This document shows, in pieces, positions 1 to 64,000 of a stretch of DNA of 64,000 nucleotides. The stretch covers positions 1-64,000 of IMG/VR virus record IMGVR_UViG_3300033074_000450; one strand, 5' to 3'. Position 1 is the first letter of the stretch, and each line of letters starts with the position of its first letter. The DNA comes from a virus. Lineage: Duplodnaviria; Heunggongvirae; Uroviricota; Caudoviricetes. Both the position numbers and the translations under genes were made by a program. The notes beneath the pieces were generated by a model. It had not been told where the DNA came from. It searched no databases and was given only the letters and a program-made list of their open reading frames with translations.

Positions 1-1778
1 TAACTGGAAGTAACATAATTTCAAATAGACAATATGCGTCTAATATGATTGTTCCTTTAGCTACGAATCTTTCTCTCGGAAACCACACTATCAAAATTCG
101 TCAAAACTCTGGCTCTACTAACTTTCGTATTTTTGGTTTTGAAGTATTAAATGAGTCTACCCAAATCAAAATTCCTCAAGGGGAGATTTTTGCTAACGGA
201 TTGAAATTCTCTAACTCTACTCTTCAGTCTATCTCTTATAATACTGGTTTTGACGGTAATCCTGTTCTTAACGGTAGAGGTGGAAGGGTAGTTGAGTATA
301 TTAAATCTAATGGATTACTCGGTAAAGTAATTCAACAAACAAATTCTTCAGCGGCTTATTTAGCTTCTGCTGACCATTCAAATGAAGAAGTGCTCCGTAA
401 AATAAATTTTAGAGAATTTGGAGCAAATAGGTCAGATGATTTTAGTACTCAAACAGCAGGTCTAGATGATAATGCTTTTACTCTAGATGATGGTTCCACT
501 ACCTTAGTAGGAAATCAAGTAAATGTGGCTTCTGGCTCTACGGGAGTATGGCCTGGAACCACAAATGGTTCCTTGATTCTCACTTTTTATGGAACTGGTA
601 TTGATATTATTAGAAGCGACACTACTGGAACTATTGATTCTCATGATTTCTATATTGATGGTACAGTGATTGGAAATATAACAGGTGGAACAGGTAGTAA
701 TACTGAGAGAGTACAAAAGATTGCATCAGGATTATCTTTAGGTTTTCATATTTTAAGAATTGTACGAGTAGCCGCTGTATCTGCTGCTATTGGAGTAGCT
801 GACTTTATTACCTATGGTCCTAAAAGACCTAGCATTCCTTCTGATGCTACTGAATTAAATGAGTACTATCTGAATGCAAATTACAGTAGCTCTGGAGTCT
901 CTACCACTACAACTCTTGGAAACTTGCAAATTCCTCAAGGAACAGTAACAAAATACAGTGCCAGAGAATTTCGTTATACAGGTTCCTATTCTTATTCTGG
1001 AGTAGCTGGAGTAAGTGGTTATATTCCGCATTACCCAAATACTGCTACGAATTCCGATTACTTTGAATATACTTTCTGGGGAACTGGATTTGTGGCTTGG
1101 TTTGCTGGTTCTGGAGCTGGTACTTCTTCCATGACAATAACTGTAAATGGAGTTTTAAATGCTTCTGGGGTAGCTCTACAGAACATGTCGAATGCTGGAG
1201 GGGGTACTTACAATATAACTACTGCGACAATCAATGCTCCTTGTAGAGTAGAGTTTACTGGTTTATCGTTAGCTAAACATACCGTAAGATTTACTAAAAC
1301 GGCTGGAGCTGGTAACATGAATCCAGTTGGGTTACATATTATTACCCCAATTCACTACCCAAATACTAAACTCGGCTCTCTTTCAATGGGACCAGCAGTT
1401 CAACTTAAATCTTCCGAAGATGTTTCTGGAGTTGATTTGAGTAAGGCTAAAGCATGGATAAGATTTAATAGAACCACTGGATATGTTGAAGCCTCATATA
1501 ATGTTGCAGGAGTATTAACGTCCAGTTCAAAATTCCACATTTTGTGGGAGAAACCTTTTAAAAATAATAAATATGTAATTACTGGAATTGGTGCTAATTA
1601 TGCCAATGGAGCTGGTCAAGGAACTTTTATATCATTAGATGAAACTGACCCAACGGGTGGAATCAGTGCTGACAAAGTTGTAATAGCTTACAGGGACACG
1701 GCTGGAAACTTGAGTGCTTCGGGAAGTTATATTACCGTAATTGCTTTTGGAGAATTAGCTGAAGAGGAGTCTGAGTAA
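1..1778 (+). CDS. Fibre-like structural protein, probably a tail fibre or receptor-binding protein; the ORF is open to the window start, so it may be 5'-partial (first in-window ATG at 45)
   Basis: 577 aa in-window product is G/S/T/N-rich with beta-rich repeats typical of phage fibres. There is no in-frame stop between position 1 and the ATG at 45. It sits directly upstream of the endolysin. Confidence 0.4.
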   Translation, partial: TGSNIISNRQYASNMIVPLATNLSLGNHTIKIRQNSGSTNFRIFGFEVLNESTQIKIPQGEIFANGLKFSNSTLQSISYNTGFDGNPVLNGRGGRVVEYIKSNGLLGKVIQQTNSSAAYLASADHSNEEVLRKINFREFGANRSDDFSTQTAGLDDNAFTLDDGSTTLVGNQVNVASGSTGVWPGTTNGSLILTFYGTGIDIIRSDTTGTIDSHDFYIDGTVIGNITGGTGSNTERVQKIASGLSLGFHILRIVRVAAVSAAIGVADFITYGPKRPSIPSDATELNEYYLNANYSSSGVSTTTTLGNLQIPQGTVTKYSAREFRYTGSYSYSGVAGVSGYIPHYPNTATNSDYFEYTFWGTGFVAWFAGSGAGTSSMTITVNGVLNASGVALQNMSNAGGGTYNITTATINAPCRVEFTGLSLAKHTVRFTKTAGAGNMNPVGLHIITPIHYPNTKLGSLSMGPAVQLKSSEDVSGVDLSKAKAWIRFNRTTGYVEASYNVAGVLTSSSKFHILWEKPFKNNKYVITGIGANYANGAGQGTFISLDETDPTGGISADKVVIAYRDTAGNLSASGSYITVIAFGELAEEESE

Positions 1779-2119
1779 TGAAAAAATTAGTTAAAGATTC
1801 TGAGAATAATGTAATGGAACTAATTTCCGTGAACGGCCTTATTCCCTCTGGTTTTACTTTAGTTCCAGAAGAGGAACTTGAAGCTGAAGAACTTTCTTTG
1901 GCTCGTAAAGACCGTCTTGCAGCTATTAGAGCTGAACGAAACCAAAAACTTCGAGAAAACGATACCCAGTGGCTCATTGCTTCTAAAACAGGTCAATCCC
2001 TCACCGCTATCGAAACAGAAGCTCAAAATCTGCGAGATATTCCAGAATTAGCCGAAGATGAGTTAGCCCTTCTTACAGACCTAGAAGCTATTAAAGCCTA
2101 CAATCCTTTCGGAGCTTAA
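1778..2119 (+). CDS. Hypothetical acidic protein, possibly a fibre assembly or chaperone protein
   Basis: Its ATG overlaps the stop of the fibre gene (TAATG); 113 aa, acidic. Confidence 0.3.
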   Translation: MKKLVKDSENNVMELISVNGLIPSGFTLVPEEELEAEELSLARKDRLAAIRAERNQKLRENDTQWLIASKTGQSLTAIETEAQNLRDIPELAEDELALLTDLEAIKAYNPFGA

Positions 2120-2120
2120 T

Positions 2121-2537
2121 ATGATTTCCCTAAAAGAACTTTTAAAGGGAGCAGATTTCTCAAAACTCCCAAAAGAGCATCAAGATAATTTAATGGTTCT
2201 TTTAGAACGCATAAACAAAGTTAGAGCTGCTTGGGGTAAACCCATGTTTGTTACTTCCCCTTACAGAACTAAAGAAGACCACATAAGAATCTATAAAGAG
2301 CTTGCCGTTAAACGAAAACAGATTTTCGATGAGAAAAAAATTCCTTGGGGTTCTAAACATTTAATTGGAGCCGCTGTAGACATATCAGACCCAGATGGAA
2401 AATTATTTGAGTGGACGAAAAATAATGAGCCGCTATTAGAACAAATAGGATTGTGGATGGAAGAGAAAGATGACCAAAAAAGAGTTCATTTTCAAATCTT
2501 TGCTCCAAAGTCAGGAAACCGCTGGTTTATTCCTTAA
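2121..2537 (+). CDS. Peptidase M15 family endolysin (L-alanyl-D-glutamate peptidase / VanY-like)
   Basis: SPYRT...H(x6)G-AAVDI...VHF motifs match the M15 SxYRxxxxH / HxxGxAxD zinc-binding signature. Confidence 0.7.
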   Translation: MISLKELLKGADFSKLPKEHQDNLMVLLERINKVRAAWGKPMFVTSPYRTKEDHIRIYKELAVKRKQIFDEKKIPWGSKHLIGAAVDISDPDGKLFEWTKNNEPLLEQIGLWMEEKDDQKRVHFQIFAPKSGNRWFIP

Positions 2538-2542
2538 GAATT

Positions 2543-2782
2543 TTATTCGTCATGTGAGTCCTCGATACTTACATACTCACCGCTAAAAGATTTATCAACC
2601 CATAAGCCCTTACTTTTATAAGGCTTATTGATATCAATGAACCAAATTTTTTTCTTCTTAACTTCATCGTCGAGTTGTAGAAGCCAATTTGCAAAATCTT
2701 CTACAGTCATCTCGAAGTTATCATTGTTCTCCTGGCTCACGGGTTCTCCCATCTCTACAAGGGAAAGTACATTGTACTTCAA
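2543..2782 (-). CDS. Hypothetical protein
   Basis: ORF in the minus-strand early block. Confidence 0.3.
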   Translation of the reverse strand: MKYNVLSLVEMGEPVSQENNDNFEMTVEDFANWLLQLDDEVKKKKIWFIDINKPYKSKGLWVDKSFSGEYVSIEDSHDE

Positions 2783-2918
2783 CTTTTCCCTCTAGTATGG
2801 CTGTATTGTAACCAGAAACATATCCTACATCATGACCTACGTTCCATGCTAGGAACCAAGCCGTGACATGCATGGCTACTGCGATTAAAATTAAATAGAA
2901 TCCTCGAAGTTTTGTCAT
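2721..2918 (-). CDS. Small membrane protein (holin-like candidate)
   Basis: 65 aa with hydrophobic TM segments (FYLILIAVAMHVTAWFLAW). Confidence 0.3.
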   Translation of the reverse strand: MTKLRGFYLILIAVAMHVTAWFLAWNVGHDVGYVSGYNTAILEGKVEVQCTFPCRDGRTREPGEQ

Positions 2919-3121
2919 TGTACAACCAACTGGCTTGGAGCTGGACGGTAGTTCAACTCATTCCAATTAGCTGCTGCATCTCGTGAATCAATAAGATTCT
3001 GAGTTAGGGGCAAAAAATTAGGGTCATAAATACCCTGCTTGTTCAGTTCAAAAATGGCTTTTTCAATGATTTCAAAATTTGAATCATTAAATGCTTGGTC
3101 AACCGTTAAAATTTTACTCAT
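2915..3121 (-). CDS. Hypothetical protein
   Basis: 68 aa ORF whose ends overlap neighbouring ORFs in operon style. Confidence 0.3.
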   Translation of the reverse strand: MSKILTVDQAFNDSNFEIIEKAIFELNKQGIYDPNFLPLTQNLIDSRDAAANWNELNYRPAPSQLVVQ

Positions 3122-3449
3122 TGTCTGCCTCCTCGACTACTACAGGTTTTTCGAGTCCTACGACTCCTTCATAGAATCCATCATACTCCATTAAGTACTT
3201 TTCGTCAATAACCCAATAACGCTTTCTTTTAGGTCTGAATAGTCTCCAGTAATCTTGACCAATCATCACAATAGTAGCGGTCCACACAATGCCTCCGAAG
3301 ATTAAAGTCGGAAGGGGATTAAACCTAGCGTACAGTTCCAGCATGGTCATGTAGTGTAAGAATGTGGTCATTGTTCCTGGACTGATTACCAGAAGAACTA
3401 ACATACTAAGCATCATCAAATAAGCTCTTAAACCACTCATTCTGCCCAT
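3114..3449 (-). CDS. Membrane protein
   Basis: Two or three hydrophobic helices ([15 protein letters not shown]; [15 protein letters not shown]). Confidence 0.35.
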
Positions 3450-4144
3450 CCCATAGCTTTGGCTAAGGTAGGGAACTTCTTAATGAGTTCTTCCCCAATA
3501 GCATTGGCTATATCTCTATGTTCTTTTTGTGTTCCTGCTTCCGTTCTAACTTGAAGATAATGAATCCAAGAGCGAAGTGAGCCCTTCATATAAATCTTCG
3601 TTTTTACCCCTAAAGGTAAAAGGAATCTTGCTTGTTCCTTCGCTATACCAAGCTTTAAAGCTGCTTCGTAAGCGGTCATAGCCTGTTCTTGGATGTACTC
3701 TTGTTGGTCTTGGAACCAGTCCTTGGTTTCTTCATCCATATCATCCAGGGAGTTTTGTCTGTTCTTCGCATCCTGTCTACGAGCTTCATAGATTTCAAAA
3801 CCCATATTAGCTTTAGCGTATCTCTGACTGAATTCTTGAAAACAAAAACTTCTATGTCTTAAAATTTGTTGAGCTATAGCCCTAGATGTAACAATTTCAA
3901 AAGTAACGTCTACTTGCTCAAAAACAGACCAATGTCCGTGTTTAGCACAGTATTCCAGTAATTTAGAGTATTCGGGGTTAGTTTGATTGGGACTGGAAAC
4001 TCTTGCCACATAAACCATTAGACCTTCTGGTTTTTGTACTGCTTTGAAGAATTCATCGAAACCATCTTCTCCAGAATGCTCTTTTAGGAGATGTTGAAGA
4101 TAATCTGGGTCTATTTCTGTTTTTGCTACAAGTCGTACTTCCAT
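3437..4144 (-). CDS. thyX: Flavin-dependent thymidylate synthase ThyX
   Basis: ThyX signature [14 protein letters not shown] (RHR-x7-S); size 235 aa. Confidence 0.8.
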
Positions 4145-4329
4145 TATGGCCTCCCAGCAGCTCTAGCTTGCAGATATTTTTCAATGGCAATGACTCTAAA
4201 CATTTTATAAGTCATTCCATCTGGAATCAAGTTTTCTCGGTCAAGAATCGTAAAAAGAATTGGAAGCTCATTCACAATTCTCCAATTAGGAATACTCGGA
4301 TACCCAATCTTCTTCAAATGATTCATCAT
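4144..4329 (-). CDS. Small hypothetical protein; start trimmed to the internal ATG-ATG
   Basis: The ORF as given (4144..4491) overlaps the 4349..4573 gene in another frame. Internal Met-Met at 4329 gives a non-overlapping 61-aa product. Start uncertain. Confidence 0.25.
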
Positions 4330-4348
4330 CACGCTTTTAATGGCTATT

Positions 4349-4573
4349 TTATCTAACTTTCGCACTGGAATCCTTAGTGACTCGGATTCCTCCCGTAAGG
4401 GCATTACCAAGCATTGAAAGGGTAAAAGCCTGAAGCCAAGTGATTGGTCCAACTCCTGGGAAAATCTCAGCGATTGAGTATGCCCATGCAATCTTAATCA
4501 CGAGACCCGAAATGAAAATTGATAGTGCTATAAGAGTCAAAAAACCCATAATAGCCGCAAGTACTTTACCCAT
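4349..4573 (-). CDS. Small membrane protein
   Basis: Two TM helices and an AGGAG-like RBS upstream. Confidence 0.4.
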   Translation of the reverse strand: MGKVLAAIMGFLTLIALSIFISGLVIKIAWAYSIAEIFPGVGPITWLQAFTLSMLGNALTGGIRVTKDSSAKVR

Positions 4574-4582
4574 GTTTTTCTC

Positions 4583-5011
4583 CTAATGAAAGGTTATCTT
4601 TCCTTTTTTCTCTAACTGCTTAATTTCCCAGTCCTCTTGAGCTTTATGTCTCTCTTGCTGTGCAAAAGCCTGGAAATACTTGTTCTGACGGTCCTGCTCT
4701 AACATCATTTGAGCATCAATTCCCGTATAAGTCAAACCTTTAGTATCCTGGTAGTAAATATTGAAGAGTTCAAGCTTTGGATAGGCTTCTTTGGCTATAT
4801 TGTAGATTTGGATAGCATCTGTGGGAACAAGGTCCACATGGAATGCGATTCCAATTCTATCGTCTGCATCATGGCAGATAAGTCTGGCTATCTCGGTTTT
4901 TGGATTGGGAATGATTAGGCCAGTAACTAACTCATGAAGTTTATCTTCGTGAAAACCGAATTTCTTACATAGAACCTCTAAGAGGTGATTGTACGTTTCC
5001 TTGGTTGTCAT
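4583..5011 (-). CDS. Hypothetical protein
   Basis: Start moved to Met17 (MTTKETYNH), which has a perfect AGGAGG RBS 7 nt upstream. Confidence 0.4.
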   Translation of the reverse strand: MTTKETYNHLLEVLCKKFGFHEDKLHELVTGLIIPNPKTEIARLICHDADDRIGIAFHVDLVPTDAIQIYNIAKEAYPKLELFNIYYQDTKGLTYTGIDAQMMLEQDRQNKYFQAFAQQERHKAQEDWEIKQLEKKGKITFH

Positions 5012-5094
5012 AAAACCTCCTAGAATTGATAAAAGAGGGAGCTTGGAGCACTGAGCCAACTCAGCTACAAGTCATCCCTCCAAGTCCCTGAATA

Positions 5095-6330
5095 TTACTC
5101 TTCGTCAGAAGAAGATTTACTATTTCGAGCAGGACGGTCTTTTGCGAGTTTGTCATTGATTCGCATGAAAGATTCCAAACCTACTGCTGTAAAGGGGTCT
5201 GTAGCTCCAGCTTTACCATCTCCTCCCATAACCATCATTGATGGAAATTGGACTTGAGAAAGTTTCTCAGCTACTCCGATTGCAGTTTTCATCTGGTACT
5301 CAGCTCGTTCTTGAGGAGTCAAACCAGCAGAAACTTTCAAACGATTAGCTTCAGCTTCAGCACGACCTCGTGTAAGAGCTGCTTCAGATTCTTCTTTAGC
5401 CTTAAGCTTTTCTTGAACAGCAACAGCAGTTTCTCGTTCAGCGTTGATTACGGCTGTTTTCTTTTCAACTAGAGCGTCAGCTTCGGCTTTAGCTACACGA
5501 GCTTTACCTTCTTCAGATGCGGTGATAGCATCTTGCTTTGCTCGTTCAGCTTTTGCACGAGCAACGATTTTCTCTTGCTCTGCTTCTTTTTTCTTAACGA
5601 TAATAGCTTGGGTTTTATCATCAAAGTCGAAATCTTTGATTACAAAGTTGATAACGTCAACATTGTAACGGTTCAAAGGGGACTTTTTGCTGATAAGCTT
5701 TTTGCCATCTTTATCTGTACGAAGCTTAATCACAGTGTCCACATAGACGTTGCCATCTGTGTCTTTTTCTGTAACTTGCTCAGAAAGAGTCTCATAAATA
5801 CCTACTCGAATTTGTTCTTCTGCAAGACTTGTAAATTCTGCAAGTCGGCTAGAGTACGACTCTTCAGCTTTCATTGTGGCAGCAGTCTTATTCAGAGCTT
5901 CTTGAACCACTTGACGAATCAAGTCATTCTTAACAGCTTGATAAGATTTGAAATCTTTGTGCAAAGCAAGTTGGTCATCTTCCTTGGTAGAAAGACGGAA
6001 CTTGATAGCTCCAGAAATCAAAGCTTGACCTCCATCATTAAAGCGAACGGAAATAGGGTCTGCTCCCAAACCTTCTCCGTCACCTTCATGCTTAGAGAAG
6101 TAGTACATATCAGAAACCTGATAAGTAGTGATGGTACTGAACATCTGTCCATAAGTACCTGGAGTGTTACGAACAGTCATGTCTCCAGTAATAGCTGCTT
6201 GCTTTACTTGGTAATAACCTTCGTTGTTTGTTTCTAGGATTTGACCCCCTAGAGAAAGGGTGAGGATAAGAGCCGCAACAGCTCCTACCAAAATGCCCAC
6301 TTTTTTAGGGCTGATTCGTGCGTTTTCCAT
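5095..6330 (-). CDS. SPFH / band-7 domain membrane protein (flotillin / HflK / prohibitin-like)
   Basis: N-terminal TM helix (VGILVGAVAALILTLSL), a long SPFH-like core, and an Ala/Glu/Lys-rich coiled coil (EAEQEKIVARAKAERAKQDAITASEEGKARVAKAEADALVEKK). AAGGAGG RBS. Confidence 0.7.
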   Translation of the reverse strand: MENARISPKKVGILVGAVAALILTLSLGGQILETNNEGYYQVKQAAITGDMTVRNTPGTYGQMFSTITTYQVSDMYYFSKHEGDGEGLGADPISVRFNDGGQALISGAIKFRLSTKEDDQLALHKDFKSYQAVKNDLIRQVVQEALNKTAATMKAEESYSSRLAEFTSLAEEQIRVGIYETLSEQVTEKDTDGNVYVDTVIKLRTDKDGKKLISKKSPLNRYNVDVINFVIKDFDFDDKTQAIIVKKKEAEQEKIVARAKAERAKQDAITASEEGKARVAKAEADALVEKKTAVINAERETAVAVQEKLKAKEESEAALTRGRAEAEANRLKVSAGLTPQERAEYQMKTAIGVAEKLSQVQFPSMMVMGGDGKAGATDPFTAVGLESFMRINDKLAKDRPARNSKSSSDEE

Positions 6331-6342
6331 GTCTAGACCTCC

Positions 6343-6585
6343 TTAAAAGTCTTGGTTTTTGAACTGTTTTACTTTCTTACTCTTATTTGAGAGGTCCTTG
6401 TGATTCCTCTCAAAACTTTTTACTGTTACAAAATTCTCTTCTATTTCTTGAGCTTTGTCAAGCTGCTCAGTAATAGAAGCTTTTTTCCAGGCTTTATAGG
6501 CCCAAGTTAAAATACCAGTAACCACTAACAAGTGAAATACCAGCAATAGAATCGTTCCCATTATTTTGCTCCTTTCTTTACCCAA
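6343..6585 (-). CDS. Small single-pass membrane protein
   Basis: 80 aa with TM helix ILLLVFHLLVVTGILTW; lies between the cytochrome-c-like gene and the SPFH gene in the same operon. Confidence 0.4.
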   Translation of the reverse strand: MGKERSKIMGTILLLVFHLLVVTGILTWAYKAWKKASITEQLDKAQEIEENFVTVKSFERNHKDLSNKSKKVKQFKNQDF

Positions 6586-6830
6586 TCAATTATTTTCTGA
6601 CGCTCTTCCTCAGTCATTTTTGTAAAATTTCCAGGAGGCATCGTTTTGTTCTCCAATCTCAATTTAATCTTCTGAGCATCACGTTTAGCTTTATTTTCAT
6701 CAAGCCAGTTCTTCTCAGGCCAGTTAGTGTTATGGCACTGAGCACAATGTTTTTGAAACAGAGGTTTCACATCTTTATATGTGGGCTCTGAACCAGTAAT
6801 TATTACAAATGTAAATAGCTCTATAAACAT
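6561..6830 (-). CDS. Signal-anchored cytochrome-c-like (CXXCH) domain protein, resembling the planctomycete PSCyt1 domain
   Basis: CAQCH haem-binding motif, MPP motif and a W-x3-G-A-K C-terminus. Start trimmed to the internal Met that has an AGGAGG RBS. Paralog at 41450..41752. Confidence 0.55.
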   Translation of the reverse strand: MFIELFTFVIITGSEPTYKDVKPLFQKHCAQCHNTNWPEKNWLDENKAKRDAQKIKLRLENKTMPPGNFTKMTEEERQKIIDWVKKGAK

Positions 6831-6840
6831 AATTCCTCCT

Positions 6841-6880
6841 AAAAACGCTCCCGTTATGAATTCCGTCATAACTTTAACGG
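6841..6880 (-). terminator. Rho-independent terminator-like hairpin plus T5 on the minus strand, immediately upstream of the cytochrome-c-like gene RBS
   Basis: Minus-strand read: CCGTTAAAGTTATGACGGAATTCATAACGGGAGCGTTTTT, with a TTATGA/TCATAA stem. Confidence 0.35.
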
Positions 6881-7186
6881 ACTAGCCGTCCGAATCCTTG
6901 TCTCCCAGAGTTACTCTTAGGCTATTACCTAAGAGACAATCATTGGGTCTTGAGCCCAACTCCCGTCGTTACTAAACCTCGATTAACGAGAAGGAATCGC
7001 ACCTTCATTTTTCTTATAGCAAAATCAAAAAACACTTTTGAAGTAGAAGTGGGAAACTACCGAACTCCCTAACTACGCTTTGTCGGTTCGTGTGCTTCTT
7101 TCCATTGCTACCCTTGGACTTATTTGGGTAAGCTCATCGTAGCAGCACGAGAATAGGCTACCAAATACTTTTTACAAAGTCAAAAC
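6881..7186 (-). ncRNA. Candidate structured non-coding RNA region
   Basis: 356-bp gap (6831..7186) with no ORF over 12 aa. Several strong hairpins (CTCTTAGG-ctatta-CCTAAGAG; TCGTTA..TAACGA; GTAGC..GCTAC). It ends in the terminator above. Confidence 0.25.
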
Positions 7187-8689
7187 TTATTTTTCGATTA
7201 TCTTGGCAGCAAATACACGCTTATAAATTGATTTTCTCGCTTTGAGATGCTTTTCCATATATTTAGTGTCCACAAATCTAAAGTCGTGGAGTATGCCTTT
7301 TAATTTGCCTTCATAAAGCCGTACAAGCCTTCCAGTCGCTTGGACTATGGCAATCTCAGACTTGCCTCCCTGAGCCATAATGAGATGGTCTGAGGACGTT
7401 ATATCAATCCCCTCACCGATTACTGTGGAGCCTATTAGGATGCGAATTTCTTTCTTATTGAACGCTTCTAGAGCTTCGTCAATGGTTTCCTTATCATCGT
7501 CTCCAGAAATATATGTGTTTTCAAAACCAAGCTCGTCTAAGAACTCATGGATTACCTTACCAGCTTGGTCTTTACGATTGACAAGAATCAAAACTTGCTC
7601 ATTCTTTTTTACATAGTCTGTAAGAATTTCCTTAATCTTACTTAGTAACTCCACTCCTCCGCAATAGTTCTTCTTATACTCACGCTGGTAATTCTTGGTT
7701 CCAATCCCCTGGAGCGTATGTATAATTACTTCAATCGGAGTGAGGTAGCCTTCTTCAATGGCTTTGAATGCAGGATAGTTGTAAAGTCGATTTGAGAGAA
7801 ATCCCCACATGTCTAAGGTCTTCTCATCGTTCCTTAAAAAGGTTCCTGTGAAGCCGAATCTGTAGTAAACATGCTCTAGAGCTGGGAGCAGGTCCGTGTA
7901 ACTTTTACTTCCAGCATGATGAATCTCATCAATGAAGATAGCATCAATGTCCCCGAAGTATTCTTCAATAGCTTTCTTTTTATTTAGAGAAGCCATCGAC
8001 TGAATGTTAATGAGTCTGATTGGTATTTTTTTCAATTTCCTCATTTTAGACGCTGAAAGCTTTTTAGAATCCACTACAATCACATTGCGTCTTCCGAAGT
8101 GTTTAATCAAAGCCTTCTTAAGCTGATTCATTAGAGGTTTTGAAGGAACTACAATTAAGCTCTTAACTCCGAAATGTTCTAAGAGTCTCATCAGAATCAA
8201 ACTCTTGCCACTACCTACCGCTGATTCAAAAACGCCTCGCCCAGTATTAACGCCTTGTTCATGCATTTCATCCTGATAATATCGTGGTTTATGGAATTCT
8301 TCACAGAGTACAAAATCAAATTTCTTATCTGGCACTACCCTATGGTCAATAGTTTTGTATTTTGGATAAACTACTTCCAGAACATCCTTGACGATGTTCA
8401 AATGCCCTGTTGGAAAAGTATCCCCTTTTAACCATTTTACAAATTCATTGGCTTCTAGTTCTTTAATCTGCTTAGAAATCCATCCACACATTTGTCTGGC
8501 TTTTCGAGCCGTGACCTGACTTTTAGATTTTTTCTTACCATCCCAGAACTTCATTTTTTTAAACAGGGACGCTTTTTCAGCTTCAATATCTCGTTGATAA
8601 GTCAGAATCTCATCAACGCTATCCATCACTTCTTGGGGGAAGTGCTGAAGTTTGCAAAAAGAATTTCGGATGACCAAAGTGCTTTTCAA
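7187..8689 (-). CDS. Superfamily 2 DEAD/DEAH-box DNA helicase
   Basis: Walker A AVGSGKS, DEIH box, and motif VI QATGRLVR. Confidence 0.75.
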   Translation of the reverse strand: MKSTLVIRNSFCKLQHFPQEVMDSVDEILTYQRDIEAEKASLFKKMKFWDGKKKSKSQVTARKARQMCGWISKQIKELEANEFVKWLKGDTFPTGHLNIVKDVLEVVYPKYKTIDHRVVPDKKFDFVLCEEFHKPRYYQDEMHEQGVNTGRGVFESAVGSGKSLILMRLLEHFGVKSLIVVPSKPLMNQLKKALIKHFGRRNVIVVDSKKLSASKMRKLKKIPIRLINIQSMASLNKKKAIEEYFGDIDAIFIDEIHHAGSKSYTDLLPALEHVYYRFGFTGTFLRNDEKTLDMWGFLSNRLYNYPAFKAIEEGYLTPIEVIIHTLQGIGTKNYQREYKKNYCGGVELLSKIKEILTDYVKKNEQVLILVNRKDQAGKVIHEFLDELGFENTYISGDDDKETIDEALEAFNKKEIRILIGSTVIGEGIDITSSDHLIMAQGGKSEIAIVQATGRLVRLYEGKLKGILHDFRFVDTKYMEKHLKARKSIYKRVFAAKIIEK

Positions 8690-8750
8690 AACAAAATCCT
8701 CTCGGCTAATAATATCAAGCGTTATATGAGGAATAACCTTATATTAAAAG

Positions 8751-8827
8751 TATTATCCTTGTATTATTAAGAGAAGTATCATATTATAAGGATTAAGTAA
8801 ATATTAAATATAATCCTTGTATTATTA
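8751..8827. promoter_or_regulatory. Operator-like repeat array in the divergent intergenic region between the helicase gene (-) and GroEL (+)
   Basis: Direct repeat ATCCTTGTATTATTA at 8755..8769 and 8813..8827. An inverted copy ATAAGGATTAAG lies between them at 8786..8797. Region is AT-rich. Confidence 0.45.
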
Positions 8828-8938
8828 CGCTTCATATTAGTGAATTCTATCATGAAAATTTTACTCTGTCAATAGGAATTCTTTACAAACGAACTAAGAT
8901 GTGGTAGCTGGGGATTAAAAGAGTTGTTTCGCTTTTTT

Positions 8939-8972
8939 CTTGACCCACATTTTTATTTTTGATAGTCTTTGA
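8939..8972 (+). promoter_or_regulatory. Candidate sigma70-type promoter for the GroEL / plus-strand block
   Basis: TTGACC - 17 nt - TAGTCT preceded by a TG. Two GA(G/T)AGCCGCTG(C/T) repeats follow at about 8973 and 9012. Confidence 0.3.
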
Positions 8973-9067
8973 GAGCCGCTGCTACGCTGAGATGCGTCGA
9001 GAGGGATTAGGATAGCCGCTGTATAGCAAGTGATTCCGTGAATCCTGGTTTTTATTCAGGAGATTTC

Positions 9068-10669
9068 ATGAACAAAAGAATTATCAGTAAAGAAGCCCTT
9101 GCAGTAAAAACTGTAGAAGGTGTCTCAGAAATAGCCGCTGTAGTCAAACGTACTCTAGGCCCAGGAGGTCTTCCCATTTTGATACAACGTACAGGATTCC
9201 AACCTAACGGAGACCCTCTTGGTCCCAAAATTACCAAGGATGGGGTTTCAGTAGCCGATGAGTGTTTTTCTCCTGACCCAGAAAAAGACCTTGTAATGCA
9301 AGCAGTTAAGGCTATTTGTCGTAGAACTAATTCAGTAGCAGGTGATGGAACCACTACCGCAATCGTTTTAGGAGAGGCTATCTTAAAAGAAACCCTTTCA
9401 GAACTCGAATCTGACAAAAAACTAAATCCACAATTAGTCCGAGAATCCGTTGAAGCTGCTGCCAAAGAAGTTATGGCAGTTTTAAAAGCTCAGGCAGTTC
9501 AGGTAAAAGACCCTAAAATCATTGCCCAAGTAGCTACGATTTCTGCCAACGGTGAGACTGAAATTGGAGATGTAATCGGTGAGGCTTTCAAACGAGTTGG
9601 AGCTGAAGGAGTTGTGACTGTAGACGAAGGTCACGGAACCAGCGTATCTTTGGACGTAGTTGATGGCTACCAGATTCAACGAGGAGCTGAAGCTAGAGAT
9701 GGTTTTTTCAACAATAAAGAAATGACTCAGTTTGAAGCTGAAGATGCAAGGCTTCTACTTTTTGATGGTAAGCTTCTGAATTTCACAACTTTGATTCCCA
9801 TGCTCACGAAGCTTGCCAAAGAAAACAATAATAAGATGCCTCCCGTTGTAATTCTTGCAAATGAGTACAGTAATGAAGTTCTTCAGTGGCTTCTAATTCA
9901 GAAGGCAGAAGTAGGAATGCAATTTGTGGCAGTTCGAGGTCCACATACTACGCATGTTCGTTCTGGATACTATGATGATATTGCTGCTATGTCTGGAGGA
10001 ACCCGTTTAGGTAACGGTGGACGAAGCTTGGAAGCTGGAGAAGCTGAAGACTTTGGCCTAATTAAGAAGGTTGTAGTTGATAAATACACTACCACTTTTT
10101 ACGAAGGTCAAGGAGATGAAGAAGAAGTAATCGAGCGTGTGAAACAGCTAAAAGCTCTTAAATCTAAAGCTGAAACTCCTTATGATGCCCAAGTAGTTGG
10201 AGACCGTATTGCGGCTCTTACTCAAGGTATCGCTAAGATTGGAGTTGGAGGCTCAACTGACCTAGAAATCAAAGAAAAGTATGACCGTATTGAGGATGCT
10301 CTGAACGCTGCTCGTGCAGCTATCCAAGAAGGAATCATTCCAGGTGGAGGAGTTACTCTACTCAAGATTGCCATTGAATTAGGCAGTAAGAGTATTGGTC
10401 ATAAAATTTTAGCTCGTGCTCTTCAAAAACCCTTTTATCAAATTCTTGAGAACATCGGGTATGAAATCACTCAAGAAGAGTTTGAAGAAATCATGAAGAA
10501 TAAAGATTTTACATACGATGCAAGAAATAAAAAAGTTGTGAATTCATTAGACTCTGGAATCATTGACCCAGTTAAGGTAACGAGAACAGGTTTAGAGAAT
10601 GCAGTTAGTATCGCTAGTTTGTTGTCTACAGCAGGAGGCGGTATTGTGTTTGTCAAGGATGACAAGTAG
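9068..10669 (+). CDS. groEL: Chaperonin GroEL (Cpn60)
   Basis: VKRTLGPGG, ITKDGVSVA, VAGDGTTTA and GIIPGGGV motifs are colinear with bacterial GroEL. Start trimmed to Met11, which has a GGAG RBS. Confidence 0.9.
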   Translation: MNKRIISKEALAVKTVEGVSEIAAVVKRTLGPGGLPILIQRTGFQPNGDPLGPKITKDGVSVADECFSPDPEKDLVMQAVKAICRRTNSVAGDGTTTAIVLGEAILKETLSELESDKKLNPQLVRESVEAAAKEVMAVLKAQAVQVKDPKIIAQVATISANGETEIGDVIGEAFKRVGAEGVVTVDEGHGTSVSLDVVDGYQIQRGAEARDGFFNNKEMTQFEAEDARLLLFDGKLLNFTTLIPMLTKLAKENNNKMPPVVILANEYSNEVLQWLLIQKAEVGMQFVAVRGPHTTHVRSGYYDDIAAMSGGTRLGNGGRSLEAGEAEDFGLIKKVVVDKYTTTFYEGQGDEEEVIERVKQLKALKSKAETPYDAQVVGDRIAALTQGIAKIGVGGSTDLEIKEKYDRIEDALNAARAAIQEGIIPGGGVTLLKIAIELGSKSIGHKILARALQKPFYQILENIGYEITQEEFEEIMKNKDFTYDARNKKVVNSLDSGIIDPVKVTRTGLENAVSIASLLSTAGGGIVFVKDDK

Positions 10670-10675
10670 TTCGTA

Positions 10676-10716
10676 GGAGCCTCTAGAAAATCCCCCACTA
10701 GAGGCTCCGTTTTTCT
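10676..10716 (+). terminator. Rho-independent terminator after groEL
   Basis: GGAGCCTCTAG-aaaatccccca-CTAGAGGCTCC followed by GTTTTT. Confidence 0.7.
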
Positions 10717-10768
10717 TTACAAAAAAATAAAATCTGATAGAATTTAATCACACACAAAGGAGCGTGAG

Positions 10769-12577
10769 ATGAAAAGATTTCAGCCTGAAGGCTTCTCTGA
10801 GCAAATCTTCAAAGACAGATACGCATTTACAGAGTCAGAAACATGGGAAGAAGCTTGTCAGCGAGTGGCAAGACAAATGTCCAGTGCAGAACAATCCGAA
10901 AAAGTAGAAAAATACCAAGAAAAATTCTTTGATATCTTAGTCAATAATTTTTTCGTACCAGGAGGACGCATCTGGTACAACTCAGGTAGACCCAATCCAC
11001 AACTATTGAACTGCTTCGTTCTCGGTAACGAGCTAGATTCTAAAGAAGGCTGGGCAAGGCTTTCCTACGAGAACATTGTAACCTCAATGACTGGAGGAGG
11101 ATGTGGGCAAGACTATAGTGACGTTAGACCTCATGGAGCCATCATCAGTGGTCACAGAGGTATTTGTCCAGGACCAGTAGAGCTTATGCGGCTCATCAAC
11201 CATAATGGGAAATCAGTCAGAGCAGGTGGAGGACGTAGGGTAGCTAATATGTTCTCATTGGATGGAGAGCATCCAGACGTTCTAGAATTCCTTGATGCCA
11301 AGCTGGTTAAGGGTGAGCTTGACATGGCTAACGTGTCAGTTCGTATGAGAAATACTCAAAAGTTTATTGACGCTGTTAAAAATGACTCAGACTGGGAACT
11401 TTCCTGGAAAGGTCAATATAAGAAGAAAATTAAAGCCCGTGAGTTCTGGGATAAGATTGTAAAAAATGCATACGATTCAGCGGAGCCTGGGTTTCTCAAT
11501 ATGGAACTGGCTCTCAGTGAATCCAATATCCATTATGTGGAAGACCTTGTTACAACTAATCCATGCGGAGAGATTTTCCTATCTCCTTACGACTGTTGCT
11601 GTTTGGGACATCTCGTTTTGACTCGTTTTGTAAAAGATTCAGAGGTTGACTGGCACTTGATGGCAGAAGTAATTCGTAACGCTGTTAGGTTTTTAGACAA
11701 TGTACTTTCAGTGAACTCTTTTCCTCTTCCTGAGATGAAAGCTAAGAGTACCAAGCTCCGAAGAATTGGCTTGGGAACTACAGCTCTGGCAGATATGTTA
11801 ATTTTACTCGGTATCAAGTATGGTTCTAAAGAAGGCAATGAGTTCATTGACAAGCTCTACAGATTCATCTCTAAAGCTGCCTACGAAGCCTCAGTAATGC
11901 TTGCCATCGAGAAAGGCTCCTTTCCAGCATGTAAGCCAGACAAACATGTGGAATCGGGTTTTATGAAGCGTATGCCTAAGAAGATTCGGGCTTTGGTCAA
12001 AGAACACGGTATTCGTAACTGTGCAATTCTTACACAAGCTCCAACCGGAACCGTTTCAATTTTGTCTGGAAACTGTTCAGCAGCTATTGAACCTATTTTT
12101 GGTTTTGCATATTGGAGAAATTACTGGGATGGAGAAGTGAGAAAACGTGAGCTTTGTTTCCATCCTTTGTTCAAACAATTTCTGGACGAAGGAAAAGATG
12201 TAAGTCATTTCGTTGCAGCTAGAGAGCTTTCAATCAGAGACCACATGGAAGTTCAGAAGATTGTTCAAAGTCACATGGACAACGCAGTTTCAAAGACCAT
12301 AAACATTGCAAAAGAGTTTGCAGATATTACAAAGATGTCTGAGCTTTGGCTTGAATACCTTCCTTATTTGAAGGGAACCACTTTTTATCGTGAAGGCAGT
12401 CGAAATTATGTGGATGCAAATGGAGTTGAGCATGAACCCCCATTGGTAGAAATCCCTTTGGACGAAGCTCTTAAACTGTATAAAGAACAAAAAGAAAAAA
12501 TTACAATCAACAAGGAAGATGAAATTGATTGTGCAACAGGTGTTTGCGAGATTCCAAATGACCGAAAAAAAGATTAA
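10769..12577 (+). CDS. nrdJ: Ribonucleotide reductase catalytic subunit, probably class II monomeric (NrdJ-like)
   Basis: TNPCGEI active-site motif and a C-terminal Cys pair (CATGVCEIP). No NrdB-like partner gene is present in the window. AAGGAG RBS. Confidence 0.65.
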   Translation: MKRFQPEGFSEQIFKDRYAFTESETWEEACQRVARQMSSAEQSEKVEKYQEKFFDILVNNFFVPGGRIWYNSGRPNPQLLNCFVLGNELDSKEGWARLSYENIVTSMTGGGCGQDYSDVRPHGAIISGHRGICPGPVELMRLINHNGKSVRAGGGRRVANMFSLDGEHPDVLEFLDAKLVKGELDMANVSVRMRNTQKFIDAVKNDSDWELSWKGQYKKKIKAREFWDKIVKNAYDSAEPGFLNMELALSESNIHYVEDLVTTNPCGEIFLSPYDCCCLGHLVLTRFVKDSEVDWHLMAEVIRNAVRFLDNVLSVNSFPLPEMKAKSTKLRRIGLGTTALADMLILLGIKYGSKEGNEFIDKLYRFISKAAYEASVMLAIEKGSFPACKPDKHVESGFMKRMPKKIRALVKEHGIRNCAILTQAPTGTVSILSGNCSAAIEPIFGFAYWRNYWDGEVRKRELCFHPLFKQFLDEGKDVSHFVAARELSIRDHMEVQKIVQSHMDNAVSKTINIAKEFADITKMSELWLEYLPYLKGTTFYREGSRNYVDANGVEHEPPLVEIPLDEALKLYKEQKEKITINKEDEIDCATGVCEIPNDRKKD

Positions 12578-13007
12578 GAGTTATTTGAGAATTGCAGGGA
12601 GCGTCAGTGAGGATTCACATGATGCTCAAACTAAAGTAGGATATGTCTTGGTTCATGGCAAGACAGGTGCTATAATCGCTACAGGATACAATGGGTTTAT
12701 CAGGGGAGCCAATGATTCCAAGCTCCCCAGAACTAGACCTGAAAAATATCCTTACATGATTCATTCCGAAGCCAACTTGATTTGCAACGCAGTAAGGCAT
12801 GGAATTTCTACAGATGGTTGTTATTTGGTAGGAACGCTTAGTCCTTGTGTAAATTGTTTACGGTTAATTTACCAGAGTGGAATTACTACAGTGTTCTTCA
12901 AAGATAAATATACGGACTTCGATACGAATTGTCAGATGCAAGATATCGAAGTTCTGTTGACAGAGCTTGAGGGATTTTATAGAATCGACTTAAAGCCGAG
13001 AACTTAG
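12558..13007 (+). CDS. dCMP deaminase (cytidine/deoxycytidylate deaminase zinc-binding family)
   Basis: HSEANLI...SPCVNC zinc-binding H(A/C)E...PCxxC motif and VGYVLVH. Start trimmed to Met14; overlaps the nrdJ 3' end. Confidence 0.75.
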   Translation: MTEKKIKSYLRIAGSVSEDSHDAQTKVGYVLVHGKTGAIIATGYNGFIRGANDSKLPRTRPEKYPYMIHSEANLICNAVRHGISTDGCYLVGTLSPCVNCLRLIYQSGITTVFFKDKYTDFDTNCQMQDIEVLLTELEGFYRIDLKPRT

Positions 13008-13014
13008 GAAATTT

Positions 13015-13587
13015 ATGTTCAAAAAAGATGACTTAGTAACAGTACAGCTAGATGAGACTAACAAAGCCTCGAACACCTACATTGTTCTGGGACATATAGT
13101 CGATGATGAAGGTGACGCTACAGATGCAGTAGCCTTATTTCATCCCCTACATCCCAAATGCTTTGTAATTAAGCACATTTCAGAATTGAATAAAGTACAA
13201 GCCAATCTCAAAGACTCTACAGAACGCTCTCTAGAGTTCTCAATGAAATTTCAAGATTACCTAGACCACAACTCCAAGGGAGATTTAGAGGCTCTCAGAC
13301 TCTATTTCGTAGTTCATAGAAAACTTACAAACCGACAAAAGAACAACCTAGCCAATATATGTGGCACTATAGCTTCCATCCATTTTAACAATGACATTTC
13401 TATCGCAATCAGATATGTTATTGAAAATAATGCAGTACTTGATGAATTTAATAAGATGTGGTACATAAACTTTAAGGACTTGTTTATGGGCAGAAAACCA
13501 ATAGTAAGTCCGAAACAACGAGCTTCAATTTTTAATATTGCTGGTTTTGTACTAGCAGAATTGGAAAGTCAGAAGACGAAGAAGTGA
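13015..13587 (+). CDS. Hypothetical protein
   Basis: 190 aa, no recognisable motif. Confidence 0.4.
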   Translation: MFKKDDLVTVQLDETNKASNTYIVLGHIVDDEGDATDAVALFHPLHPKCFVIKHISELNKVQANLKDSTERSLEFSMKFQDYLDHNSKGDLEALRLYFVVHRKLTNRQKNNLANICGTIASIHFNNDISIAIRYVIENNAVLDEFNKMWYINFKDLFMGRKPIVSPKQRASIFNIAGFVLAELESQKTKK

Positions 13588-13610
13588 TATAATAACAGAA
13601 GGGTTGTAAC

Positions 13611-14003
13611 ATGAATCCGAAAGACTATGTAACAAATGCAGCGAAGACAGACCACAGAGATTATGGTCCAGTAGTTGAAAGAATTTCAAATGAGGAAACT
13701 GCGAAACTTTTACACTATGTTCTTGGTCTTTGCACAGAAACAGGGGAGCTTCAAGACGCTCTCAAAAAATTCGTAGCATACGGAAAACCTATTGATAAAG
13801 TGAATTTAAAAGAAGAACTCGGAGATGTACTTTGGTACATAGCAAGGATTTGCGGAGAGTTAAATTTTTCTTTTGAAGAGATAATGGAAATAAACATTAA
13901 CAAACTTAAGGCTCGATACGGTGAGAAATTCACGGAAGAAGCGGCTCTGAACCGAGACCTAACCAAAGAACGCAAGGTTCTTGAAAATAAGGGACAAGAG
14001 TAA
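13611..14003 (+). CDS. mazG: MazG-like nucleoside triphosphate pyrophosphohydrolase
   Basis: EELGDVLWY motif and size typical of phage MazG. Confidence 0.7.
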   Translation: MNPKDYVTNAAKTDHRDYGPVVERISNEETAKLLHYVLGLCTETGELQDALKKFVAYGKPIDKVNLKEELGDVLWYIARICGELNFSFEEIMEININKLKARYGEKFTEEAALNRDLTKERKVLENKGQE

Positions 14004-15661
14004 TGGCTTCTAATAAAAAGAAAACACAGAAACAACCAAAAGACACAAAAGAATCATTAGTTGAAAAATATCTAAAATATGTAGAAAAGTTTAAAAGAGT
14101 TCCATCTCTTTCTCAACTAAATGAAATTGGAATCACAAGAAATGCCATCAGGCATCACTTCGGTAGCAATACTCAGCTCTACCGATTCATGAAGAAGAAT
14201 CATGCAGATGCAATGAACTTCATCGTAGACGAGAGTCTGTTTACTCGTAAGCAGTTTTCTGAAATTAAAAAAGAAGCCAATAATTATAGCCGATTTGTGG
14301 TCACTACAGCCGTAGTTGAAAAACCCCTTCATTTAGAATTCTATCAAGCTTTAAAAAACTATTGTGAGAAGAACAACGCTCTTCTCCTGATTCTGCCTTG
14401 TCAAGACGTAGCTAATCGTTCAACTCTTAATGATTGGACTTTAGCTCCCCAGCTTCACGGAGAGCGAATTATATTTGATGACCTGACTCTGAACTCTAAG
14501 ATTTTTATTAGTTCAATCGGTCAATCAGCAAAACAAATCAATCCTACAACTGGTTTAGGACGCATTGGACAGAAGAATGGTTCCATGATTATTTCTTCTC
14601 CTAAACAAGCTCTAGAATACATCCAAGTTACAAATAAACGTAAGATTCCTCGTGCCATCATGTCTACTGGAGCCATCACTAAAAATGATTATCGAACAGA
14701 CCTGTATATGAGTCGTAGAACATCCTATATTGCAGAGAATGACCATGTTCTAGGTGCTCTAATTGTAGAGATTGCTGACTCTAAGAAGTTCTTCTTCCGT
14801 CAGATTCAAGCAGACCCAAAAACTGGCTCATTCGCAGATTGTGGCATCAAGTACCTAGCTAATGGTAAAGTTGAAGAGTATCTTCCACAAGCTATTGTAT
14901 TGGGAGATTACCATGCTGGAGAGACTGACCCAGTTGTAAAGCGTGTGACCAAAGAAATCATCATGGCTACTAGACCACAAGATTTGATTCTTCATGACCT
15001 TTTCGATGGTAAGTCAATTTCTCACCATGATATGGGTAAGCCTCTAGTTAAAGCTAAGAAGGCTATGTTGAACTTATTGTCACTTCAAAACGAAGTACGA
15101 TTCATGAATAAAGAATTAGACGAAGTTTCTGAATGGGTAGATGGAAGTACTGTCATTGTAAAATCTAACCATGACGAAGTGTTACAACGATATCTAGTAG
15201 AAGGTCGATACGTTAAAGACGATAATAACCACTACTACGCTCTTGACCTAGCCAAGAAATATCTTGAGGGAAAAGACCCACTTCAATACGCTTCTGAAGT
15301 AGTTGAAGGACTTAAGAACCGTGAAAGAATTATATGGCTACAGCGTGAAGAAGAGTACATGATTGGCAACGTAGAATGCGGTTCTCATGGAGATGGCTGG
15401 GGAGTTTCAATGCAATCTCTAGAAAAAGCCCTTGGAAATGCAGTAGTTGGACACTCTCATACCGCTGGTATTTGGAGAGGCATCTTCCGTGTGGGAACAT
15501 CTACGAAGCTTCAGCAGGATTATAACATCGGTGGATTGTCAAGCTGGACGCATACTCATTGCTTGGTATATCCTAATGGTCAAAGACAGTTGATTAACAT
15601 TATCAACGGTGAGTGGAGACTAGAAAGAGAAGCTTTCAAATTAAAGAAGAAAGCTGCTTGA
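14003..15661 (+). CDS. Two-domain protein: N-terminal domain of unknown function plus C-terminal calcineurin-like metallophosphoesterase
   Basis: Metallophosphoesterase motifs in order: LGDYHAG, HDLFDG, KSNHDE, GSHGD, GHSHTAG. Confidence 0.5.
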   Translation: MASNKKKTQKQPKDTKESLVEKYLKYVEKFKRVPSLSQLNEIGITRNAIRHHFGSNTQLYRFMKKNHADAMNFIVDESLFTRKQFSEIKKEANNYSRFVVTTAVVEKPLHLEFYQALKNYCEKNNALLLILPCQDVANRSTLNDWTLAPQLHGERIIFDDLTLNSKIFISSIGQSAKQINPTTGLGRIGQKNGSMIISSPKQALEYIQVTNKRKIPRAIMSTGAITKNDYRTDLYMSRRTSYIAENDHVLGALIVEIADSKKFFFRQIQADPKTGSFADCGIKYLANGKVEEYLPQAIVLGDYHAGETDPVVKRVTKEIIMATRPQDLILHDLFDGKSISHHDMGKPLVKAKKAMLNLLSLQNEVRFMNKELDEVSEWVDGSTVIVKSNHDEVLQRYLVEGRYVKDDNNHYYALDLAKKYLEGKDPLQYASEVVEGLKNRERIIWLQREEEYMIGNVECGSHGDGWGVSMQSLEKALGNAVVGHSHTAGIWRGIFRVGTSTKLQQDYNIGGLSSWTHTHCLVYPNGQRQLINIINGEWRLEREAFKLKKKAA

Positions 15662-15725
15662 CGTTAGAAATTGGATTTAGTAAGATAAGTACATCGTAAC
15701 CAAAACCATTTATAGGAGGTATTAA

Positions 15726-16331
15726 ATGGCATTAGAAAACTACGTTCCAGTCACATTGCGACTGAAACAACTCAGAGAAGATAACAAGGATAAACAGGTT
15801 CTTGTTAAAACCGAAGTTACAGTATCTTTTGAAAAAGAAGCTGCATACTTCAAAGCAACAATTGAAATTGAAGGTAAATTGGTAGCTATGGGTCATGCCC
15901 TTGCTCCAGCTCTCGGAGAAGATAAAGAATTCGAGAAAGCTGAAACTGCTGCTATCGGTCGTGCTCTTGCCAATCTTGGCTATGCGGCTGAAGATGAGGA
16001 TGCTGATTCAAGCTCTTCAAAAAAATCCAGCAGCAAGAAATCATCTAAGGGCTTAGGCGGTCTTGGTAAGAAAGCGTCTAAGAAAAAAGACGAAGATGAG
16101 GATGAAGAAGAGGACGATGAAGATGATTCTGAGGAAGAAGAATCTGAAGATGAAGAGTCTGAAGACGAGGAAGAATCTGATGAAGAGGATTCCGAAGAAG
16201 AAGATGAAGATTCTGACGATGATGAAGAATCAGAGGACGAAGAAGAGTCTGAAGAGGAAGAAGAGAAACCAAAAAAATCTGTTGGAAAAAGCAAACTTAG
16301 CGGTGTAATGGCTAAGTATGGTCTCAAATAA
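15726..16331 (+). CDS. Highly acidic protein with a roughly 100-aa D/E/S low-complexity tail; possible SSB-like, DNA-mimic or chaperone protein
   Basis: The C-terminal 100 aa are almost all D/E/S; the N-terminal region looks beta-rich. Confidence 0.5.
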   Translation: MALENYVPVTLRLKQLREDNKDKQVLVKTEVTVSFEKEAAYFKATIEIEGKLVAMGHALAPALGEDKEFEKAETAAIGRALANLGYAAEDEDADSSSSKKSSSKKSSKGLGGLGKKASKKKDEDEDEEEDDEDDSEEEESEDEESEDEEESDEEDSEEEDEDSDDDEESEDEEESEEEEEKPKKSVGKSKLSGVMAKYGLK

Positions 16332-16345
16332 CAAGGAGCTTAACA

Positions 16346-16684
16346 ATGGCATTAGGAAGTAAAAAATCAAAATCTTCAAAGGGTGGAAAGTCATCCAAGA
16401 AGAAATCAAAAAAGGATAACTCAAGCAAGCGTTATGTTGCATCCATCTGGGACAATGAAGGAGACAACGGAAACTACTTGAGCTTATCAGTCGATAACCT
16501 AGACCCAGACAGTGAATATCACAAGGGTAGTCTTATTTGGTTCGATAAAGAAACCGAGAAGTACTACAAAGTGAAATCAATGTCAGTATATGGAGCCGAT
16601 AAGGGTCCACGAAATCTCACCAACAAACTCGTACTTGATTTGGAGAACGAGTATCATGTTGAAGAGATGGAAGCTGACGAGTAA
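16346..16684 (+). CDS. Small protein with a lysine/serine-rich basic N-terminus
   Basis: MALGSKKSKSSKGGKSSKKKSKKDNSSKR then a beta-rich core. Charge-complementary to the preceding acidic protein. Confidence 0.45.
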   Translation: MALGSKKSKSSKGGKSSKKKSKKDNSSKRYVASIWDNEGDNGNYLSLSVDNLDPDSEYHKGSLIWFDKETEKYYKVKSMSVYGADKGPRNLTNKLVLDLENEYHVEEMEADE

Positions 16685-16713
16685 CTTTAATAATTGGATA
16701 ATGACTATTACCT

Positions 16714-16789
16714 CCCCTACTGGTAGTCATTTTGCGTAGGGGACGGGTTGGAGAACGGCTTGCCAAAGCTCTGGCTCGTCCCCGTTTTT
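16714..16789 (+). terminator. Terminator with an overlapping alternative (antiterminator-like) hairpin
   Basis: Hairpin A: CCCCTAC (16714..16720) pairs with GTAGGGG (16736..16742). Hairpin B: GGGGACG (16739..16745) pairs with CGTCCCC (16777..16783), followed by a T-run. The two share the GGGG. Confidence 0.55.
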
Positions 16790-16806
16790 CTTAAACGGGA
16801 AGGTTT

Positions 16807-18792
16807 ATGACTTTTTTTAGATTGTTAAAACCCGACTGGGGTAAGGAATTTCTAGAGCGAGATGGGAAGAAAGTAAAGAATCCCGAATTTGTTCGAGCTG
16901 TTGAAGGTCCTAATACTTTAGAAGGTTGTTTTGACGAGAAATACATTCAGAAGAAAAATAAGGAAGGTTACAACATCTACTGGTTTCCTAACCATCCCAG
17001 TAAGAATGTTTATACCAAAGAGAAGCGATATCTAAACGGTCGAGATATCAATGTTTTTGAACATCTATTTGTGGACATGGACTTGAAAGATGGAGTCTAT
17101 AAAACCCAAGAAGAGTTCATTGCCAAGGTTCTTGAATTCCCACTAAAACCTACTTTAATCATGTCCTCTGGTAATGGAGTCCACGTTTACTGGACTATGA
17201 AAGATTTGACCAGAGATGGTTTTGTTTTTACTCAAAAGCGTCTTATTAAGCATTTTAATACAGATGATTCTATTTTTACCGTACTTCAAATAATGCGTTA
17301 TCCAGGTTCAACTAACACAAAGAAGCATGACCAATTTAAAAAGACTATAGTTTTAAAAGAGCTGGGAGGAGGAGGTCCTTACAGCATTAAACAATTCGAT
17401 AAGCTCCTACCTAAACTCAGTGACGAAGAAAAACAAAAAGCTCAAAACCACATAGACAAGCTGGATGGCAAAATTACTATAGATTTCGGTGGAGACGTTA
17501 ATCTAGACGAGCTTCCAGACAAATTTATAAAGCTTTTAAAGAAAAATAGAAGAGCCAAAGTATTATTTGAAGATGTGGAGAGAGGTCAGCGTTCTGAAGC
17601 AGATGCTTCCTTAACTAATATTCTTTATCGAGAAGGTTTTACTGAAAAAGAAGCCTTTGCAGTTATTTCAAACTCTAAAAAAGCTTTGACCAAAGGAGCT
17701 AACAGATATGACTACGCAATGAATACAGTAAAGCTCATTTGGAACAATCCCCCAAAAGTAAATAAAAAACAAAAAGAAAAAGTAAAGGAATCTAAGCTTC
17801 AATTTAAAACAGTTGGAGAGAAGCTTAAGGTTGGCAGAAAAGCTCTAAAAGGAGAGCGAGTCAACGGACCTTTGTTTTTCGATTGTCTCTATAATGGATG
17901 GAGAAAGTCCCAAGTAATGGGTATGATTGCTGGTTCTGGGGTAGGTAAAACTACTGTAGCTCTTAAAATCTTTAGGGATATGATTGAAAATAATGACGAT
18001 GATGAAGTTTTTGTATTCTTCAGCTTAGAGATGCCAGAACACGAAATCGAAGAACGCTGGATTAATCTAGTCGGGGAAGACTCTGACTTAGCTGACCGAT
18101 TGTATGTAATTGGAAACGAGGATGAAGAGGGAGAACCCAGAAACATCAGTCTCCAAGATATTTACTTTTATTGCGAAGATATCAAAAAGAAAACAGGCAA
18201 AAATATTAAATCAGTTGTGATAGACCACATTGGTATTGTCAATAATGTAATTGATTTGAATGTAGAGCCATCATTCAATGCAGAAGGTGATGTAGAAGGT
18301 GGAAAGGGTTCTAGAAGAGCCTTAAGTCTGCCAAACCTAATGAAGTCTATGAAACCTCTAGCTAAAATGCTCAATACCTTTCTGATTGTTCTAACCCAAA
18401 CCACTAAATCTAAAGGTGCAGGAGATACTCCAATCGACAAGGACGGAGCCTTTGGTTCAGCAGCATACGAGTGGATGATGGACTACATCATTACTCTGTG
18501 GCAACCTCTGATGCGAGTACATCAAGAGACTGATTTGAGAATTCTAGCTTGGCAGTATGCAAAAATCAGAAGTAAAAATAAAAAAGACCCTATTCAAACA
18601 CATCAGCAATGTCTTCTAACTTATGATTTAGATTCAGGAGACTTGAGAAAAACCACTGGGGAAGAATACGCAGAGTTTGAGCGTATGTTACCAGCGGCTA
18701 ATGAAGCTCGAAAAGCTTCAGAGAAAAAAGAAAGTAATTCTTACAGCAGAGGTCCTTCCTTGAAAGACCTGGAAAAACTTAGAAACCTATGA
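16807..18792 (+). CDS. Bifunctional primase-helicase: N-terminal archaeo-eukaryotic primase (prim-pol) domain fused to a DnaB/SF4-like (RecA-fold) helicase
   Basis: AEP motif SSGNGVHVYW with FVDMD. Walker A GSGVGKTT and Walker B VVIDHIG in the C-terminal half. Confidence 0.65.
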   Translation: MTFFRLLKPDWGKEFLERDGKKVKNPEFVRAVEGPNTLEGCFDEKYIQKKNKEGYNIYWFPNHPSKNVYTKEKRYLNGRDINVFEHLFVDMDLKDGVYKTQEEFIAKVLEFPLKPTLIMSSGNGVHVYWTMKDLTRDGFVFTQKRLIKHFNTDDSIFTVLQIMRYPGSTNTKKHDQFKKTIVLKELGGGGPYSIKQFDKLLPKLSDEEKQKAQNHIDKLDGKITIDFGGDVNLDELPDKFIKLLKKNRRAKVLFEDVERGQRSEADASLTNILYREGFTEKEAFAVISNSKKALTKGANRYDYAMNTVKLIWNNPPKVNKKQKEKVKESKLQFKTVGEKLKVGRKALKGERVNGPLFFDCLYNGWRKSQVMGMIAGSGVGKTTVALKIFRDMIENNDDDEVFVFFSLEMPEHEIEERWINLVGEDSDLADRLYVIGNEDEEGEPRNISLQDIYFYCEDIKKKTGKNIKSVVIDHIGIVNNVIDLNVEPSFNAEGDVEGGKGSRRALSLPNLMKSMKPLAKMLNTFLIVLTQTTKSKGAGDTPIDKDGAFGSAAYEWMMDYIITLWQPLMRVHQETDLRILAWQYAKIRSKNKKDPIQTHQQCLLTYDLDSGDLRKTTGEEYAEFERMLPAANEARKASEKKESNSYSRGPSLKDLEKLRNL

Positions 18793-18804
18793 TAGGAATA
18801 GAGT

Positions 18805-21495
18805 ATGGCAAGTCTTAAATGGGGTAAGTACAATATCATTGATACTAAAGAACGACTGGAAGCAGTTGATTCTTACCTCATGGATGGAACCCAACCCCGT
18901 TTCAATCTAGCCGCATACGATACAGAGACCAATGGTTTAGAGCTTTATAAGTCTGTAGTTATTGGATTCTCATTCTCTCTGGATTCCAAATCTGGATTCT
19001 ATATTCCATTACTTTATTGGATTCCAGACCCCAAGTCAGAAAAGGTTCGTTCTATTCAGAAGGTCAAACGTCCTATATTTGAGAACGGAGAGTTTGAATG
19101 CGTATGGACTGGTAAGCGATATCCTGAATTCGTTACTCCAAAAGACTACCAAGCTCCTGAATTCATTAAAATCTATCTGAAGCGTTGGTTCTCTAAAATG
19201 AACCTAATAATGCATAACGCTCCTTTTGACGTTAACATGACCCTAATCAACCTAGGAGTAGATTTAACTGACAATGTATTGATTGATACAGCGTTACTTG
19301 CCCACATCTTAAATGAAAATACTCCCAATGCCTTGAAAGCCGTAGCCACTGAATGGAAGGACGAGCTTGGATTCGACCCGTATGTGGACGCAGCAATGGA
19401 GCAAAAAGAGCTTGGAGAAACGGTTATCCGAAATGGTGGAACTTATAATTCTAGAACTAAGCATGTATGGAGAGGTGCTCCTGGACCACTAGGAAAGTAC
19501 GCTTGTGCAGATACTTTTCTAACTTTTGGAATCTATGAAGTTGGCATGGAGAAATTTATTGAAGAGTTCGGAGAGTCTGGACTTGAGTGGTTATTTGAAG
19601 ATGAAGTGATGCCTGTTTGTAAAGAAGTAGTCATTCCAATGAAGCGTAGAGGAGTTTATGTAGACGTTCCTTACTTCACGCAGCTCAAGATTGATACTCA
19701 GGCTAAACTAGAAGAGTTAGAAGACAAAATTATAGAAACCATTAGTCCTCATTTATCTGATTTCTCAATTGGAGACACAATCGAGGAAGCAGTATCTCAG
19801 CAGCGTTTCATTAAGAGAATCATTGAGTTAGAAGGTCTCTCCCTACCTAAAAAGCTTGATAAAAAGTCAGGAGAGTGGAAGGAGACTTTAGGAAAACCAG
19901 TGGTCAAGAAGATGTATCAAAACGAACCGCATTGGGTTTGGGGATACATCTTAGGAGAAGATGAGCTAAAGTACAGTGATTCTAAAATTCAAAAGATTAA
20001 AGCTGACCTCTACCAGGAAATAGTTGGTAGAAGGTATCGTTTCAATATTAAATCAGATGACCACTTACGTTGGCTATTCTGTGACAAACTAGGAATGGCT
20101 AGAGACAAGCTGCCTCAAACTGATTCAGCTACTAAATCTAATCCAATTCCAAGCATGGCAGCGGAGGTTTTAGAAGAGCACATGCTACCTAAGTTCAAAT
20201 GGGTAGAGACTCTAATGCTTTATAAGAAGATTCAAAAGCTCCAATCCACTTATATTTCTCCAGCGGTAGAACTCAATATGGATGGATGGCTCTATATGGA
20301 TATGAAGCAGAATGGAACCATCTCAGGACGCTTTTCGTGCTCAGGGGGATTCAATCTTCAAACCCTCCCAAAGGTAGAGGAACTCGAAGTCTGCCCTAAA
20401 TGTAAAGCTACGCTCAAGGATGGCAACATTGTGGTAACTTATCCCCACACTCTATTAGCCACGATTACATGTAAAAAATGTAAACACGTTGAAAAAGATA
20501 TCCTTTGTCCGTCAGCTATTAAGAAGGGATTTATTGCTCCCCCAGGATACAAGATTGTTAATGCTGACTACTCCTCTCTGGAGCCAAGATGTTTCGCATT
20601 CGTATCTGGAGATGAGAAGCTCAAAGAAGTTTATTGGAAGAATCTAGACCTGTACTCTAAAGTGTACTGTGACATGATGGGAGAGCCCTACACAGACCTT
20701 AAAAAGGCAGGAAGAAACAAAGAACGTAATGACATCAAACCAGTTATTCTTGGTATCCCTTACGGAGCTAGACCCCCACAAGTAGCTAACCTGATGGGAT
20801 TGAAGAAAATCAAGAAATGGAAGGATAAGAAGACTGGCAAAATGGTAGAGCGTGAAGTTTTGGATGTAGAGCAGGGTGAGAAATATACCAATCTATACTT
20901 GGGAGCCTATAAGAAGCTTCACAAGTACATGCTACGACAAGAAACTGCTGCCATCTCAAAAGGATACGTTACCACTCTAATCGGTAGACGCAGACACTTC
21001 CAATACGCTCCTTTTATTTATGAGCTATTGTCAGCATACGATATTACTGTGGATGAGTTTTTAGATGCTAGATATGATAGCTTGACGGCTCATACGAACA
21101 GCTTAGGTTTAGACAAAGAAGGTCTAGAGATTTTTTGTAAGAAGTACAAGAAGGAACTCTGGGAAGTTATGGAGAGCGGAGCTTGGGCTTACGTTCGAGA
21201 AGTGTTCAAGAATGAATACAATAATTCTAAGAACTTTCCGATTCAAGGACTCGCTGGACATATTACAAACAGAGGAATGCTTGACACTACCCGTCTTTTC
21301 AGAGATAATAAGGTCGATGGTTGGGTATGCTTGCAGGTGCATGACGAAATCACGAGCTATGTAAAGGATACTCAAACCGAAATGGGTGTTAAGCTTCAGA
21401 AAAAAGGCATGGAAGAGAATAAGTTTGCCAAGAAGATTGACATTCCAATGATTGCAGACCCGATTGTTTGCGATAACTTAAAGGATTCAAAATAG
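18805..21495 (+). CDS. Family A DNA polymerase with 3'-5' proofreading exonuclease domain
   Basis: Exo I YDTETNGL, Exo II HNAPFD, Exo III YACAD. FNLQTLP (like PNLQNIP), motif A ADYSSLEPR, motif B KKAGRNKERNDIKPVILGIPYG, motif C QVHDEI. A roughly 45-aa CxxC...CxxC insertion precedes motif A. Confidence 0.85.
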   Translation: MASLKWGKYNIIDTKERLEAVDSYLMDGTQPRFNLAAYDTETNGLELYKSVVIGFSFSLDSKSGFYIPLLYWIPDPKSEKVRSIQKVKRPIFENGEFECVWTGKRYPEFVTPKDYQAPEFIKIYLKRWFSKMNLIMHNAPFDVNMTLINLGVDLTDNVLIDTALLAHILNENTPNALKAVATEWKDELGFDPYVDAAMEQKELGETVIRNGGTYNSRTKHVWRGAPGPLGKYACADTFLTFGIYEVGMEKFIEEFGESGLEWLFEDEVMPVCKEVVIPMKRRGVYVDVPYFTQLKIDTQAKLEELEDKIIETISPHLSDFSIGDTIEEAVSQQRFIKRIIELEGLSLPKKLDKKSGEWKETLGKPVVKKMYQNEPHWVWGYILGEDELKYSDSKIQKIKADLYQEIVGRRYRFNIKSDDHLRWLFCDKLGMARDKLPQTDSATKSNPIPSMAAEVLEEHMLPKFKWVETLMLYKKIQKLQSTYISPAVELNMDGWLYMDMKQNGTISGRFSCSGGFNLQTLPKVEELEVCPKCKATLKDGNIVVTYPHTLLATITCKKCKHVEKDILCPSAIKKGFIAPPGYKIVNADYSSLEPRCFAFVSGDEKLKEVYWKNLDLYSKVYCDMMGEPYTDLKKAGRNKERNDIKPVILGIPYGARPPQVANLMGLKKIKKWKDKKTGKMVEREVLDVEQGEKYTNLYLGAYKKLHKYMLRQETAAISKGYVTTLIGRRRHFQYAPFIYELLSAYDITVDEFLDARYDSLTAHTNSLGLDKEGLEIFCKKYKKELWEVMESGAWAYVREVFKNEYNNSKNFPIQGLAGHITNRGMLDTTRLFRDNKVDGWVCLQVHDEITSYVKDTQTEMGVKLQKKGMEENKFAKKIDIPMIADPIVCDNLKDSK

Positions 21496-21503
21496 GAGAG
21501 AAT

Positions 21504-21806
21504 ATGAACAAAACACAGTTACAGATTCAAAAATATGCTGAGATTAAAAGAAAATTCGATAATTTAGCCACTCAGTATCAAACACTAACTCGTTTCGTTG
21601 AAGATTTTGAAAAAATAGAATCCTTAACGCCTAAAGCGAACTATACAATAAATATGGAAGGTGGAGGTACGAGACTAGGTACTGTATATCTCCAGGATAT
21701 AAATTTAGATAAAAATGATTTGTTGAAAAATGCTAAGATAAAGTTAGCCAGCATAGAAGCTGAGTTCAGTAAATTAAATGCACTTTTAACACATTTAGGA
21801 GAATAG
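21504..21806 (+). CDS. Hypothetical protein
   Basis: 100 aa, RBS GGAGAG. Confidence 0.4.
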   Translation: MNKTQLQIQKYAEIKRKFDNLATQYQTLTRFVEDFEKIESLTPKANYTINMEGGGTRLGTVYLQDINLDKNDLLKNAKIKLASIEAEFSKLNALLTHLGE

Positions 21807-21807
21807 T

Positions 21808-22005
21808 ATGAACAATAATCAAACGAACGACCAAGTGATGAATGGTGTTAAAGCTCTGGCAGCAGCTTCAAACACTCCCTTCAAAACAGCATTTAAAATC
21901 ACTATGGGAATTGCTTTGGCTCAATTAGCCACTCTAGCAATTTTCGTAGCCAGTGTAGCACTTGTAATCTTTACAGTAGCTACTATAATCGCATTGATGA
22001 GGTAA
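21808..22005 (+). CDS. Small membrane protein
   Basis: TM helix IALAQLATLAIFVASVALVIFTVATIIAL. Confidence 0.4.
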   Translation: MNNNQTNDQVMNGVKALAAASNTPFKTAFKITMGIALAQLATLAIFVASVALVIFTVATIIALMR

Positions 22006-22007
22006 TC

Positions 22008-22652
22008 ATGAGAAAAATTCTAGCGTTTACTGGAGTTAAGTTTTCGGGTAAAACAACAGCTTTCAATATCATTAAGGAAGAGATTCCAAATGTTATTGAG
22101 ATTCAGCTTGCAAAGAAACTCAAAGATGAATGCGCTAGAGTTTTTAAAGTCGAGCGTAGTTTGTTTGATGACTCTAAGTTAAAAGAAGCTCCACTAGAGA
22201 CTCCAGTTTACCTGGACGTTGATAGTGTACGAGACCTCATAGAATCTTACGGAGTCAAAGCTGATTACGATAAACATATCAGACCACATGTAGGGATGGT
22301 CTTGGAATCTCCTAGAAGGATAGCACAATATGTGGGAACAGAAGTACTTCGTAGTGTGGATTCTGACATTCATTGTATCGGAGCCACTCTAAATCTTCCA
22401 GAAGACGCTACTTTTGTTTTGACTGATATGCGTTTTCCAAATGAGTATGAATTCTTTAAAAAGAACTATGGGGAATCATTCCATCCGTTCTATGTTCAAA
22501 ACAACCAAGCTGAGTTCAACGCTTCTCAAGACATGCATCCGAGTGAACGAATGGTTCTGGAAACAGCTAAACGATGTAAGCCAGTACCAAATAATGATTC
22601 TATTCCAGCTTTTAAAGCTAGAGTTTTAGAAGAAATCAGGAATATTAAATGA
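22008..22652 (+). CDS. Deoxynucleoside monophosphate kinase (T4 gp1-like)
   Basis: P-loop FTGVKFSGKTT resembles T4 gp1 LSGVKRSGKDT. TDMRFPNE resembles PDTRQDHE. Confidence 0.6.
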   Translation: MRKILAFTGVKFSGKTTAFNIIKEEIPNVIEIQLAKKLKDECARVFKVERSLFDDSKLKEAPLETPVYLDVDSVRDLIESYGVKADYDKHIRPHVGMVLESPRRIAQYVGTEVLRSVDSDIHCIGATLNLPEDATFVLTDMRFPNEYEFFKKNYGESFHPFYVQNNQAEFNASQDMHPSERMVLETAKRCKPVPNNDSIPAFKARVLEEIRNIK

Positions 22653-22819
22653 CTAACGTAATTTATCTTAAGCCTAAGAATGATGAGGAACGCTTTTTTG
22701 AGAGCAAGGAAGCTTATCAGGCTTATTTGAAAGCAGATGAGGAGCTAAGAAAACGTCCCCTAGAACCAGTTGAGTTCGATTGGCGGTATCTGTTGAAGCT
22801 CCTCTTTGGGAGGACATGA
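22649..22819 (+). CDS. Small hypothetical protein (56 aa), not in the supplied ORF track
   Basis: ATGA start/stop overlap with the kinase gene. Translates MTNVIYLKPKNDEERFFESKEAYQAYLKADEELRKRPLEPVEFDWRYLLKLLFGRT. Confidence 0.35.
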   Translation: MTNVIYLKPKNDEERFFESKEAYQAYLKADEELRKRPLEPVEFDWRYLLKLLFGRT

Positions 22820-23769
22820 TGCTTCAGAAATTTATTGATTGGGTTAAGAATAATCTCCCTAAAGCTATTTTATATGCTATAGGAATAATTGCTGTTTTAT
22901 ATGCTATGCAATATGTTGCTAGTTTAATTGGAGAAAAAGAACGACTCCACACTGAATTAATTGGTCAGAAAGAAGCCTATCAACAGCTTTCCGAACATGC
23001 AGCTAAACTTGAAATAGAATATAAGACTCAAGAAGAACTTAAAGCTGAACTTGAAAGAAACTGGAAAGCAGAAAAAGATGCTCTACAGGGCAGAATCAAA
23101 ATCCTTTCCAATGCTACTTTCCTAATCAGAGAACAAGCTCGAAGAGAAAACCGTTCAGACCTTGTGTATGAAGGTGCAGAGGTAAAATATCTATTTAACG
23201 AAATAAGATTCAAAGACGGTCCTCCAGTAGGATATGTCTTAATTTTTGATGATGGAAGAGTAACAAGTAAACTTTATAATCATCAAATTAGTGTAAATAC
23301 AGCAGTTTCACGAGACGAATCAACTGGTAGATATGATATCGTTTCTAAAGCTGATTACATCCTTAAGTCTCCACATCTATCACTGAATGGTAAGAATTGG
23401 ATGAATGAGCCCTATCCACTCAAAATCACTGGAGGTAGAGCTTTAATTGACCCTACGGAGCCAGTGCAGCTTGAGAAGCGTTTCCATCTATGGAGCCCAA
23501 CTCTAAACGGTGGATTCAATGTGGGAAGTGATTTAAAAGCTGCTGTTGGAGTATCTCTAATGGGTTATGGTTACTCGAAGCGCGACCTTGATTGGAAGTT
23601 TTTACAATTTGGAGTTGATTACTCAAAACAAAACGAATATGGCATACATTTAATTCCAGCAATGTATAGACCTTTTCCTTGCTACCTTAAGAATACTTAT
23701 CTAGGAGCAGGGATAGGATTGGACAATAGAGGATACCAACCGTTTTTGAGCTTGTCAGTTGGTTTTTAA
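22816..23769 (+). CDS. Membrane-anchored hypothetical protein
   Basis: Start trimmed to the Met-Met that has a GGGAGG RBS. N-terminal TM helix, coiled coil, then a beta-rich C-terminus. Confidence 0.45.
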   Translation: MMLQKFIDWVKNNLPKAILYAIGIIAVLYAMQYVASLIGEKERLHTELIGQKEAYQQLSEHAAKLEIEYKTQEELKAELERNWKAEKDALQGRIKILSNATFLIREQARRENRSDLVYEGAEVKYLFNEIRFKDGPPVGYVLIFDDGRVTSKLYNHQISVNTAVSRDESTGRYDIVSKADYILKSPHLSLNGKNWMNEPYPLKITGGRALIDPTEPVQLEKRFHLWSPTLNGGFNVGSDLKAAVGVSLMGYGYSKRDLDWKFLQFGVDYSKQNEYGIHLIPAMYRPFPCYLKNTYLGAGIGLDNRGYQPFLSLSVGF

Positions 23770-23786
23770 TTTGATAGGATAGTGAC

Positions 23787-23957
23787 ATGCAGAGAAGCCA
23801 CATGTTACTTTTAATTCAAGAAATCCTAGTAGAGCAGCATGAAGACATGACTCTTGAAGATGCTGCCAATGATATTTTGACTAGGCTTGAACGAATGGGA
23901 GTAATTCTCCCCCTCCAATTTGGAGACCAAAGAATTATGGTGATGGACATAAATTAA
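23787..23957 (+). CDS. Small hypothetical protein (56 aa), not in the supplied ORF track
   Basis: Fills an otherwise 190-bp gap; translates MQRSHMLLLIQEILVEQHEDMTLEDAANDILTRLERMGVILPLQFGDQRIMVMDIN. Confidence 0.3.
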   Translation: MQRSHMLLLIQEILVEQHEDMTLEDAANDILTRLERMGVILPLQFGDQRIMVMDIN

Positions 23958-24011
23958 CCTATAGTGAATGGATTCAACTACCATCCAAAATTAACGAATG
24001 GGAGCCAGAAG

Positions 24012-24386
24012 ATGTCTAAAGAATTAAACTTTGAAAAAGATAATACAATTGATGTAGCGAATCTTCCCAAAGAATTTCGTAATCTCCCTCCTTTGATTTA
24101 TCGTTACTCGGAAATCAAAGCTGAAGCTGAAGAGACTTATGACCTCAAGAAGGCAGAGCATGATGAGCTTCGTTCTAAGAAATACCTAGAGATTCGTTCT
24201 AGAGAGGGTAAAATTACAGAAGCCACTCTAGAAGCCACAATTGATACGGATGAGGAAGTTAAGAAAGCTCTTCGTGATATGTTGTCAGCAAAACGTGACC
24301 TAGAAACGCTCAAAGGCTATTTAGAATCTTTGAGAGCTAAGAAAGACATGCTAATTCAGCTTGGAGCTGATGCTAGAAAGGAATAG
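24012..24386 (+). CDS. Hypothetical coiled-coil protein
   Basis: Start trimmed to Met17, which has a GGAG RBS. Confidence 0.4.
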   Translation: MSKELNFEKDNTIDVANLPKEFRNLPPLIYRYSEIKAEAEETYDLKKAEHDELRSKKYLEIRSREGKITEATLEATIDTDEEVKKALRDMLSAKRDLETLKGYLESLRAKKDMLIQLGADARKE

Positions 24387-24389
24387 ATT

Positions 24390-24701
24390 ATGAAAAAATA
24401 TACTTATGGAAGCTTGACTATGGACGAGAAAAAGAAATATCTCGTAGCATTGGATAATGAATTAAGAAAAGGAACTTTTGAGTTCGGAATGAATGTAGGA
24501 ACTACGATTCAACTAGTTCAAGCAGAATGGGACGATGTTGATAGAGTTTTGTATTTAGGATTCAAGACCAATCTTTATCCTCAAGGTATAACTTCTGGTT
24601 TCAAATACGATAGAGAAATCCCAAACGATATTGTAGAGAACTTTATTACTAAAGAAATAGAGATTCCTGCTAAATTTTTAAAAATCTTGAATTTTAATTA
24701 A
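24390..24701 (+). CDS. Hypothetical protein
   Basis: 103 aa. Confidence 0.4.
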   Translation: MKKYTYGSLTMDEKKKYLVALDNELRKGTFEFGMNVGTTIQLVQAEWDDVDRVLYLGFKTNLYPQGITSGFKYDREIPNDIVENFITKEIEIPAKFLKILNFN

Positions 24702-24711
24702 GGGAATTACA

Positions 24712-25776
24712 ATGTCAGCAGCTAATTTAGCCCAAAAAATGCGTGAACGTCTCAACAAACGAGCTGGTACTAAACTAGCTCAAGAAATCACTCGTACTGA
24801 AGACCTAGTGCAGGTGGAAGCCTGGATTGAGATGCCCAAATGGTTTCAACGAGCCACTGGAGCTAAAGGTCTTCCAGTAGGTCACATAACTCAAGTAATC
24901 GGTAAATCGGATACAGGTAAGACCACTTTGGTAATGGTAGCTATGGTTCGTACTCAAAAAGCAGGTGGAGTAGTTTACTTGATTGACTCTGAACATAAAT
25001 TTTCATTCGAGCGTTTCCGTTTGATGGGTGGAATTCCAGAAGACCTCGTAATTCTTCCAGTTGAATCCCTCGAAGAAGCCTGGAATGCATTCGAGACGGT
25101 AAATGAAGATATCGCTGACTTTCGTAAAAACGACTCAGATACCCCAATCCTCTTGGTATGGGATTCTGTGGCAGCATCGGTTCCAGATGCTATCTTGGAT
25201 TCAGACGCAGAAGACAAACACGTTTCTGTGGACGCTAAAATCAATAACACAGAAGTTCGTAAGATTCGTAAACGTATTAGAGATAATAAAATTGCTGCGT
25301 TTTTCATCAATCACTCCTACTGGACAATGCCTAAGTTTGGAGTAGCTGAAGAAGTAGTAAAGGGTGGAAGTGAGATGTTTTTTATGTCCACACTCATCCT
25401 TAAAACCAAGCGTAGAGCTTGGCTTAAAAGAGATATTAATAAAATAGCTGAACGCTTTGGAGTACATTCTTTGCTTGAAGTATTTAAGGGTCACTTAGGA
25501 GGCTCTAAAGCTACAACCCCCTTTTATATTGTAGGACAAGGAGTTTTAGATGATGAAGAGTCTCTGGAAAATTATAAAGACCTTATTGATGGAATCGACG
25601 GACCAGACATCAACCTCCTTACCATTGCCCAGCTTGAAGAAATCAGAACAAAGCGACCAGTCAAAGAAAAGAAAGCCAAAGACGAGTCAGCTCCCAAAGG
25701 CAAAAAAGGTAAGAAAGCCAAAAAAGTCGAGCCAGAAGAAGGTTCAGAAGAAGAATCAGAATCCTCAGAGGACTAA
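24712..25776 (+). CDS. RecA/UvsX-like recombinase ATPase
   Basis: GKSDTGKTTL Walker A; IDSEHKF resembles RecA IDAEHAL. Lys-rich then acidic C-terminal tail. Confidence 0.75.
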   Translation: MSAANLAQKMRERLNKRAGTKLAQEITRTEDLVQVEAWIEMPKWFQRATGAKGLPVGHITQVIGKSDTGKTTLVMVAMVRTQKAGGVVYLIDSEHKFSFERFRLMGGIPEDLVILPVESLEEAWNAFETVNEDIADFRKNDSDTPILLVWDSVAASVPDAILDSDAEDKHVSVDAKINNTEVRKIRKRIRDNKIAAFFINHSYWTMPKFGVAEEVVKGGSEMFFMSTLILKTKRRAWLKRDINKIAERFGVHSLLEVFKGHLGGSKATTPFYIVGQGVLDDEESLENYKDLIDGIDGPDINLLTIAQLEEIRTKRPVKEKKAKDESAPKGKKGKKAKKVEPEEGSEEESESSED

Positions 25777-26748
25777 ATGAAATATTTGGTCATCGGAGAC
25801 CCACATGTTACTCACGGGTCCTTGGAGAAGATAGCTCTACTCTTCGATATGATTGAAGACATTGGTCTTCCAGTCATCGTATTGGGTGACTTGTTTGATA
25901 CCAAAGAAATCATCAGAGGCAGATGCTTTAATTACGTCTATAAAAGACTGAAAGCTTCCAAGCTCCAATGGATATTCTTGGTTGGGAATCACGATTGGTT
26001 CAACCTTGACTGTGAAGAACATTCTCTAGAAGCGTTGAAGGAAATCGACCACGTTACTATTGTGGACGAGCCTAAGATGATTATGAATATGTTGTTTGTT
26101 CCCTACTTCGATGACCTAACCAAGTTTTATGAAGCTGCCAATAGCCCTAGATTTGATGTAGCTAAGACTCTATTCATGCATCAGGGAGTAATTGGTTTCG
26201 ACTATGGCAATGGCTTTATTGCTGATGGCAATGGTCATGGAGAGATTACCGCTGCCAAGATTAGACCGTTCAAACAAATTATCTCAGGACACTTTCATAA
26301 GTTTGCACAGCATGAAAATCTTACATTCTTAGGTACTCCGTTCTCTCATACATTTGGCGAGACTGACCAAACCAAGTACATTGGAATCTATGACCCAGAC
26401 GATTATACTCTAGAACTCATGGAGACTCCGTTCCCAAGACATAGAAGTATCGAGTTGGACCTAGATGTGGAAAATCCTACAAAGCTTCTGAAGTCTCTTA
26501 CTAATAATAAAGATATTTTTCGTTGTAAGTTAGTTGGAACAGAAATGCAGATAAAAGCATTTGACCAAAGTAGGTTCCAAGGTGTAAAGTTTATGGAAGA
26601 AGCCACAGATTCGGAACAAGCTGACGATGCTTCACTCAAGGAAACCGATAGCAACGAGCAGAAGTTTCTTACTTGGGCTAAAGATATTAAAGGCTTAGAC
26701 GAAGACACTATTAAACTTGGATTGGACATTTTAGGAGGTTCCAGATGA
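25777..26748 (+). CDS. Mre11/SbcD-like nuclease (T4 gp47-like)
   Basis: Metallophosphoesterase motifs GDPH, GDLFD, GNHD. Lies next to the Rad50-like gene. Confidence 0.75.
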   Translation: MKYLVIGDPHVTHGSLEKIALLFDMIEDIGLPVIVLGDLFDTKEIIRGRCFNYVYKRLKASKLQWIFLVGNHDWFNLDCEEHSLEALKEIDHVTIVDEPKMIMNMLFVPYFDDLTKFYEAANSPRFDVAKTLFMHQGVIGFDYGNGFIADGNGHGEITAAKIRPFKQIISGHFHKFAQHENLTFLGTPFSHTFGETDQTKYIGIYDPDDYTLELMETPFPRHRSIELDLDVENPTKLLKSLTNNKDIFRCKLVGTEMQIKAFDQSRFQGVKFMEEATDSEQADDASLKETDSNEQKFLTWAKDIKGLDEDTIKLGLDILGGSR

Positions 26749-27041
26749 ATCCAGTAATTACTTTTGCAGAAGGTCTGATGAAACATCAAGGTAAAGAAAA
26801 AGCCCTTGCTATCGCTGAAGGCAATGTTCAGATTGCCAAGGCTGTAGGTACTACAGGTGGAGTTCCTTTTGCTGAAGAAGTAGAGATGCAGGAACACACT
26901 TACACTGATAAAGAAACAGGTAAGCAGACCACTCGCACAGTAACCATCATTGATGAAGCTGCTAAGGCCAAGCGTCTTTCTAAACTTCATACCTTTTGGA
27001 TGAATGTAGCAGGGTACATCAAAAACAGACAAGGAAAGTAA
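26745..27041 (+). CDS. Hypothetical protein
   Basis: 98 aa, between the Mre11-like and Rad50-like genes. Confidence 0.4.
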   Translation: MNPVITFAEGLMKHQGKEKALAIAEGNVQIAKAVGTTGGVPFAEEVEMQEHTYTDKETGKQTTRTVTIIDEAAKAKRLSKLHTFWMNVAGYIKNRQGK

Positions 27042-27044
27042 CCT

Positions 27045-29225
27045 ATGATTATCAGAGCCAAGAATTTTCTCAGTTGGGAAAATCTTGAGTTCGAGGTAGC
27101 CAAGGGTGTTACTTTGATTCAAGGCTTCAACCACGACGATAATACTCCAGAAGGCTCTGGTAAGTCTGCTATTCTTAACGCTCTAGCCTGGGGACTCTTC
27201 GGTAAGATTCCCAAGGATGCCAATGTAGATGATGTAATCCGTGAAGGTGCATCTAAATGTGAAGTAGAAATCGAACTCGATGGCTTTACGGTTTATAGAA
27301 GCCGTAAGCCTAATGACCTATGCATCATTCAAAGTAATAAAGAAGTTAGAGGCAAGGACGCAAGGGAAACACAAGCTCAAATCGAGAAATTAGTTGGGAT
27401 GAGCTTCGATAGCTTTTGTCAAAGCATCTATTTTGCTCAAAACTACCCAAATAAATTCGTTACTGCCAACCAAGAGAATAAAGGTAAAATCCTATCTGAA
27501 ATCCTAGACCTGGAACAGTTTGATAGAGCTAGGAAAGCTGCCAACGATAAACTGAAGGTAGTAAATGAAGAGCTTATCGGAATCAATAAGGATGTGGAAC
27601 GCTATGCCACACTCAAGCAAGCTGAACAAAAGAACCGTGAGTCTCTAAAAGAACTCTTGGCTCAATTTGAAGAAGAAAAAGTCACTAAAATTCGTAGCTT
27701 GTTTAAATACTTAGGTCAGAATAAAGCTGAAGCTGAAAAGTTTGTAGAAGAGTTCGAGGCTAGTAAGAAGGAAGAACTCAAGAAAATCAAGACTGAAATC
27801 AAACAGACTGAATTCTCTGTTGACCTGGAAGAAAAAGAAGAATTTAAACTTAAAGAAGTTCTCGGTGAGCTTGACTCCGATAAGATAAGTGAAGAGATTG
27901 ACGCTATCCAGCAAAAACTAGGTGAGCTTGAGGATAATAAGAATGATATAAAAGTCAAGCTTGGTAGCATTGACATGATTCTCAAACAACAGAAGAAGAG
28001 CCAGATAGACCTTAAGAATCTTAAGGGTATTTTGGAAACCACTTCTAGCAAAATCAAGGACATGGAGCTGAACATTGAGGGAGCCTTGTCAGACTTGGAC
28101 CATGACAAAGAAGTTCTGGAAGAGGCCATTGCAGCTTTAAAGAATCCCGAAAAATCGAACTGCCCAACATGTGGTCAAGCCTGGTCGGGTGATATTTCTC
28201 ACTACGAGAAGGAAGTTGAGAAGGCCAAAAAAGAACAGGCCAGAACTCAGAACATGCTAAAAGGATATGAAACGGAGCTGAGTGAGCTTAAAGAAAAGCG
28301 TATTACTCTGAAACAAGATATTAAGCTCCTGGAGAAGGAAGTATCTGAACAAGAAGCTCCCACTTCAGAAAAACTGAACAAGCGTCTCGAAGTACTACAG
28401 AGTAGTATAGACGAGCTTAAAGATTCTAAAAAAGAACTGGAGAATAAACTCAGGGCTGTAGACCGAATCAAAGCTGACCTCAAGGCTATTAAAAATAAGA
28501 TTGAGATTTTCAATAAGCAAAAGAATAAGCTTGAGGAACAGTTGAGTGTTATTAAAAATAATACTCCAGATAAGTTCCTGGAAAAGTTCGAGCGTAGAGC
28601 CAAGGAGCTTGAATCTGAAATTGAAGCTGAAGATGCCAAGGAGCCCACATCATTAAATGAGAAGATTGCGGCTTCGAGTGACAAAATAAAGAAACTCAAC
28701 GCAGACCTACAAAAGGTAGAAGCTGTTCAGGTTGAAAAGAATAAGGCTGTAATCCAGTTAGAAGCTCTGAAGGATGGCTATAAGGAAGTAAAAGCCTATG
28801 CTTTCCAGAATGTTCTGAATCAGCTCACTCGTAAAGCTAACGGCTATTTGGCAGAGCTGTTTGAACAGCCTGTTAAGATTAAATTCCAGAACCTAGATAT
28901 GAAGATTGATGTTTCAGTATCTATTGATGGCAAGGATAGGCCACTAGGACTCTATTCAGGAGGCCAGTTCAGACGTATTGCCTTAGCGGTAGACTTGGCT
29001 CTATCAGACATCACTTGTTCTAGAAATAGCAATAAGCTAAATCTTATGATACTTGATGAGTATTGTAAGGACCTTTCAGAAGTAAGTATGGAGAAGGTTC
29101 TAAAGCTCCTACAATCTCGCAAGGGTTCCACAATCCTAATCGAGCACAACTCAATCTTCAAGAGCATCGTTAACAACGTGTTCGAGGTGGAGCTAATCAA
29201 TAAGGTCAGCAGGAGGGTAGAGTAA
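27045..29225 (+). CDS. Rad50/SbcC-like ATPase (T4 gp46-like)
   Basis: Walker A PEGSGKSAILNA. Long coiled coils with a CPTCGQ zinc hook. Signature LYSGGQFRRIALA and Walker B LMILDE. Confidence 0.85.
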   Translation: MIIRAKNFLSWENLEFEVAKGVTLIQGFNHDDNTPEGSGKSAILNALAWGLFGKIPKDANVDDVIREGASKCEVEIELDGFTVYRSRKPNDLCIIQSNKEVRGKDARETQAQIEKLVGMSFDSFCQSIYFAQNYPNKFVTANQENKGKILSEILDLEQFDRARKAANDKLKVVNEELIGINKDVERYATLKQAEQKNRESLKELLAQFEEEKVTKIRSLFKYLGQNKAEAEKFVEEFEASKKEELKKIKTEIKQTEFSVDLEEKEEFKLKEVLGELDSDKISEEIDAIQQKLGELEDNKNDIKVKLGSIDMILKQQKKSQIDLKNLKGILETTSSKIKDMELNIEGALSDLDHDKEVLEEAIAALKNPEKSNCPTCGQAWSGDISHYEKEVEKAKKEQARTQNMLKGYETELSELKEKRITLKQDIKLLEKEVSEQEAPTSEKLNKRLEVLQSSIDELKDSKKELENKLRAVDRIKADLKAIKNKIEIFNKQKNKLEEQLSVIKNNTPDKFLEKFERRAKELESEIEAEDAKEPTSLNEKIAASSDKIKKLNADLQKVEAVQVEKNKAVIQLEALKDGYKEVKAYAFQNVLNQLTRKANGYLAELFEQPVKIKFQNLDMKIDVSVSIDGKDRPLGLYSGGQFRRIALAVDLALSDITCSRNSNKLNLMILDEYCKDLSEVSMEKVLKLLQSRKGSTILIEHNSIFKSIVNNVFEVELINKVSRRVE

Positions 29226-29575
29226 TGCCATTACGTTACTTTAAATGCCCATTATGTGGACATGAACGGGAAACCCTCAGAAACAAAACTCCTATGTGTA
29301 ATCACAATCAGGAGGAAGAAGGAAGTCCAGTCCCTCTGAAGGAGATGGAAGAAATTCTAGTAGCTCCAGATACTAAGATGATGGAGTCTGTTGACAAGAA
29401 TACTGGCAAGAGCAGACTCAAAGACCAGATGAAAATATTACAAGAGCGGTCCCGAAACTATGCACGAGACCGAGAAGCAGATGACTTAATCCAGATGAAT
29501 CAAAAGAATGGAATCGAGCGGTCTGGATTCTTAACTAAGGATGGTAAGCGTAGGACCAAATTGGATGACAAATGA
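29225..29575 (+). CDS. Zinc-ribbon protein
   Basis: CPLCGHE...CNHN cysteine motif. Confidence 0.4.
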   Translation: MPLRYFKCPLCGHERETLRNKTPMCNHNQEEEGSPVPLKEMEEILVAPDTKMMESVDKNTGKSRLKDQMKILQERSRNYARDREADDLIQMNQKNGIERSGFLTKDGKRRTKLDDK

Positions 29576-30168
29576 TGAAGAAACAGTACAAGATTTGGTT
29601 TACGTCAGATTTACATTTCTGGCATAAGCCGATATTGAGAGAAGATTTTGATAACCGACCTTTTAATGATTTACAGGGCATGGAAGATGGCCTGGTCAAA
29701 AATTGGAACTCGGTAGTAGGACCAGATGATATTACAATCATAGTTGGAGACGTATTCTTTTGCGGCTCTCAAAGAGCCAATCAAATCATGAAGCGTTTGA
29801 ATGGCAAAAAGATTCTAGTAACAGGCAATCATGATGGCAGCTTTACGAACGCAATGAATTGTGGGTTCGACTTCGTGTGCGAAAAGCTCATAATGAAGAT
29901 TGCTGGTCAAGAAGTACTTATTTCCCACTACCCCTACAAATATCATTGGTTAATCAACTGGTTCAAATCTAGAGTCTTAAGGAATAAGCTCCCACGATAC
30001 ATGGACCGAAGGCCAGTCAATAGAGGTGGATGGCTTATTCATGGTCATACTCATTCTACTGAGAGGCTTAAAGGTAAGATGATTCATGTTGGATGTATGG
30101 CCTGGGGTTACAAACCAGTGTCAATCTCAACGATTGAGAGTATAATTAGTACAGGGAAGTTACCATGA
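29572..30168 (+). CDS. Calcineurin-like metallophosphoesterase
   Basis: Motifs SDLHFWH, GDVFF, GNHD, HGHTH. Confidence 0.6.
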   Translation: MMKKQYKIWFTSDLHFWHKPILREDFDNRPFNDLQGMEDGLVKNWNSVVGPDDITIIVGDVFFCGSQRANQIMKRLNGKKILVTGNHDGSFTNAMNCGFDFVCEKLIMKIAGQEVLISHYPYKYHWLINWFKSRVLRNKLPRYMDRRPVNRGGWLIHGHTHSTERLKGKMIHVGCMAWGYKPVSISTIESIISTGKLP

Positions 30169-30800
30169 GAAAACTATTATGTTTAGACTTGTCCACAACT
30201 TGTACAGGTTGGGCAGTATTTGACTTGGATACTAAGAAGCTCCTGGATTATGGAGCCATAAAACCAAATAAAAAGGGAATGAGTAAGCTAGACTACCCTA
30301 CAAAGCAGCTCAGAGTCATGCAGGACATCACTAACCAGTTAATGTCTTTGATTTATAAACATGATGGCTTTTCCAGAACCAATCCTAAAAACGAAATCAA
30401 AATGATTTTAATTGAGGAAGTAAATCTCCACAAGTCTCGCATGACTGGTAAAACGCTTGACGGTATGCATTGGATTCTAATGGAGGCTTTAGCCGCTGAC
30501 CCAGAAATAGATTACATCAGTAGGGTTAGATATAGAGACTCCGATGGAGAAACTGGGTGGAGGTCCCGTCTTAATCTGAGATTAAGTGAGAATGACAAAA
30601 AACTCAACGCTGAACGTAAGAAAATCAATAAGAAGCTCAAAGGTAAGGACCAACTCCCAATCATCAATAAGAAACACTTAGCAGCTAGGTATGTGAATTC
30701 AGAGCTAAACCTGGGCTTCGATGTAGACGAGAACGCCACAGACAATGACATTGTGGATGCCATCGGACTAGGTTTGAGTGAACTCTTGACTCTTGAATAG
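30165..30800 (+). CDS. RuvC-like Holliday junction resolvase (RNase H fold)
   Basis: N-terminal LCLDLSTTCTGWAVFD matches the RuvC LGIDPGxxxxGWAV motif. Confidence 0.6.
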   Translation: MRKLLCLDLSTTCTGWAVFDLDTKKLLDYGAIKPNKKGMSKLDYPTKQLRVMQDITNQLMSLIYKHDGFSRTNPKNEIKMILIEEVNLHKSRMTGKTLDGMHWILMEALAADPEIDYISRVRYRDSDGETGWRSRLNLRLSENDKKLNAERKKINKKLKGKDQLPIINKKHLAARYVNSELNLGFDVDENATDNDIVDAIGLGLSELLTLE

Positions 30801-30821
30801 AGCTGTAGTATTCTTTAAATG

Positions 30822-30927
30822 GCTTGTATAGCTCAACTGGTAGAGCCCTATTCCCGTTGGATAAACATGCTGACTAGCTTAAGCTTGAAGCATGAGGAGG
30901 TTATCGGTTCAAGTCCGATTGCAAGCC
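30822..30927 (+). tRNA. tRNA-like gene with canonical acceptor, D and T arms but an aberrant 55-nt central region; anticodon not assignable
   Basis: Acceptor GCTTGTA/TGCAAGC, D-arm TAGCTCAACTGGTAGAGC, T-arm ATCGG-TTCAAGT-CCGAT, discriminator C. The central region contains a CATGCT..AGCATG hairpin. Confidence 0.5.
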
Positions 30928-30942
30928 TTTTAGGAGTTATTA

Positions 30943-31500
30943 GTGTCTAAAAAAGATACATCTCAAAATGAGTTGAACCAATTTGTTCCAGCAGGACTCA
31001 AATGGTTGTATGAAATGGAGGCAGTCAATTCCCCCGTTTTACTTAATAACTTATATGGCAACATCTATAGCTTTCCTAACGTAGCTGACGCTGAAATCCT
31101 ATTAGACCGATATAATAAGAAAATGCTGGTCTATGTTAAATTTACATGGTTTGTCCGAAATTACTGGAAATCACGCAAGAAACTTGTTACTATATCTATA
31201 TTGGACCAACTTCAGGAACTCTTACCTAGCTTCGAGTTCCGAATCATTGAGGACAAGGCTTTATTCGATTTAGCTGTTCTCAGGATGAAGGAAAGTCTAT
31301 TAGGAGGTAACAATGAGAACGATAACAAGCCTGATGATGGCAATAATGGTGATAGTACCGCAAGCAGCGGTCCCAGCAGTCTCGCCATTAACAATCCAAG
31401 TGACTCCAATTCTTCAACAGAAGAAGTTAAAGAAGCAGTTAGTACCGAAATTGGACAAGAAGCTTCTGGAGCAGATAAAAAAGAATCATCCGAATCTTGA
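30943..31500 (+). CDS. Hypothetical protein with a low-complexity N/D/S-rich C-terminus
   Basis: Its 3' end overlaps the SLT gene in another frame. Confidence 0.4.
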   Translation: MSKKDTSQNELNQFVPAGLKWLYEMEAVNSPVLLNNLYGNIYSFPNVADAEILLDRYNKKMLVYVKFTWFVRNYWKSRKKLVTISILDQLQELLPSFEFRIIEDKALFDLAVLRMKESLLGGNNENDNKPDDGNNGDSTASSGPSSLAINNPSDSNSSTEEVKEAVSTEIGQEASGADKKESSES

Positions 31501-31879
31501 TGAAGACTATTCAAGAGAAATAGCTTCAGCGATTACCGTTGTATCAAAAAAGCACAACATCAAAGCCGAGAAAATAGCTGCTATTGCAATGCAGGAATCT
31601 TCATATCAGTTAGACGCTACGAACTGCTATACAATAAATGGTAAGAAGCGTTGTGATTACTGCATGATGCAGATAAATGACCGCACAGCTAAGAACTTTG
31701 GCTTCGATAAGAAAAAGCTTATGACAGATATCCAATATTGTGTGGAAGCTGGAGCCTTAGTACTGAAGGACTTCAAGCGTATGTATGGCAAAAAAGAGCC
31801 TAAATGGTGGACTCGCTACAATTCTAGTAATCCAGAAAAGCGTGAAGTCTACGAAGACAAGGTGGAGCGTTGGTTATGA
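31313..31879 (+). CDS. Lytic transglycosylase (SLT domain), possibly signal-anchored; start uncertain
   Basis: AIAMQESSY catalytic Glu-Ser motif and CDYCMMQIN resembling the GLMQ motif. The only in-frame ATGs are at or before 31346, giving a hydrophobic N-terminus (MMAIMVIVPQAAVPAV). Alternative TTG at 31451. Confidence 0.55.
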   Translation: MRTITSLMMAIMVIVPQAAVPAVSPLTIQVTPILQQKKLKKQLVPKLDKKLLEQIKKNHPNLDEDYSREIASAITVVSKKHNIKAEKIAAIAMQESSYQLDATNCYTINGKKRCDYCMMQINDRTAKNFGFDKKKLMTDIQYCVEAGALVLKDFKRMYGKKEPKWWTRYNSSNPEKREVYEDKVERWL

Positions 31880-32265
31880 TTTGGATTGTAGGCAGTAATC
31901 CTAGCCCAAAGAATGTCAACCCATTGGTTCCTTTCTGGGGAACTACCAGCTACGAAACTCTCAGCAGATGGTTGAAGGTCCTGGGAATCAATAGACATGC
32001 ATTGCTCAACGTATCCAATGAAGTTACGAATGGTAAGATTCCCAAGCTAACAGCAGAGGACCTACTCAGAGTTAAGTTAAAGCTGGAGAATGCTACTACA
32101 GTCATTGCCTTGGGTAATACAGCATCAATGGCTCTCAAGCGTCTAGGAATTAAACACTTCAAGCTCCCACATCCTAGTGGAAGAAATAGACTCCTGAACG
32201 ATAAGAAATTTATTGAGCTTGAATTAGACAGATGTAGGGATTGGTTATCAAAAAGAAAAGCTTGA
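31870..32265 (+). CDS. Uracil-DNA glycosylase superfamily protein (Mug/TDG-like), tentative
   Basis: IVGSNPSP resembles the GINPG motif. LPHPSGRNRL resembles the xPSxxS/R motif. Confidence 0.35.
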   Translation: MVMIWIVGSNPSPKNVNPLVPFWGTTSYETLSRWLKVLGINRHALLNVSNEVTNGKIPKLTAEDLLRVKLKLENATTVIALGNTASMALKRLGIKHFKLPHPSGRNRLLNDKKFIELELDRCRDWLSKRKA

Positions 32266-32324
32266 AAAAATAACACTGTACTTTTTACCTTAGTAGTTCT
32301 ATACTTAAGTTAATAGGAGGTTTT

Positions 32325-32699
32325 ATGAAAGTTCAAATTGAAGTAACAGACCAAATGATTGCTGATGTTTTGACTTCTGGCTTGGAGGGTGGAGTAGGTT
32401 ACTGGTCTCAAATCCAAAAACACATTAAGCCTAAATCATTAGATTTTCGTATTGACAAAGAACATGTATTTGAGCACATCGACTTTCCCATGAATAAGGG
32501 TGGAGCTATAGTTCTCAAGGACCTTGAGAGCAATAAAAATTACACACTAACATTACCTAAGTTACGGAGAGCTGTTAAGTTGATGGCCTCTGGTAAATAC
32601 AAACATCACTTCAACGATATGATAAATGAGAATTCAGACGCTATTACTGGAGATGTCTTGATTCAGTTGGCAGTCCTGGGGGATGTGATTTATGGATAA
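32325..32699 (+). CDS. Hypothetical protein
   Basis: 124 aa with AGGAGG RBS. Confidence 0.45.
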   Translation: MKVQIEVTDQMIADVLTSGLEGGVGYWSQIQKHIKPKSLDFRIDKEHVFEHIDFPMNKGGAIVLKDLESNKNYTLTLPKLRRAVKLMASGKYKHHFNDMINENSDAITGDVLIQLAVLGDVIYG

Positions 32700-32883
32700 T
32701 ATGAACGAAATGGTTTATGTAGATAAAATGGGAAAAGAGTATCAGGTATTACACTCCTTTCCTTTTGCTTACTTGTACGAAGATGGCTACGAGATTTTTA
32801 GGGGTTCGTTGGAAGGTATTGAGAAGCTTGGTTTGAAGTTCTTGAGAAAGGGAACTTTGAACGTAGATGGAACTGAATTGTAA
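32692..32883 (+). CDS. Hypothetical protein
   Basis: 63 aa. Confidence 0.35.
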   Translation: MDNMNEMVYVDKMGKEYQVLHSFPFAYLYEDGYEIFRGSLEGIEKLGLKFLRKGTLNVDGTEL

Positions 32884-32951
32884 AAAATAAAGTTCTTTAC
32901 AAAATTGATTTGAAATGCAAGAATTACATTGAATCTATAGGAGGTAATTAC

Positions 32952-33194
32952 ATGGATTCGGAAAATAAGGACCAAGTTGTTAGTTCGGGTATTATTACCC
33001 TAGCTGAGTTAGAGCGTAAGCATATTACTTCGGCTCTCCAGCATTTTGGAGGTAATAAAACTCAAGCGGCTCATGCTCTTGGAATCACGATTAAGACTCT
33101 ATACAACAAACTACATCAGTATGGTGAGTTTGAGAAGTATGCGGTTTATCCAAAGGTGGATGCCAGTGAAACCTCTACAGAACAAAAAGGATAA
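32952..33194 (+). CDS. Fis-family (NtrC C-terminal type) helix-turn-helix DNA-binding protein
   Basis: LAELERKHITSALQHFGGNKTQAAHALGITIKTLYNKLHQYG matches the Fis/HTH_8 consensus. Start trimmed to the Met that has a TAGGAGG RBS. Confidence 0.65.
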   Translation: MDSENKDQVVSSGIITLAELERKHITSALQHFGGNKTQAAHALGITIKTLYNKLHQYGEFEKYAVYPKVDASETSTEQKG

Positions 33195-33384
33195 TGTTAC
33201 AGAGCTAAAGAGCGTAGTTAATCGTTTGTACTATGTTTCTTATGACTCTGAATTCCTTGGTACTATAGCTGCTAGAACTAAGCAAGAGGCTTTTAACAAG
33301 GCCATCTCTAGGTTTGGCAAGCATATTATCAGGAATACAAATTATCTCGATGTGGTTGATTCGGGTAAATATGAGAATCCTTAA
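33160..33384 (+). CDS. Small hypothetical protein
   Basis: Start trimmed to an ATG with AAGGTGG RBS; overlaps the 3' end of the Fis-like gene. Confidence 0.35.
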   Translation: MPVKPLQNKKDNVTELKSVVNRLYYVSYDSEFLGTIAARTKQEAFNKAISRFGKHIIRNTNYLDVVDSGKYENP

Positions 33385-33574
33385 GAAATTAGGACCCGAT
33401 AGATACATCGAGTACGATGAAGAGTCTGGTAGGATTCTAACTGTTGAGATGACCAGAAACGAAACCTACTCTTTTAGACTCAGGGCACAAGTCGATGATT
33501 TGGCAATAGCAGCGGTGGAAGCCGCTGACAGGGAGTACGATGAGCAAGAACCACACAAGCTATACTTATCCTAA
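33371..33574 (+). CDS. Small hypothetical protein
   Basis: ATG overlaps the upstream stop (ATGAGAATCCTTAA). Confidence 0.35.
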   Translation: MRILKKLGPDRYIEYDEESGRILTVEMTRNETYSFRLRAQVDDLAIAAVEAADREYDEQEPHKLYLS

Positions 33575-33794
33575 GTTTGATGCTCTCAAGACTTTTCATC
33601 TTGAGAAGCGTCTCGGACCCAATAAATGGGAATCCAAGGGTAAGGGCTTGCTCGAAAGTGGACCAACCATAGAAGTTGGCAGAAGTGTGATGGTAGCAGG
33701 TTGGGTAACTACCGAAGTTTATTCAGTGACTACACACAAGATGTGGGTAGTTTTTCAGACTAGAAATTCTATTTACAGGATAAGTCAAGCATGA
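33540..33794 (+). CDS. Hypothetical protein
   Basis: 84 aa. Confidence 0.35.
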   Translation: MSKNHTSYTYPKFDALKTFHLEKRLGPNKWESKGKGLLESGPTIEVGRSVMVAGWVTTEVYSVTTHKMWVVFQTRNSIYRISQA

Positions 33795-34078
33795 AATTTG
33801 AACGATGGCACTTTGATAAAGATTATAGACATGAAGAGGAAACACCTCTTCCTGTTTTAGACTGGTCGTGGTACTACATTGACCGTCACTTTGATTATCA
33901 TTGGGCAGGGGTTCGTAAGAATGGATTCACTGGTAAATATTATAAGATTTTCAGCTTCAGCTTCATAATCTTTAGACACGAATTCGGTTTTAGGATAGAG
34001 TATGGACATGGAGAGATGACTCCAGAAGAAGCTTATAGAGCTTACCATGACCGTATTAAAGCGAGGAACAGCAAATGA
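33791..34078 (+). CDS. Hypothetical protein
   Basis: 95 aa, operon-style overlap. Confidence 0.4.
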   Translation: MKFERWHFDKDYRHEEETPLPVLDWSWYYIDRHFDYHWAGVRKNGFTGKYYKIFSFSFIIFRHEFGFRIEYGHGEMTPEEAYRAYHDRIKARNSK

Positions 34079-34470
34079 TTTTTATGATTAGAGTTCATGC
34101 CTATTTTAAAAAAGATTCAAACAAACAAGACTACAAAGGTCAAGGTACTGTTAGTGCAGTTAAAAATACGATTCAATCATTGATGAGGGAACCAGGCATA
34201 TCTGTGATAGTCATTGAGAATCCAGTTAATAATCATAGGTTCAAATGGGACCCATCAATGGACCAGCGTTGGAGAGAGATTGGTAAGCCTCAAGACCCAA
34301 ATACTATCAAAGCTATTGACCAAATGAGACGAGAAATGACTAAAGCAGTAGTTGGAGCCCAAACTCACAGAACTCCAATTTTTACAGGTAAGAACGCTGT
34401 TTTAAAAATCAATGGTCAGGTAGTGGCCTTTGCAAACCCCGTAGAATTTAAAATGGAATATAAAAAATAG
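34075..34470 (+). CDS. Hypothetical protein
   Basis: 131 aa. Confidence 0.4.
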   Translation: MIFMIRVHAYFKKDSNKQDYKGQGTVSAVKNTIQSLMREPGISVIVIENPVNNHRFKWDPSMDQRWREIGKPQDPNTIKAIDQMRREMTKAVVGAQTHRTPIFTGKNAVLKINGQVVAFANPVEFKMEYKK

Positions 34471-34479
34471 GAGAATTAT

Positions 34480-34806
34480 ATGGCAAAAGAAAAAGAACAG
34501 TTCGATGACCGCAAGCTCATCAATCTAGCCCGTTACAACTGGTTTCGCATGTCCACATACAAGCGACCAGAGATTGACGGACTCTTTGAAAAGGAAACTT
34601 TAACTAACGCTGAACGAAATGAGTTACTGGCATTCTTGAATGAGACCAGAGCTTTCACAGCTCCTCAAGCAAGCATTCGTTCAATGAAGGAAGAAATCTT
34701 CAAAATTATTGGAGTTAAGGATGAGGTGTACAATCCCCATCCTACAGTTAGTCGTAAAGAACTAGAAGTTATTTATAACTACCTGAAAGGAATCAAGGAA
34801 TCATGA
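34480..34806 (+). CDS. Hypothetical protein
   Basis: 108 aa with GGAG RBS. Confidence 0.4.
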   Translation: MAKEKEQFDDRKLINLARYNWFRMSTYKRPEIDGLFEKETLTNAERNELLAFLNETRAFTAPQASIRSMKEEIFKIIGVKDEVYNPHPTVSRKELEVIYNYLKGIKES

Positions 34807-35261
34807 AGAATGTTGTCCTAGACATATACAATGACACGCTTATTCGTATGCTTCAGGATGCACATGCTGGAGAACTCGGAGCCTTTCATGCGTATGCAGG
34901 ACACATTCGAGCCACTAAGGATGTGGCAGAACGCAACAAGCTTATTCAGATTCAAGCTGACGAGCTTAGACATATCAATGACTGTAAACGACTCTTGAAT
35001 CATTACGGATATTCTACAAACAAGCTAAAAGACTCTATAATGACCTTCATTGGTAAGACTCTGGGCTTGGCTTGTTTTGTATCTGGTAGAAGATTGGCAG
35101 CTTGGGGAGCTGGACTTATTGAAAAGATTGGAATGGTAAACTACCAGAAAATGGTTGATATCTCCCAAAAGTTGGGTAATAAAAGATTGATTGACATTTT
35201 TACAAATATGAGGGACACTGAAGTAGCTCACGAATTATATTTCAAGGAGCTTTTAAAGTGA
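34803..35261 (+). CDS. Ferritin-like di-iron domain protein (tentative)
   Basis: Repeated E-x2/3-H motifs in predicted helices: ELGAFHAY, ADELRH, TEVAHE. Confidence 0.3.
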   Translation: MKNVVLDIYNDTLIRMLQDAHAGELGAFHAYAGHIRATKDVAERNKLIQIQADELRHINDCKRLLNHYGYSTNKLKDSIMTFIGKTLGLACFVSGRRLAAWGAGLIEKIGMVNYQKMVDISQKLGNKRLIDIFTNMRDTEVAHELYFKELLK

Positions 35262-35593
35262 AATTAAATCTACATCCCCCTAAAAAACCTTTCAAATGCG
35301 TGAATTGTAAAAAGAATAAAGACAATCATAGAGCAAAAGACTCCGCATGTCCGATAGGTACGAAAACTAGAATCGGTTATACATCCTTTCACAAAACCCA
35401 AAAGTATTATCCAAAGCTCCCACATGGAGAAATTTGTTTCGATTGCGGTCCACTTGCAGGATTAAAATGGAAAGATGGACATATTTGTACAGCATGGCAA
35501 GCAGAATGCCCATACTGTGGTCAAGATAAATCATTGGTAGCTACAACTGATTTTATATTTCCAAGAGAGAAGGATGTAAAAATATGGGATTAG
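35258..35593 (+). CDS. Cys-rich zinc-finger protein
   Basis: CVNC..CPIG..CFDC..CPYC. Confidence 0.4.
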   Translation: MKLNLHPPKKPFKCVNCKKNKDNHRAKDSACPIGTKTRIGYTSFHKTQKYYPKLPHGEICFDCGPLAGLKWKDGHICTAWQAECPYCGQDKSLVATTDFIFPREKDVKIWD

Positions 35594-35769
35594 AAACTGA
35601 ATTCTATTTAAAATTAGCACTATCGTTTGTAGGAGCAGCTATCCTATATTACTTTATGCATCGAGCACAGAAGAGAAAAGAAGCTGAAGCAGAGGCTCAG
35701 TTTCAACGTACCATGCAAATGATTGAGCTTAGGAATCGTAAAATCGGAGACAATAATGAGAGTATTTAA
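35584..35769 (+). CDS. Small membrane protein
   Basis: TM helix LALSFVGAAILYYF. Confidence 0.35.
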   Translation: MGLETEFYLKLALSFVGAAILYYFMHRAQKRKEAEAEAQFQRTMQMIELRNRKIGDNNESI

Positions 35770-35971
35770 TTTAATCGCATTGAGTTATGGTTTTGCCTTG
35801 GGTGGAGCCCTTGGATTGTGTGTATTGTTTGAATACTTATTTGGTCCAGACGATGCTAAATTCTTAGTAGCTCCTTTCGCATTGGCACTTGGATTCTCAG
35901 CTCGTAGAATCATGCAGAAGCTTCTAGGTTATACTCTCGAAGAGGCTCTCAAAGATGGCAGAGACTCTTAA
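35756..35971 (+). CDS. Small membrane protein
   Basis: Start trimmed to the Met that has a GGAGA RBS. Hydrophobic LIALSYGFALGGALGLCVLF. Confidence 0.35.
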   Translation: MRVFNLIALSYGFALGGALGLCVLFEYLFGPDDAKFLVAPFALALGFSARRIMQKLLGYTLEEALKDGRDS

Positions 35972-36230
35972 ATATTCCAGAACTGTTTTAAGATTGGTCT
36001 TCAAAGACCGTAAATCGCTTGAGGTAAAGTTCCCAGATGGAGAACGACTTCCTGAGTTCTATAATCATTGCCACATGATACCAGCGATTATCCCAATAGC
36101 CAAAAGAATCAAAATAGATGACCTTCCAGAAGAGATGAAATATCATAAAATCGAAGTGAGCTTCAGATTGAGACGAGTCGAGGAAGCATGTGGCTGGAGA
36201 TATGCCCATTATTATCAAATTGATACCTAA
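35955..36230 (+). CDS. Hypothetical protein
   Basis: 91 aa. Confidence 0.3.
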
Positions 36231-36309
36231 AATTAAATTTGCTTTTGTAAAAAAGAAATGGTACTCTAAGAAAGAATTAAAAATCAGACCCCTTAAAGGA
36301 GGAGTTAAA

Positions 36310-36969
36310 ATGAAAAAGTTCTTATTGGCCTGTTTGCTGGTTCTTGTTGGTTGTGCTGAAGATAAATCAGTAGTGGCTACAATTACAGCTATTGATGGGA
36401 AGAATGGTCATTCCATCGTATCTTCTTATAATTCAGCATCGGAGCTTGAGTGTGAGGGTTCTGCTGGTTACAGGCTAGATATGTTTGTAGACCTAGATGA
36501 TAGCTTGACTGCAAGTGAAGGAGATTTGTTCTCTAACAGCCTTGTAGTATGTGATGGACGCAATGGTTTGAATGGACAAAATGGTTTACAAGGTCCTCAA
36601 GGTGAGCAGGGTGAGCCTGGACCCCAAGGATTGCAAGGCTTGACTGGTCCCCAAGGAACTCCTGGAGAACAAGGTGAGCCTGGTCCAGTTGGTCCTCAAG
36701 GTCCCCAAGGACCACAAGGTATTCAAGGTCCGTCTGGTTCTTCTGGAGCCACTATTGTAGCTTATTCTTCAAACTCGTGTACCAAAATCAGTGGCACTAG
36801 CGTTTATGTGAAACCTACTGGCAGCAATAACTTTGGACTCTATTCAAGTAGTTCATGCAGTAGCTCAAGCAAGTTCGCTGAAGTATCTCAAGGCGAATCT
36901 TATTGGGTATCTGGTAACGCTCTAGCAATTTGGAATGATGGCTCACTTCGAGTTATCACATTTAACTAA
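36310..36969 (+). CDS. Collagen-like (Gly-X-Y repeat) lipoprotein
   Basis: Lipobox signal [15 protein letters not shown]. About 25 uninterrupted G-X-Y triplets ([22 protein letters not shown]...). AAGGAGG RBS. Confidence 0.65.
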
Positions 36970-36974
36970 GGAGA

Positions 36975-37484
36975 ATGCAGATGAAACATCTAATTATCTT
37001 TTTGTTGTTTGCAGTAGTTAGCGTTGCACAAGCAAAAGAAACTTGTGAAGAGAGTGTGACTCAGCATATTGAAGACGTAGTTTATGAAGTGAATACGGAT
37101 ATGCCCAAACATCTTAAGGGAGCCACTATCACAGTGACTCTTGCTGATGGTAAGACTAGCACAGTACCAGCAGAGAGGTTCATGGTTGTTCCACGAGTTC
37201 AAAAGACAGTTGTGGGTCAAAATGTTCTCCTAGCTAAGAATGTAACGTGCAGTAAGTCAGGCAATAAGAACATTCTTATCGGTGAGGTTCGTAAGGATGT
37301 GACTGGACATGAAACTACTACCGAGGCCATCCCAGGAGGAATCAAGTCTACGACTAAGAGTGTTAAAGAATTGGTTCCTGGAGTCAATTACTATCGACGA
37401 GAACTCTTCGATACTCCAGTGGGAGCAGGAGTTGGAGTGGATACAAATGGTACAGTTAAAGCATTGATTGGTATAGATTTCTAA
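36975..37484 (+). CDS. Secreted protein of unknown function
   Basis: Signal peptide MKHLIIFLLFAVVSVAQA. Confidence 0.45.
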   Translation: MQMKHLIIFLLFAVVSVAQAKETCEESVTQHIEDVVYEVNTDMPKHLKGATITVTLADGKTSTVPAERFMVVPRVQKTVVGQNVLLAKNVTCSKSGNKNILIGEVRKDVTGHETTTEAIPGGIKSTTKSVKELVPGVNYYRRELFDTPVGAGVGVDTNGTVKALIGIDF

Positions 37485-37493
37485 TCAAATATA

Positions 37494-37522
37494 GGGCTCC
37501 TCATTGGAGCCCTTCTCATTTC
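37494..37522 (+). terminator. Rho-independent terminator
   Basis: GGGCTCC-tcatt-GGAGCCC followed by TTCTCATTT. Confidence 0.65.
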
Positions 37523-37595
37523 AATACATAAGTAAAATTTACTATCCAACAGCTTAAAGCTATGAGATAATGTATTCATATCAAGGGAGGCTTTT

Positions 37596-39122
37596 GTGAG
37601 TAAATTCATTCCATCAAAATACCAGCAAGCTCTTTTCGATTGGATACAGAATGGTTCTGGTTCTGCCATCGTTGAAGCCGTTGCAGGTTCAGGTAAGACT
37701 ACATCAATGGTGCAGTCACTCAATATGATTGATTCTAAGAAGAGCATTCTGTTTTTAGCATTCAATAAATCAATCGCTGAAGAACTAGCTGAACGTGCTC
37801 CAAAGCATGTTAAGTGTATGACTATGAACGCATTAGGTCACAGAGCTGTAATGCAGCAGTTTGGTCGAGTGACTCTTGATGCCAAGAAGACTCAGCTTAT
37901 CCTTGACCGTATGTTTGATGCTGGAATGATTTCAGCAGACGATGACCGCATGTATAACTTCCTAATCAAGAAGCTCGTTAACATTGCTAAATCAGTTGGG
38001 CTAGTTCCTCAATCAGCTAACAAAATCTCATTGGTTCCAGATACCAGCGAGACTTGGGACAAGCTCATTGATTATTTTGATATCGAAATTGGTTCTGCTG
38101 ATATGAGTCCCGATGCTGTTCATGCAATGACTGACAAAGCTATCGAACTCACTAGAATGGCTCTGGTTATGTCAATCAATGAGACCAAAATCATTGACTT
38201 TAATGACCAGCTTTATTTTCCTGTAGTATATGGCTTGCCAATGACTCAATACGATTGGGTATTTGTGGATGAGTCTCAAGATATCAGCTCTATTCAACGT
38301 ACAATGTTGACTAAGACTCTTAAAAAGGATGGCAGACTTGTAGCCGTTGGAGACCCAAGACAAGCAATATATGGCTTTCGTGGAGCTGATTCAGATTCAA
38401 TGAATCAAATAGCTAAGACTTTCAACTGTACTAACTTGCCACTCTCAATCTCTTATCGTTGTCCTAAAGCAGTTGTCCGTGAAGCTCAAACAATCGTTAG
38501 TCATATAGAAGCTTCTGAAACTGCTCCAGAAGGATTGGTTCAGAATCTAGGTCTTGCAGCTCCTAGCTTATTTAAAGTCAATGACATGGTTGTATGTCGC
38601 AATACAGCTCCATTGGTTCAGTTGGCCTATTCACTCATCAGTAATAAGATTCCAGCTAAAGTCATGGGAAGAGACATAGGTGAGGGTTTAGTAAGTTTGG
38701 TTAAGAAGCTCAGAGCTAAGAGCGTTCTTGAGTTGAGTTCTAAGCTGTTAGCTTGGAAGGACCGTGAGACTCAGCGTTTACTTAAAGATGACCCCGAAGC
38801 CAATCTTAGTAAGGTTGAAGATAAGTTTGAGTGTTTGAATTGCTTTATTGAGTTCTCTGGAGCTGAAACCGTTGACCAGTTGATTCGTGCTATTCAAACT
38901 ATGTTCGGTGAGGAGTCAGCAGGAACAGTTCTATTATCTACCATCCACAAAGCAAAGGGTTTGGAAGCCAAGCGTGTATTTATTCTAGATGCTTGGAGGA
39001 TGCCATCTCCTTATGCTCGTAAGCCGCATCAGCGTGAGCAAGAAATGAATCTTTTATATGTTGCCATCACACGAGCACAGCAAGAGCTGTACTATGTGGA
39101 CATGCCAAAGAAGAAGAAATAG
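37596..39122 (+). CDS. UvrD/Rep/PcrA-family SF1 DNA helicase
   Basis: Walker A AGSGKTT, Walker B VFVDESQD, VGDPRQAIYGFRGAD, ISYRCP, TIHKAKGLE, VAITRAQQ. GTG start with AGGGAGG RBS. Confidence 0.8.
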   Translation: MSKFIPSKYQQALFDWIQNGSGSAIVEAVAGSGKTTSMVQSLNMIDSKKSILFLAFNKSIAEELAERAPKHVKCMTMNALGHRAVMQQFGRVTLDAKKTQLILDRMFDAGMISADDDRMYNFLIKKLVNIAKSVGLVPQSANKISLVPDTSETWDKLIDYFDIEIGSADMSPDAVHAMTDKAIELTRMALVMSINETKIIDFNDQLYFPVVYGLPMTQYDWVFVDESQDISSIQRTMLTKTLKKDGRLVAVGDPRQAIYGFRGADSDSMNQIAKTFNCTNLPLSISYRCPKAVVREAQTIVSHIEASETAPEGLVQNLGLAAPSLFKVNDMVVCRNTAPLVQLAYSLISNKIPAKVMGRDIGEGLVSLVKKLRAKSVLELSSKLLAWKDRETQRLLKDDPEANLSKVEDKFECLNCFIEFSGAETVDQLIRAIQTMFGEESAGTVLLSTIHKAKGLEAKRVFILDAWRMPSPYARKPHQREQEMNLLYVAITRAQQELYYVDMPKKKK

Positions 39123-39131
39123 GAGGCTATT

Positions 39132-39458
39132 ATGAAGGCATTCTATCTGTTAAGACATGAAGATGTACACGGGAATAGTGGCACTGGAGTTGTAGCTGAA
39201 GGTGTCATATTCTATGATGGTACTGGAGCCTTTACTTGGTTATCTCCTGAAAAGACTGTAACCACATTCCAAAGCATTCAAACCATCAAACGCTTGCACA
39301 GTCACGAAGGTAGAACAGAAATAGTAATAGAGGGTGGACGCACTAAGAAGGCTCAAGAGAAGTTCAATGCTTGTAAACAGTTGGCTAGTGATAAGAAGCA
39401 TCAGTTGAAACTTGCTGAAGACGAGGCCAAAGCCAATAAGAAAAAGGTGGAATCATGA
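39132..39458 (+). CDS. Hypothetical protein
   Basis: 108 aa. Confidence 0.4.
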   Translation: MKAFYLLRHEDVHGNSGTGVVAEGVIFYDGTGAFTWLSPEKTVTTFQSIQTIKRLHSHEGRTEIVIEGGRTKKAQEKFNACKQLASDKKHQLKLAEDEAKANKKKVES

Positions 39459-39823
39459 TTGGTCAAATGTTTTATAAATATAACAACAACAAACGAGTTT
39501 ATAGAGACCCCGAAACGGGAGAGAGCTTCAGCAGTCCTATATTCAAGTATTCATTCGAGGAATGGTATATCATAGGGGAGACTTCTCGCAGTTGGTTACT
39601 TGCCACTTCAAAAGACCGTAAGCCAGACTCCAAATGGGGAGTAGTTAAGTTTCCTAAGAACCAGGAGCTTAAAGAACACGGCTATCTAACTGAATCAGAA
39701 AGAAACGACTCAATTCTGTACCATGATAACTATTATAGAACAGTTGAGCGTGTTCGTAATATTAGGGATTGGAAAAACCTCAAAGAACTGATATATTTTC
39801 TGGATGAGAGAGGTATCAAGTGA
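39455..39823 (+). CDS. Hypothetical protein
   Basis: 122 aa. Confidence 0.4.
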   Translation: MIGQMFYKYNNNKRVYRDPETGESFSSPIFKYSFEEWYIIGETSRSWLLATSKDRKPDSKWGVVKFPKNQELKEHGYLTESERNDSILYHDNYYRTVERVRNIRDWKNLKELIYFLDERGIK

Positions 39824-40080
39824 TTAACAATACATTTTTTATTGTTTGCAGGGAGAAAGATATAAGAAATCCCAATCATGAACATCCTAATCGAGACCGC
39901 TGGGGTTGGGAATTCGCTGATGATATAGAGCGTTTAGATTACAAAGAAGCTCTAAAAGACTTGAGAGAATACCAGGCAGCAATGCCAAGCCATGTTGTCC
40001 GTATTCGTGCTGTACCAACAGATAAAAACCGTTATGATTACAATGAGAACTCTAAACCAGAGTCCCATAGGAGCAAATAA
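39820..40080 (+). CDS. Hypothetical protein
   Basis: 86 aa. Confidence 0.35.
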   Translation: MINNTFFIVCREKDIRNPNHEHPNRDRWGWEFADDIERLDYKEALKDLREYQAAMPSHVVRIRAVPTDKNRYDYNENSKPESHRSK

Positions 40081-40430
40081 TGGCATATCAATTACCAGGC
40101 ATTCACGTTAAGTTCGTTAAGAATCGCATTGATATTGGTCATGCCATCGGGAATCCAGAGGGTGATTACATGGCATTCCCTAGAGCACAGCTTAAGCAGC
40201 TCATAGGCAGGAACTATCGTCAAGCTATCGAAGAGGCCACATTGGTTATATTGGAATCTCGTATTGAGATTAAAGTGACCAGGGTAGTCGAGTATGACGA
40301 GGACGATACCATCTGCATTTATTGTGGAGCCGATTCAATCATACCAGCACAAGTAATTCCCTTGACTAAATACATTGAAAAGTCTACACTTACTAAAGTC
40401 AAGGAATATATCATGGAGTTAGTAGCATGA
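40080..40430 (+). CDS. Hypothetical protein
   Basis: 116 aa. Confidence 0.4.
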   Translation: MAYQLPGIHVKFVKNRIDIGHAIGNPEGDYMAFPRAQLKQLIGRNYRQAIEEATLVILESRIEIKVTRVVEYDEDDTICIYCGADSIIPAQVIPLTKYIEKSTLTKVKEYIMELVA

Positions 40431-40768
40431 AAATAGCATTTGATGTCAAAGGTACAATCGAAGGACCTAGAAAGATTCAAGTTTTAGCAATGCTAAGACA
40501 TCTTAAGGAGTTGGGTCATGAAGTAATTGTATGGTCTAATCTGTATTCTTATGCCACTGACGCAGTAAGAAATTATGACCTAAATGTAGAGGCTACTTCT
40601 AAAAAAATGATGCTGGACTATGATTCAGAATCAGAAGCAATGGACTTAGCTATTGAAGATGACCGTTCTCAAACATGGTTGGGAGCCAAAAAATTCTTGT
40701 TTGTAGATGAGATTCCAGACAACTCAACTGAAGCTATAAAAATTATGATGGAGCGTCTAAATGGCTAA
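40427..40768 (+). CDS. Hypothetical protein with a weak HAD-like N-terminal motif
   Basis: IAFDVKGTI resembles the HAD motif I hhhDxDGT, but the second Asp is replaced. Confidence 0.3.
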   Translation: MKIAFDVKGTIEGPRKIQVLAMLRHLKELGHEVIVWSNLYSYATDAVRNYDLNVEATSKKMMLDYDSESEAMDLAIEDDRSQTWLGAKKFLFVDEIPDNSTEAIKIMMERLNG

Positions 40769-41048
40769 CAAATTAAATGTTTTTAAAGCTGGAGACAACG
40801 TAACATTCAGAGGTTTGACCGTTGGTAATATTACATTAGCTCCTAGAAGCGGTGTACTCCGTAAGAATGATGATAATACAACTGTTAAGGGAGTGACATC
40901 AATTATAGGAGACAAGGACCAATTACTATTCAATCCAGATGGAACTATCTATTGCCACTCGCAGCATGGTGTATTGTTAGCGAAACTTGGTAAGCGTAGA
41001 GCCAATACGAGGGGGAGCCGTGAAAACAGTAAAAGTAAGAAAAGATAA
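40761..41048 (+). CDS. Hypothetical protein
   Basis: 95 aa. Confidence 0.35.
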   Translation: MANKLNVFKAGDNVTFRGLTVGNITLAPRSGVLRKNDDNTTVKGVTSIIGDKDQLLFNPDGTIYCHSQHGVLLAKLGKRRANTRGSRENSKSKKR

Positions 41049-41229
41049 GAAAACTGGAGAGTGTTTCCTCAAGCTTGATGATTTTGCAAGCATAATAGAT
41101 ATTTCACGAGTTAAAAAATACACTCTAGAGCCAGTAGATGATTATGATGACAAAAATCCAAATGGAACTAAGGCTTTGATTTTAAAGTTTTACGATGAGA
41201 ATGACCAAATAGTGGAGGCCAAATCATGA
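41020..41229 (+). CDS. Small hypothetical protein (GTG start)
   Basis: GTG at 41020 with GGGGGAG RBS. The ORF as given (from 40987) overlaps the upstream gene by 62 nt. Confidence 0.25.
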   Translation: MKTVKVRKDKKTGECFLKLDDFASIIDISRVKKYTLEPVDDYDDKNPNGTKALILKFYDENDQIVEAKS

Positions 41230-41453
41230 CGGAAGCCATTGCATTACAACTAATTATTGCAGTTTCAACATTTTGCACGACATTCTACAATCAAGAAGTA
41301 AAACGAGTCAGTGAAACTCGAATGGAGCAAGAGACTCCAAGGGGCTGTTATCAGAAGATATGGACATGTGGACACAAAACAACTGATGCCACAGTTATTT
41401 CTGTGGAGACACATAATTGTATTGGAAAATATTTAAGGGGAGAATTAAAATGA
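41226..41453 (+). CDS. Small Cys-containing hypothetical protein
   Basis: 75 aa. Confidence 0.3.
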   Translation: MTEAIALQLIIAVSTFCTTFYNQEVKRVSETRMEQETPRGCYQKIWTCGHKTTDATVISVETHNCIGKYLRGELK

Positions 41454-41752
41454 AAAACTTATTTTTAACTTTGTTACTCACGCTTCAGGCTAATGCAGGG
41501 ACTCCTTTTTTAGATGAAACCACAATTTCATTTAAAAAAGATATAAGACCTATATTTAAACAGGCATGTACAAAATGTCATAATGGGAGCAACAAGCTAC
41601 CAGATATTACTAAATATCAAGTGGCTTTCGATTTGAAAAATGAAATAGTAGCTCGTGTTACTTCTGATAAGACTATGCCAATGTATGGTAAATTATCTGA
41701 ATCCAACAGAGAACTAATTAAGCTTTGGGTAGAGCAAGGTGCAAAAAAATGA
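41450..41752 (+). CDS. Secreted cytochrome-c-like (CXXCH) domain protein, paralog of 6561..6830
   Basis: Signal peptide MKNLFLTLLLTLQANA. CTKCH motif, MPMYG motif, and WVEQGAKK C-terminus. Start trimmed to the Met with a GGGAGA RBS. Confidence 0.55.
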   Translation: MKNLFLTLLLTLQANAGTPFLDETTISFKKDIRPIFKQACTKCHNGSNKLPDITKYQVAFDLKNEIVARVTSDKTMPMYGKLSESNRELIKLWVEQGAKK

Positions 41753-41967
41753 TGTTCAGACTTCTCAAACACAATACTATTGCAGGTGAGTATAAGTTCT
41801 CAGGAACTATTGTGCGAATGAGTGTGTTTGATAAGGTGACTGATGATGGCAGGTTAGTATTTCACTATGATAATGACCGCTATCAGGTTCTACAAGCTGA
41901 TGAGTTCAAGATTGTATATGATTCAGCTCAGGAAATGGAACGAGAGCTGGGAAAGAAGGCAAAATGA
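41749..41967 (+). CDS. Small hypothetical protein
   Basis: ATGA overlap with the upstream stop. Confidence 0.3.
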   Translation: MMFRLLKHNTIAGEYKFSGTIVRMSVFDKVTDDGRLVFHYDNDRYQVLQADEFKIVYDSAQEMERELGKKAK

Positions 41968-42431
41968 AAATAAAGATTAGACTTATCTATCCTTATTTGG
42001 ATGTTGCAAACAACTTCATATATCTATCTCCGACTGGAGCCATCCGTAAAATCAGAACTGAATTTAATATCTTTGAGATGTCATTTGTTCACGGTGAGGA
42101 GCCAAACAACTATGACAATGATTTAATTAGACAAATTGAGGCCATCGAAGGTAAAAAGAACGTAGAGCTTGACCGTTTGGAAGATTGGTCATGCATTGTT
42201 TCGACTGATGGCACTATTGAGCATCCTTTTACTGGTAAGCGTGTCAAGGCAGAAAAACTTAAGATTGAAACATGGACCACTCGAAAGGAACTCCAGGCCA
42301 GAATGAGAGGCTACAGAGTTCAGATTGAAGACGCAGAACGCAAGGTACAACAGCTAAAAGACTCTAAAACAGCTATAGTAAACATTTTAAAATCAACTGA
42401 TGCTGATGCAGTCATGGTACAGGAGGGTTAG
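41964..42431 (+). CDS. Hypothetical protein
   Basis: 155 aa. Confidence 0.4.
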   Translation: MKIKIRLIYPYLDVANNFIYLSPTGAIRKIRTEFNIFEMSFVHGEEPNNYDNDLIRQIEAIEGKKNVELDRLEDWSCIVSTDGTIEHPFTGKRVKAEKLKIETWTTRKELQARMRGYRVQIEDAERKVQQLKDSKTAIVNILKSTDADAVMVQEG

Positions 42432-42668
42432 ATGAAAGCTCGTAAGTACTACATGCATAAGGCAGCCAAGGACGTATTCGTTGAGGTTCTAAGAGTCATG
42501 GGTGAGTCCGACGATTCACTCAGCGTATTAGTTCAGTGGTGGAATCTAGGTTTCACTGGGAATCCTTGGATGTTGCCAAACCGTACAGGTGGACCACTTC
42601 AGCAAGTGATTCAGATTAAAAAAGAACATGTTAAGAATTGGATTGAATTCAATCCCTCTGAAGACTAG
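42432..42668 (+). CDS. Hypothetical protein
   Basis: 78 aa. Confidence 0.35.
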   Translation: MKARKYYMHKAAKDVFVEVLRVMGESDDSLSVLVQWWNLGFTGNPWMLPNRTGGPLQQVIQIKKEHVKNWIEFNPSED

Positions 42669-42977
42669 AAAGCTATCAGAGACAAACAAAGGCTTGAAAA
42701 TGTTGGATGAAGCTCTACAAATAACAATAGGAGCTATTATAATAATTACAGCGTTGGTTTTCATGGGAGTGATTCAATGAAAGTTTTAGAAGCCACATTT
42801 GAATTGGTAGTATTTGCGATTCAAGTGATTGTAGTGGCAGGAGTATTGAGTCATGTGTTCCCGATTTAGGTTATTTTTGAAACTGATTGCAGCTTACTTA
42901 CTATTCGTATTCGTGTCAGTCAGTGTGCAGTTGGTTTACTGGACTATGAAACTATCAATGTGGTTGGAGGGTTTAAA

Positions 42978-43316
42978 ATGATTGTACCTTATGTTTATAA
43001 AGCGAAAGTCATCAATGTAGTTGACGGTGACACTATTGATGTAGTGATTGACGTTGGTTTCAAGCTAACCACAACTCTAAGACTCAGACTTCTAGGAGTT
43101 GACACCGCTGAACTAACTTCCAAGGATGCTATAGAACGAGCCAAGGCTCAGGAAGCCAAGCTCTATGTCATTCAGGAGCTATTAAATAAAGACGTTATTA
43201 TTCAAACCGAGAAGGCAGATTCATTTGGTAGATATCTTGCAAAAGTAATGATTGCAGACCGAAACTTTAATGAAGAGCTATTGCAAAAGGGACTAGCTGT
43301 TCCTTTCAAGGGGTAG
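42978..43316 (+). CDS. Staphylococcal-nuclease-like (SNase/thermonuclease fold) nuclease
   Basis: VVDGDTIDV and LRLLGVDTAE match SNase DGDT / R-L-x-G-I-D-x-P-E motifs. Start trimmed to the Met with a GGAGGG RBS. Confidence 0.55.
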   Translation: MIVPYVYKAKVINVVDGDTIDVVIDVGFKLTTTLRLRLLGVDTAELTSKDAIERAKAQEAKLYVIQELLNKDVIIQTEKADSFGRYLAKVMIADRNFNEELLQKGLAVPFKG

Positions 43317-43318
43317 AC

Positions 43319-43516
43319 ATGGAAAATGAGCCAAAAATCACAGACGCAAACCAAGTTTATGTTGAAGTAGATACCAATAGTGCTCTAAGAGTTAAAGGGG
43401 TAGCCGATTTAGTAGCCACTCTAACTCACATGGGAGCAGTTGGGGAGGTTGGACTCAGAATGAAGGATGTTGACACTGGAGAAGTTTTTGTTATCTCTTA
43501 TCAAGGTAAGGAGTAA
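43319..43516 (+). CDS. Hypothetical protein
   Basis: 65 aa. Confidence 0.3.
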   Translation: MENEPKITDANQVYVEVDTNSALRVKGVADLVATLTHMGAVGEVGLRMKDVDTGEVFVISYQGKE

Positions 43517-43519
43517 GTT

Positions 43520-44443
43520 ATGAAAAAAATTATATGTTTATATGGTGGACCAGGAGCAGGTAAGTCAACCCTTGCAGCAGGACTATTCTACAGACTTAAG
43601 TGTTTGGGACTAACTTGCGAAATGAACCGAGAATACATCAAAGACTGGGTATGGGAAGGCAGGAAAATCCGACCAGGCGACCAGACGTATTATTTTGCCA
43701 AGCAAGCTCGTAAGGAACGAGTGTACATGGAAAATGGAGTTGATGTAATTATTACAGATTCGCCACTCATTCTCACTCACTTCTATGGTCTTAAGTATGA
43801 CCACTTTGAACAGACTTCCAATACATCACTTGTCATGCTGAAGCATCATCACGAAGTTTGCAAGTATTATGGTTTTAAAGTAGAGCATTTTGTGTTATCT
43901 AGAACCAAGCCCTATGACCCCAAGGGCAGAAACGAAGATGTAGAAACCGCTAAGCGTTACGATACAGAAATCCAAGACATGTTAGATTCTGTGGGAATAA
44001 AATATACTAAAATTGATGCCAACTCAGGTGAGGACGCATTGAATCAGATAGTTGACATCCTAACAATGACTGAAGCTCAGAAGTTAGAGCGAGATGTAGA
44101 TGCGGCTTTCGTTAGTTATGCAGCAGAGAATCCAGATGCAGACTTAAGTGATGTTGAGGCATGGGTTCCGTCAGAACGCATTGATATTGTAGAGACTGAG
44201 CTGTTACCAAGACTCAGAGTTACAGAAGATTCCACACTCAATCCTAAGTTAAAGTCTTTTAGAACCATTAGTGCTCCTTGGGGTATTACAATAGAAAAAT
44301 ATTTCGGAAACAAAATCCAAGTATATCCTAGAGGTAAGCTTGAGGCCAACAAGCTGGCACTGAAGGCAGCAGCGGAGCGAATGAGAGCTGATGAATTGAA
44401 AGTATTTCAAAACCAAGACAAGCAGAAAATAATTAAGGAGTAA
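43520..44443 (+). CDS. P-loop kinase (polynucleotide-kinase / AAA_33-like)
   Basis: MKKIICLYGGPGAGKSTLA resembles the T4 Pnk N-terminus MKKIILTIGCPGSGKST. No HAD phosphatase domain follows. Confidence 0.45.
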   Translation: MKKIICLYGGPGAGKSTLAAGLFYRLKCLGLTCEMNREYIKDWVWEGRKIRPGDQTYYFAKQARKERVYMENGVDVIITDSPLILTHFYGLKYDHFEQTSNTSLVMLKHHHEVCKYYGFKVEHFVLSRTKPYDPKGRNEDVETAKRYDTEIQDMLDSVGIKYTKIDANSGEDALNQIVDILTMTEAQKLERDVDAAFVSYAAENPDADLSDVEAWVPSERIDIVETELLPRLRVTEDSTLNPKLKSFRTISAPWGITIEKYFGNKIQVYPRGKLEANKLALKAAAERMRADELKVFQNQDKQKIIKE

Positions 44444-44446
44444 ACT

Positions 44447-44650
44447 ATGAAAACGATATTTTGTCCTCCAGAGCATGAGCCAGATACTTTGATTGAATGT
44501 TCAAAGGGACATCAGTTTTGGGTAACTCCTATTGGAGAAGAAAACTTGGAATGGAGCGAAAAACACAAGAGTCTTAAGGCAGTTTGCCCAACTTGTGGAG
44601 AACGAGAAGAAAATGAAATAAATTTAGGAGGTTTCAATGGAATTCGATAA
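44447..44650 (+). CDS. Zinc-ribbon protein
   Basis: C..H...CPTCGE. Confidence 0.35.
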   Translation: MKTIFCPPEHEPDTLIECSKGHQFWVTPIGEENLEWSEKHKSLKAVCPTCGEREENEINLGGFNGIR

Positions 44651-44987
44651 GCCATCCACTAAATACATGTTCTATTCAATTATAGGACTCGCTATTGTTG
44701 CCATAATTGGACTGATGTCATTGCATATTAGTTATGAGAGAGCCGAGTCCCAAGCGGCTCACGACCGAGAGCTTGCTTGCAATACCCTCAAGCCTAAGTA
44801 TGGCAGCGTGTTTGAGGTACGCAGCGGCTTTTACGAAGGCAGACTGATTCAAGCCACTGAACTAAGACAGAATCAATACGTTAGAGGTTATATTGTCGAT
44901 GACTTGAGACCTTTAGGCCTTGTAAAATCTTCAGGGGAGCCAGTGACTTTAGAGTGTCCAATCCTAAAACTTGAGGGAGGCTATTAA
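44637..44987 (+). CDS. Membrane-anchored protein
   Basis: N-terminal TM helix MFYSIIGLAIVAIIGLMSL. Confidence 0.4.
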   Translation: MEFDKPSTKYMFYSIIGLAIVAIIGLMSLHISYERAESQAAHDRELACNTLKPKYGSVFEVRSGFYEGRLIQATELRQNQYVRGYIVDDLRPLGLVKSSGEPVTLECPILKLEGGY

Positions 44988-45242
44988 ATGAAATTCATTA
45001 TTCTAACTATATTCCTGAACTGGTCATCAGTCAAGTATGGCTCTGAAGCCGAAACCAAAACGCTGTATCTGAAAGCCACTCAAGTTACCACTATTCACGG
45101 GGAGGAAGATTACTACCACGATAAGCAAAACGAGAGCCCACTTTATACAGCTTGCAAGGTGGATATTGATGGCAAACCCCACTATGTATTTTCTTCATGT
45201 TCTGATTTAGTTGAAGAGGTCAACAAAGGACTAAGCAAATAA
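44988..45242 (+). CDS. Hypothetical protein with signal-like N-terminus
   Basis: 84 aa. Confidence 0.35.
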   Translation: MKFIILTIFLNWSSVKYGSEAETKTLYLKATQVTTIHGEEDYYHDKQNESPLYTACKVDIDGKPHYVFSSCSDLVEEVNKGLSK

Positions 45243-45484
45243 TGTACTGTGCGAAGTGTCAAGAACTCATGGCAGGTCAGACCGAAGTAAAAAATCCAGA
45301 GGGTTATTATTGGCCTTATTATTTTCAGCTATGTAAAAATTGCAGGTTATCCGACACTATGTCAGAGTCCGAGATGCGTTCAATTATTAAAACCAATGAG
45401 TGTATATGTGATGCAAGCTGGTCAGGTAGAGATGATGCTCAGTGGTTAGCTTGTGGAGCACCTAGTTGTGTCTGTAAAGGTTAA
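45242..45484 (+). CDS. Cys-rich small protein
   Basis: CAKC..CKNC..CIC..CGAPSCVC. Confidence 0.35.
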   Translation: MYCAKCQELMAGQTEVKNPEGYYWPYYFQLCKNCRLSDTMSESEMRSIIKTNECICDASWSGRDDAQWLACGAPSCVCKG

Positions 45485-45938
45485 GCCCAATCCTAACCTA
45501 GATGGCAAGACTCATATCAATGTCTATTCCAAAGGCAGAACCAAGCTTGGTCGGATGCTATCTAATTTCTACCATGCAGAATTTACAATTCCAGACGATG
45601 GAACTTTTCAATCTATAGAAGGCTATTGGTATTGGCTATCGTGTAAAAATGACAAGCTCAGAACTCTACACGGATACGAAGCCAAGCGACAAGGCAGAAT
45701 CCTAAGAGGTGAGGACTGGCCCGACCAACCAGAATTTAAAAATAAAATCCGTCAAGCAATCCTAAACAAAATCACTCAAAATCCCAAAATAGCTAAAGCC
45801 TTGAAAGCCAGTAATCTGATGTTGACGCATTACTATGTGGACCGACAAAATAATCCAATAGTAGTGACTGAAGGGGATTGGATGTTGGAATTTATAGAAG
45901 AGGTTAGAACAGCACTTACTAATCCTAGTAGCAATTAG
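45453..45938 (+). CDS. NADAR (YbiA-like) domain protein, tentative
   Basis: LSNFYHAEF and FQSIEGYWYWLS resemble the NADAR motifs SNF.. and W-P-T-S-E-H-Y-F-Q. Start uncertain; overlaps the upstream gene. Confidence 0.35.
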   Translation: MEHLVVSVKVKPNPNLDGKTHINVYSKGRTKLGRMLSNFYHAEFTIPDDGTFQSIEGYWYWLSCKNDKLRTLHGYEAKRQGRILRGEDWPDQPEFKNKIRQAILNKITQNPKIAKALKASNLMLTHYYVDRQNNPIVVTEGDWMLEFIEEVRTALTNPSSN

Positions 45939-46255
45939 TAGTTGTTAGTAGTGAATGGTAGTAGAGTGTAAAGTCAGCTTTACAGTATGTGTGACGGGAA
46001 TAGCAGGATGCTGGGAGCACGTTAATAGGACGCTCCTGAAAGCTAATATGAAGCGTATTATGTATCCTATAATGGCTATTAGATAGAACGAGATAGAGAT
46101 AGATAGAAGTCGATAGGCGCAGATAGGAATAAGAGGAATTTTCTAATATGAAGCGTCAAATCGAATATAACGCTTATAAAGCCTAAAAATGTCAATTTTA
46201 CTTGCCCTATCCCTCACGATACATGCCAAACCCTCAAAGCTGTTATAATTGAGGT
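45939..46255. repeat. Repeat-rich regulatory region (iterons plus direct repeats) upstream of the packaging/head module
   Basis: Six GATAG within 46082..46130. 14-bp direct repeat CTAATATGAAGCGT at 46042 and 46143. Palindrome TGTAAAG-tcag-CTTTACA at 45967..45984. TATAAT at 46245. Confidence 0.5.
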
Positions 46256-47071
46256 ATGGACGAATCAATAAAGCTAAAACCTCACAATAAGTATCGTAAG
46301 GCGAAATATACCTCTCAGGACGTTAGGACTAAGGCTCTAGAAGCTAGGGACGAACTTCTAGCCAATGTAGACTTCTTAATGGAGGTCATCCGAAAAGACA
46401 GATATAACCTCAAGCGTTACGAGGAGCGTTTTGGAGACTTACGTTATCGTCCTATAGTATCCAAGGGGAGTGAGGACGGTTCTATAGAGCCAACGTATGG
46501 CAGTCCTACAGAGCTTGTCCTAGAGCCATTAGCGTCTAAATACAGAGCCACAATCAAATCGCTCCTAGACTCAATCAAGCTGATATCCACTGAAATCTTA
46601 CCAGAGGACAACCCTGAAGGTGAGACTTCAGAACCCACTTCAGAGTCTAAGGAAGAGGCTACAACTAAGCGTCAGTCCCTAAGAGACCAGTTTAAATCTA
46701 TGTCAGAGAACCCGTCAGCATTCAAAGCACCTGAACCAGAAGCCACTGAAGACGAAGACTTGGAAGATTTTACAAACCAAGTCAAGCAAGGTCTTGCAGA
46801 TGCAGACCAAGGTAGAACTAAACCAACCAAGGAAGTCAAGGCCACTGTAGCCAAGTCATGGAGGGATACAACTCCAAAGGCTCAACCAATCAAACCCAAA
46901 GCGAAGAGTGTGGTTTCAGAACCAGAGAAGAAATCCCAAGAGAATAAGCCAAAGGATATAGAAGGACCAAAGGGATTAAGTCCCATGATGAGAGCAAGGT
47001 TAGCAGGAGGAGGCTTGTCTAGGATGGATGCACTGAAGAAGAAGTATGAGGATGATGGAGATGATGAGTAG
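46256..47071 (+). CDS. Acidic hypothetical protein (first gene of the late block)
   Basis: 271 aa, charged and low-complexity in its middle. Confidence 0.45.
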   Translation: MDESIKLKPHNKYRKAKYTSQDVRTKALEARDELLANVDFLMEVIRKDRYNLKRYEERFGDLRYRPIVSKGSEDGSIEPTYGSPTELVLEPLASKYRATIKSLLDSIKLISTEILPEDNPEGETSEPTSESKEEATTKRQSLRDQFKSMSENPSAFKAPEPEATEDEDLEDFTNQVKQGLADADQGRTKPTKEVKATVAKSWRDTTPKAQPIKPKAKSVVSEPEKKSQENKPKDIEGPKGLSPMMRARLAGGGLSRMDALKKKYEDDGDDE

Positions 47072-47260
47072 TGAGACGATGTGAGAGGAGCATGGGAGGA
47101 TGCTGGGTGGAGGGAGGGGAGATACCCCCCCCGTAAGAATCCTTTTTCTGGGTTTTAGGAGTCCCAAAAGGAGACTGCCCAGAGAGTACACGAATAAAAA
47201 TTTTTTAAAAAATATGCCAAAAATATATTGTAATAATTACATAACAGGAGCGTCAGAATA

Positions 47261-47764
47261 ATGGAAACCGTAAAGAAATATGAAGTGATGAGTGAGCAGT
47301 TGTTCCATGTGAATTGGGAACAGTATCTTAATATCCTAGATAGGTCTAAAGCCTATGTCCTGGTAGAAGAATATACTGCCTCACTGGGTTATGGAAGTCT
47401 GCCCGACATGTCAGAAGAAGCCATTGAAGATGTAGCACATTATCAGAGCAGATGCATTGTGGTCAATAATTTAGATAAGCCTAGTGAAGTGTTTAAGAAA
47501 CAACTAATGGCTCAACTGACTGACACGGGTAATCCAGTAAAGGAATACTCTGACCTCCAACTAGCTGTAGAAGAAAGCTATGTAGAATGCCTGGAGAACT
47601 TTGGACTGCCTTCTGTAGTGGTTGACTTGGGTGATGGAGAATACATGGTAGCTCCAGTTACTAAAGAAGAAATTACAATTAGGCTCCTTTCTCCCGTACA
47701 AGGATGTCTGATTATTTTTAAACCCAGAATGTTCTCTAGATTTAGGATTAAACAAGGAGCTTAA
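47261..47764 (+). CDS. Hypothetical protein
   Basis: 167 aa; preceded by ACAGGAGC then 12 nt then ATG. Confidence 0.45.
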   Translation: METVKKYEVMSEQLFHVNWEQYLNILDRSKAYVLVEEYTASLGYGSLPDMSEEAIEDVAHYQSRCIVVNNLDKPSEVFKKQLMAQLTDTGNPVKEYSDLQLAVEESYVECLENFGLPSVVVDLGDGEYMVAPVTKEEITIRLLSPVQGCLIIFKPRMFSRFRIKQGA

Positions 47765-47765
47765 T

Positions 47766-48023
47766 ATGTTAATAACCTCAGATGATGAATTAGCCAAGGA
47801 TGTGAAAGTCATAGACTTCATGGGTAAAGAAGTGGCCTTCGTAAAGAGCTTTGATACGGAGACCAAGGAAGCTGAACTTTATATTTCCAATAGGGATAAT
47901 AAGCTTACGGTCATCAAGGATGGTAGTGAAGAGGGAGATGAGGTTGGACAGGTATTGGTTGTTAAAGTGAAACTCTCAGGATGTAAGTTAATCAATAAGC
48001 GTACTGGAGAAGAAGTCAAATGA
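47766..48023 (+). CDS. Hypothetical protein
   Basis: 85 aa. Confidence 0.4.
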   Translation: MLITSDDELAKDVKVIDFMGKEVAFVKSFDTETKEAELYISNRDNKLTVIKDGSEEGDEVGQVLVVKVKLSGCKLINKRTGEEVK

Positions 48024-48310
48024 GCAAGCGTAGTTGGATTGAAGAACAGTGTTTCCGTATGTGTAGTGCTGAAGGGGTAGAATGTCTCTGCTTTAAAGAG
48101 ATTAAGAATAAGCATACGGGTTCTAGCTTCGATGACTTCCGTAAAGAATACCTGGGTGAGTTTAAAGAAGAAAAGCCTCAATACATGTGTAATTGCGGTC
48201 AAGTGTTTGAGCATCCAATGGAACGTACTGCCCATGCTGCCACTTGTGAAAAGATGACTAAAGCCCTGAACGATAACGTCCAAGACCACATAGAGGTAGA
48301 TGATGAATAA
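48020..48310 (+). CDS. Cys-rich hypothetical protein
   Basis: 96 aa with CxxC, CNCG and H/C motifs. Confidence 0.4.
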   Translation: MSKRSWIEEQCFRMCSAEGVECLCFKEIKNKHTGSSFDDFRKEYLGEFKEEKPQYMCNCGQVFEHPMERTAHAATCEKMTKALNDNVQDHIEVDDE

Positions 48311-48572
48311 GCCCGAAGCCAAAGTAGTAGTTAAGAAGAAACGTAAAATTTACAAGCTCGAAGACCTGGACATGACTGACATTGAGCTACTGGCTAAAGC
48401 GTATAGCCTAGATGACCAAAGCTTCCTATGCCTGGGAACCAGAGGCTACAAGCTCATCCAGTTAGGGCTCATGAGTGATGAACTCCAAATTACTTATGCA
48501 GGACGCAGATATATGTGGGCTCTCCAGCAAGAAATCAAGGCTAAGAAGAAGGCTCCTAATAGTACCCAATAA
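48300..48572 (+). CDS. Small basic protein; small terminase subunit candidate
   Basis: 90 aa with Lys-rich ends, shortly upstream of TerL. Not a motif-based call. Confidence 0.2.
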   Translation: MMNKPEAKVVVKKKRKIYKLEDLDMTDIELLAKAYSLDDQSFLCLGTRGYKLIQLGLMSDELQITYAGRRYMWALQQEIKAKKKAPNSTQ

Positions 48573-48609
48573 GGTATAATTAGAGTAAGAATTACAAACA
48601 ATATACCCG

Positions 48610-48972
48610 ATGGGGATGATTATGGATATCGCTAAAAAATGGAAAGAATTCGTAGGAAGACTAAACGACAAGGGTGTTCCCGTACCTATGGCTCGTGACC
48701 CAAAGACAGGTAAAGGTTCCGTATCCCTTTCAATGGTAGTCGTGAGCTTCGGCCTAATGTCTCTTTGTGCAATGTTGGCTATGGCAATGGTCGTAAACAA
48801 GTGGGCTGGGTTCTTTTCTGAAGATGCTGAATCCTTAACTGCTTTGAAGGAAGCTTTCTTCATGGCCTTTCAGATGGCTGGTTTAAGTGTAGGTTTGTAC
48901 TGGGGTCGTAAGTTCCAAAAGGACGATAAGGGTGGAGTCATCGTTGACGGTGGAAAAGCGGAGAATGAATAA
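48610..48972 (+). CDS. Membrane protein
   Basis: Two or three TM helices (VVVSFGLMSLCAMLAMAMVV; FFMAFQMAGLSVGLYW). Confidence 0.4.
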   Translation: MGMIMDIAKKWKEFVGRLNDKGVPVPMARDPKTGKGSVSLSMVVVSFGLMSLCAMLAMAMVVNKWAGFFSEDAESLTALKEAFFMAFQMAGLSVGLYWGRKFQKDDKGGVIVDGGKAENE

Positions 48973-49208
48973 TGTTTCTACGGCAAGAATACCTCAAGAT
49001 AGCCAGACGCTTTGTCAGTGCCTTATCTGACCAAGTAGTGAAACTCTTACAAAGACCAAGAGAGGTAGACTTGCATTTTCATCCTGAAGAAATCATGGCT
49101 GAACTAATGATGAAGGCTCACCGTGAAGGTTACGAAAAAGGTCGTAAGGAAATGATGGCAGTCTTAGACGAATTTAATGATACGTCAAAGGACCCAAAAG
49201 AAAACTAA
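48972..49208 (+). CDS. Hypothetical protein
   Basis: 78 aa. Confidence 0.35.
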   Translation: MFLRQEYLKIARRFVSALSDQVVKLLQRPREVDLHFHPEEIMAELMMKAHREGYEKGRKEMMAVLDEFNDTSKDPKEN

Positions 49209-49209
49209 T

Positions 49210-51054
49210 ATGACACAAGACATTGTTGAAAATATTATAGGGTTATCCAATAAAGAATTCGCTGAAGAATTCGAGTGGCTTAGGGAGCAGATTGAATCTG
49301 ACCCCCTGACCAATTTTATTGAGCATCCCCTGTTCATGAACTTCAAACCTACTCCAGCTCAACGAGTGGCCTTGAAGACTATTTTCCAACAAGAACTAAA
49401 CGAGACCCAGCAATTTAATGTGTGGATGGAAGTCAAGAACGACGAGGGTAATTTCGACCTAATCCCAGTTCCCATGACTGAGACCGAAATCTATAAGTTC
49501 ATGACGGACAAAGATTACGATGTCACTCAGATTAAGCTTAAGAACAAAATCAACTTCATCATCGGAAGACGGGGAGGAAAGACTACCCTAGCTGCCATGC
49601 TTGCCATCTATTGTGCAATTATTACAAACTGGAGACCCTACCTCCAAAAGACTCCGTTTGCCACAGTATTGGTTTTGTCTCACTCCAGAGAATTCTCAGA
49701 TGAGGTCTTGGAGATTATCCGTACCTTTATTGAAACGTCCCCAGTTCTAAAACGACTCATCAACCTAAAGAAGAAGAACACGACTAGCACTATGAACTTG
49801 TCAGTTCCGTTCTTTGATGATAATAGAAAAATTACATACTCAAGGGTTCAGATTAAAGTCGGAGCTGCAAGCTCCAAGACCACACGAGGTATCGCTGCGT
49901 GTGCAGTTATATGTGACGAGATTGCGTTCTGGAACTTGGACGAGAACATGAAAGAAACCGACGAAAAGATTATGAAAGCGGTTCGTCCAGCTACCAAGCA
50001 GTTCGGTCGAAAAGCCCTACTCATTAAGATTTCTTCTCCAGGTATCAAGCAAGGGGTTCTCTACAAGGAATACCTCAAATGGGGTAAGGGAGAACTTCCA
50101 AGTACTTACTCAGTCTTTAAAGCTCCTAGTTGGGTTTGGAATACCATCCTTCCCAAGGAAGAATTTATCGAGGAATGGGAACTCGACCAAGACGGATTCG
50201 ACACTGAGTATCGAGCTAACTTCGTTGACTCTTTAAGTAATTTCATCCTACCTGAATTCATTGACATGGCAACGATTAAGGGAGCCACGTTCAATCCTCC
50301 AGAAGCTAAACGGTCTCAAGTCGTTTATAGAGCAGCTATAGATGCTGCCTTTAAGAAGGACCATTTCACGTTCAGCGTTGTAGGACATTTCGAGAACCGC
50401 ATCAAGCAATACGTTTTAAAGGGCTGGAAGGGAACTAAGAAAAATCCAGTCAAGGCCAAAGATGTGGCAGAGTACGCAAGGACAATTTGTAAAGAATACG
50501 GTATTGATGAAGTAGCGGCTGACCAATACTCGTTTGAACCGTTGCGTGAAATTTTTGCACAGTACGGGGTTACGTTGATTGAAAAGCCGTTCTCCCTTAC
50601 TTTCAAGAAGCAGATTTATTTTAACTTAAAGCGTTTGATTCACTCCCAACAGATGGACCTTTTGGATGTTGAAGAACTTTCAAAGGAATTGAAAGAATTA
50701 GTCATCGAGCAAACTGGCTCTGGTCAGATTAGGATTGGACATCCCCCAGGCGGTTCAGATGACTACGCTGACTCGACTGCCATAGCCGCTTATTTAGCAG
50801 TTGAATCTGCTGGACAAATAGGATATGATTTTGAAGCTAGTATGGGCAAGGAAGATTACGGAGTTAAAACCGATGTCAACGGTAGAACATTTGTAGCTCC
50901 ACCTCCAGAACTCTTGGCAGAATCCTATGGATATGGAATTAAAGACAATTCCAAGGACTATGTGAGAGACCCCGTTACAGGTAAGTTGAAGCGAGTAGAA
51001 GACGAAGAGGATGACGGGACTGATGACGATGACGGACCCCAGTTCATAATCTAA
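49210..51054 (+). CDS. terL: Terminase large subunit
   Basis: ATPase Walker A-like IGRRGGKTT, Walker B VICDEIAFW. C-terminal nuclease Asp motifs (GSDDYADS). Start trimmed to the ATG just after the upstream stop. Confidence 0.75.
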   Translation: MTQDIVENIIGLSNKEFAEEFEWLREQIESDPLTNFIEHPLFMNFKPTPAQRVALKTIFQQELNETQQFNVWMEVKNDEGNFDLIPVPMTETEIYKFMTDKDYDVTQIKLKNKINFIIGRRGGKTTLAAMLAIYCAIITNWRPYLQKTPFATVLVLSHSREFSDEVLEIIRTFIETSPVLKRLINLKKKNTTSTMNLSVPFFDDNRKITYSRVQIKVGAASSKTTRGIAACAVICDEIAFWNLDENMKETDEKIMKAVRPATKQFGRKALLIKISSPGIKQGVLYKEYLKWGKGELPSTYSVFKAPSWVWNTILPKEEFIEEWELDQDGFDTEYRANFVDSLSNFILPEFIDMATIKGATFNPPEAKRSQVVYRAAIDAAFKKDHFTFSVVGHFENRIKQYVLKGWKGTKKNPVKAKDVAEYARTICKEYGIDEVAADQYSFEPLREIFAQYGVTLIEKPFSLTFKKQIYFNLKRLIHSQQMDLLDVEELSKELKELVIEQTGSGQIRIGHPPGGSDDYADSTAIAAYLAVESAGQIGYDFEASMGKEDYGVKTDVNGRTFVAPPPELLAESYGYGIKDNSKDYVRDPVTGKLKRVEDEEDDGTDDDDGPQFII

Positions 51055-51105
51055 GTCTGTGATATAATTATATTAGAGTAGAGTGTTACAGGAGCATCTA
51101 AATAT

Positions 51106-51486
51106 ATGAAACCATTGAGAATAATTCTAGATTTTTTGAGTTACGAGGGTACTCTTACCAATAATCCACAAGATGCGGTAGCTATTAAACGCAAGGTAGA
51201 AGAATCCAACGTCTCTGAAGTTACTCGTTTGCAAAGCTCCATTGCTCCAGCTACGGTAGACCAGGCCATTACTCTGCCTGATGCCACTAGCGACTACCTC
51301 CTTCTTTTTATAGACAGACAAATTTCAATTAAATTAAACGGTTCCAGTGATGCCTTGGTTTTGAAGCCAAAGGTAGCTGGTACTAAGACTCCAGTTTTTA
51401 TGATGAGGGGAGATATTACAGGTTTGACGATTTCCAATGCAGGTGCAGAAGCGGCAAACATTGATTTAATTGCAGTTAATATCTAA
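51106..51486 (+). CDS. Hypothetical protein
   Basis: 126 aa, between TerL and the portal candidate; preceded by ACAGGAGC then 13 nt then ATG. Confidence 0.4.
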   Translation: MKPLRIILDFLSYEGTLTNNPQDAVAIKRKVEESNVSEVTRLQSSIAPATVDQAITLPDATSDYLLLFIDRQISIKLNGSSDALVLKPKVAGTKTPVFMMRGDITGLTISNAGAEAANIDLIAVNI

Positions 51487-51496
51487 GGAATAACAA

Positions 51497-53563
51497 ATGG
51501 CTGATGATAACAAAAAATCCAACATTTTCCAGAAAGTTCTAGCCGCTACAGACGTTTGGCTAGAGACTCAAATTTCTAAAGGAAAGAACTCCGTCCAACA
51601 AGAGATTGAAGACGAAGCAGATTTCTTCTACCGTAAATCCGTAGCTAAGGACCAATCATTTTATGTGGGTACTCAGGGCTATCAGGAAAAACCGTATCGC
51701 TTAACCTATGAACATTTGAAGCAGATGAGTCTTAAGGACTCTATCATTTCTGCTATTATCCAGACCCGACAAAATCAGGTTTCTGGGTTCTCGAAGCTTG
51801 TTAGGACTCCGTTTGATAGAGGGTTTAAAATCAATTTAAAAGACGAGCAGAAGCTTCTTGAGGAAATCAAGGAAGAGCTTAAAAAGTCTCCTGAGTTCCA
51901 ACCAAAGAAGCCTCTTCAAGACCCAGCAGAAGCCCAAGGCAATGTACCTTCAGAAGACGAAGTAAGTCAGGCATTGGACCAAGCTGAAGCTGATGTTAAA
52001 AAAGCTAACCAAGAATTTGACCACTCAGATGATGACAAAGATGCCTTGGCAGAAGCTATGGACGGTCAACCCGATTCCGACACTGACCAGTCTGAGGCAA
52101 CAGATGATGATGAAGCTCAAAAAGTTAACTGGAGATTGAACCGTAAGGCCAAGGAAATCTTGGATAAAAAGTATGCTCAACGCAGACGTAATGTAGAGCA
52201 GTTCGTCCTAAATTGTGGTAAGACCAAAGACCGACCATTTGAATCTAGACGTTGGAATTTCGACACTATGTTGAGAGCCATCGTGAGAGACTCCTACACT
52301 TATGACCAACTTGGAATCGAGCGAGTACCAGACCAAGCCAATAGAATCCATCATGTGGTTCCAGTTGACGGTTCTACAATTCGCTACGCTTCTCCCGAAC
52401 TAGGCAAGTACAAATCATTCCCTCTTCAATCAAGCTATGACATCCTGTATCCTGAAAAGGAACTTGATGCTTTGAATAAAAAGGATGCTTTGGAATTAGA
52501 CCCTAAGCTTCTTGAGCAGAACAAGTATAAATGGGTTCAAGTAGTTCGAGGACGTATTGAACGAGCATTCACAGAAGACGAACTTAAGGTTGGGCATAGA
52601 AATCCAACTACTGACATTTTCAATAATGGCTATCCTGTAGCTGAGTTGGAACTGTTGGTTAACCTAGTTTCTTCTCACTTGAATACTGAGTTTTACAACC
52701 AGGCTTATTTCTCTCAAGGTTTCTCGGCTAAAGGTATCCTTCACATTAAGGCTCCCTTGAATCGTAGAAAAATCGAGACTATCCGTCAGCAATGGCAGCA
52801 CATGATTAAGGGTTCAAGGAATTCTTTCCAGACTCCTATCTTCGCAGGTATGGACGAGGTTAACTGGATTCCCCTTACCCAGAACCATACAGACATTGAA
52901 TTCCAAGGTTGGTTACAATATCTTATCAAGATGATTTGTGCTATCTACCAAATCGACCCACAAGAAATTGGTATCGGTATGAAAGAGGAAGGCTCGAAGG
53001 GGTCTGGTCTTTCAGGAGATAACACTCAAGAGAAAATCGACCTGTCACGAGACAAGGGTCTTTACCCTCTTTTAAGATTCCTTGAGAACTTCATCAACTG
53101 CAATATCATTGACGATGTGGACCCAGACTTCTATCTTGAATTCGTAGGACTTCGTGATGAGTCTATGAAGGAAGCTCTTGAACGCCAAGAAAAAGAAGCC
53201 AAGTTTAAAAAGACTGTAAATGAGATTCGTGCAGAGGATGGACTTCCTCCGTTGCCTGGTATGGATGACTTTATCAATGAACCGACTTATCTTCAGTGGT
53301 ACACTCAGTTCAGTGAAAAGGGTATGAAGAAAATGCAACAAGACCAGCAAGCTCAAATGACTCAGGGAATCATGAGTCAACCGAACACTCCTCCTGGAGG
53401 AGGCGGTAAAGATGGAGGAGAAAATCCTCCACCTGAAAATGCGGCTGACCCCCATGTTGCTCAAAACCTTGAAACCCAATCCCCCGATGGTATCAATGCA
53501 GCTATCGAAAAAGATGGCATGGAAAAGGCTCTTAAAGTAGAGTACTACAAAATTAAGGGGTAA
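51497..53563 (+). CDS. Portal protein (putative)
   Basis: 688 aa, immediately downstream of TerL. Has an acidic insertion and a Gly/Pro-rich C-terminus. Called by position and size, not by motif. Confidence 0.45.
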   Translation: MADDNKKSNIFQKVLAATDVWLETQISKGKNSVQQEIEDEADFFYRKSVAKDQSFYVGTQGYQEKPYRLTYEHLKQMSLKDSIISAIIQTRQNQVSGFSKLVRTPFDRGFKINLKDEQKLLEEIKEELKKSPEFQPKKPLQDPAEAQGNVPSEDEVSQALDQAEADVKKANQEFDHSDDDKDALAEAMDGQPDSDTDQSEATDDDEAQKVNWRLNRKAKEILDKKYAQRRRNVEQFVLNCGKTKDRPFESRRWNFDTMLRAIVRDSYTYDQLGIERVPDQANRIHHVVPVDGSTIRYASPELGKYKSFPLQSSYDILYPEKELDALNKKDALELDPKLLEQNKYKWVQVVRGRIERAFTEDELKVGHRNPTTDIFNNGYPVAELELLVNLVSSHLNTEFYNQAYFSQGFSAKGILHIKAPLNRRKIETIRQQWQHMIKGSRNSFQTPIFAGMDEVNWIPLTQNHTDIEFQGWLQYLIKMICAIYQIDPQEIGIGMKEEGSKGSGLSGDNTQEKIDLSRDKGLYPLLRFLENFINCNIIDDVDPDFYLEFVGLRDESMKEALERQEKEAKFKKTVNEIRAEDGLPPLPGMDDFINEPTYLQWYTQFSEKGMKKMQQDQQAQMTQGIMSQPNTPPGGGGKDGGENPPPENAADPHVAQNLETQSPDGINAAIEKDGMEKALKVEYYKIKG

Positions 53564-53564
53564 C

Positions 53565-53804
53565 ATGCCTACAGTTAAAATCATCCTAGATAAAGGTGAG
53601 ACTCCTGAGCAAGCTGAAGAATTGCTCCTCAAAGCTTTTGAAGCTAAGAGTAATGGAGACATGCACACTGAGGACTTCAGTGACCCAGCTATGCAAGATG
53701 CATTGCAAAGGATGATTCAACTCCAAGAAGACAACTATCAAGCATTGATTCAAGAAGTAATTCAAGCTTTAGACGAGGAGTACAATAAAAATGGTAACGT
53801 CTAA
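53565..53804 (+). CDS. Hypothetical protein
   Basis: 79 aa. Confidence 0.35.
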   Translation: MPTVKIILDKGETPEQAEELLLKAFEAKSNGDMHTEDFSDPAMQDALQRMIQLQEDNYQALIQEVIQALDEEYNKNGNV

Positions 53805-54696
53805 GGCTGTACTAGAAATTATCAAAAAGATTGTAGAGCGAAGACACAAAGCTCTCATCATCTCATTGCTTGGTAGAGAAATGTTCTCAAGAGCCGAACT
53901 TAACGAGCTTGAAAAGAATGGGATTGATACGTCAAATAAGACTTCTTTAATGGAACTTATTTACCATCATAACTTCTTGAATCCACATGGAACTAGCGGT
54001 CCCAATTCAGTTGAAGACATGAAGAGTCAGCAGTCTGTTTCAGGAGTAAAGCCTCAAGGGGATGCTCATTCTTATGGAGTTGACCATGCCAACGAAGCTC
54101 TTAAAACAGCTATTGATAAACTGAAACAGGATGTTACAGCTAGACTTATAAACTTAGTTCAGGAAAATAATCAGAACTATAAGTACAATGCTTTGCAAAA
54201 CCTCGAAAGAACCGAAGAGATGGATGCTCTAGTTAAGGAATCTACCTTAAGCAAACTAAAGCAAAAGCTCAGAGATACCACTCAAGATGTAAACCGTGAC
54301 TGGCTTCGAGTAGCCACTACCGTTATGAGTGAGACCATTGGGAATGGTTCTGTTGATAGAATTGTTACCGAGAATCGAGAAAAGGACCCAGACGAAATCT
54401 ACGTTTATCGAATTGTGGTCAATGATGCTGCGTTGTGTAAATATTGTAGACGTTTTTACATGGATGAGGACGGAAGTCCTAAAGTGTATAAACTTTCGAC
54501 ACTTCTTGGCAATGGTTCTAATTTTGGTAAGAAGAAAGATTCCTGGCTTCCAGTCGTTGGAGCCACACATCCTAATGAGAGATGCTCTCAAGTTATTGAA
54601 ATAAAACGAGGTTGGAAAGTTCTTCCTGGAGGAAGACAAACCTACATCGGTCCTGAAAAATGGAACGATTACATAGTCAATAAAGTCGTTAAATAA
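53791..54696 (+). CDS. Head morphogenesis / minor head protein candidate
   Basis: 301 aa following the portal candidate. Called by position only. Confidence 0.25.
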   Translation: MVTSKAVLEIIKKIVERRHKALIISLLGREMFSRAELNELEKNGIDTSNKTSLMELIYHHNFLNPHGTSGPNSVEDMKSQQSVSGVKPQGDAHSYGVDHANEALKTAIDKLKQDVTARLINLVQENNQNYKYNALQNLERTEEMDALVKESTLSKLKQKLRDTTQDVNRDWLRVATTVMSETIGNGSVDRIVTENREKDPDEIYVYRIVVNDAALCKYCRRFYMDEDGSPKVYKLSTLLGNGSNFGKKKDSWLPVVGATHPNERCSQVIEIKRGWKVLPGGRQTYIGPEKWNDYIVNKVVK

Positions 54697-54725
54697 TAAT
54701 TGACTCCCCTTTCAAACATTGATAT

Positions 54726-54900
54726 CCTATGAAAGCTGGTACTGGGTCTAGTTGAAAAACACTAGGTCTGATTCGAGTGGACAGTATGGACGCACACACT
54801 GGACTACCCTCGGTGTTTACTCCTTTGTAATCGAGACGGACTCGTTCTGAGTCGTTCAGGTAGCGAAGCCAAAAAAGTGGAGCCATACTCCAGTACCAGC
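54726..54900. repeat. Element bounded by an 11-bp inverted repeat (MITE-like, or a long-range RNA stem)
   Basis: GCTGGTACTGG at 54726..54736 and its exact reverse complement CCAGTACCAGC at 54890..54900. They enclose about 150 nt containing the hairpins CTAGT..ACTAG and GACTC-gttct-GAGTC. Confidence 0.4.
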
Positions 54901-55113
54901 ACTATTTTTGAGGATTTAATGGTAAAGGTACTCATGGTGCAAACTTACGGATATAGATGGAAAATCACTACAGAAGATGGAAAAGTTCTTACTGATGATA
55001 TTCTTATCCCTGCCCATCAAGCCGAAGATTATGTGAGAGCTTGGGTATCTAGCTTTCAGAGCTGGACTTATGAAGTCATACCACTAGCAAAACAGGAGAA
55101 GAAAAATGTTTGA
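54877..55113 (+). CDS. Hypothetical protein
   Basis: 78 aa. Its first 8 codons overlap the right arm of the inverted repeat, so the start is uncertain. Confidence 0.3.
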   Translation: MEPYSSTSTIFEDLMVKVLMVQTYGYRWKITTEDGKVLTDDILIPAHQAEDYVRAWVSSFQSWTYEVIPLAKQEKKNV

Positions 55114-55306
55114 AGAAGGAGAGCGTTACCGCATTGAGGGTAAAAGCGTAGATATGTTTGTAGTTGGTATTGACAAGGAAACCAGCGACGATATAAGATT
55201 AGCTATCTTCTGGGTCAATCAGGAAACTGGAGCCATGCTATCTGCTGATGAAATAACTATTAAGAAAGCAGATTATAGCAAGTGGAAGAAAGTGGAGGTT
55301 GTATGA
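55106..55306 (+). CDS. Hypothetical protein
   Basis: 66 aa. Confidence 0.35.
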   Translation: MFEEGERYRIEGKSVDMFVVGIDKETSDDIRLAIFWVNQETGAMLSADEITIKKADYSKWKKVEVV

Positions 55307-55863
55307 GTTTATTGGAACAACAGATTAAAGAGCTTCAGCAAAGGAAGTCAAAGGCTGACCTTTTTAAACTTATTCTGGAAGAGATTCAAACCAATCCAAA
55401 GAAAGAACAGTTTGCTGAAGTTTATGAAGATGTTATGGCAGAACTGGCAGAATTTGTTAGTGGTAGAGTTCAAGCCATTGAAAACGGAGAAGAAAAACAA
55501 CCAGCTAAACAACCAGCAGAATTGACGGAAGAGGATAAAGACCTCCTTAAAGCTCTCGCAAATAGAGCAAGGGAGAGAGTCAGTGCTCCAGTTCAAAATA
55601 CAGGAGCCTTTGCAGACGAAGATATTACTGTTCCAAAAAATCCCCAACCAAGAGCTAATAATTCACAGAAGCAAGCCAAGAGACAAGACATGTTGCAATT
55701 TGCTCAACAGCATCGTCATTTAGATAGAAAGCGTGTCACAGTTCACACTCCTCAAGGAGACGTTGGAGGCATTGTTGTGGGAGCTATTGCACCTAATCTT
55801 ATTATTAAGACTGATACGGGTCACGAAGTTCCTGTTCCTCCAGAAAATATTACGGTGGAGTAA
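55303..55863 (+). CDS. Hypothetical protein
   Basis: Start trimmed to the Met with a GGAGG RBS. Confidence 0.4.
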   Translation: MSLLEQQIKELQQRKSKADLFKLILEEIQTNPKKEQFAEVYEDVMAELAEFVSGRVQAIENGEEKQPAKQPAELTEEDKDLLKALANRARERVSAPVQNTGAFADEDITVPKNPQPRANNSQKQAKRQDMLQFAQQHRHLDRKRVTVHTPQGDVGGIVVGAIAPNLIIKTDTGHEVPVPPENITVE

Positions 55864-55866
55864 TCT

Positions 55867-56598
55867 ATGACAACGAAAAAGACCAAGAAGAAACCAACTA
55901 AAAAGAAGAAGCTTCCTCTAGCTAATAAAATAGCTAATCTACCACGTTTAGAGGATATGAAAACTTTCGTAGTAGATGAAGAAGAAACTCTTGTAGAAAA
56001 AGTTCTTAATGAGAGAAATCTCATCACAACTCCAAGCATGGAACATACTGCTCCAGTACATCACGAAACTCAACTTGGAACAGTTCGCATTGAAGGAGAA
56101 GTGACTCCACAGAAATTGGCTCTAGCCAAACAATTCGAGCAAGTATTCCAAGCTTCTGTAGATGAAATCATGGGCTTGGCAAGCATGACTCCTAATCCAG
56201 AGACTATGGATTTTGTTAAGCGTTCTGGTTTAACAAACAAACAAGTCGAGGAAATGAAGAAATCAGAGCCCTGGACTACGTTTCAAATCAATGGAGAAAC
56301 TCTGCTCAAGACAACGGATAATAAGATTGAGAATGTAAAGTTCTATTTTTATCGTTTGGAAAGAGCTGTGATTCAACAAATCAATTTGAGAAAACAGGCA
56401 GAAGAAGACGCTAAAGAAGCCAGATTAGAGCTTGGAGATGCCAAAGCAGATGTGGCTAGACTTAATAAAAGAATTGAAAAAATTGCAAGCGATATCCAAG
56501 CTGGAGTTTTTAATCAATCTTTAGCTTCAAAATTGTTCTTGTCAGTCAAAAAAGTTTGTAGTAATCTATATCAGTCAGTACTTAATTTACTTAAATAA
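55867..56598 (+). CDS. Coiled-coil protein (scaffold-like)
   Basis: Lys-rich N-terminus and an alpha-helical charged C-terminus. Confidence 0.35.
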   Translation: MTTKKTKKKPTKKKKLPLANKIANLPRLEDMKTFVVDEEETLVEKVLNERNLITTPSMEHTAPVHHETQLGTVRIEGEVTPQKLALAKQFEQVFQASVDEIMGLASMTPNPETMDFVKRSGLTNKQVEEMKKSEPWTTFQINGETLLKTTDNKIENVKFYFYRLERAVIQQINLRKQAEEDAKEARLELGDAKADVARLNKRIEKIASDIQAGVFNQSLASKLFLSVKKVCSNLYQSVLNLLK

Positions 56599-56608
56599 GG
56601 AGTAAAAC

Positions 56609-57220
56609 ATGGGAAAGAAGAAAACCAATAACGGTGGAAAGCCACATCAATCATTGTCTTTTGAACAACTGGTAGCTAAGGCTAACCAGGAGCGTTTGAA
56701 GCCATACATCCATGAGCTTTTCATGAGTTTGGGCAATGATTTGTCTCAACGAGTTTTCCGTCAACTCGCTAACATTCAAACACGAGTGATGGCATTAGAA
56801 GAAATTCTTATTGGGAAATTCAATGTTACTGAAGTTGAGATTCAACAAAAAGTGGCAGAAATCGAAGATGAAGCTACTGGTTATAAGTCAGTAACTCGTC
56901 CTGCTGAAGCTGGAGACCTTCTTCGTGTAAGCATCGAGACCAAAGCAAAAGGTACTGAGGAATTCACAGCTCCAGTAAAACGTCAAATTACTAAGCTCTT
57001 GAATCAACCTTTCAGCTTGACTGAAACTATCGAAAAGGCTCTTGTAGGAGTCTCTGCTGGAGAGACTAAAGAAGTCACTCTTGAAGGTGATTTCTTGGTT
57101 CGAGTCACAGTAGACCGAGTTTCGGAAAACCTAGCTGCAAAAGCACAAGCTGAAGCAGAGGCAGCTAAAGCTGCTCAACCTACTGAAACGGAGCAGACAA
57201 ATGAAAGTCCGAATGCTTAG
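56609..57220 (+). CDS. Hypothetical protein (scaffold or decoration candidate)
   Basis: 203 aa with AAGGAG RBS. Confidence 0.35.
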   Translation: MGKKKTNNGGKPHQSLSFEQLVAKANQERLKPYIHELFMSLGNDLSQRVFRQLANIQTRVMALEEILIGKFNVTEVEIQQKVAEIEDEATGYKSVTRPAEAGDLLRVSIETKAKGTEEFTAPVKRQITKLLNQPFSLTETIEKALVGVSAGETKEVTLEGDFLVRVTVDRVSENLAAKAQAEAEAAKAAQPTETEQTNESPNA

Positions 57221-57497
57221 AAACCTCATAGGAGTCGAGAAGCTGGGCAAGGCTTCTCGAAGGAATGCAGGGGACCTCTTTGCTCCCACTGAAGTCACTC
57301 ACAATATCGGAGTAGTTCGTTACGTTGGAGAAGACCTTACCTCTAAATTCTCAGTAGGCCAGAAGGTTTATTGCGGTAATCAGAGAGAAGAAATTCGCAT
57401 GGACGGAGCCGATATAATGGTGATGCAAGAGCAAAATGTAATTGCCATTGTGGAGGACTCAGATGAGGAAGTCAAAGAAGAATCCTCAGAAGCCTAG
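57201..57497 (+). CDS. groES: Co-chaperonin GroES (Cpn10) homolog
   Basis: Colinear with E. coli GroES: MKVRMLRNLIGVEK vs MNIRPLHDRVIVKR; NAGDLFAP vs SAGGIVLT; GVVRYVGED vs GEVLAVGNG; ADIMVMQEQNVIAIVE vs EEVLIMSESDILAIVE. Acidic tail. Confidence 0.7.
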   Translation: MKVRMLRNLIGVEKLGKASRRNAGDLFAPTEVTHNIGVVRYVGEDLTSKFSVGQKVYCGNQREEIRMDGADIMVMQEQNVIAIVEDSDEEVKEESSEA

Positions 57498-57501
57498 AAG
57501 G

Positions 57502-58086
57502 ATGTTCGATTTTAGCGGTAAGCAGAACGCTGACGCTAAGATGGCTCAGTTGGGTATCCATTTGGAAACTCTCTTAGAGCATGGCATCAATTTTAGAGAC
57601 CGTATCATTACTATAAAAGATGATATTGATTCTGACTTATTTTTAAAGATTGACGCTGCTTTATCTGAGATGGAGTCAGATAATCGTAGAGCCATTACCA
57701 TTAGAATCAACAGTCAAGGCGGTTCAGTTTATGACGCTTTAGCTATCGTTGGTCGTTTGAAATCATCTAAATGTAGAATTGTTACTATTGGCTTTGGAGC
57801 CATCATGTCAGCGGCTACCCTTATTCTAGCTTGCGGAGACGAGAGAAAAATGTCAGATATTGCATGGTTCATGCACCATGAATCACAATATGCAGTAGAA
57901 GGCTCTCATAGCCAGATTGTGGACGCTGTGACTCAAGCTGAGAAAGAAGAAGCTCAATGGGCTACAGCAATGGAAGGCTACAGCAAGAAGGATGCCAAGT
58001 TCTGGAGAAAAGTAGCCAAGGATAAAAACGCCTATTTTACAGCTCAGGAATTACTTGACATGGGTGTAATTGATGAGCTAATCTGA
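57502..58086 (+). CDS. ClpP/S49-fold serine protease (lambda gpC-like prohead protease candidate)
   Basis: INSQGGSVYDALAIVGRL, catalytic Ser in GAIMSAATL, His in MHHES. Start trimmed to the Met after the GroES stop. Confidence 0.6.
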   Translation: MFDFSGKQNADAKMAQLGIHLETLLEHGINFRDRIITIKDDIDSDLFLKIDAALSEMESDNRRAITIRINSQGGSVYDALAIVGRLKSSKCRIVTIGFGAIMSAATLILACGDERKMSDIAWFMHHESQYAVEGSHSQIVDAVTQAEKEEAQWATAMEGYSKKDAKFWRKVAKDKNAYFTAQELLDMGVIDELI

Positions 58087-58107
58087 TAATAGACTACCAG
58101 TAGGGAG

Positions 58108-58512
58108 GTGTCTATGAAGCAAGGTAATGATAATTTCAGAGAAGGCTCTTGGGTATTTTATAATAATCCTGGACATCACTTTCATTTGATGATGTTCCAA
58201 ATTCAAAAAATTGTACCTATGACGATGAACTCTCCAGGAGGCTATGATTTAGTCTATGGAGCTAGGTCAATCTTCGCTAAATGTGATGAGCTTATTCATA
58301 GGGGAGACCCCAAAGTTCAGAACATGATTCTATCAAATAGATATGTTCCAGAAAACAAAGCTTTCGTAGTTGGCTCTAACGGAGAACCTTTAGTTGTGAT
58401 TGATAATATTGGAACCAAAGCTTCTCATGATGGGCATGAAGTGGTAGAGAATTATGCTGGAGGTAAATCCTTCAAGTATTGCAGAAATTGTAAGGTGGAA
58501 GTTAGTGAATAA
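58108..58512 (+). CDS. Hypothetical protein
   Basis: 134 aa with GGGAGG RBS. Confidence 0.4.
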   Translation: MSMKQGNDNFREGSWVFYNNPGHHFHLMMFQIQKIVPMTMNSPGGYDLVYGARSIFAKCDELIHRGDPKVQNMILSNRYVPENKAFVVGSNGEPLVVIDNIGTKASHDGHEVVENYAGGKSFKYCRNCKVEVSE

Positions 58513-58528
58513 ACCAAAAGTATCTTTA

Positions 58529-59299
58529 ATGAAGAGGATTGATGCCTACTTGAAAAAAGTAGCAAATCCTCCTCATTATGGAGGAGACCCACGAATAAAA
58601 CCATCGGATTTAGGCTCCCCTTGTTACAGAAAGATATTTTATTCTTATCTCAGAACAGAACCCGATACGCAGATTGATGCGAAACAAAAAAGAATCTTTG
58701 ATACTGGAGATGCTTTCCACGATATGTTGAAGGAGTGGGTAAAAGGCACTGGAGTCTTGGTCGAATACAAGGACCCAAAAACAGGCCAAATCCCAATTAA
58801 CAAGTGGAGCAAAAAGCCAGACGGGGAATTTCCAATCGTAGTTCCTGAGCTGGATATTAAGCAGGGAAAGATTGACGCAATCCTGAAGATTGATGGAAAG
58901 CTCTGGATTGGAGAATTCAAATCCATCAAGGATGAAAAATTTCACGACCTTACAGGTGCTCAAGAAGAGCATAAAATCCAAGCCAATACTTACGTCCACC
59001 TCTTCGAGTACTGCTTGAATCGAGGAGATTACAAACACATCAAGGAACTAGAAGGCTTCACAGAAGTTCAAGGAGTCATTTTTATTTACCTTAATAAGAA
59101 TGATTCGGAGCCGAAAGAGTATGTGGTCGAGAAGGACGATAAACATTTGGAAACCATTATTTCCAAAATTGCAAAACTCAAGAAGTATGTTGAGAAGAAG
59201 GAACTTCCTCCAAAAACATCCCACTATTGCAACTACTGTCCATTCCAGAAAAAATGCAAGAAAAATTTTAATCCACTTGATTCTGATGATTCAGAGTGA
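58529..59299 (+). CDS. PD-(D/E)XK nuclease of the Cas4/RecB type, with a probable Fe-S cluster
   Basis: D...IGEFKS (D-ExK) core. One N-terminal Cys (GSPCYRK) plus a C-terminal CNYCPFQKKC cluster. Start trimmed to Met26. Confidence 0.5.
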   Translation: MKRIDAYLKKVANPPHYGGDPRIKPSDLGSPCYRKIFYSYLRTEPDTQIDAKQKRIFDTGDAFHDMLKEWVKGTGVLVEYKDPKTGQIPINKWSKKPDGEFPIVVPELDIKQGKIDAILKIDGKLWIGEFKSIKDEKFHDLTGAQEEHKIQANTYVHLFEYCLNRGDYKHIKELEGFTEVQGVIFIYLNKNDSEPKEYVVEKDDKHLETIISKIAKLKKYVEKKELPPKTSHYCNYCPFQKKCKKNFNPLDSDDSE

Positions 59300-59379
59300 T
59301 ACCATGTACTGGCAGGAGTCTTAATTATATCACACGGATAGGTGTTATATGGTTTAAAACTCAGGGATATAATTAGAGT

Positions 59380-59565
59380 ATGAGAACTAGGACAGAGATG
59401 GACCTTTTAAATTTAAGACAAAGATACCGAGATTATTTGAAATATCTCAGGTCTAGAACTGTCATTCCTCTTGAAGAGTATAGGAAAGCTTATATTCGAT
59501 ATGAGGCTTGCAATCAGGTTTTAATGGAATATAGGCTTAACTATAAATACAAAGACATAGCATAG
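59380..59565 (+). CDS. Hypothetical protein
   Basis: 61 aa. Confidence 0.3.
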   Translation: MRTRTEMDLLNLRQRYRDYLKYLRSRTVIPLEEYRKAYIRYEACNQVLMEYRLNYKYKDIA

Positions 59566-59574
59566 GAGAAAAAT

Positions 59575-60567
59575 ATGTCACTTTTGGGTAAAAACTTATT
59601 GAAAGTATTAGGAGTCCTAATGGTAGGGACTATTCTAGGAATTGGAATCTATCAAGGTAAGGATTATATCCAAAACCAACCAGTGTATTCCTCTTTTGAC
59701 GATGCAAAACCGTATGAGAAAATCACAGTAGTAAATGAGGCTCAACCATTGAAGCCAACAATCGCACCTGCTGTTGAACCAGTCAATCCTGAAACTCTAA
59801 AAGTTTTGACTCTTCGTCCAGATAACACGTTGATTTTTAACGAAGTTGTGACTGACGATTCAGTAGCCAAATTTCAGCTTAAACTAAACGAAATGAGTAA
59901 TAAGCTTCCTGCAAGCCAAGAAATCATCTTAGTTCTTTACACTCCAGGTGGAAGCGTTGATGCTGGTATGTTACTAATTGATAGCGTCAAAGCTGTTCCT
60001 CAGAAAGTCAAAACCTTAACAATTTTCGCAGCTTCTATGGGTTTTCAGTTTGTACAAAACCTTGACGAGCGTCTTATTATCCCTTCTGGAGTCTTGATGA
60101 GCCACAGAGCTACGTTGGGTCTTCAAGGTGAGTTGGATGGAGAATTTGATGTTCGATTGAATTCTATCCGAAGACAAGTACGCTACATGGACCAAATTGC
60201 TGCAAATAGAATGAAAATGCCTTTGGACGCTTATAAGACCTTGATTCGAGACGAATACTGGGTTCATGGTTTTGAGTCCGTAGAAGATAGGGCAGCAGAT
60301 AAACTTATCTTGGCTAGATGTGGGAAAGAAATGACTGGAACAGAAGAAAAAGAAGTACCTACATTCTTCGGACCTATTAAGGTTGTTTTCTCTAAATGCC
60401 CTTTGATTACCGCTCCTCTTGAAATCAAGTTTGATAAATTAGCTCCAGAGGGTCTTCCTGAAATGAAAACCTACATGAGTCTCTTGTATCAAGACCCAAA
60501 AGAATTCTTCAATACCTACATTAAAACAGAAAAATTTATGCAGGTTCTTGTAAATAAGAAAAAGTAG
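59575..60567 (+). CDS. Membrane-anchored ClpP/NfeD (S49)-like serine protease
   Basis: N-terminal TM helix LLKVLGVLMVGTILGIGI. TPGGSVDAGMLLID, Ser in AASMG, His in MSHRA. Confidence 0.55.
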   Translation: MSLLGKNLLKVLGVLMVGTILGIGIYQGKDYIQNQPVYSSFDDAKPYEKITVVNEAQPLKPTIAPAVEPVNPETLKVLTLRPDNTLIFNEVVTDDSVAKFQLKLNEMSNKLPASQEIILVLYTPGGSVDAGMLLIDSVKAVPQKVKTLTIFAASMGFQFVQNLDERLIIPSGVLMSHRATLGLQGELDGEFDVRLNSIRRQVRYMDQIAANRMKMPLDAYKTLIRDEYWVHGFESVEDRAADKLILARCGKEMTGTEEKEVPTFFGPIKVVFSKCPLITAPLEIKFDKLAPEGLPEMKTYMSLLYQDPKEFFNTYIKTEKFMQVLVNKKK

Positions 60568-60602
60568 TTGACGAAATAATCTACATTTGATATCCTTCGA
60601 GT

Positions 60603-60628
60603 AGGGGAAGTTAATAGCTTCCCCTTTT
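60603..60628 (+). terminator. Rho-independent terminator
   Basis: AGGGGAAG-ttaatag-CTTCCCCT followed by TTT. Confidence 0.65.
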
Positions 60629-60683
60629 AACATCTTGGAGACATAACATAACTCCGCTTAATCATTAAGAAATCGGAGATATT

Positions 60684-61172
60684 ATGTCATCGGATGACCA
60701 AAAAAGAACCCTATCGTTAGTTGAAAAAGCCCTGGACTTAACGGATTTAAGAGCCAGAACTTACTGGAATACAGTAGGACTCAACAAAGAATACTTCCCT
60801 ACAGAGCCTAGACCAGAATCAATCCCCACGTTTAATAAGCATGGACGGGTTCTTCAGGAACCTCAAGACGAGTGGTGGATTAACTCAAAAGAACATAATT
60901 TTTGTTTCTGGTCCTACTTACGGGAGAAGAGTCAACCAGATGGAACGATGGAACCTCTCCTACAATCTGAAATTGCAGACCTGTTTGGATGTTCAAGTAC
61001 TAAAGTCCACTTTATGTTAAAAGAGGCTATGGATAAATTGATGGCTGAAGAGAACATGCAAATATTACAAAATCTCCTGAATTTGACCGAAGAAGAACCA
61101 TCAGAACATAATGTAGAAATTACATCCATCAGCAATATAGAGCAGCTAGATGAGGATGAAGACTCCGAATAA
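60684..61172 (+). CDS. Sigma-70 region-4-like HTH protein (possible late-gene transcription factor)
   Basis: EIADLFGCSSTKVHFMLKEAMDKLM resembles the sigma70_r4 consensus. Acidic C-terminus. Confidence 0.35.
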   Translation: MSSDDQKRTLSLVEKALDLTDLRARTYWNTVGLNKEYFPTEPRPESIPTFNKHGRVLQEPQDEWWINSKEHNFCFWSYLREKSQPDGTMEPLLQSEIADLFGCSSTKVHFMLKEAMDKLMAEENMQILQNLLNLTEEEPSEHNVEITSISNIEQLDEDEDSE

Positions 61173-61205
61173 AATCAATAGCCATAGATGTTGTATAATT
61201 TATCT

Positions 61206-62096
61206 ATGGCAGATAAAAAATTCAACATTATCGTACCTACAGAATTAGTCAAGGGAGAAGACGGTGATTGGAAAATCATGGGTCTTGCCTCGACTCCTTC
61301 TAGAGACCTCCAAGGTGAGGTCATTGACCAGTCTGGTCTAGACCTAACTCCTATCGACATGAAAAAGGGTATCTTCAACTGGGACCATAAAAAGGGTCCA
61401 GAAAATACCATTGGAGTTATCGACTCTTATAAGAAATCAAAAGATGGCCTTTGGCTTCAAGGAAGACTTCTGAAGAACCACAGTAAAGCCAAGGCGGTCT
61501 ATGAAATCATGACCTCCCTTAATAAGGCAGATGTGGGTCGAATGGGTATGTCCATTGAGGGTGTAATCAAAGAACGAGCTGGAAAAGACGGAAAAGTAAT
61601 CAAAAAAGCCGTTATTCATTCATGTGCTTTGACTATGAATCCAGTAAATACCGATACTTATGCATCTTTAATCAAGTCTCTAAATGAAGTAGAATTCGAG
61701 AAGGATGAAGAACCACAAGTTGATTCTAGCGTTCAAGAGGTCGAATTTGATAGAGCTGACCAACCCATGTTCTCTGCCAACCAAGTTCTTACCATTGTGG
61801 AAAAGGCTCTTGGAGTAGGTGCAGGTGGAGCCGCTGCTCCTGCTGACCGTTCAGGTGGAGATGCCCTTGTCCAATCCGATATGAAGGAAGATGACAAGAA
61901 AAAGAAGAAAAAAGAAGATGTTGAAAAATGTAATGAAGTTACTAAGTCTTTGAAAAAACAGAGTTTTCAGCTTTACAAATCAAGTATCATAGATGTTTTG
62001 GATAAATTACAAAAGCTTTATCCTGAGCATTCACGTTCTGAGATTTGGGAAGCAGTTAGGGAAAGGCTTCAAAGCTCATTTCCCAGCATTAAATAA
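61206..62096 (+). CDS. HK97-family (U35/S78) prohead protease with a C-terminal scaffold-like extension
   Basis: IMGLAS, NWDHKKGPENTIGVIDSYKKSKDGLWLQG, MSIEGV and IHSCALTMNPVNTD match the U35 consensus. The alternative start at 61188 is preceded by a TATAAT. Confidence 0.75.
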   Translation: MADKKFNIIVPTELVKGEDGDWKIMGLASTPSRDLQGEVIDQSGLDLTPIDMKKGIFNWDHKKGPENTIGVIDSYKKSKDGLWLQGRLLKNHSKAKAVYEIMTSLNKADVGRMGMSIEGVIKERAGKDGKVIKKAVIHSCALTMNPVNTDTYASLIKSLNEVEFEKDEEPQVDSSVQEVEFDRADQPMFSANQVLTIVEKALGVGAGGAAAPADRSGGDALVQSDMKEDDKKKKKKEDVEKCNEVTKSLKKQSFQLYKSSIIDVLDKLQKLYPEHSRSEIWEAVRERLQSSFPSIK

Positions 62097-62159
62097 AAAT
62101 TTCAAAGAATGGTATAATCATTAAGAGGACACTTTAATTAAAGTTTCAGGAGTTATAAA

Positions 62160-62387
62160 ATGCCACAAAGTACTTTAAAAGGACGAGGAAAAGCTAGTTC
62201 AATCAAAACGAACACTATTCCCAATAAATCTGCTACTCAAGCAATCCTTCGCAAACAAGATGAAATTATTGAAAAGCTAAATTTGATTTTAGCTGCTATC
62301 GAAGCTTCTACTGACGGGGATACTCTTCAGGCCGCTCTTGACACAGCAGAAATCAAAGCTGTACTTGAAAAAGTTAAGCTTATCTAA
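62160..62387 (+). CDS. Hypothetical protein
   Basis: 75 aa. A TGgTATAAT extended -10 lies at about 62110. Confidence 0.4.
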   Translation: MPQSTLKGRGKASSIKTNTIPNKSATQAILRKQDEIIEKLNLILAAIEASTDGDTLQAALDTAEIKAVLEKVKLI

Positions 62388-62389
62388 TC

Positions 62390-63196
62390 ATGGAGGAACA
62401 GATGTCTAAAGAAAATCTTAATAAATCTATTGATGCCATGATTGATGAGTTGTTCGCTGAGAAACCAGTCGAAAAGTCTTTGGACGTTGCAAGCATGGCT
62501 TCTACTAAAGCTGATGAAGCTGTAAATAAAGCTCCAAAAGCTCAAAAGGATGAAGACCGAGGTGCAGGTCGTCCTAAGCAAATCTCTGATGTTCCTCAAA
62601 CGGACATGGATGGTAAGCGTGAAGGTGACTACGATGGTTCTATCGCTGCAAAGCAAAAAGAAGATGAACCTTCTGAAACTGACCAAGTAAAAACTTCAGA
62701 CCAAACTAAAGGTAAACAAGACAAGAGCAATCCTCCTATGATGAAGTCAATCTCTGAACAGGAATATGCTGAGTTTGTTGCTTTTAAAAAGGCTCAAGAA
62801 GACAAGCAAAAAGAAGAAGTTTTGAAGAAGACTCGTGATGAACAGCGTGACCTTATTAAGTCTGCCATCAAAGAAGCTACTTCAAGTATCTCTAAAGAGA
62901 ACGAAGAACTTCGTAAGTCTTTAGCTGAAACCCAAGAATTGGTAAAAGCAATGGCTGAACGTCCTCAAAGACGTAAGTCTATTGATGGTATCCAAGCTCT
63001 TGAAAAGTCTCAGACTGAAGAGCAAGGTCCTCAATCTTTCAGCAAATCAGAAATGCTTGATGCTGCTGAAGAATTGGTTATGAAGAAGTCTACGGATTTC
63101 CGTGATGACCACTTGATTGAGCTTGAGAACACTGGCTTTATTTTTGACCAAAGAGCCCGTCAAGTTCTTGAGAACTACATTAAGAACAAAAAGTAA
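62390..63196 (+). CDS. Scaffolding-like charged coiled-coil protein
   Basis: 268 aa, K/E/D-rich and alpha-helical. Lies between the prohead protease and the capsid-like gene. Confidence 0.4.
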   Translation: MEEQMSKENLNKSIDAMIDELFAEKPVEKSLDVASMASTKADEAVNKAPKAQKDEDRGAGRPKQISDVPQTDMDGKREGDYDGSIAAKQKEDEPSETDQVKTSDQTKGKQDKSNPPMMKSISEQEYAEFVAFKKAQEDKQKEEVLKKTRDEQRDLIKSAIKEATSSISKENEELRKSLAETQELVKAMAERPQRRKSIDGIQALEKSQTEEQGPQSFSKSEMLDAAEELVMKKSTDFRDDHLIELENTGFIFDQRARQVLENYIKNKK

Positions 63197-63299
63197 GCTT
63201 TTAACACGATAAAAAAATTTACAAAAGTATGTTACAATTACAATATAGCAAATGGATTTAAGGCTTTTAGAATAAAGCCAAATTTTAAGGAGACATAAA

Positions 63300-64000
63300 A
63301 TGTCGCAAATTCTTAATCAGGTCGCAAATGACCCTTCAATGACTGGCTTCGGTAGCCATTCAGCACGAGAAGTTGAAGAGCTACAAAAAGCCCTTTCTAT
63401 TTCTCAGAACTATGGTACTACTGCTCCAGGTTCATTAACAGGCGGTTCAGCTCTTGCAGTAGAAGACCTAGACCGTACCCTTAAGCTAGTTACTCACGGC
63501 TTGGAACACCTCCGTTTGTGGAAAGACATCTTGAAAGAGAAAGTCACTCAAACTGTTTCTGAGTATAACGTGCAAAATAGCTATGGTCAAGAGATTTCTC
63601 CATTCTTCGCAATGGGTGGAACTCCTGTATCTACAGATGCTAACTATGACCGTGAAATCGTTCAGGTTAAGTATCTTGGTACACAAGGCCAAGTTCAACA
63701 TAACCTGACGCTTATCCAAGCTGCTCACGGTCCTGTTGTTGCTCGTGAAGTTAAAAACAAAACTATCGAACTTTTGGCTCGTAACGAAAGAGCAATGTTC
63801 GAGGCGAACTCTGCAATCAACTCTCTTGAGTATGATGGCGTTGACGCTCAAATGGAAGCTAAAGAATCTGCTTCTCAGTACAAATCAACCGCTTTTGCTG
63901 GTTATGAGTCTGTAGGCAATTCTGAGTCTGTAATCATGGATATCCGTGGTGAGATGGACGAAGATGTTAACGAAGATGCTTGTTTGAAAGCAGTTAACAA
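63300..64000 (+). CDS. Major capsid protein candidate (3'-partial; runs off the window end)
   Basis: Open frame from an ATG with AAGGAGA RBS to the window end (233 aa or more). It follows the protease/scaffold genes. The 63486..63851 minus-strand ORF is antisense to it. Confidence 0.45.
   Translation, partial: MSQILNQVANDPSMTGFGSHSAREVEELQKALSISQNYGTTAPGSLTGGSALAVEDLDRTLKLVTHGLEHLRLWKDILKEKVTQTVSEYNVQNSYGQEISPFFAMGGTPVSTDANYDREIVQVKYLGTQGQVQHNLTLIQAAHGPVVAREVKNKTIELLARNERAMFEANSAINSLEYDGVDAQMEAKESASQYKSTAFAGYESVGNSESVIMDIRGEMDEDVNEDACLKAVN

What the first reader, a model, noticed from the sequence alone, without database searches (positions are those of the whole stretch)
5095..6830. Minus-strand membrane operon: CXXCH cytochrome-c-like protein, a small TM protein and an SPFH/band-7 protein; a remote NfeD/ClpP-like membrane protease at 59575..60567
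SPFH (stomatin/flotillin/HflK) proteins in bacteria are typically partnered with an NfeD-type membrane serine protease. Here the phage carries an SPFH protein with a TM anchor and coiled coil, and a TM-anchored ClpP-fold protease elsewhere. The SPFH gene is co-transcribed with a signal-anchored CXXCH-domain protein and an 80-aa TM protein. This reads as a phage-borne membrane-microdomain or envelope-remodelling module. Candidate roles are superinfection exclusion, lysis timing, or protection of the respiratory membrane. I cannot place it in any described phage system.
Basis: partly seen in the sequence, partly recalled or inferred. Interest (0 to 1): 0.7.

Follow-up and report, generated by a model that had tools for sequence, protein, structure and literature searches.

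The report
Phage SPFH membrane cassette plus cytochrome
A large uncultured phage has a tight early operon for a small haem-type cytochrome, a 72-residue membrane protein and an HflK/C-like SPFH scaffold; the last two form a cassette found in many phages and beside ftsH in a spirochaete, while the distant "NfeD-like" gene is an exported ClpP relative with no solid link to it.

Summary
On the minus strand lie a CXXCH cytochrome c (true start 6830, 89 aa), a 72-aa single-pass protein (6561-6343, TAATG overlap) and a 411-aa SPFH protein (6330-5095). Pfam supports both domain calls. The gene at 59575-60567 is a membrane-anchored ClpP-fold protease.

- The conserved unit is the small partner plus SPFH. 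26 of 45 non-redundant viral SPFH loci have this partner type. Vibrio phage pVp-1 has it too, and crAss001 has a variant.
- In Thiospirochaeta the same pair (SPFH 55% identical) lies directly after ftsH.
- The cytochrome is a lineage-specific insertion. Relatives with 70-80% identical SPFH lack it there. It resembles the C-terminal haem domain of PuuD urate oxidases, and the phage carries a second paralogue.
- The protease is a ClpP (S14) relative with the Ser-His-Asp triad and no NfeD domain. It sits in the late head region. It is adjacent to SPFH in one distant phage only, out of about 130 loci.

Best reading: an early membrane cassette that builds an HflK/C-like cage, perhaps acting on host FtsH. 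The mechanism is inferred, not shown. Phage SPFH genes are already annotated, with unknown function. A conserved, unannotated structured RNA lies in the operon leader.

The parts
8844..8872 (-). Sigma-70-like promoter (TTGACA-17-TAGAAT with TG) upstream of the helicase; candidate start of the transcript that carries the operon
   Evidence: 11/12 match. This is a consensus match only; the number of such sites in the region equals the shuffle expectation.
7187..8689 (-). SF2 helicase, the conserved upstream neighbour in this phage lineage (context)
   Evidence: Pfam ResIII/Helicase_C and PHROG 16. Same position in L001 and L098-L100.
7014..7186 (-). Conserved non-coding leader that travels with the cytochrome gene
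   Evidence: 96% identical to L001-L003, against 84-88% for the flanking coding DNA. No BLAST match to it in L098, L099 or L100, which lack the cytochrome here. Its fold is not better than shuffles, z=0.0.
6841..7012 (-). Inserted structured RNA element between the leader and the cytochrome start. It has a T-arm-like hairpin and a terminal hairpin plus U-run just before the RBS
   Evidence: Absent from L001-3. Homologues in L100 (upstream of partner+SPFH), two Pseudomonas phages, and Salmonella and Shewanella jumbo phages. 46 pairs, 16 with compensatory changes, 0/500 shuffles reach this. MFE z=-2.8. No Rfam or tRNA hit.
6561..6830 (-). Monohaem class-I-type cytochrome c, 89 aa (CAQCH, distal Met in TMPP); accessory gene of this sublineage
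   Evidence: Pfam Cytochrome_CBB3 and Cytochrom_C above cut-off. C, C, H, M and P invariant in 10 sequences. 35% identical to the C-terminal haem domain of a Urate_ox_N (PuuD-type) protein. Absent at this site in L098-L100.
6343..6561 (-). 72-aa single-pass partner protein: TM helix from residue ~3, K/R after the helix, K/E-rich tail
   Evidence: TAATG overlap with the cytochrome stop and an AAGGAG RBS. The same architecture lies directly upstream of SPFH in 26 of 45 non-redundant viral loci, in pVp-1 and in Thiospirochaeta. Charge bias predicts N-out/C-in in 32 of 34. No Pfam family; weak PHROG 'Rz-like spanin' hit, E=4.6e-5.
5095..6330 (-). SPFH/Band-7 scaffold protein, 411 aa: N-terminal TM, SPFH domain, ~100-residue helix, C-terminal helix
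   Evidence: Pfam Band_7 E=1e-12. AF2 model mean pLDDT 76.7. Best Foldseek match is an HflK/C complex chain (7VHQ), E=1e-9, then prohibitin, erlin, flotillin, stomatin and QmcA. 1285 homologues at E<=1e-10.
5036..5089 (-). Imperfect hairpin followed by UCUUUUAU after the SPFH stop; possible partial terminator
   Evidence: MFE -23.4 kcal/mol, z only -0.8. Not picked up by the terminator scan. Weak evidence.
41450..41752 (+). Second cytochrome c paralogue, 100 aa, with a canonical signal peptide (MKNLFLTLLLTLQANA), CTKCH and TMP
   Evidence: HMM hit E=1e-11. Sequence. Aligned. Pfam Cytochrome_CBB3 22.2 bits, below the cut-off of 27.
59575..60567 (+). Membrane-anchored, probably periplasm-facing ClpP-family serine protease (called 'ClpPx' here), 330 aa
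   Evidence: Pfam CLP_protease. Profile vs PDB: best hit canonical ClpP, E=1e-18, with Ser154/His177/Asp226 aligned to the triad. N-terminal hydrophobic segment in 72 of 76 family members. Invariant Cys249/Cys275. Conserved position before the prohead protease. No NfeD domain.
57442..58086 (+). Second ClpP-related protein (context, not part of the module)
   Evidence: NCBIfam Clp_rel_HeadMat is the best-scoring model, E=8e-22, at 78 bits against a cut-off of 120. My hydrophobicity scan found no segment at its N-terminus, only one near residue 111. A counterpart lies upstream of ClpPx in L009 and many other loci.

Best explanation
The functional core is a mobile two-gene cassette: a ~72-aa single-pass partner plus a TM-anchored SPFH scaffold with HflK/C-like architecture. 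It is expressed with the early/middle replication and nucleotide-metabolism genes.

Once inserted in the host inner membrane, the SPFH protein oligomerises through its long helix into a cage or microdomain. The SPFH domain probably faces the periplasm. The partner's charged tail probably faces the cytoplasm.

The cage would then alter membrane-protein quality control during infection. The most likely route is enclosing or restricting the host FtsH protease, as HflK/C does.

In this phage sublineage a small exported-type monohaem cytochrome c has been inserted upstream as a moron and is translationally coupled to the cassette. It may give the module a redox or respiratory role, but it is not required for the cassette.

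The gene at 59575-60567 is a separate, late-region, exported ClpP-family protease. It is not an NfeD partner.

Shown: domain identities, gene packing, cassette conservation, accessory status of the cytochrome, ClpP affiliation.
Inferred: topology, cage formation, FtsH as target.
For: - Domains and fold. The best structural match is an HflK/C chain. All top hits are cage-forming SPFH proteins.
- Cassette: a partner of the same architecture lies directly upstream of SPFH in 26 of 45 non-redundant IMG/VR loci. It spans SPFH identities of 29-80%. pVp-1 has it, and crAss001 has a variant partner. No other neighbour family of at least 80 aa is shared across lineages.
- Bacterial counterpart: in Thiospirochaeta perfilievii the order is ftsH, 70-aa partner, SPFH (55% identical, E=1e-148), co-directional with 35-50 nt gaps in a non-prophage context. 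Two related MAGs show the same arrangement. 14 of 18 genome hits are spirochaetes.
- Topology: K+R bias puts the SPFH N-terminus inside in 22 sequences against 3 of 32. It puts the partner tail inside in 32 of 34.
- Early context: the neighbours are helicase, ThyX, RNR and GroEL in the window. Across about 40 loci they are dUTPase, HD, Macro, NADAR, Pyr_excise and methylases.
- Cytochrome accessory: absent at this site in L098-L100, elsewhere in L004 and L006, and in no other of 52 SPFH loci.
- Published HflK/C biology: it controls FtsH (PMC12048511) and affects respiration (PMC12005517).
Against: - The ftsH adjacency is seen in only one bacterial lineage. Other spirochaete homologues lack the partner in my scan and are followed by DUF401.
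- NCBIfam HflK/HflC models do not match. There is a single SPFH gene, not a K/C pair.
- Predicted topology puts the partner tail and the SPFH domain on opposite sides of the membrane, so how they cooperate is unclear.
- 19 of 45 viral loci lack the type-A partner.
- There are no expression, localisation or interaction data.
- The host is unknown, so the presence of FtsH, a periplasm or a Ccm system is assumed.
Confidence: 0.45

Rival explanations
1. Phage-encoded protease/cage pair. The SPFH cage and the membrane-anchored ClpP-like protease (ClpPx) work together on the periplasmic face of the inner membrane, as a functional analogue of stomatin-STOPP/NfeD or HflK/C-FtsH. The cytochrome would be a third periplasmic component.
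For: - SPFH is directly followed by ClpPx (72-nt gap, same strand) in L008.
- The cytochrome is followed by a 65-aa ORF and then ClpPx in L004.
- Three contigs of 116-120 kb carry both SPFH and ClpPx, judged by matching contig lengths.
- All three proteins are predicted to face the periplasm.
- An invariant Cys pair in ClpPx fits a periplasmic disulfide.
- SPFH-protease pairs are a general theme (established knowledge).
Against: - 79 of 80 ClpPx loci (+-6 kb) and 51 of 52 SPFH loci (+-7 kb) show no adjacency.
- No contig name is shared between the 80 listed ClpPx loci and the 52 SPFH loci. This includes about 24 ClpPx contigs of at least 94 kb.
- In the window the genes are 53 kb apart, in an early and a late module.
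- ClpPx keeps a fixed position next to head genes.
- There is no NfeD domain.
Confidence: 0.15
2. Superinfection exclusion or other envelope defence. The early-made partner and SPFH remodel the inner membrane to block DNA entry by later phages, or to resist abortive-infection membrane damage.
For: - Early-region location among accessory/moron-type genes.
- Small single-pass membrane proteins are typical of exclusion systems such as T4 Imm/Sp and HK97 gp15 (my knowledge).
- The cassette moves between unrelated genomic contexts.
Against: - No PADLOC match.
- The close bacterial homologue sits in a housekeeping context next to ftsH, not in a defence island or prophage.
- No direct evidence.
Confidence: 0.15
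3. Respiratory support module (auxiliary metabolic function). The cytochrome c adds periplasmic electron-transfer capacity. The SPFH scaffold stabilises respiratory complexes to keep the proton-motive force up during a long infection.
For: - A bona fide haem-c motif, conserved across the family.
- Two paralogues in one genome, one with a clear signal peptide.
- The cytochrome is translationally coupled to the cassette.
- HflK/C and prohibitins affect respiration (PMC12005517).
- The cytochrome is related to the electron-accepting haem domain of PuuD (PMC4562309).
Against: - The cytochrome is absent from nearly all SPFH cassettes and from close relatives at this site.
- The N-terminus of the operon copy has no positive n-region, so export and haem attachment are uncertain.
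- No redox partner is identified.
Confidence: 0.12
4. Lysis-timing device. The 72-aa protein is a holin- or antiholin-like membrane protein, and SPFH controls its raft formation.
For: - The partner has the classic 'one TM plus highly charged C-terminus' look.
- Weak PHROG hits to Rz-like spanins, E=4.6e-5.
- A cell-wall hydrolase lies within 2-3 genes in crAss001 (gp89) and L007.
- An M15 endolysin lies ~2.6 kb away in the window.
Against: - Only 5 of 150 neighbouring proteins from about 40 loci are wall hydrolases.
- In the window the endolysin is on the other strand, at the end of the tail operon.
- The cassette sits with early genes.
- The bacterial homologue is chromosomal and lies next to ftsH.
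Confidence: 0.08

Closest known systems
HflK/HflC-FtsH complex of E. coli (PDB 7VHQ, 7WI3, 9CZ2)
   Same: - N-terminal TM anchor, SPFH domain, long helix and C-terminal segment.
- Best Foldseek match.
- Predicted N-in/C-out topology.
- A bacterial homologue of the cassette lies directly after ftsH.
   Different: - One SPFH gene plus a 72-aa non-SPFH partner, instead of two SPFH paralogues.
- No match to the NCBIfam HflK/HflC models.
- Only 12-15% sequence identity in the structural alignments.
- Association with FtsH is not shown.
Stomatin-NfeD/STOPP operons (Pyrococcus PH1511/PH1510; E. coli QmcA-YbbJ, PDB 8Z5G)
   Same: - An SPFH gene preceded by a small membrane-protein gene in one operon.
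- A ClpP-fold membrane protease exists in the same genome.
- QmcA is among the structural matches.
   Different: - The partner has no NfeD OB-fold domain.
- The protease is ClpP-type (Ser-His-Asp), lacks an NfeD domain and is not in the operon.
- Established knowledge: STOPP uses a Ser-Lys dyad.
Annotated phage SPFH proteins (crAss001 gp91, Vibrio phage pVp-1 gp0097, Aeromonas phages, T4-like 44RR/Aeh1/RB43 ORFs)
   Same: - Same protein family at about 30% identity.
- The crAss001 and pVp-1 copies are each preceded by a small TM protein.
- Function unknown in every case (PMC1524935, PMC7760394, PMC13239085).
   Different: - None of the 52 viral SPFH loci outside the window's sublineage has the cytochrome c, the conserved leader or the leader RNA element.
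- The crAss001-type partner carries a different motif (IPFYYW).
C-terminal cytochrome c domain of PuuD membrane urate oxidase (Pfam Urate_ox_N proteins) and PSCyt1/Haem_bd domains
   Same: - CXXCH ... MPPGN(F/L)TKMTEEER ... W..GA motif.
- 35% identity over 85 residues.
- HMM E-values 1e-8 to 2e-16.
   Different: - A stand-alone 89-aa protein rather than a domain of a ~400-aa or ~900-aa protein.
- Phage-borne.
- Its redox partner is unknown.
ClpP (MEROPS S14) and ClpP-related phage head-maturation proteases
   Same: - CLP_protease fold.
- GxAASMG-like Ser motif, MSH His motif and an aligned Asp.
- Located near head genes.
   Different: - N-terminal signal peptide or TM anchor in 72 of 76 members.
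- An ~85-residue C-terminal extension with an invariant Cys pair.
- Far below the NCBIfam ClpP cut-offs.
- No tblastn match in 50,697 cultured phage genomes.

Membership tests
SPFH / Band 7 superfamily | Band_7 (PF01145) domain above the curated threshold | tested here: met
   48.9 bits against a cut-off of 23.6, E=1e-12
SPFH / Band 7 superfamily | Membrane anchor, SPFH domain and long coiled-coil helix, as in cage-forming members | tested here: met
   AF2 model: helix 8-31, SPFH 32-236, helix 238-336. Foldseek hits to HflK/C, prohibitin, erlin, flotillin and stomatin, E 1e-9 to 1e-6.
SPFH / Band 7 superfamily | Assembly into a ring or cage on a membrane | not testable with these tools
   Needs expression and cryo-EM or native PAGE
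HflK/HflC | Match to the HflK/HflC equivalog models | tested here: not met
   No NCBIfam family at E<=0.01
HflK/HflC | Two paralogous SPFH subunits encoded together | tested here: not met
   One SPFH gene; the neighbour is a 72-aa non-SPFH protein
HflK/HflC | Periplasm-facing SPFH domain (N-in) | tested here: inconclusive
   The positive-inside rule favours N-in in 22 sequences against 3 of 32. This is a prediction only.
HflK/HflC | Physical or genetic association with FtsH | tested here: inconclusive
   ftsH lies directly upstream of the homologous cassette in L153, L155 and L157 only. The phage host is unknown.
NfeD / STOPP membrane protease | C-terminal NfeD OB-fold domain (PF01957) | tested here: not met
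   Only CLP_protease is found in 59575-60567 at E<=0.1. The small partner has no Pfam family.
NfeD / STOPP membrane protease | Ser-Lys catalytic dyad | tested here: not met
   The ClpP-type Ser154 and His177 are invariant, and Asp226 aligns with the ClpP catalytic Asp. A dyad cannot be excluded biochemically.
NfeD / STOPP membrane protease | Encoded in an operon with the SPFH gene | tested here: not met
   53 kb apart in the window. Adjacent only in L008, among about 130 loci.
ClpP family (S14) | CLP_protease domain with Ser/His/Asp at the catalytic positions | tested here: met
   43.6 bits against 20.2. PDB profile hit to ClpP, E=1e-18, with aligned motifs. The Asp position is Asn in L004 and L008.
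ClpP family (S14) | Equivalog-level identity with cellular ClpP, or with the ClpP-related head maturation protease | tested here: not met
   34.6 bits against 308.6 (clpP) and 32.3 against 120 (Clp_rel_HeadMat)
Class I c-type cytochrome | CXXCH haem-attachment motif plus a distal Met ligand | tested here: met
   C29, C32, H33, M64 and P65 are invariant in 10 sequences. Pfam Cytochrome_CBB3 32.5 bits against 27.
Class I c-type cytochrome | Export signal (needed for haem attachment) | tested here: inconclusive
   The operon copy has a short hydrophobic N-terminus with Glu and no Lys/Arg. The paralogue at 41450 and the homologue P0007 have clear signal peptides.
Class I c-type cytochrome | Covalently bound haem | not testable with these tools
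   Needs haem staining or mass spectrometry
Holin / spanin lysis proteins (for the 72-aa protein) | Profile match and location in a lysis cassette | tested here: not met
   Only weak PHROG Rz-like spanin hits, E=4.6e-5 and 1e-3. Early-gene context. Wall hydrolases are rare among neighbours.

The most novel reading that the evidence does not exclude
The phage builds its own periplasm-facing proteolytic or redox microcompartment. An SPFH cage, nucleated by the 72-aa partner, would enclose the membrane-anchored ClpP-like protease and a small haem cytochrome. This would be a viral counterpart of HflK/C-FtsH or stomatin-STOPP, used to reshape the host envelope. The operon would also be gated by a previously undescribed structured leader RNA found in several unrelated large phages.
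Probability: 0.1. Interest if true: 0.8.

Novelty: new variant of a known kind. Interest (0 to 1): 0.5.

Why it matters
SPFH genes have been noted in phage genomes since 2006, and every paper I found calls their role unknown. This work adds four things.
- The phage SPFH gene usually comes with a ~70-aa single-pass partner.
- The same pair sits beside ftsH in a spirochaete chromosome, which gives a concrete hypothesis: a viral HflK/C-like regulator of host membrane proteolysis.
- The hypothesis can be tested in cultured systems, Vibrio phage pVp-1 and crAss001.
- It separates what belongs together (partner + SPFH) from what is incidental (cytochrome c, ClpP-like protease).

Phage-borne c-type cytochromes and an exported ClpP family absent from all cultured phage genomes are both little known and worth recording.

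Tried and rejected
- NfeD assignment of 59575-60567: rejected. It has no NfeD domain and is ClpP-type.
- The trio as a conserved module: rejected. The cytochrome is missing in L098-L100 and in all other SPFH loci.
- SPFH-ClpPx synteny as a rule: rejected by scans of 80 and 52 viral loci.
- Any other conserved neighbour of SPFH: BLAST clustering of 620 neighbouring ORFs found none across lineages.
- Lysis cassette: Pfam on 150 neighbours showed mainly nucleotide and RNA-repair accessory genes and few wall hydrolases.
- Defence system: no PADLOC hits.
- Sequence search of the SPFH profile against PDB: no hit. Fold search was needed instead.
- The 102-aa 'signal-anchored' cytochrome: rejected in favour of the 89-aa form.
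- The conserved leader 7014-7186 as a structured RNA: its fold is no better than shuffles.
- More copies of the inserted RNA element: an exact-pattern scan of IMG/VR found none. A covariance-model search of 2.3 Mb of held loci found none beyond L100 and L005.
- Host identification: the portal is only 37% identical to SPO1-like phages. The bacterial SPFH homologues point to spirochaetes, but this does not prove the host.
Full report
OBSERVATION. The minus strand between 6830 and 5095 carries three tightly packed ORFs, and 59575-60567 carries a fourth.

Pfam places the 411-aa protein in Band_7/SPFH (E=1e-12, 48.9 bits against 23.6). It places the upstream ORF in Cytochrome_CBB3/Cytochrom_C (32.5 against 27; 24.4 against 21.3). 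It places the remote ORF in CLP_protease (43.6 against 20.2). PHROG 11908, a family of unknown function, matches the SPFH protein at 9e-51.

Reading the sequence shows the packing:
- AGGAGG-N4-ATG at 6830 for the cytochrome.
- Its stop overlaps the next start as TAATG at 6561, preceded by AAGGAG.
- A 12-nt gap with AAGGAGG comes before the SPFH ATG at 6330.

Five of the seven database homologues of the cytochrome are 89 aa (the others are 81, 91 and 98 aa), and they align from the same Met. The longer 102-aa 'signal-anchored' ORF from 6869 exists only because of an insertion described below.

The window is a large phage. It has terminase, portal, prohead protease, PolA, primase-helicase, SbcC, RNR, ThyX and GroEL. 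The portal is only 37% identical to SPO1-like portals.

WHAT THE SPFH PROTEIN IS. An AlphaFold model (mean pLDDT 76.7) gives a TM helix (8-31), an SPFH domain (32-236), a ~100-residue helix (238-336) and further C-terminal helices. Foldseek against the PDB returns cage-forming SPFH proteins at the top. An HflK/C complex chain is first (7VHQ, E=1e-9), then prohibitin, erlin, flotillin, stomatin and QmcA. HflK/HflC equivalog models do not match, and a sequence profile finds nothing in the PDB.

The family is large. There are 1285 proteins at E<=1e-10, many on contigs of 60-290 kb. About 30%-identical members are annotated in crAss001, T5-like Vibrio phages and Aeromonas phages. Papers that mention phage SPFH genes call their role unknown (PMC1524935, PMC7760394, PMC13239085).

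THE CONSERVED UNIT IS PARTNER + SPFH. I collected 52 viral SPFH loci and the contexts of close relatives.

In 26 of 45 non-redundant viral loci, the gene directly upstream and co-directional encodes a 45-125-aa protein (usually about 72 aa). These loci span 29-80% SPFH identity. The partner has a TM helix starting at residue 1-25, Lys/Arg just after it, and a Lys/Glu-rich tail. The tail often ends in a phi-x-x-F-K-like motif. Vibrio phage pVp-1 has the same arrangement. crAss001 has a variant partner with an IPFYYW motif.

BLAST clustering of 620 neighbouring ORFs found no other family shared across lineages. Pfam on 150 neighbours showed mainly early accessory genes: dUTPase, HD, Macro, NADAR, Pyr_excise and methylases. 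Only 5 were wall hydrolases.

Charge bias predicts that the SPFH N-terminus is inside (22 sequences against 3 of 32). It predicts that the partner tail is inside (32 of 34).

BACTERIAL COUNTERPART. One homologue (55% identical, E=1e-148) lies in the Thiospirochaeta perfilievii chromosome. The order there is ftsH, a 70-aa partner of the same architecture, then SPFH. All three are co-directional with 35-50-nt gaps, among housekeeping genes. Two related MAGs repeat this arrangement.

14 of 18 hits in the species-level genome collection are spirochaetes. Most of those lacked a partner in my scan, and they are followed by DUF401. So the ftsH link is a lead from one lineage.

It fits the known role of HflK/C as an FtsH cage (PMC12048511) and the structural match. 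That is why I favour an HflK/C-like action on host membrane proteolysis, with low confidence in that specific step.

THE CYTOCHROME. Cys29, Cys32, His33, Met64 and Pro65 are invariant in ten sequences, including a second paralogue in the window. That paralogue lies at 41450-41752 and has a canonical signal peptide.

The nearest bacterial relatives are the C-terminal haem domains of ~400-aa Urate_ox_N (PuuD-type) proteins and PSCyt1 domains. One PuuD-type domain is 35% identical over 85 residues and shares MPPGN(F/L)TKMTEEER (PMC4562309).

The gene is accessory:
- L098, L099 and L100 (SPFH 70-80% identical) go from the helicase straight to the partner.
- In L006 it sits between RNR and dUTPase.
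- In L004 it sits before a 65-aa ORF and a ClpP-like gene.
- None of the other viral SPFH loci has it.

Its own N-terminus (MFIELFTFVIITGSEP) lacks a positive n-region, so export and haem attachment are not certain.

THE PROTEASE. 59575-60567 belongs to a family I call ClpPx. There are 117 IMG/VR hits and 193 in the large protein collection. There is no tblastn hit in 50,697 cultured phage genomes.

A profile search of the PDB hits canonical ClpP (E=1e-18), with the Ser, His and Asp motifs aligned. No NfeD domain is found. 72 of 76 members have an N-terminal signal or TM segment, and two Cys residues are invariant. Both features fit a periplasmic location.

In the window and in L009 it occupies a fixed place: Cas4-like nuclease, small ORF, ClpPx, 130-160-aa ORF, prohead protease.

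Links to the operon are few:
- SPFH is followed by ClpPx in L008.
- The cytochrome precedes ClpPx in L004.
- Both genes co-occur on three contigs of 116-120 kb in the window's lineage, judged by matching contig lengths.

Against a link:
- 79 of 80 ClpPx loci and 51 of 52 SPFH loci show no adjacency.
- The two lists share no contig name.

I therefore rate the protease-pair model at about 0.15.

EXPRESSION. The operon lies in a minus-strand block with helicase and ThyX, divergent from GroEL/RNR. A strong sigma-70-like site precedes the helicase. A weak hairpin plus U-tract follows SPFH. None of this is experimental.

SIDE FINDING. The stretch between the helicase and the cassette is an insertion hot-spot:
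- L098 and L099 have nothing there.
- L001-3 have a leader plus the cytochrome.
- L100 has a 184-aa ORF plus an RNA element.
- The window has the leader, the RNA element and the cytochrome.

The 172-nt element (7012-6841) has homologues in L100, two Pseudomonas phages, and Salmonella and Shewanella jumbo phages. In the jumbo phages it lies upstream of tRNA genes. On five sequences, 92% of cells pair and 16 of 46 pairs show compensatory changes. No shuffle out of 500 reaches this, and slid controls give at most 4. That alignment was fitted to the model. An independent RNAalifold run on three sequences gave 12 compensatory pairs. Rfam and ARAGORN find nothing.

VERDICT. The SPFH gene itself is a new member of a family already annotated in phages. 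The partner-SPFH cassette, its ftsH-linked bacterial counterpart, the phage cytochromes and the exported ClpP family are useful new descriptions. No mechanism has been demonstrated for any of them.

Noticed in passing
window 6841-7012 (minus sense); also L100 7285-7456, L005 2969-3143(-), L220 1982-2156, L221 1998-2177: A 172-nt structured RNA with no Rfam family sits in the operon leader. It has a T-arm-like hairpin (GGGYUCAARNCCC) and a terminal hairpin plus U-run before the RBS. Homologues occur in an uncultured relative, Pseudomonas phages Ebordelon and Holyagarpour, Salmonella phage SA002 and Shewanella phage SXP01; in the last two it lies upstream of tRNA genes. 16 of 46 pairs covary. 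It could be an attenuator or riboswitch-like leader, or a stable tRNA-like small RNA.
   Followed up: partly
window 7014-7186: The non-coding leader upstream of the cytochrome is 96% identical to L001-3, while the flanking genes are 84-88% identical. It gives no BLAST match in L098-L100, relatives that lack the cytochrome at this site. It looks like the promoter/leader part of a moron. Its predicted fold is no better than shuffles.
   Followed up: partly
window 41450-41752 (+): A second small cytochrome c paralogue with a clean Sec signal peptide (MKNLFLTLLLTLQANA) lies among small genes that I did not annotate. The phage therefore carries two c-type cytochromes.
   Followed up: partly
window 59575-60567 and loci L010-L089: The exported ClpP-like family (ClpPx) is common in uncultured viral contigs. 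It has no tblastn match in 50,697 cultured phage genomes. It has an ~85-residue C-terminal extension with an invariant Cys pair and a fixed position just before the head protease. Its role is unknown.
   Followed up: partly
window 57442-58086, 59575-60567, 61188-62096: Three protease-type genes lie within 5 kb of the head module. One is a ClpP-related protein whose best NCBIfam match is the ClpP-related head-maturation model, below that model's cut-off. One is the exported ClpPx. One matches a PHROG head-maturation protease family (phrog_1028).
   Followed up: no
window 9038-10669 (+): A phage-encoded GroEL-type chaperonin (PHROG 5725, E=5e-106) is divergently transcribed from the helicase-SPFH block. 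It is conserved in relatives L001 and L098-L100.
   Followed up: no
L219 1760-1951 (crAss001 gp92); L149, L132, L137, L138, L142: A second type of small partner lies upstream of SPFH in crAss001 and several contigs. It has one TM helix followed by a conserved IPFYYW(F) motif, instead of the Lys/Glu-rich tail.
   Followed up: no
L091-L094, L097 (about 7300-9700 in each locus): In one lineage of ~176-kb contigs, SPFH has a different set of neighbours. It is followed by a Cys-rich lipoprotein-like ORF and then a convergent ClpP-like gene with no signal peptide. This ClpP-like protein is a different family from ClpPx (HMM E about 1e-5).
   Followed up: no
This suggests recombinational replacement of the cytochrome gene.
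   Followed up: no
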